This document shows positions 1 to 20,000 of a DNA stretch of 20,000 nt, piece after piece. The stretch is from IMG/VR virus record IMGVR_UViG_3300032038_000058, one strand, 5' to 3'. This DNA is from an uncultured virus (IMG/VR IMGVR_UViG_3300032038_000058) (taxonomy: Duplodnaviria; Heunggongvirae; Uroviricota; Caudoviricetes). Numbering within the stretch: position 1 is the stretch's first letter; each line of letters opens with the position of its first letter. The translations under genes were made by a program, and so were the position numbers. The notes beneath the pieces are model-generated. The model saw only the letters and a list, made by a program, of their open reading frames with translations, had not been told where the DNA came from and did not search any database.

Positions 1-147
1 GACGTCATAGAACTCACTTCTCTCTGGCTTAAGTTCCATTGTAGGTCCTAAGTCTAATCTAACAGTTTTAAGATTATGCCAAATGGAATAATAATTTAAT
101 CCTGGATTTCTTCTAATTCTTATTCCCCAATCTGTAAAATTCTTCAT
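1..147 (-). CDS. Partial CDS (N-terminus, runs off window start), possibly a radical SAM protein
   Basis: ATG at 147 overlaps the TAA of the upstream ORF (TAATG). Open to base 1: MKNFTDWGIRIRRNPGLNYYSIWHNLKTVRLDLGPTMELKPERSEFYDV. The ...EFYDV ending resembles the strand preceding CxxxCxxC in phage radical SAM proteins, but that motif would lie outside the window. Confidence 0.5.
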   Translation of the reverse strand, partial: MKNFTDWGIRIRRNPGLNYYSIWHNLKTVRLDLGPTMELKPERSEFYDV

Positions 148-467
148 TATATTTCTCTTGAATAATTAGTGAAATCAATTGAATAACCTTTGAATCTCTC
201 ATTTGATTCTAGGAGTGCTTTTATTCCCTCACTGTAAAATTTCTTCACCTTTCTTTTCCAATGAGGATATTCTACTACTAGATGTGGCCGCCTGTTACAT
301 TCTCCCATATAAATAACTACGTCCAATTCTGATTCTTGACTATAACCAAAAACATCATCTAGTAAATCTTCTATCTCTTTTAAAATTTTCTTGTCTGGGT
401 GATTTATATAACAAAACACCTCAGAACTACTGTTTGTAATTACATCTGTTACTGATTTAATTTTCAT
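147..467 (-). CDS. Hypothetical phage protein with N-terminal (D)xITNSSSE motif
   Basis: 106 aa ORF starting MKIKSVTDVITNSSSEVF. Promoter motif 18 nt upstream; translationally coupled to the next ORF. Confidence 0.8.
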   Translation of the reverse strand: MKIKSVTDVITNSSSEVFCYINHPDKKILKEIEDLLDDVFGYSQESELDVVIYMGECNRRPHLVVEYPHWKRKVKKFYSEGIKALLESNERFKGYSIDFTNYSREI

Positions 468-484
468 TTCCTCTAATTTTTTTT

Positions 485-495
485 CATAGTTAAGG
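485..495 (-). promoter_or_regulatory. Putative phage promoter CCTTAACTATG
   Basis: Copy of the recurrent (C/T)CTTAnnTATG intergenic motif, correctly oriented upstream of ORF 467. Confidence 0.65.
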
Positions 496-500
496 TTTTG

Positions 501-544
501 AAAAGAAAAGGTTAAAGAATAATAATATAATCCAATAACCTCCC
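501..544 (-). terminator. Intrinsic terminator downstream of the helicase-like gene
   Basis: Minus strand reads GGGAGGTTA...TAACCTTTT followed by CTTTTC; G.U wobbles work on the minus strand. Confidence 0.5.
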
Positions 545-609
545 TTAATAATCAAATTAATAACTAATCACTAACCCATATCTTGCACTTCTATATACGT
601 AAATCATAA

Positions 610-2661
610 TTAAAATTTTTTACTTATTATTTCATATGCCATATCTCTTTTCTTAGTAACAGAGTTGGTTATCTTAGTCTCCTTAACATCAAACCACTGC
701 TCTAGGTCCGTCGCTTTTGGAGTTACAAAATATTCAAAAGACTTATAAATCTCTCTTAATTTCTCTTTTATTTCTGCTTTTGTATATTTTTCCCCAACAA
801 TAAAAGTAGATTTTATTTTCTCTGCTAAATCCCAGTTAATATTTTGTCTAGACATTGAAGACTCAAATTCCTTTTCCAGCATATTTCTAGTATAGCTATT
901 AGCACGGATTCTATTAATTCCTAAAGTCAAAATGTAATTCTTATATTCCATAGGTATCAAATCTAGTACTAACACTTTTAAACTCTCTGATAACCTACCA
1001 GATTCTAAACTATCGCACAGGAGTTTCATTTTATCTCGAAAAATAGTCATTGAATTAAACTCTTTTAAGAATAACTCTGCAGCTTTATCTATAACACTAG
1101 TATTATAACAATTCTGTAAACTAGAGAAAACTGTAAATCTATCAGCATAATCTACTTCCTGTATCTCAAAGGTTCTCATTTCAGATACCAACATTAGATT
1201 ATTAAATACCGGTAACTTAGAGGAACCATTATGCCTATTTACAGCCACATAGTCGTCTTTGTAGTTTGAATTTTTGGCATCTTTTTCATACTTCGTTGCT
1301 AAAGATCCTCTAACTCCATCATTGGCTGCTGTTTTATATGCAGAAAGTAAATCATTAGTGCTTTCAATCTTTTTCTTTAGATAATTACTAAACTCCTCTG
1401 GACTTTTATCGTCTATTCTTAAGGTAATATACAACTCCGCTGAATTTTTCCAGGGATTCTCTACTAAACGCTGACGTCCTAAGATTTGCGGAAGGTCCAT
1501 AGAAATATCCACAGAAAGACAATCAATATTAGCATTACTGAAAATATAAGATTTGGCATTTGTACTGTAAAAGTCTGCTCCTAGGTATACTGTCCTTGTA
1601 CAGAAGGTAAACATCTTATGAGGTTCTCCATACTTTGGTACTTTCCCTATATACTCAATTTTATCTCTAACTTTTCCATCAAACGCCTTTCTAATCAATT
1701 TTTCATTCTCTTTTGTTCTAGATACTAAGACATTACACTGATCAATAGTAAGCTCAGAGGCCTTTATTGCTCTACAAATATCCTTAACCGAATTAACATA
1801 AATTACAGCTTCCTTAGATTGTATCTCCTGTAAATTTCCATTAGAGTCTGTAAAACGATAAGAATCAAAATTCCCTGATTTATACTTCTCAATAATCCTT
1901 TTAATTGCCTGTTGAATAGTATTACGTTTACCACAGTACTTTACTTCTAGGTGAGGCTTTATTACTCTCCCTGGTTCTTCACTCTCCCAATCCAACTCAA
2001 AATAAGGTAAGTCTTTAAATTCTTCAAGCATATCAAGATATTTCTCTAACATAGGAGTAGCTGAGACGAAACATACTTTTCTCAAAGACTTTAACTCTTC
2101 TACAAACTCTAATTCAGTGTCAGATTTAAACTTGGCGTCACAGAAAATTGATTGAAACTCGTCTATGACAATGTAAAAATTCTCTATATCCTTTCCAAGT
2201 GCTTCCTTGACATGTCTGAAACTATCATAAGTAACTAATAATTTACATGGCTTACCGGGAGAAAATGGAGAGGATTTACAAGAATTCCAGTAGGATCGTA
2301 TGTTATCCTTAAGCTGCATAATCCTAGCCGCAGTTTCATTAACATCTACACTAGGTTGTGGCCTATTAGTTTCTGGTTTTGGGTCTCTGGAAAAATCCTT
2401 CTCAAAATTCGTAACCTTTTCAATCTCATTTCTTACGTAAAAAAGATTCCCTTGATGCTGATCCTCCTTATTCTCTAACAAAATACGCCTAGGACTACAT
2501 AGGATAATGTTCATGCCATTCCTAATACAATTCTCTGTATATCCACAGCCAGTTAGGGTTTTGTTTAGGATATGAGGGAAATCGAAATCTGACAAATTAT
2601 AATCAGGCCAATCACTAATGTACCTTATTCCCTTTGGTACTTTTAATACTTTTTTTCTCAT
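610..2661 (-). CDS. SF2 (DExD/H-like) helicase-fold protein with degenerate Walker A; possible origin-binding/replication protein
   Basis: 683 aa. LNKTLTGCGYTE (Walker A-like, Lys replaced by Tyr), ILCSPR (motif Ia), IVIDEFQS (motif II), SATP (motif III), IYVNSV (IV), TVYLGADF (V), QILGRQR (VI). Basic helical C-terminal domain. Confidence 0.75.
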   Translation of the reverse strand: MRKKVLKVPKGIRYISDWPDYNLSDFDFPHILNKTLTGCGYTENCIRNGMNIILCSPRRILLENKEDQHQGNLFYVRNEIEKVTNFEKDFSRDPKPETNRPQPSVDVNETAARIMQLKDNIRSYWNSCKSSPFSPGKPCKLLVTYDSFRHVKEALGKDIENFYIVIDEFQSIFCDAKFKSDTELEFVEELKSLRKVCFVSATPMLEKYLDMLEEFKDLPYFELDWESEEPGRVIKPHLEVKYCGKRNTIQQAIKRIIEKYKSGNFDSYRFTDSNGNLQEIQSKEAVIYVNSVKDICRAIKASELTIDQCNVLVSRTKENEKLIRKAFDGKVRDKIEYIGKVPKYGEPHKMFTFCTRTVYLGADFYSTNAKSYIFSNANIDCLSVDISMDLPQILGRQRLVENPWKNSAELYITLRIDDKSPEEFSNYLKKKIESTNDLLSAYKTAANDGVRGSLATKYEKDAKNSNYKDDYVAVNRHNGSSKLPVFNNLMLVSEMRTFEIQEVDYADRFTVFSSLQNCYNTSVIDKAAELFLKEFNSMTIFRDKMKLLCDSLESGRLSESLKVLVLDLIPMEYKNYILTLGINRIRANSYTRNMLEKEFESSMSRQNINWDLAEKIKSTFIVGEKYTKAEIKEKLREIYKSFEYFVTPKATDLEQWFDVKETKITNSVTKKRDMAYEIISKKF

Positions 2662-2734
2662 AACATTTATTATTTTAATTATTTCTTTTTCATAAGTGAA
2701 GCCTCCTTAAAACAGTCAGCTTCACTATCTCTCT

Positions 2735-2745
2735 CACATATCAGG
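2735..2745 (-). promoter_or_regulatory. Putative phage promoter variant CCTGATATGTG
   Basis: Variant of the motif, followed on the minus strand by a leader hairpin AGTGAAGC/GCTTCACT (2695-2726) before the ATG at 2661. Confidence 0.45.
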
Positions 2746-2842
2746 CGTTGAGAGTTTCTGGAAGGAGTTTTTTTTGATTTACAGAGTAACATTATCTTTA
2801 GAGATGAAAAAAAAGACATACATTAAATAATACCCCAATTCC

Positions 2843-3050
2843 TCCAAATTTTTTCCACGCCACGTTCCAAAAATTTTCCGGAATAAAAAATAATAAAATT
2901 TGCCATATCTTCACTTCAATAAAAGCCGTTAGGCGTTAGTGAAGTATTACTCGGTCGGATGGTTGGGGAAGCGTAAGCGGAGGCAGACCGAGTTTATTAT
3001 TATTCTTTATCTTTATTCCCAGAGGGTCCCTGTTTCAGAGGCTCTCAATT
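2843..3050. other. Non-coding hairpin/direct-repeat cluster, candidate replication origin
   Basis: Direct repeats TCCAAATTTTTTCC (2843-2856) and TCCAAAAATTTTCC (2866-2879). Stems CTTCACT/AGTGAAG (2909-2944) and ACTCGGTC/GACCGAGT (2949-2993) enclose mini-hairpins GCC-GTTA-GGC and GC-GTAA-GC. Lies between divergent promoter motifs at the strand switch. Confidence 0.35.
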
Positions 3051-3112
3051 GCAAAGGTTTTTTTAATGCAGAATCCGCTTGAAAAATCCCGCCGTCTAAA
3101 AACCCCTGAAAA

Positions 3113-3123
3113 TCTTATATATG
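3113..3123 (+). promoter_or_regulatory. Putative phage promoter TCTTATATATG
   Basis: Consensus copy of the motif; its final G is the first base of the ncRNA closing stem. Confidence 0.65.
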
Positions 3124-3285
3124 GAGAGAATATAACGACACATAAATTACAGTCATACCCTTCCGGTCTTAGCCGACAAAAAAGTGGATATTGGTCGGGG
3201 TAATAGAGACAATCGCCGGGGTGACTGATTTACTAGCCCATTGCGAGTTCGGGTTCACGTGTGCATCGATTCTCTCCCTTTTTTT
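3123..3285 (+). ncRNA. Candidate structured ncRNA (~155 nt, rod-like with central bubble)
   Basis: GC-rich island. Closing stem GGAGAGAAT (3123-3131)/ATTCTCTCC (3269-3277) then C+T7. Nested stems CACAT/GTGTG, CAGTCA/TGACTG (3150-3155/3222-3227), CCGG/CCGG, GTCT/AGAC, CCGAC/GTCGG; side hairpin AGCCC/GGGTT. No ORF in the track. Confidence 0.55.
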
Positions 3286-3546
3286 CCTTTATGGAATCCC
3301 AGATACCTCTTCGTGGTGTATAGGACTAGTAGTACTAAAGTTATGAAGCTAAGATCTGGGCAAAGGCATTGAATTATTTTGATGCTGGAGTATGGTGACA
3401 TAGAGATTTATTATTTAAATGTCAAAACGCCGAAACACATATAACTATTTAAATTAAGATAATGAATTTGATTTTGATTAAAGAAATTAGAGGAAATAAT
3501 AATAATATATTAAAAATTCGATCAGGTATTAATAATTTTTAAAGCT

Positions 3547-4155
3547 ATGAAAAATTCTGGTAAGTTTATGATTGCAGCTATTTCAGTGGGGACATTGACT
3601 TTGCTGGGATTCCTAGGTTATAGAAAGATGTCTAGTGATAAGAAGATTAATAAGCGTGAAGAAAAGGAGGACAAGGCATCTGTAGAGCTAGGTAAGACGA
3701 AAAGCGTGGATGACATCAGTGATTTAGATTCAGTTTTAGTATCATCGAAAAAAGAGGTTTATGGTATTTACAAAGAGGTATTGCTTAGTACTATACTGAG
3801 GAATAAGTCTGGTAAATATAATGAGCTTTATGAATTAACTGACGTCTTGGCAGAATTTACAGTTATCGTATCAAGAGGATTTTTATTGAATCTTGAAGTA
3901 ATTGAGATGCTACCAAAAGATGAAGGTGAGTTTATTAAATTATTATACCGAATACGACTAATTAAGGAAGTAAGTCTCTTGTTAAATAGGAATAGATTAA
4001 GAAGGATCTATGGCAATCAAGAGGGACAAGAAAGGGTAGTCGTACCTGCCTCATCAAAGAAGAGAAGACCGAGAAAAAAGAAAGAGTACTTGGTATTAAA
4101 TCTTCAAACCCGGCCAGAGGGTGTGAGACAGAGGAGATCGGAGCACTTTGTATAA
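3547..4155 (+). CDS. Hypothetical protein with N-terminal membrane anchor
   Basis: 202 aa. Hydrophobic FMIAAISVGTLTLLGFLGY followed by a basic stretch; terminator directly downstream. Confidence 0.7.
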   Translation: MKNSGKFMIAAISVGTLTLLGFLGYRKMSSDKKINKREEKEDKASVELGKTKSVDDISDLDSVLVSSKKEVYGIYKEVLLSTILRNKSGKYNELYELTDVLAEFTVIVSRGFLLNLEVIEMLPKDEGEFIKLLYRIRLIKEVSLLLNRNRLRRIYGNQEGQERVVVPASSKKRRPRKKKEYLVLNLQTRPEGVRQRRSEHFV

Positions 4156-4163
4156 AATAAAAA

Positions 4164-4200
4164 TAGGTGGAAATTAAATCCACCTTTTCTTTTTTTTTTT
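4164..4200 (+). terminator. Intrinsic terminator between convergent genes
   Basis: AGGTGGA-AATTAAA-TCCACCT followed by a long T run; A-rich on the other side, so possibly bidirectional. Confidence 0.75.
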
Positions 4201-4583
4201 TAGAATTCAAATCTCCTGACTATATTCTGTGCAGTACCAGAATTACGCTTTCCTTTTCTTACAAATGCTATATCCATATCACTATTCTTAGTCATTGCTG
4301 CATCTCTGCTTTCGTCTGAATCAAAGCCGCCACGTTGATTAAATAGGCTTGATTTACATACTCTTGCCTTTTCGAACATATGGTATACAGTTACCCTACA
4401 TCGTTCTACGTCAGGAAGATTTTCTTTTAGCCAATCTTGTGCCATTTCATCTACTCCCCAATAATCTCCCACAACAAAATGGAAGTCTTCATCATTCCTA
4501 ATAACATTCCTTAATACTGGAACGTAAAGTCTGTTAAATTCTTCAGAGGTAATTTCTCTGTGTCCTGAAATAAAATATGTCAT
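4200..4583 (-). CDS. SLOG-superfamily (YspA/DUF2493-like) nucleotide-binding protein
   Basis: 127 aa. YFISGHR, VVGDYWGVDEMAQ, RDAAMT..SD..IAF, SGTAQNI match the SLOG motif pattern. Confidence 0.7.
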   Translation of the reverse strand: MTYFISGHREITSEEFNRLYVPVLRNVIRNDEDFHFVVGDYWGVDEMAQDWLKENLPDVERCRVTVYHMFEKARVCKSSLFNQRGGFDSDESRDAAMTKNSDMDIAFVRKGKRNSGTAQNIVRRFEF

Positions 4584-4600
4584 ATAAATTAAGTTTTTTC

Positions 4601-4611
4601 CAATCTTAAGG
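4601..4611 (-). promoter_or_regulatory. Putative phage promoter CCTTAAGATTG
   Basis: Motif variant 18 nt upstream of the ATG at 4583; back-to-back with the plus-strand copy. Confidence 0.5.
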
Positions 4612-4619
4612 CTTTAAGT

Positions 4620-4630
4620 ACTTATATATG
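4620..4630 (+). promoter_or_regulatory. Putative phage promoter ACTTATATATG
   Basis: Motif copy 23 nt upstream of the ATG at 4653. Confidence 0.65.
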
Positions 4631-4652
4631 AGTAAAAAATTTAATATAAAAT

Positions 4653-6032
4653 ATGAATAAAGAAAATTATATTATTCCAGAAGAGATTACATTCTATTAC
4701 CCTAAGAAATTAGGAAAGGTTAGAAGGATAGAAGGTTTTGATAAATTGCCCGACGTTCTTCCAGCCGCAGTTTGTAATAAGAAAGATACTTCAATTAAGA
4801 AGTCTAAAGTAAAGTATAATTTAGCTTGTGTCTCCGGATATCAGTCAACTTATAACTGGTATTATGTTAAAGACGGAGAAGAGGAGATATTAGGAGAAAT
4901 AACTATTAAAAACAATTCTTTTAATATAAGCTTAATTCCTAGTGAGATTTCCGAGGAGTTTTTATCACAGTGTTGCTCAGATTGGGGAAATAATTTGGGT
5001 TATAGGACGAGATTATTCCCAGTAATTATTGATTCCCCTGAGATACTATCAGCAACTAATGGTAAGCGGTTAATGGTTTTGTCTCGGTGTAGTGATTTCT
5101 TTCAAGCTTTATTAGAAAATCCATATATAATTGATGGAAAAATTAGAGGAACCTATAACTTGTCTTTTACTACACAATTCCCTGGACTAGTTGAGTTAAG
5201 GTTAGTGGATACGTCAAACCATAATTATAATCAAGCAAAAGAAAAGGGATATACTGTAGCTAAGAAAAAGACATCGAAGTGGATTCCTGGTCATTTATAC
5301 ACCAAGGGGAATGGTAACAGTTTTATATACTTAGGGGAATTTCAAAATATCATAGTAGATAGGCGTTATGGGACAGTAGAGAGTTTTGTTTCTTTACGAG
5401 AGAATAGTAATATCCTTAATAGTTGTAATGATCATCGTAAATTTAAAATGGGAAAAGTTTTTATTAATTTCCCTGAAGATGATGAAGTTAGTGAGTTTAA
5501 GGACAATTATGAAGGTGCACCATTAATAGAGTTTATTAAATTGAACTTACTAGATCAAAATACTTTCTCTGGTAGTTTAAGGTGTAGAGATTCATACAAG
5601 AGTCCAGTCACTGCTGTAGATATGGGAGAGGTTTTAGTATATGATAATAACCTAGACATAAATGCTGTATTAAAACAGATGACAATAGATCAGTTACAGT
5701 CTTTTACTAAACTGTCTGAGATCCCTGAAGAAAAGAGATTCTTATTATCATATTATCCTGAATTTGTTGAAAGTGGAAAGATAGATGAGTATTTGGATCT
5801 CTACTTGGAGAAAATGAAGAAAGAAATACTTGGTATAGGAAATTATTTCTACTATAGAACTCCTAGAAGTACCACCCCAGCTACTGCAGAGTCTATTAGG
5901 TCTAATTTAAATTGGTATTTTAGTGACATTTTGAGTAAGACTGTTTTTAATATCTCTGATTCTAAGATTAATGATATTTTAACAAAAGTTGCAGATTATT
6001 ACAACGAACAGAAAAATCTTAAGAAGCCGTGA
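4653..6032 (+). CDS. Hypothetical phage protein
   Basis: 459 aa ORF with A-rich start context; no motif recognised. Confidence 0.8.
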   Translation: MNKENYIIPEEITFYYPKKLGKVRRIEGFDKLPDVLPAAVCNKKDTSIKKSKVKYNLACVSGYQSTYNWYYVKDGEEEILGEITIKNNSFNISLIPSEISEEFLSQCCSDWGNNLGYRTRLFPVIIDSPEILSATNGKRLMVLSRCSDFFQALLENPYIIDGKIRGTYNLSFTTQFPGLVELRLVDTSNHNYNQAKEKGYTVAKKKTSKWIPGHLYTKGNGNSFIYLGEFQNIIVDRRYGTVESFVSLRENSNILNSCNDHRKFKMGKVFINFPEDDEVSEFKDNYEGAPLIEFIKLNLLDQNTFSGSLRCRDSYKSPVTAVDMGEVLVYDNNLDINAVLKQMTIDQLQSFTKLSEIPEEKRFLLSYYPEFVESGKIDEYLDLYLEKMKKEILGIGNYFYYRTPRSTTPATAESIRSNLNWYFSDILSKTVFNISDSKINDILTKVADYYNEQKNLKKP

Positions 6033-6337
6033 ATGATATTTTAATGATAATTCAAGTTGCCTGTAATTCAGGAGAAGAATCAATTTCAATAAATAATGTG
6101 TCTGACTTAGATATTAGTGTTTTAGAGCCCATGTTGATAGATATTAAAAATCATCGTGGGTACTATCCTACTGGAAGTTATATACGTCTAGGTCAACCAA
6201 CTGCTAGGGACTTATATAGATCTTATCAGGCGTGGGACATATTTGAGTCTCTTATTCCTAAGCCAAGGTCCGGTTTTTCAACAATTCTTAGTATTAAGTT
6301 ATTTAAGGAAAAACCCTTGGAAATGGACATGCTCTGA
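6029..6337 (+). CDS. Hypothetical protein
   Basis: 102 aa; GTG start overlapping the upstream TGA (GTGA coupling). Confidence 0.7.
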   Translation: MNDILMIIQVACNSGEESISINNVSDLDISVLEPMLIDIKNHRGYYPTGSYIRLGQPTARDLYRSYQAWDIFESLIPKPRSGFSTILSIKLFKEKPLEMDML

Positions 6338-6340
6338 AAT

Positions 6341-6351
6341 CCTTAATAATG
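6341..6351 (+). promoter_or_regulatory. Putative phage promoter CCTTAATAATG
   Basis: Motif copy 21 nt upstream of the ATG at 6372. Confidence 0.6.
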
Positions 6352-6371
6352 AAAATAAAACTTGAAAAATT

Positions 6372-6557
6372 ATGGATAATATTAAAGATTATTTTAGAGC
6401 AGATGAAATCATTAATGCGAAAAGTTTTACAAGTGCAACAATAGTTTACACAAATGATCCGAAGAGAAGAGTAGAGCCCTCTCAAGTTGTAGTTGAGAAA
6501 ATGAGAGCTACTACTGGCGATCATCAACTATTGCGGTCTGAGATATTCCTTCCGTAA
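6372..6557 (+). CDS. Small hypothetical protein (monocistronic unit)
   Basis: 61 aa, flanked by the promoter motif and a terminator. Confidence 0.6.
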   Translation: MDNIKDYFRADEIINAKSFTSATIVYTNDPKRRVEPSQVVVEKMRATTGDHQLLRSEIFLP

Positions 6558-6586
6558 GTTTAAAATTTATTAAGTTGTTCAATGTT

Positions 6587-6621
6587 GAGGCAGGTCTATT
6601 AAAGTAGGTCTGTCTCTTTTT
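6587..6621 (+). terminator. Intrinsic terminator
   Basis: GAGGCAGGTCTAT/GTAGGTCTGTCTC stem (G.U pairs on + strand) followed by TTTTT. Confidence 0.7.
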
Positions 6622-6633
6622 ATAGGAGATAAT

Positions 6634-7200
6634 ATGAGTAAATTAAGAGATTATATTTTACAGTATAGTCAATGTCCGGTGGATCAGTTGTTTAGTATAT
6701 TAAATAATTCCACTGATTTGACAAGAGATGAAAAAAATATTATTTACATCTATCTTAATCCGAAACCGATAGCACATATGGAATTGCCCGGAATAATTAC
6801 TAGCAATAGGGGAAATCATCAAGAGGGCTATTTGACGGAAAACTTAGGAGAGATTCTTATATTACTTCGGGCATACAGATCTAGTCAATATAGTAGGTTT
6901 ATTCTTCACTTACTCCATTCTTATGTACAAAATAGTAATGGTATCTATGTAGAGAATGATCCAGAGTTTGATAATTGTAATTGTGGGCTATGTGGCAAAC
7001 TTATTCATAATTATCCAGTTTGGGAGGAATTGTGTAATTTAAACCCATCATTTAAGGAACAAGAGAGAAAAGAATACTTAGCCTACGGAAACAATCAGAG
7101 TACTCAGCATCTATGTTTAAATTGCATGATACAGCTAAATGCATTAGATAGATTGCTCAAAAACCTCGAAGGATCTGGTTATCTTAGTAATTTTAAATAA
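6634..7200 (+). CDS. Hypothetical protein with putative Zn-binding CxxC...CxxC
   Basis: 188 aa; CNCGLCGK and HLCLNC. Confidence 0.75.
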   Translation: MSKLRDYILQYSQCPVDQLFSILNNSTDLTRDEKNIIYIYLNPKPIAHMELPGIITSNRGNHQEGYLTENLGEILILLRAYRSSQYSRFILHLLHSYVQNSNGIYVENDPEFDNCNCGLCGKLIHNYPVWEELCNLNPSFKEQERKEYLAYGNNQSTQHLCLNCMIQLNALDRLLKNLEGSGYLSNFK

Positions 7201-7228
7201 TAAAAATACCAATGAAACCGGATGATAT

Positions 7229-7239
7229 TCTTATATATG
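7229..7239 (+). promoter_or_regulatory. Putative phage promoter TCTTATATATG
   Basis: Consensus copy of the motif in the intergenic region. Confidence 0.65.
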
Positions 7240-7291
7240 AAATTGAAATTTGATTCATTGTTTTGGTTTAATTAGTTTTGTTAAATTGTTA

Positions 7292-7331
7292 GTGAGAGAT
7301 TAATGGAAAGAAATTTTTGTTAATTTCTCAT
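7292..7331 (+). terminator. 18-bp GAAA-tetraloop hairpin (terminator or leader structure)
   Basis: GTGAGAGATTAATGGAAA-GAAA-TTTTTGTTAATTTCTCAT; all non-Watson-Crick pairs are G.U on the + strand. Confidence 0.55.
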
Positions 7332-7349
7332 TAATTTTACTGTAAAAAT

Positions 7350-7934
7350 ATGGCAAAGAAGATTAATTATAGGGAGAGTTTTTATTTCCCAGATATCCCA
7401 TACCAGCCTTATCCGATGTACTTAATATCCAATTCGGGTAAGCTAGTTAATTTTAAATCAATAGTATACCCTTCTACAACATCAGTAAAGAAGTATACTA
7501 GGAAGAAGCAATTACGTTTTAGGAGTCAGCAGGCAAAAATATTTGATGCCCTAATAAACGTTGGCTATTTTGATCCCTTAATTGTTTATAGAGAGTTTCC
7601 TATACCTATTCAAAACTGTTATAGGTTAGAAGGACAAAAAAGGTTGTATTATATTTGTGACTATTTCTTTCCTACACTGAACCTAGTAGTAGAGCTGGAT
7701 TCCGATTATCATGATAGTCAGACAAGGGATCCCGATGCGATAAGGGATAGTTATATTAAGTCTGTCCATGGGTTGGATATATTTAGGATAAGAGATTTAC
7801 AGAAAGAGGCAGTTCAGAAGTCAAAGTTTAAGGAATTAGCCAAGTTGATGAGAGATAAGAACCCAATATCCTCTCCGCAACCTTTAATCTTTACGACAGA
7901 CCTGTATAGCTACTTAGATAAAAAGCAACTGTGA
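7350..7934 (+). CDS. DUF559/Vsr-like PD-(D/E)xK endonuclease
   Basis: 194 aa; REFPI...YICDYFFPTLNLVVELDSDYHD...DAIRDSYI...GLDIFRI is the DUF559-type pattern. Confidence 0.7.
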   Translation: MAKKINYRESFYFPDIPYQPYPMYLISNSGKLVNFKSIVYPSTTSVKKYTRKKQLRFRSQQAKIFDALINVGYFDPLIVYREFPIPIQNCYRLEGQKRLYYICDYFFPTLNLVVELDSDYHDSQTRDPDAIRDSYIKSVHGLDIFRIRDLQKEAVQKSKFKELAKLMRDKNPISSPQPLIFTTDLYSYLDKKQL

Positions 7935-7945
7935 GGCTGGGATTA

Positions 7946-7956
7946 CCTTACTTATG
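7946..7956 (+). promoter_or_regulatory. Putative phage promoter CCTTACTTATG
   Basis: Motif copy 26 nt upstream of the ATG at 7982. Confidence 0.65.
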
Positions 7957-7981
7957 AGTTAAATTTAATAATAAGATATAT

Positions 7982-8602
7982 ATGGTTAGAATTGTTTCGG
8001 GAATAGATGGAAATAGTGGAAACTTTTGTGTTACGATAAGTTCTCCTTTAGTTGAAAAATATTATACAAACCTATGTGGGATGATGAAAAATGATAAAAT
8101 GTCACCTTCTGGTCTTACTATTGATAAGGTGGCAAGTGATTCTGTTCTCATTCAGTTTCCCCCAAAAGGAGGCGTAAATCCTATTATTGGTGAACTTGAA
8201 GGTGGAAAAGCAAAAGTAGATGCTTCAGCCGCCGAGCCATTAAATAATGTTCTTGATATAGCTAGGAAATTTGTTATGGGTGCAATAAAACATTGTACTA
8301 AGTCAATTGAATTTATTCCACTTTTTGATTTTACGGGTGACATTAGGAATTATTCTTTTGAAGAAATGAAGACTGATATTATTGAGGCCGTAAAAAATAA
8401 AAGGAATTTATGTATTATTGACAAATTTCAGGCTTACCTAGATAATCAGAAAGATCAGAAGTATGAATTTAATCAGTATCTAATTGATTTTAATTCTAAT
8501 CCTAGTGAATATTCTGATTTTGTATTAATGGTTCAAAATAACAATTTATCTGAATTAAGAAAAATTTATAAAACAAAATTAAAAAGAACATCTTGGTTCT
8601 AA
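7982..8602 (+). CDS. Hypothetical protein
   Basis: 206 aa, flanked by the promoter motif and a terminator. Confidence 0.8.
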   Translation: MVRIVSGIDGNSGNFCVTISSPLVEKYYTNLCGMMKNDKMSPSGLTIDKVASDSVLIQFPPKGGVNPIIGELEGGKAKVDASAAEPLNNVLDIARKFVMGAIKHCTKSIEFIPLFDFTGDIRNYSFEEMKTDIIEAVKNKRNLCIIDKFQAYLDNQKDQKYEFNQYLIDFNSNPSEYSDFVLMVQNNNLSELRKIYKTKLKRTSWF

Positions 8603-8610
8603 AGAGATTA

Positions 8611-8651
8611 AGAGGTATAGTAATGATAATATTATTGTACCTTTCTTTTTT
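8611..8651 (+). terminator. Intrinsic terminator
   Basis: AGGTATAGTAATG-ATAA-TATTATTGTACCT followed by TTCTTTTTT. Confidence 0.7.
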
Positions 8652-8672
8652 CATTTTTAAAATAAATTTAGT

Positions 8673-9254
8673 ATGGAACAAATAAGTAATTCTGTGGCCA
8701 TCATTTCTGGAGGCGAACCTATTCCAGCAGGATTTGAAGATGGCATTAAAATTGCATTAATGGGTTCAAGTGATTTAAATGTTTCGAGTGAGTTAGATTG
8801 GTATAGTAAGTTTGCACAGGGAGTTGCATTAATTACAAATACTGAGCCAGGAAAAGGTATTATTATGTATAGAGGTATGAAGTTTTTATTAATGAGCTGC
8901 AAGTCCTGGAACCCTGCTAACCCTGTAATATCTTATGACAATCCTGAGTTTGTAACAAAAATAAGTATGGACCTTGATTATGCTGATGCTGCTGACTGTA
9001 TTTTCTTTAATTTCCTAAAGAAGAGTACGGCCCAAATGCCTCTTACTGAGTTTTGTCTAGCATCTCGATCGGGTAAAATGATATGCAGGTGTCCAAATGA
9101 TTATGTAAATTATGGGGTTGTAAGATGCATCTGTGAAAGATATAATATACCTCTTCTTCCTGGTGCAGCTACTAGCGTATTGAGTGTTTTGCAGACAATG
9201 TGGGCTTTCATTCCTAAATTTCAAGAACTACAGAGATTTAGACTACCAGAGTAA
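8673..9254 (+). CDS. Nucleoside 2-deoxyribosyltransferase-like protein (Nuc_deoxyri_tr2 type)
   Basis: 193 aa; KIALMGS..DW..., NP, ADCIFFNF...PLTEFCLASRSGK.ICRCP..Y..YG.V..ICERYNIP fits the NDT-like family pattern. Confidence 0.65.
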   Translation: MEQISNSVAIISGGEPIPAGFEDGIKIALMGSSDLNVSSELDWYSKFAQGVALITNTEPGKGIIMYRGMKFLLMSCKSWNPANPVISYDNPEFVTKISMDLDYADAADCIFFNFLKKSTAQMPLTEFCLASRSGKMICRCPNDYVNYGVVRCICERYNIPLLPGAATSVLSVLQTMWAFIPKFQELQRFRLPE

Positions 9255-10480
9255 TGAGAAGCCTTGTAATTTTGAAGGGCTTAGTAAAAAGAAATAAAAT
9301 TGATTGGGTAAAAAGAGAAGGATTATTTAATTTCTTACTTGATATAGATTCAGTAAAGAGATTATATTACCGACCAGATTATAGAGGTGGTAAAGATTTT
9401 TTAACAAGATCTTATGATGACAATGTGTACAGAGTATTTATCCAGGCATTATGTTCTCGCTTATCTACTGGTACATTAATTGTTGTAGATATGGACAATG
9501 AATCAGTATCGACCGTAGAAGAACTGGCAATGATATATGGGTATAAGGTGTTTTACCATGTCGAACCTACTCCATTTGATTATGTTAAGAAAAATAAAAA
9601 ATACTGTACTTATCAATATGTCCCACAATCAGAGGAAATGCTAAAAAGAGAGGTAAGTGAATTTAATAAACTTTCATTTATAGAAGAGGATTTGATAAAT
9701 TCTTATATAGACCTAGAGAAATATTGGAGATATCAATTACAACCTATAAAAGTTGATAACAAAGATAGTATATTACATGTGTCTGATTTACACTCTCATT
9801 GGGAAGTATTGAAAAGAAATATACCAATCAAAAAATTCCCTTTAATAGTATTCTTAGGCGATTACATAGATGGACCAGAAGAAGGCGGATCAAGAAGATT
9901 AATCAATTTCGTCTTAAAAAATAAAGATAAAGAGTCTTTTGTTTTCTTAGAAGGAAATCATGAACTAAGACTAAGAAAATACCTAGGATATATCTATTTA
10001 AAGGGAAGGGGAAAGAAAATTGTATCGGAAATATTGAGAGCAGAGTTGTCGGAGGATTTTCTGCAAAAGACATCTCATGAATTTTCCGACATAAAAATGA
10101 TAGATGCTAAAGAAATTTTACTGGAATTAAATGAAACGTTAAGAGAGTTTATTATGTATGAAAGAGATAATATTACATTTATTTGTACTCATGCAGGTTT
10201 GAAGTGGAAAGAACAACTAAGCCCTAAATATATCGGAAATGTAATATACTCTACTAGAAATACTGAGAGAGTTGACGAAGCATTCTCGACTAGGTACAGC
10301 AAATGTGATTTATGGTCAATTCATGGTCACTGTAAATATAATAATATAAATTTTACAAAATTTCCTCGTGTAGTTAATATAGATACTGAAGATGAAAATA
10401 AGGTTAATTATTATATTAATAGACCAGGAACTAGATCAGAGTTTTACATCTTAAATGACAAGAAACATGGCAAGAAATGA
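9254..10480 (+). CDS. Pnkp-like fusion: degenerate P-loop kinase domain plus calcineurin-like metallophosphoesterase
   Basis: 408 aa. C-terminal half has HVSDLHSH, LGDYIDGP, LEGNHE, THAG, IHGH. N-terminus LVILKGLVKRNK...LIVVD is kinase-like but lacks a canonical GxxGxGK[ST]. Confidence 0.75.
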   Translation: MRSLVILKGLVKRNKIDWVKREGLFNFLLDIDSVKRLYYRPDYRGGKDFLTRSYDDNVYRVFIQALCSRLSTGTLIVVDMDNESVSTVEELAMIYGYKVFYHVEPTPFDYVKKNKKYCTYQYVPQSEEMLKREVSEFNKLSFIEEDLINSYIDLEKYWRYQLQPIKVDNKDSILHVSDLHSHWEVLKRNIPIKKFPLIVFLGDYIDGPEEGGSRRLINFVLKNKDKESFVFLEGNHELRLRKYLGYIYLKGRGKKIVSEILRAELSEDFLQKTSHEFSDIKMIDAKEILLELNETLREFIMYERDNITFICTHAGLKWKEQLSPKYIGNVIYSTRNTERVDEAFSTRYSKCDLWSIHGHCKYNNINFTKFPRVVNIDTEDENKVNYYINRPGTRSEFYILNDKKHGKK

Positions 10481-10820
10481 ATATGAAGCTGTTTTAAAGA
10501 AATTGACAGCATTAACCGAAGAACATGGATTGGAACTTGGTATTTTAAATTTCCTAAACAAGCTTCTGGAACTAAAACATACGAAACCAAATTTTAGGTT
10601 CACTCCATCGGTGCTAGACAGAGAAATTTTTAGTAACTGTGTATACCTAGAATTAGATGAATTTGATGAGTATAGTAGAGGAGTATTAAAAGAGTATTGT
10701 TCCCTCTACCCAAATTCGATACTTGAAAATCTTTGTGGTGTTTTACCAGAGGCATATTATAATATAACTGGGAAAGATAACCTAGAAAGTTTTATTAAAA
10801 AGATATATGATACCCTTTAA
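10455..10820 (+). CDS. Hypothetical protein (start may be the ATG at 10467)
   Basis: 121 aa ORF overlapping the upstream stop. Confidence 0.7.
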   Translation: MTRNMARNEYEAVLKKLTALTEEHGLELGILNFLNKLLELKHTKPNFRFTPSVLDREIFSNCVYLELDEFDEYSRGVLKEYCSLYPNSILENLCGVLPEAYYNITGKDNLESFIKKIYDTL

Positions 10821-10821
10821 A

Positions 10822-10832
10822 CCTTAATTATG
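10822..10832 (+). promoter_or_regulatory. Putative phage promoter CCTTAATTATG
   Basis: Motif copy in a 35-nt gap, 24 nt upstream of the ATG at 10856. Confidence 0.65.
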
Positions 10833-10855
10833 ACATTAAACTATTTTGAGGATAA

Positions 10856-11152
10856 ATGAACATTGAAGAAAAAATTAGATATGCAGTAGCGAAGATTAGA
10901 AATATTATATACTACCGTCTTGAAGTAGAAGAGAGTATGCTAGACGATAGATATAGATGTCAATACATGCATGTACTAAGAAATTATCGGAAATCACTTT
11001 TAGGTTTAATAGAAGAATTAGACAATACCGACACTAGGAAATCGTTTTTTAAAGGAATAATAGATATAATTAATCCTAAGGTAAAAACGGATGAATGTAA
11101 AGAAACTATAGAGGCATTAAAAGATTATTACGATACATATGTCAAGCAGTAA
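10856..11152 (+). CDS. Hypothetical protein
   Basis: 98 aa; overlaps the next ORF. Confidence 0.7.
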   Translation: MNIEEKIRYAVAKIRNIIYYRLEVEESMLDDRYRCQYMHVLRNYRKSLLGLIEELDNTDTRKSFFKGIIDIINPKVKTDECKETIEALKDYYDTYVKQ

Positions 11153-11543
11153 GAGAAAAAAAGAAAGAAGGCAACAGAGATATGAGAGAAATGTACAAAA
11201 GGAAGTAACTCATAAGAAAGAAGCCTGGGAAAGAGGAAAACTTATTGAAGAGAATCATAATCAAGGACCTTATTCTGCAGAGTATACTATAGCGGTTTCA
11301 GAGAGACTATATAAATATATTCTACAAGAGAGGGATAGAGCTTTGAATTCAGAAACCCCAGATGTAGATTTTATAAAGGGATTTAGAAAATATAAGATGA
11401 AGATACAAGATATGATATTACATTGGAATCCTGAAGTCCCTAAAACTAGACAATACGAATCCTTAAAGAAATTATTGGAAGTTTATTGGGACGATGTAGT
11501 AGCTAATCTGAATTTCACCTCATTAATTAAAGTTGAATTATGA
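11139..11543 (+). CDS. Hypothetical protein with basic N-terminus
   Basis: 134 aa; ATGA-coupled to the next ORF. Confidence 0.75.
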   Translation: MSSSKRKKERRQQRYERNVQKEVTHKKEAWERGKLIEENHNQGPYSAEYTIAVSERLYKYILQERDRALNSETPDVDFIKGFRKYKMKIQDMILHWNPEVPKTRQYESLKKLLEVYWDDVVANLNFTSLIKVEL

Positions 11544-11995
11544 TAAATGACAATGTATTAATAAAAACTGAAAGAGCTAGGGGTCATAGGTATGATTGGC
11601 CTGATATAGTTATAGCAATGAAAGAAAGAATGAAGGAGATGAAGTTAGGTTTTCCTGGTATAGGTAACGACCACATGTCCCTAGTAACTTTCGACCAGAT
11701 AAAAGAAGGAGATTTATTTATTTGGGATATTTATTGTGAAAGCTTTTATAGGGGAGACGAAGCACCTATACTATTTAAAAAACTTCCAGATAGTAGATAT
11801 GAAATTGAAGGAATCGGTTATGGAATTGATTCAGAGCGTGATCCAGATAGAATAAATTATAGGTGGAAGGATATTAAAGATAGTGTAGACATTTCCCCGA
11901 GTACATTAGTTTTTCGAGTAGACGTAAGACCTAGTTTGAACGGTGGGCCAGGTTACTATTACTTCTTTAAATCTTATAGAGATCAACGATATTAA
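11540..11995 (+). CDS. Hypothetical protein
   Basis: 151 aa; followed by a terminator. Confidence 0.75.
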   Translation: MINDNVLIKTERARGHRYDWPDIVIAMKERMKEMKLGFPGIGNDHMSLVTFDQIKEGDLFIWDIYCESFYRGDEAPILFKKLPDSRYEIEGIGYGIDSERDPDRINYRWKDIKDSVDISPSTLVFRVDVRPSLNGGPGYYYFFKSYRDQRY

Positions 11996-12006
11996 AAAAT
12001 TAACTG

Positions 12007-12035
12007 AAGAGGATGAAATATTCCTCTTTCTTTTT
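12007..12035 (+). terminator. Intrinsic terminator
   Basis: AAGAGGA...TCCTCTT followed by TCTTTTT. Confidence 0.65.
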
Positions 12036-12056
12036 AACCTTGACTAAACACAAACA

Positions 12057-12422
12057 ATGAAAACAACATTTTTCAGTAGGATTGTTAAGTATTTTAGTAG
12101 TTTTCCTAGTATACTTAGTGAAAATAGTACTAAATTACTAGCACTTCTTATTTCAGCAGTAACTGGTGGGTTCTTAGTAGCAATAGTAATCCCCTTTGTA
12201 TTGATCTGGGATGTGACAACAAATGGATACGTTATGACAGATCTATTAGAATTAGGGGTATTCTTATTGTGCGTAGGTGGATTCATTTTTGGTGCAGGGG
12301 CTAATATTAAAGTTCCTGAGGTAAAAGAATTCTTAGAAAATAGAAAAGATAAGAAACTACAAGACCTCGAGGACAATTGTGACTGTAATCGCGAGAATGA
12401 AGAAAAAGAAGAAGAACGCTAA
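12057..12422 (+). CDS. Two-TM membrane protein, putative holin-like
   Basis: 121 aa. Two hydrophobic helices (LLALLISAVTGGFLVAIVIPFVLIW; LGVFLLCVGGFIFGAGA), short loop, highly charged C-terminal tail. Confidence 0.55.
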   Translation: MKTTFFSRIVKYFSSFPSILSENSTKLLALLISAVTGGFLVAIVIPFVLIWDVTTNGYVMTDLLELGVFLLCVGGFIFGAGANIKVPEVKEFLENRKDKKLQDLEDNCDCNRENEEKEEER

Positions 12423-12454
12423 ATCAAAAAAACACCAGTCTTTTCCTTTAATCT

Positions 12455-12465
12455 TCTTATATAGG
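12455..12465 (+). promoter_or_regulatory. Putative phage promoter TCTTATATAGG
   Basis: Motif variant followed by a GGGAGAG/CTCTCTC leader hairpin, upstream of the kinase-nrdD-HNH-nrdG cluster. Confidence 0.55.
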
Positions 12466-12505
12466 AGGGAGAGACGTTCACTCTCTCGTAATTAAAATTG
12501 AAGAA

Positions 12506-13123
12506 ATGGAAATAAAAATGTATTTTGGTTTAAGTGGTGCGATGAAAGGTGCCACAATTAGATCTGATTTGAAGAAAAATGAAAGTGCTGACGTCATGTA
12601 TTCAGCCATTAAGCCTTGGAAGAGCTACCAATTCGGAATTTTTAATGGCCTAACAGAATATAATGACTTAAATTACAGCATTCTTCACCTAGTACGATTG
12701 AGGGATTTTATGGAAAGAAATCTTCACCCTAATCAAAAAGATCTGCTTATTATTGAGAGGGGTATTACAGATTCACTTTTCTATAGATTCTACAACGATG
12801 AATTTCAACTAGGAACAGGTGGAGAAATTGATGAAAAATTAGTAGAAGAAGCAGTGAAACAAGAAGAACTGCTATTACTTCCTAGTTTTTTAAAAATTAC
12901 AAAAGTACTTCTTATACAAAATGACAAAGATTTCGTAAGAGACGTCGTTTTGAGAGAGAAGTATAGAAATAAAACATTTAAAAATGATCCTGAATTCTAT
13001 TTTGATCAACAGAAAAAGTACATAGGGTTCACTAAGAAGTATAATCAAATAGATCAGGAAATAGTAGTTAACAACGCCGAGGATTATGTTGAAAATGTCC
13101 TTGGTGAAAATTGGGAATCTTAA
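12506..13123 (+). CDS. P-loop deoxynucleoside/dNMP kinase-like protein
   Basis: 205 aa; N-terminal MYFGLSGAMKG (P-loop-like) and LIIERGITDSLFY ((D/E)R motif of dNK/TMPK); adjacent to nrdD. Confidence 0.5.
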   Translation: MEIKMYFGLSGAMKGATIRSDLKKNESADVMYSAIKPWKSYQFGIFNGLTEYNDLNYSILHLVRLRDFMERNLHPNQKDLLIIERGITDSLFYRFYNDEFQLGTGGEIDEKLVEEAVKQEELLLLPSFLKITKVLLIQNDKDFVRDVVLREKYRNKTFKNDPEFYFDQQKKYIGFTKKYNQIDQEIVVNNAEDYVENVLGENWES

Positions 13124-13141
13124 ATTAAGGAATTTTTTGAT

Positions 13142-15228
13142 ATGGAAGATCAACAGATTATTGTCTTAAAAAAGAAGAATCGATTACCAGAGTCTTTTGA
13201 CCCTATAAAGATTCATAAAGCTATTCGTAAAAGTGCTAATAGAATTCTAACATTCCTAAGCGATGCAGAGTGTGAAAAAGTGTCAAATATCGTATTGCAA
13301 AAGATAGGGAAGGATAAAGAAGTAACAGTGAGAAGACTTCATAACATGGTAGAGGTCGCACTTGATGAAGCTGGTTTTCCTAGAGTAGCAGAGTCATATC
13401 GTCAGTATCGAAACTATAAAGAAGATGCTCAGAGGATTATGGAGGCAGTCGATGCTAAGACACTGGAGTTATCTTATAAAGAAGATAGAAGTAATGCAAA
13501 TGCAGATTCTTTGTTAGTATCAACCAAAAGAAGTATTCTGTTTGGAGAACAACAGAAAGAAAGATATAAAAGACTCTATCTTAATCCTGAGGAATTAGAG
13601 GCATATGAAAAAGGATATCTTTATATTCATGATATTAAGGATAGACTGAGTACTTTCAATTGTGATCTTTTTAATCTAGGTCGTGTTCTTAAAGGCGGAT
13701 TCACCCTTGCTAATATTGATTATACAGAGCCAAAATCCCTTGCTGCAGCGATGTCTGTGTCTACTGATTTAATTTCAGCTTATGCAGGCCAACAATATGG
13801 AGGCACGTCTATTCCCCAGATAGATGAAGTTTTTGCTCCTTACGCCGAAAAATCCTATCGCTTTTATCTTAATCAATATAATACTATTGTTACAGAGGCT
13901 GGAGGAACATATGATGAAACTAAAGCAGATTCCTACGCATATGAGAGAGTAAGACGAGAAGCAGAGCAACAGTACCAACATATGGAGCATAGTATGAATA
14001 GTATTGCTTCTAGCCGTGGTGACTATGCATTTATTACTTTTACTTTTGGTCATGGAACAGATAGGTGGAGTAGATTAATTTCTAATGTATTCCTTGATGT
14101 TCGTAGGGGCGGCCAAGGTAAAGAAGGCGGTAAGGTTCCAGTTCTTTTTCCCAAGCTTGTATTTCTATATGATTCAGAGTTACACGGCCCCGGTAAAGAA
14201 TTAGAGAGCCTCTTTGATAATGCTGTTGAAACTGCTAAGCAATGTATGTATCCTGATTTTCTAAGTCTTGATGCAGGATATATCGGTGAGGTATATCATA
14301 AATGGGGGAAAATAATTTCTCCAATGGGTTGTAGAGCGTTCTTAAGTCCAGAGTTTAAGAATTCTGGTTGGATATACCCTCAGGATGAAAATGATGAGTT
14401 TGAGATTTATCGTTGTAATCTTGGAGTTGTATCTTTAAACCTCCCAATGATATATCAAAAATCAAAGAGAGACAAAACAAATTTCTTTGATGAGCTTGAT
14501 TATTATATGGAAATAGGAAGAGGTATTGGAAAGAAGACAGCTGAATACCTCTACAAATTTAAAGCCTCTTGTGACCCGCTATGTTTTATGCAAGGTGGTT
14601 TTGATGGTGGAACATTGGGGGCAGATGATTGTATTGAACCTGTTCTTAAGAAATCAACTATTTCCTTTGGATACGGCGGACTTCATGAATTAACAATGCT
14701 TCATCTTAAGAAAAAGTTATCTGAGGATCAAAGTTTTGCTATTGAAACTATGACCCATATTAACGAAAATATAGAGAAGTATAAAAAAGAAGACCATCTT
14801 ATCTGGGCAATCTATGGCACACCAGGTGAGTCTTGGTTACCTCTGGCATGTAGCCAATTCATTAAAGAATTCGGTAAAATTAAAGGAGTTACTGATAAGG
14901 GCTTCTTCACAAACTCATTTCATGTCTGTGTTGAAGATGATATTACACCAATTGAAAAGATAAATATTGAGTCTAAGTTCTTCCCACTATCAAAGGGTGG
15001 ATGTATTAATCATATCCGTATTCCTTCAATTGCTCCTGAGATGAATAAAGGAATTAAAGATCAAATACGATACGCAATGTCTCTTGGTCTTTATCATTCT
15101 GTTAATCACGCTCAAAATAGGTGTACAGATTGTGGAGCACATTGGGTAGGAGATGATAGCTTGCCTTATGAGGAAAACTACACTTGCCCAGTGTGTGGAT
15201 CACTAAATACTATTGGTATTAGAAGGAT
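13142..15228 (+). CDS. nrdD: Anaerobic ribonucleoside-triphosphate reductase (class III RNR), exon 1
   Basis: N-terminal ATP cone, SNANAD, YIHD..FNC, GQQYGG, FPKLVF, MYPDF, SPMGCR, CNLGVVSLNLP, YGTPGES, TNSFHV, Zn ribbon CTDC...CPVCGS. The glycyl-radical GY motif is missing until exon 2 is joined. Confidence 0.95.
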
Positions 15229-15526
15229 GAATATTCGTCCCCTCTAGAAGTAATTTTAGAGTAAACAGACCGTGAACCTAGAAATCTAGGGTGTCATAGC
15301 AAAAGAAAGAAGCTATGGCTAACAGGGAAAGCTAAGTTTAGAAATAAATATGCTAATCCTGTGCCAAGTCCAGAAATGGAAAGGTGCAACGACTATCCTA
15401 CGACGTTAAGAAATAATTTTAACTGAGGAGTAGATTTAAGGTGAAACTCCTTATATCGAAGTGCGGTCCTTCCTTTTACGGGAAGATGATATAGTCTAGC
15501 ATTTATAGAAATATAAATTATAAGCA
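15229..15526 (+). mobile_element. Group I self-splicing intron (IA2-like), 298 nt, no internal ORF
   Basis: P1 GGAU/GUCC with U15228.G wobble; P2 CTCTAGAA/TTTTAGAG; P3 GACCGT (15268-73)/GCGGTC (15463-68); P4 ACAGGG/TCCTGT; P6a TCCA-GAAA-TGGA; P7 GACTA (15391-95)/TAGTC (15492-96) in CAACGACTATC...GATATAGTCT; P7.1 and P7.2 present; P9 ATTTATA-GAAA-TATAAAT. Removal restores RRMNGYLG. Confidence 0.92.
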
Positions 15527-15620
15527 GAATGGATACCTAGGATTTAGTAAAACTGTACAAGGAAAAACCAAATTCAATGATGGAAAAGAGCAAGAATTTA
15601 AAGTTCGTAAAAATCTTTAA
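15527..15620 (+). CDS. nrdD: nrdD exon 2 carrying the glycyl-radical loop
   Basis: (AT)G AAT GGA TAC CTA GGA... encodes MNGYLGFSKTVQGKTKFNDGKEQEFKVRKNL*. Spliced CDS is 2087+94 = 2181 nt, 726 aa. Confidence 0.9.
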
Positions 15621-15627
15621 TACAATG

Positions 15628-15667
15628 AATATGCCAGGTATTATTATTTAAGTATCTGGTATATTTT
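15628..15667 (+). promoter_or_regulatory. Hairpin between nrdD and the HNH gene (terminator or attenuator)
   Basis: AATATGCCAGGTATT/AGTATCTGGTATATT 15-bp stem ending about 10 nt before the HNH ATG. Confidence 0.5.
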
Positions 15668-15674
15668 ACTAATT

Positions 15675-16793
15675 ATGATAACATTAAGTAGTATAAAAAA
15701 ATTTCTAGAAACATTTTTCAATTGGGATTACTGGCATCATCTTTATCCAATCAAAGGAATATCACCAGAAATATCAATTAGGTACAAGATCAACAGAAAA
15801 GGAAGAATTTTTGATACACTCAGAGGAAAATATATTAAAGTTACTCCTTCTGAAGATTATCCTACAGTTATGCTCCGAGAAAGTTCTGGAAAGATTTATA
15901 AAAAAGGAATTCATTTATTAATAGCCCAAACATTTTTATCAAGACCCTCCGAAGAGCATACAGAAGTAGATCACATTGATAGAGATAAAAATAATTATTC
16001 TATTGATAATCTTCGTTGGGTAACTTCATCAGAAAATAAAAAGAATAGAAAATTTTCGGAGAACTCTTATAAATATTATAGAGTATGGGTGGAGTATGAT
16101 ATAAATGACCCTAGAAAGATATTATCGGGACCTATCAGTAATGAAGATTTTTTTCGAAGATTTGGCATTAAGGATCCCCCAAAAGAGATATTAATGGGAA
16201 CTTCAAAGTGGAAATCTTTTCTAATCAGAGAGGAAAATTTATTTAATAACTTTAAATTTGACGTAGAGTGGAAATTGATTCCAAATAGTAATAATAGTTA
16301 TTGTTCTAGTCAAGGATTGGTACTTTTAACAGGACGAAAGACCTCTCCGTTAATTACTAGAGGAAAATTGACTGATTCTGGATATCGAGTAGTGAATATC
16401 AAGAAAAAGCTGTTACGTGTACATAGAATAGTGTACAGTTTGTTTGGTACAGAAGCGTTTAGTTTAAATTCTAAGATGTTTATTGATCATATAGACACTG
16501 ATCGATCTAATAATGATATATCAAACTTGAAATTGGTTAAGGATCAAAAAGAAAATCTTAGTAATCCGCAAACTAGGTTGAAGTTAGGAAAATCGATTGT
16601 GCGGGTGGACTTAGAGGGTAATAAAATTACTGAGTTTAATTCTGTTGCACAAGCTAATTTATCTTTTGGGGTTGCAAGTAATAATTCCAATATTATTCGC
16701 TGTTGTAAAGGAAAACAAAAAACATACAAAGGTTATAAGTGGATGTATAAAGAAGATTATTTAAAACTTAGAGGGAATGAAACTAGCACATAA
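15675..16793 (+). CDS. Free-standing homing endonuclease with two tandem HNH domains and a C-terminal NUMOD1/IENR1-like DNA-binding domain
   Basis: IHLLIAQTF...VDHIDRDKNNYSIDNLRWVTSSEN and VHRIVYSLF...IDHIDTDRSNNDISNLKLV..KEN; C-terminal EFNSVAQA...NIIRCCKGKQKTYKGYKW. Overlaps the nrdG start. Confidence 0.88.
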   Translation: MITLSSIKKFLETFFNWDYWHHLYPIKGISPEISIRYKINRKGRIFDTLRGKYIKVTPSEDYPTVMLRESSGKIYKKGIHLLIAQTFLSRPSEEHTEVDHIDRDKNNYSIDNLRWVTSSENKKNRKFSENSYKYYRVWVEYDINDPRKILSGPISNEDFFRRFGIKDPPKEILMGTSKWKSFLIREENLFNNFKFDVEWKLIPNSNNSYCSSQGLVLLTGRKTSPLITRGKLTDSGYRVVNIKKKLLRVHRIVYSLFGTEAFSLNSKMFIDHIDTDRSNNDISNLKLVKDQKENLSNPQTRLKLGKSIVRVDLEGNKITEFNSVAQANLSFGVASNNSNIIRCCKGKQKTYKGYKWMYKEDYLKLRGNETST

Positions 16794-17289
16794 ATATTTA
16801 GCTGACCTACTTAATGGTGAGGGTCTCCGAGATTGTTACTTTTTTACAATGTGTGACCTATCGTGTTCTGGCTGCTTTAATAAAGAATTATGGAATCCAG
16901 AACCTTCTTTTGGAAAACTTTGGACAGAAGAAGATTTTCAAGAGCTTCTAGTAAATGCTTCTAAACCTTACATATCTGGGATTACTCTTTTAGGTGGAGA
17001 TCCATTTCATCCTGTAAATCGAGAAGAAATTTTGGATTTATGTAAGCGGTTTAAGAAACATTTTGGAGACTCTAAGACTATTTGGGTTTATACTGGTTAT
17101 ACATGGGAGAATATTGAAAAATCTAAAGATGCCAGGTATGAGTGTCTTAAGTATATCGATGTTCTATGTGAAGGCCCGTTTATCGAGAAATTAAAATCTC
17201 CTACTAAACCTTGGGTAGGAAGTGAAAATCAGAGAGTTATTGATGTAAAAAAATCGTTAAATACTAAAACTATTATTTTATGGAATTAA
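16777..17289 (+). CDS. nrdG: Anaerobic RNR activating enzyme (radical SAM)
   Basis: NGEGLR, CDLSCSGCFN (CxxxCxxC), GITLLGGDP, IWVYTGY, YIDVLCEGPF, GSENQRVI. Confidence 0.93.
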   Translation: MKLAHKYLADLLNGEGLRDCYFFTMCDLSCSGCFNKELWNPEPSFGKLWTEEDFQELLVNASKPYISGITLLGGDPFHPVNREEILDLCKRFKKHFGDSKTIWVYTGYTWENIEKSKDARYECLKYIDVLCEGPFIEKLKSPTKPWVGSENQRVIDVKKSLNTKTIILWN

Positions 17290-17450
17290 AAAAGAAGATG
17301 CCAGAAATTCTCAACTACATAGATTTTTTAGTAGATGGAGAGTTTAAAATAGAAGAAAGAGATTTAACTCTTGCTTTCCGTGGTTCTAGAAATCAAACAA
17401 TATGGGAAAAGGATGACTCTGGTAATTTTATAAAAAGTAATTTGAATTAA
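17280..17450 (+). pseudogene. nrdG: Second, divergent nrdG 3' fragment (56 aa)
   Basis: MELKKKMPEILNYIDFLVDGEFKIEERDLTLAFRGSRNQTIWEKDDSGNFIKSNLN* aligns with the C-terminus of the intact NrdG (LKYIDVLCEGPFIEKLKSPTKPWVGSENQRVI). It has no CxxxCxxC. Confidence 0.8.
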
Positions 17451-17528
17451 AATGTAATCGTGGTAATAGTCGGGAAAGGTATATATATCGAATTATATGT
17501 ATCTTCTCTTCTACTACCACATTATGTT
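17451..17528 (+). other. Long imperfect intergenic hairpin (~30 bp)
   Basis: AATGTAAT/ATTATGTT, GTGGTA/TACCAC and AAGGTATATATA/TATATGTATCTT; wobble pairs are G.U on the + strand. Confidence 0.55.
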
Positions 17529-17544
17529 AATTTTATATTAAAAC

Positions 17545-18210
17545 ATGATAAACTTTAGGATAAAAAAGCCACAATTTGTTTTAGAGCTATCTTCCTCTGG
17601 TGTGAAAAAATTAACTAAAGACGGAAAAGAAATCGAGAGGACTGAAACAAAAGATCTAGTAAATAGTAATGGAGTTCTTGACGTTAATAAATTTAAAAAA
17701 CAAGTATTACCTGCTATAAAATCTTTCTGGGACAATAATAAATTCGGAATATGTATTGCAACTGCTTTGTACAGGAACATAAAAAACAAAGAAGAAATTT
17801 GCAAGCTAATAAAAGACGAAGTGGGGATAGATGTGAATATAATAAGCGGAAAAGAAGAAGCCATACTAGTTGGTCAAGCAGTAAAAAGAGAATGGCCTAA
17901 TAAGAGAGTATTGATACTAGATTCTGGAAGTATGAGCACAGAACTTAGTTTAATACCTGATGGATGGTATAAAAGCTTTAAGAAAAATGAATCTATTTTC
18001 ATTGATAAAGAAGTTCTGGAAGATTTACTAAAAGATAAAAACGTGTTGATTGTAGTAACTGGAATAGCTATGTCAAAAATAAAGGAGCCAATTCTTGATG
18101 CACCTAAGAAACTGAGATGGCATACAACACTACAAACAATATTGAATAAAATAGGAAATCACCCCGTTGTAGGAACTAGTGCAACTCCTGGTATTGGATT
18201 ATTAGTATAA
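17545..18210 (+). CDS. Ppx/GppA-family (ASKHA) phosphatase-like protein, compact
   Basis: 221 aa; VLELSSSGVK, ICIATALYRNIKN, GIDVNIISGKEEA, ILDSGSMSTELS correspond to the Ppx/GppA motifs D.GSNS, ATSA.R.A.N, ISG.EEA, D.GGGSTE. Confidence 0.75.
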   Translation: MINFRIKKPQFVLELSSSGVKKLTKDGKEIERTETKDLVNSNGVLDVNKFKKQVLPAIKSFWDNNKFGICIATALYRNIKNKEEICKLIKDEVGIDVNIISGKEEAILVGQAVKREWPNKRVLILDSGSMSTELSLIPDGWYKSFKKNESIFIDKEVLEDLLKDKNVLIVVTGIAMSKIKEPILDAPKKLRWHTTLQTILNKIGNHPVVGTSATPGIGLLV

Positions 18211-18296
18211 ATCGTATTATCATATTACTTTAAATTGGACTACTTATGATAAAGTACATAAGGAAATATATGGGATGTGATTGTAATTAATTATTT

Positions 18297-18342
18297 TAGG
18301 GAGGGTGTTTATTAAATTATAAATGCCTTCTCTATTTATTTT
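18297..18342 (+). terminator. Intrinsic terminator
   Basis: TAGGGAGGGTGTTTAT-TAAATT-ATAAATGCCTTCTCTA (16 bp) followed by TTTATTTT. Confidence 0.7.
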
Positions 18343-18349
18343 AAATCTT

Positions 18350-18682
18350 ATGAATAATAAACTTGTAAATGAATTTCTTGACTTTAGAAAAGAGTGTAAA
18401 GGAAAGTGTGTGATGTATATAACCATACATGACAAGAATACTTCGGAGATTGGAATATCCACGCCAAAGAGAAAACTAAGAGAGGATGAATTAGATGATT
18501 TCTTAAAGTACTTATTAGATTCTGCCAATTTTGAGGGTAGAATTAGAAAAAACGATGAACATTCTATTTGGAAAAAGTTAATAGATGATACTTATTCTAA
18601 AACTTTCTATAGATTTGGTTTATCGAATGCGAGGATTGAAGTAGTGTCTGTAAATATGTCAGATATAATTGGCAAATCGTAA
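18350..18682 (+). CDS. Hypothetical protein (110 aa; start revised from 18323)
   Basis: The ATG at 18323 is buried in the terminator stem; the in-frame ATG at 18350 gives MNNKLVNEF. Confidence 0.7.
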   Translation: MNNKLVNEFLDFRKECKGKCVMYITIHDKNTSEIGISTPKRKLREDELDDFLKYLLDSANFEGRIRKNDEHSIWKKLIDDTYSKTFYRFGLSNARIEVVSVNMSDIIGKS

Positions 18683-18707
18683 AAACTCCGCTACAAACAC
18701 TTCAAGG

Positions 18708-18719
18708 TCTTATTAAATG
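18708..18719 (+). promoter_or_regulatory. Putative phage promoter TCTTATTAAATG (one extra spacer base)
   Basis: Motif variant whose final G is followed immediately by a leader stem GAGATGTT..AGGTAAT / ATTACCT..GACATTTT. Confidence 0.45.
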
Positions 18720-18826
18720 AGAGATGTTAATAAGGTAATAATTTAAATTTCAGGGATTAATAATAAACAAGATTACCTAAGGACATTTTTCAATAGAGAG
18801 ATTATATAAAAAATTTATTTAAATTT

Positions 18827-19948
18827 ATGAATGAAGACGATTTTTTGTTAGATGAAGAAGATGATCTTGAAGGTCAAGATTATGTAACTCCGGATGATAT
18901 CGAAGAAGATACTGATGGAGAGTCTGAATCTGAGGAAAGGGAAGATGAGTCTGAACGTTCTCCTGCATTAACTGAAGAAGACTATGGAGGTAAGATGACT
19001 AAGGATGAAATCTATCTAAGTTCTGCGTATGATGATATTATGATGTCAGCGAAAAAGAACTTGGAAAAAGTTTCAACTGGAGGTGGTCGTATGTTCGATG
19101 GTAATATTGTTGATGCAGTAAGAACTATTATTGGTGCAGCTCCTAAAAATACAGCAGCAATGACAGTAGAGAACTATACTAAAGAATTTTTCCAAACTCA
19201 GGGACACAATCGTATTCCAGCCAGTGTTTATACCCCAGATCAACCGTTACGTGGAAGTGACTTGGATGATGAATTTGGAGGATCAGATGATAGTGGTTTT
19301 AATGAGGAGTACGCAAAAGAAGCAAGAAGTCAGATTGCTAGATTTATAAAATACCTAGCAGACAGAGACCTAAGTAAAGATTCTATTGTTAGTAAAAGAA
19401 GAAAACAAAGACAATTGCCTGCATTCATTATTTTCCTTTTCTCTTCTGGAATGTATGACTTAATCTTAAATTGTGAAACACTGCCCGAAGAATACAAAGT
19501 TCAGGTAGAAAATGCATTTAAGAGGATTCAGAAACAGAAGTATGATATTGTTGAGGCACTAGCACAGCGATATGAGAGTAAAGGAAGAAATGAGGTAGCT
19601 GCTCGAGTAAGAAAGATGGGACTAGATTGGTTTAGTAAAGAGCCAGCAGAAATTCGTAACTTAGCTGCATATGCTGATTTGAATTTGACATATGAGGATG
19701 TTATGGATTATCGTGAATTCCGTCCAAGATTTACAAATGCATCGAGAACAATTACACAAGATTTAATTTCAGACATGATTGAGGTAGTTATAGAGCCTAA
19801 TAAGATTTATGAAAAATTAAAAGATAAAACTAGGGCCGACGCTATTGCTGATGTAAAACAAGTATATAAGGATTGGTCTAAGGAAAACACATTAGACTCA
19901 GAACTTGCCTCAAAAATCATTTGGAAAGATTTAAAATTAGTTAAGTAA
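18827..19948 (+). CDS. Hypothetical phage protein with highly acidic N-terminus
   Basis: 373 aa; first ~50 residues are dominated by D/E, followed by helical sequence. Confidence 0.85.
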   Translation: MNEDDFLLDEEDDLEGQDYVTPDDIEEDTDGESESEEREDESERSPALTEEDYGGKMTKDEIYLSSAYDDIMMSAKKNLEKVSTGGGRMFDGNIVDAVRTIIGAAPKNTAAMTVENYTKEFFQTQGHNRIPASVYTPDQPLRGSDLDDEFGGSDDSGFNEEYAKEARSQIARFIKYLADRDLSKDSIVSKRRKQRQLPAFIIFLFSSGMYDLILNCETLPEEYKVQVENAFKRIQKQKYDIVEALAQRYESKGRNEVAARVRKMGLDWFSKEPAEIRNLAAYADLNLTYEDVMDYREFRPRFTNASRTITQDLISDMIEVVIEPNKIYEKLKDKTRADAIADVKQVYKDWSKENTLDSELASKIIWKDLKLVK

Positions 19949-20000
19949 TGGTTGTTAATAGGAATAAAGTACTAGGGACTATAGAACCAGAGTATTTTGG
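19948..20000 (+). CDS. Partial CDS running off the window end
   Basis: TAATG coupling; MVVNRNKVLGTIEPEYF..., open to the end of the window. Confidence 0.55.
   Translation, partial: MVVNRNKVLGTIEPEYF

Follow-up and report, generated by a model that had tools for sequence, protein, structure and literature searches.

A group I intron that appears to end in A, not G, in the glycyl-radical motif of a rumen phage nrdD gene

Introduction

Two features of group I splice sites are more constant than any others: the terminal G of the intron and the U.G wobble pair at the 5' end. By the textbook mechanism, the same pocket of the ribozyme binds the external guanosine and then the terminal G. The locus described here raises the question of whether a natural phage intron can dispense with the terminal G. 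It lies in a stretch of 20,000 nt (the window) of an uncultured rumen phage (IMG/VR record IMGVR_UViG_3300032038_000058), where an earlier reading of the sequence had predicted a group I intron in the anaerobic ribonucleotide reductase gene, nrdD, with A as its last nucleotide (omega-A).

Results

The intron and its exons

The coding features of the locus are:

13142..15228, plus strand: nrdD exon 1, with ATP-cone and NRDD domains, ending in ...IGIRR and the AU of a Met codon
15229..15526, plus strand: group I intron with no ORF, as read from a cut after U15228 to an end at A15526 (a GAAT repeat allows a shift of +1 to +4)
15527..15620, plus strand: nrdD exon 2, consisting of the G of the Met codon, NGYLGFSKTVQGKTKFNDGKEQEFKVRKNL and TAA, as given by splice translations, the exon 2 peptides of relatives and the end of the exon joint at 15527
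15675..16793, plus strand: free-standing HNH endonuclease ORF between nrdD and nrdG (PF13392 HNH_3, 5.8e-20, in two stretches; weak I-HmuI NUMOD-like match)
16777..17289, plus strand: nrdG activase, radical SAM (PF13353, 2e-41)

The intron is 298 nt long, lacks an ORF, and interrupts nrdD within the motif RRM/NGYLG. It was matched by the Rfam covariance model RF00028 with 65.6 bits and an E value of 6.9e-15 over 15236-15518 (gathering score 50; full model, 1-253), which is far above chance and bears out the predicted presence of a group I intron in the glycyl-radical motif; on re-reading of the sequence, all of the coordinates in the original prediction were found to be correct. The ORF at 13142-15247 carries Pfam domains PF13597 (3.8e-101) and PF03477 (2.4e-11), and the frame of exon 1 runs on into the intron as ...IGIRRM-N-IRPL followed by a stop. 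Once the exons are joined, the RR-x-x-GY spacing is that of intron-less homologues (L001, ...IDRMNGYLSY; 15 of 20 inspected protein relatives). Exon 1, exon 2 and nrdG are all intact.

Fold of the ribozyme

Three homologous introns occupy the same insertion point, after the AU of the Met codon, in the IMG/VR contigs L130, L126 and L589, with lengths of 270, 271 and 185 nt, respectively, compared with 298 nt in the window. The structural elements of the window intron, supported in part by comparison with these relatives, are:

15225..15240, plus strand: P1, exon GGAU and intron GA (15225-30) with UC and GUCC (15235-40); U15228.G15237 wobble; loop AUAU
15232..15236, plus strand: P10 part of the guide, UAUUC, which can pair with 3' exon GAAUG (15527-31)
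15242..15261, plus strand: P2 hairpin CUCUAGAA/UUUUAGAG (RNAalifold, alignment A1; three of eight pairs changed on both sides, window compared with L130/L126)
15268..15273, plus strand: tentative P3 5' strand GACCGU, pairing with GCGGUC at 15465-15470 (RNAalifold; two pairs changed on both sides)
15322..15362, plus strand: P4, ACAGGG (15322-27) with UCCUGU (15357-62), around P5 (15330-32/15352-54) (RNAalifold; RF00028 alignment of P4-P5 with high posterior)
15363..15385, plus strand: P6/P6a (GCC...GGU; UCCA GAAA UGGA) (Rfam alignment; distal hairpin with changes on both sides, RNAalifold)
15389..15396, plus strand: end of J6/7 and P7 5' strand, A15389, bulged C15390, G15391 and ACUAU (read from the sequence)
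15396..15453, plus strand: two peripheral hairpins between P7 and the P3 3' strand, 15396-99/15426-29 and 15437-41/15449-53 (RNAalifold; changes on both sides in both)
15471..15487, plus strand: P8, CUUCC/GGAAG (RNAalifold; four of five pairs changed on both sides relative to the relatives)
15488..15496, plus strand: J8/7 and P7 3' strand, AUGAUAUAGUC (Rfam alignment, high posterior; conserved in the relatives)
15501..15518, plus strand: P9 hairpin, AUUUAUA GAAA UAUAAAU (Rfam alignment; read from the sequence)
15519..15526, plus strand: 3' tail, UAUAAGCA; A15526 aligns with the terminal G (omega) of the three relatives

P7 and J8/7 are the same in the window and the three relatives, while P2, P8 and the peripheral hairpins are kept by compensatory changes. 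P7 is formed by GACUAU (15391-96) and AUAGUC (15491-96), and its G site comprises A15389-U15497, the bulged C15390 and G15391-C15496, followed by ACUAU/AUAGU, as in the relatives; the sequence CAACGACUAU, at J6/7 and the P7 5' strand, is identical in all four introns. By homology to G264-C311 of Tetrahymena, G15391-C15496 is presumably the guanosine-binding pair, and its description in the original prediction as canonical was accurate. The two peripheral hairpins are in what we take to be the position of P7.1/P7.2 of subgroup IA. The assignment of P3 is tentative because two hairpins (15277-15290 and 15293-15319) separate its 5' strand from P4.

The elements that bear on the splice sites are P1, P10 and P9.0. 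In the minimum-energy P1 hairpin (GGAUGA/UCGUCC, -6.8 kcal/mol), U15228 is paired with G15237, which is the wobble that had been proposed. P10 consists of five contiguous pairs (GC, AU, AU, UA, GU), counted from the nucleotide beside the wobble G15237. It had been put forward in support of the end at A15526, and the 5-bp pairing does exist next to the wobble G, but it is not specific as a compensation for omega-A, as P10 is 3 bp long in L130 and L126 and potentially 8 bp long in L589. The P9.0 pairing suggested between GC 15499-500 and GC 15524-25 can likewise be found, but such a 2-bp match is at chance level and has no conserved counterpart in the relatives, and it was dropped as evidence for the end site.

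Splice sites and the observed exon joint

Contigs from two of three RNA-labelled libraries, belonging to two studies, join 15228 to 15527 and skip exactly 298 nt, which is precisely the exon join that had been predicted. The joined contig of library X1 is 4090 nt long (depth 12.4), shows no difference from the window at any of the 1003 exon bases compared, and runs on beyond the compared stretch (to 16000), so that it includes, at a minimum, the beginning of the HNH ORF; that of library X18 is 178 nt long (depth 4.8). The joint was found in none of the DNA runs examined (0 of 1), and a contig of DNA run X2 (15129-15431, 0 differences) spans the intron-bearing 5' junction. Being assembled contigs, the joined sequences cannot by themselves prove transcription or an RNA origin, and RNA-labelled libraries can include DNA.

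With a cut after U15228, only an end at A15526 restores RRMNGYLGFSKT. The nearby Gs fail, as had been claimed: ends at G15524, G15527 and G15531 give early stops (RRIRMDT, RRIMDT and RRMIPRI, each followed by a stop), and an end at G15532 is in frame (RRIYLGF) but loses the radical Gly. Because GAAT occurs at both 15229-32 and 15527-30, the joint itself is ambiguous by 4 nt, giving five equivalent site pairs in which the last letters of the 5' exon and of the intron are U/A, G/G, A/A, A/A and U/U. A 5' U combined with a 3'-terminal G does not produce the observed joint in any of these, nor does any frame-keeping U and G combination skip 298 nt; U15232/G15527, for example, skips 295 nt and adds one residue. 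A cut after U15232 (with omega-U15530) was rejected, as the P1 hairpin would have no loop. A terminal G is incompatible with the cut after U15228 and is possible only with a non-U 5' site, G15229. Whichever pair is used, one of the two end rules, the U.G wobble or omega-G, fails.

The pair that keeps the terminal G was already named in the original prediction as the alternative offered by the GAAT repeat: cuts after G15229, paired with C15236, and after G15527 give the same joint and the same mRNA, and break the U.G rule instead. The G would then stay in an unaltered G-binding pocket, C15236 of the window (U in L130, L126 and L589, at the guide position adjoining the wobble G) makes a Watson-Crick pair with G15229, and a P10 moved by one still has four pairs. 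Set against this is the U.G wobble just one step below, in the register used by all three relatives. In Tetrahymena, the cut reportedly follows the wobble pair, and we know of no natural 5' splice site with a G-C pair. These shifted sites are considered an improbable explanation.

Two observations on library coverage were not used as evidence. In X1, a contig crosses the 3' junction but none extends over 15229-15253; an accumulating intron-3' exon intermediate was considered and dropped, as a gap carries no weight at depth 3. In X18, the compared part of the HNH ORF is left uncovered, which would suit RNA but was not counted.

Splice sites of the homologous introns

The U.G wobble is present in the same P1 register in all three homologous introns, and in L589 it is accompanied by a compensatory change in P1 (exon GGAU to GCAU, guide GUCC to GUGC). 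The first intron nucleotide of L589 is A, so that only a cut after U yields the conserved RRMN, and this intron could not use the shifted sites and still give that sequence. At the 3' end, in alignment A1, the window has CAGAAUGG and the relatives CGGAACGG: a G stands immediately before exon 2 GAAC in all three, where the window has A15526 before GAAU. A terminal A conserved among homologous introns, which the original prediction had proposed to look for, was therefore not found, the terminal position being G in three of three. As the relatives place the 5' cut after U and have G at the position of A15526, the comparison favours omega-A over G15229/G15527.

The difference from the relatives gave no sign of being a sequencing or assembly error at 15526/15527, by which a G would have been lost or miscalled in an intron that is truly canonical. 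The site adjoins a G and single-base errors do happen in metagenome assemblies, but an intron-bearing contig of X1 covers 15254-15541 with 0 differences, and shows no sign of the G suspected of having been missed at 15526-15527. No run showed another letter or an indel at 15524-15530, neither GCAGGAAT nor GCGGAAT being seen at these positions in contigs of the runs compared, and an added G would in any case leave the observed joint unchanged. A15526 is confirmed by one other data set only (X1), which is possibly not independent of the window. An error is very improbable.

Intron-less alleles and searches for further relatives

Intron-less alleles are common in the clade, being found in 15 of the 20 inspected protein relatives, 41 of 50 IMG/VR loci, and three of the four listed members of the 90% cluster of the window protein that reach the site. 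Among the 15 cluster members listed (of 31), no protein other than that of the window carries the read-through ending RRMNIRPL, which suggests that A15526 may be a recent change in a single lineage. The closest truncated relatives are the proteins P0002, P0137, P0139 and P0141.

These findings lend some weight to the explanation that the intron is crippled or dead: a recent terminal G-to-A change would block ligation, the joints would come from intron-less phage DNA in RNA-labelled libraries, and nrdD would be a fresh pseudogene. In its favour, G is the nucleotide found here in the relatives, the pocket shows no adaptation to A, intron-less alleles are frequent, the read-through ending occurs once among the 15 cluster members listed, and contigs cannot demonstrate transcription. 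However, the joined X1 contig, by its identity over 1003 exon bases and its extension into the HNH ORF, belongs to the same strain; the joint occurs in RNA-labelled runs of two studies and is absent from the DNA run examined; and there is no decay in exon 2 or nrdG. A dead intron is thus unlikely, if a little less so than the shifted sites.

Among six loci, only L130 reached the RF00028 gathering score, and at E <= 0.1 the model missed L126, L589 and the five downstream-site introns, with one other weak match in L603. As known relatives are missed, the lack of an RF00028 match is no evidence against an intron. The nrdD gene of this phage clade has been invaded at several conserved sites.

Other searches were mostly negative. 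Single-protein back-translation found no relatives of the window NrdD in viral_contigs and none in metagenome_contigs, and the best phage NrdD match was 44% identical. Scans with core motifs retrieved many unrelated group I introns. The core motif GGTGCAACGACTATCC gave 122 stretches, with an nrdD exon in 0 of 124 loci. The core motif GAACCTAGAAATCTAGGGTG gave at least 119 viral and at least 122 metagenome stretches, and among the 241 listed an nrdD intron occurred only in two known contigs, while GATATAGTC...GGNTAYYTNGG gave at least 120 stretches in genome_contigs, with an NrdD-like exon 2 in none of the matches listed. A 5' junction pattern retrieved five stretches (two known, three chance) and a pattern aimed at the closest relatives had 0 matches. 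In INPHARED phage DNA, four records matched only the conserved core of the intron (9-23% of the query). A search for short ORFs running from the intron into exon 2 found none.

Discussion

The most parsimonious reading of the locus is that the intron is cut after U15228 and ends at A15526, to which a probability of about 0.5 is given. The predicted omega-A end is favoured by the joint, the P1 register and the relatives' G at the position of A15526, but it is not proven because, with the 4-nt repeat, the ligated exons fit U15228/A15526 and G15229/G15527 alike. We infer that the joints represent spliced RNA, cut after U15228, with A15526 occupying the G site. In the proposed mechanism, the core would fold normally from P1 to P9, with the guanosine-binding pair G15391-C15496 in P7 unaltered, and external guanosine would be used for the cut after U15228, wobble-paired with the internal guide G15237. 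In the second step, the 3'-OH of U15228 would attack the A15526/G15527 bond, positioned by the 5-bp P10 (GAAUG with UAUUC), so that the last intron nucleotide would be A, not G, and the product an intact nrdD mRNA encoding the radical glycine. The A at omega would be a derived state, homologous introns having G, and exon ligation would probably be slower than in the relatives, yet enough in vivo.

An argument against omega-A is that the G-binding pocket shows no adaptation to A, the guanosine-binding pair and its surroundings being the same as in L126. From Tetrahymena work on terminal G-to-A mutants and on the specificity of G264-C311, A is said to be expected to bind a G-C pocket poorly. The Tetrahymena mutant, in which A faces the G-C binding pair, has the same configuration as the window, and its exon ligation is reportedly very poor as long as the pocket has not been converted to A-U, whereas the window intron is natural, has an unchanged pocket, and appears to yield ligated exons. 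That a phage ribozyme ligates exons accurately with a 3'-terminal A in an unmodified G pocket, while its sister introns, different by a single base at that position, end in G, is put forward tentatively, at slightly less than even odds.

An intron ending in A has a precedent, mentioned in the original prediction and found in print: the hexacoral mitochondrial ND5-717 intron of the sea anemone Stichodactyla haddoni is reported to have A instead of G as its terminal nucleotide and to give ligated mRNA (PMC8146996). ND5-717 is of giant size, obligatory and mitochondrial, is passed on vertically and contains genes within P8, in contrast to the compact phage intron of the window, whose sister introns keep the terminal G. 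A dependence of ND5-717 on host factors has been proposed (PMC3679873), and some ND5-717 introns are removed by back-splicing (PMC6545197). A case of omega-A in a phage intron was not found in the literature.

The locus may also be compared with that of phage T4, where a group I intron likewise interrupts nrdD (sunY, with I-TevII) and the HNH gene mobC (42906-43538) lies between nrdD and nrdG, the same position as the window ORF at 15675-16793. The T4 intron is located mid-gene and carries its own GIY-YIG gene (I-TevII, 44836-45612, inside nrdD, 43535-46385), whereas that of the window has no ORF, interrupts the C-terminal glycyl-radical motif and lacks a canonical end pair. The HNH ORF starts 54 nt (15621-15674) after the nrdD stop and 148 nt after A15526 in the preferred reading, and is a possible partner in the homing of the ORF-less intron. 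In L130 and L126, the intron is present but this ORF is absent. The cyanophage psbA intron with F-CphI is said to be an example of such collaborative homing. As in the concept of collaborative homing (PMC3984707), the window combines an ORF-less intron with an adjacent gene for a free-standing endonuclease.

If the omega-A reading is true, the canonical sisters and the unchanged pocket would offer a comparison made by nature, one nucleotide apart, of how specific the second step is for G. Annotation software that insists on a terminal G would put the junction in the wrong place and report nrdD as a frameshifted pseudogene. The intron interrupts the catalytic motif of the enzyme that a rumen phage would require to make dNTPs in the absence of oxygen, and this synthesis may depend on the intron. 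Should the closest relatives (P0002/P0137 type) share the A, the anaerobic dNTP supply of a whole phage lineage would depend on an omega-A intron.

Results

Organization of nrdD

In the window nrdD is followed by an HNH endonuclease ORF and nrdG, a gene order of phage type, and there are matches to it in public gut metagenome runs labelled as bovine, goat or sheep; among the 24 runs listed, 20 contain part of it and four contain at least half of its sampled words. The nrdD coding sequence is divided.

13142-15247, nrdD frame, ending ...CPVCGSLNTIGIRRMNIRPL and a stop, without the radical-glycine motif
15229-15526, group I intron, 298 nt, with no ORF, limits as for cuts after U15228 and A15526
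15528-15620, nrdD remainder, NGYLGFSKTVQGKTKFNDGKEQEFKVRKNL and a stop, in a frame different from that of 13142-15247
15675-16793, + strand, free-standing HNH_3 endonuclease ORF, 372 aa, with two HNH stretches and a weak I-HmuI NUMOD-like tail

Between the two nrdD pieces lies a full-length match to the Rfam group I intron model, at 15236-15518 (65.6 bits against a threshold of 50, E 6.9e-15). The expected exon junction is fixed by intron-less homologues: the locus L001 reads CPVCGSKNLTKIDRMNGYLSY, with an identical CPVCGS-to-GYL gap of ten residues, and RRM[N/C]GYLG is unbroken in 15 of the 20 protein relatives inspected.

P1 (the exon/guide helix) is a hairpin of six pairs that includes U15228 with G15237. 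When splice combinations from this 5' site are translated, RRMNGYLG is recovered with a cut after A15526 and with no other; cuts at the neighboring Gs lead to RRIRMDT, RRIMDT or RRMIPRI, each followed by a stop, or keep the frame but lose the radical glycine. The GAAT present at either junction makes the choice of sites ambiguous: five site pairs yield one mRNA, with end letters U/A, G/G, A/A, A/A and U/U, and none joins a 5' U to a terminal G. One canonical alternative, U15232 with G15527, would skip 295 nt and add one residue, and neither it nor other canonical combinations were seen in contigs of four runs over 14700-16000. All that the original prediction had stated about the sequence itself was confirmed.

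Exon joint in public runs

Contigs of these four public runs (X1, X18, X17 and X2) were compared with window positions 14700-16000. In X1, labelled RNA, a 4090-nt contig (depth 12.4) comprises 14700-15228 and 15527-16000 with 0 differences, skipping 298 nt, while a contig of 288 nt (depth 3.1) runs from within the intron across the 3' junction (15254-15541), again with 0 differences. The same joint is present in a 178-nt contig (depth 4.8) of X18, an RNA-labelled run from a different study, with two exon differences; X17, also labelled RNA, gave no junction contig. In X2, labelled DNA, a contig of 15129-15431 spans the intron-bearing 5' junction with 0 differences, and the joint is absent. The predicted exon join, 15228 to 15527, is thus matched exactly in two of three RNA-labelled runs and in none of the one DNA run, its position being ambiguous by 4 nt ('both = 4') owing to the GAAT repeat. 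The evidence consists of contigs, which do not demonstrate transcription, and RNA libraries may contain DNA; on these contigs, splicing in vivo is likely. That the intron is recently crippled and the joints derive from intron-less DNA is unlikely. A sequence error at the 3' junction is very improbable indeed: an assembly slip at ...AAGCAGAATGG was checked, and the second X1 contig agrees with the window, with the proviso that X1 may not be independent of it.

Homologous introns

Single-protein and core-motif scans at first yielded no relatives among the matches listed. A pattern combining the conserved P7 strand (guanosine-binding helix) with the GYLG exon recovered two IMG/VR contigs, L130 and L126, and a profile of NrdD relatives recovered 50 IMG/VR loci. 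The motif is uninterrupted in 41 of these, interrupted at the window's site in three (the L126 and L130 contigs and L589), interrupted 8 nt downstream in five, and in one neither motif was present. The window's P1, P7 and J8/7 are common to all three same-site introns, and in L130 and L126 the P2, P8 and peripheral hairpins are maintained by compensatory substitutions, both sides being altered in 22 of the 85 predicted pairs.

Junctions of the same-site introns (slash, cut)
L130: AGGAU/GAAUUAAUUUGUCC ... AAAUUUCG/GAACGG
L126: as L130, but the intron begins GAAC, not GAAU
L589: CGCAU/AAGAUCGUUUGUGCC ... GUUAGG/GAACGG

Each of the three has a U paired with G just before the cut, and in L589 the exon change GGAU to GCAU is compensated by GUCC to GUGC in the guide. 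As the L589 intron begins with A, cutting one base further on would give RRIN, found in none of the uninterrupted relatives. Conservation of a terminal A among homologues was not borne out, the nucleotide preceding exon 2 being G in each (3/3). A15526 occupies the exact position of these terminal Gs, an equivalence independent of the divergent 3'-tail alignment because the coding sequence fixes the exon start as G-AAY-GGN.

The five downstream interruptions (L596, at about 4865-5145, L603, L623, L624 and L632) belong to a second, unrelated intron family inserted after AAUGGAU, one base beyond the Gly codon. Their ends are canonical, with U.G and terminal G (...AAGG/AUUUAGG), and P1 of L624 has a compensatory change (GGGU/GCCC). 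None of the five was detected by RF00028 at E <= 0.1. The same model scored the L130 intron at 57 bits and left the closely similar L126 intron (- strand, 897-1211) unreported even at E <= 0.1, a lapse in sensitivity on the part of the model or its filters.

Exon 1 GGUAUU (15215-15220) is complementary to exon 2 GAUACC (15532-15537) over six pairs, retained in L130 and L126 without covariation and joined across the intron by RNAalifold; the complementarity of these two conserved coding motifs may be fortuitous.

The 90% cluster of the window protein has 31 members, 15 of them listed. Four of those listed reach the intron site, where the window protein alone reads through (RRMNIRPL, stop), the other three having RRMNGYLG. 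In the next cluster (87% identity), four members, the closest interrupted relatives, are interrupted at the site (P0002, P0139, P0141 and P0137), with read-through peptides RRMEIRPL (three members) and RRMEYSSPLGEILK (one), each ending in a stop. These would imply introns with GG after the splice-site U, where the window has the single G15229, and UUCGUCCCCUCUAG as in the window, and a P1 loop whose length varies by one nucleotide. Eleven of the 15 listed 90%-cluster members stop directly after ...KIISPMG (P0123, P0124, P0126-P0130, P0132, P0134-P0136) and P0131 begins MCRAFLSPEF, pointing to a further interruption at PMG/CRAF in close relatives, absent from the window.

Discussion

The group I intron, in a motif that is targeted repeatedly, is real and well supported. 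From the comparative P1 register, the first cut would fall after U15228; given the observed joint, the second would then necessarily fall after A15526, and the intron would terminate in A (omega-A). We give this mechanism a probability of roughly 0.5. P10 favors this geometry, with G15527 pairing with C15236, the guide nucleotide beside wobble G15237, followed by four further pairs. The unaltered P7 pocket argues against omega-A: CAACGACUAU/AUAUAGUC and the G15391-C15496 pair are identical in the window and L126, and mutant work has shown that A binds poorly in such a guanosine-binding pocket. Cuts after G15229 and G15527 would provide a terminal G and, with the P10 pairs moved by one, fit the geometry equally well, but they would demand that a G-C pair be the cleavage site, with an intact U.G wobble one position below, and are quite improbable; in Tetrahymena the 5' cut follows the wobble pair.

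Omega-A is already known in print. The mitochondrial ND5 precedent is described for the sea-anemone ND5-717 intron, which has a terminal A and ligated mRNA, the authors terming terminal G universally conserved (PMC8146996). Related papers treat back-splicing (PMC6545197) and host-factor dependence (PMC3679873). No phage or bacterial case was found in the open-access literature, in which the Greek letter itself is not searchable, so that absence from print is weakly supported. Omega-A is the likely mechanism in the window.

The HNH ORF lies between nrdD and nrdG, overlapping the nrdG start by 17 nt, and is absent from L130 and L126. In T4, mobC occupies the equivalent position. The T4 nrdD intron is mid-gene, with I-TevII, at a different insertion site. 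An ORF-less intron adjoining an HNH ORF looks like a collaborative-homing arrangement. Another intron from the same hairpin family (L219/L234) lies some 3.4 kb upstream on the L126 and L130 contigs and has a GIY-YIG-like ORF, GYFGVIYKITNTINNKLYIGQT...; it probably belongs to the same nrdD, since the single-piece match is limited to residues 298-697. Seven relatives (P0046, P0050, P0107, P0110, P0056, P0065 and P0090) have 1073-1108 aa or intein/LAGLIDADG domains (PF14890, PF14528, PF05204), and the NrdD family is invaded by inteins besides introns. The window's intron combines non-canonical ends with evidence for an exact exon join, and in every reading with splicing one of two near-universal end rules is broken.
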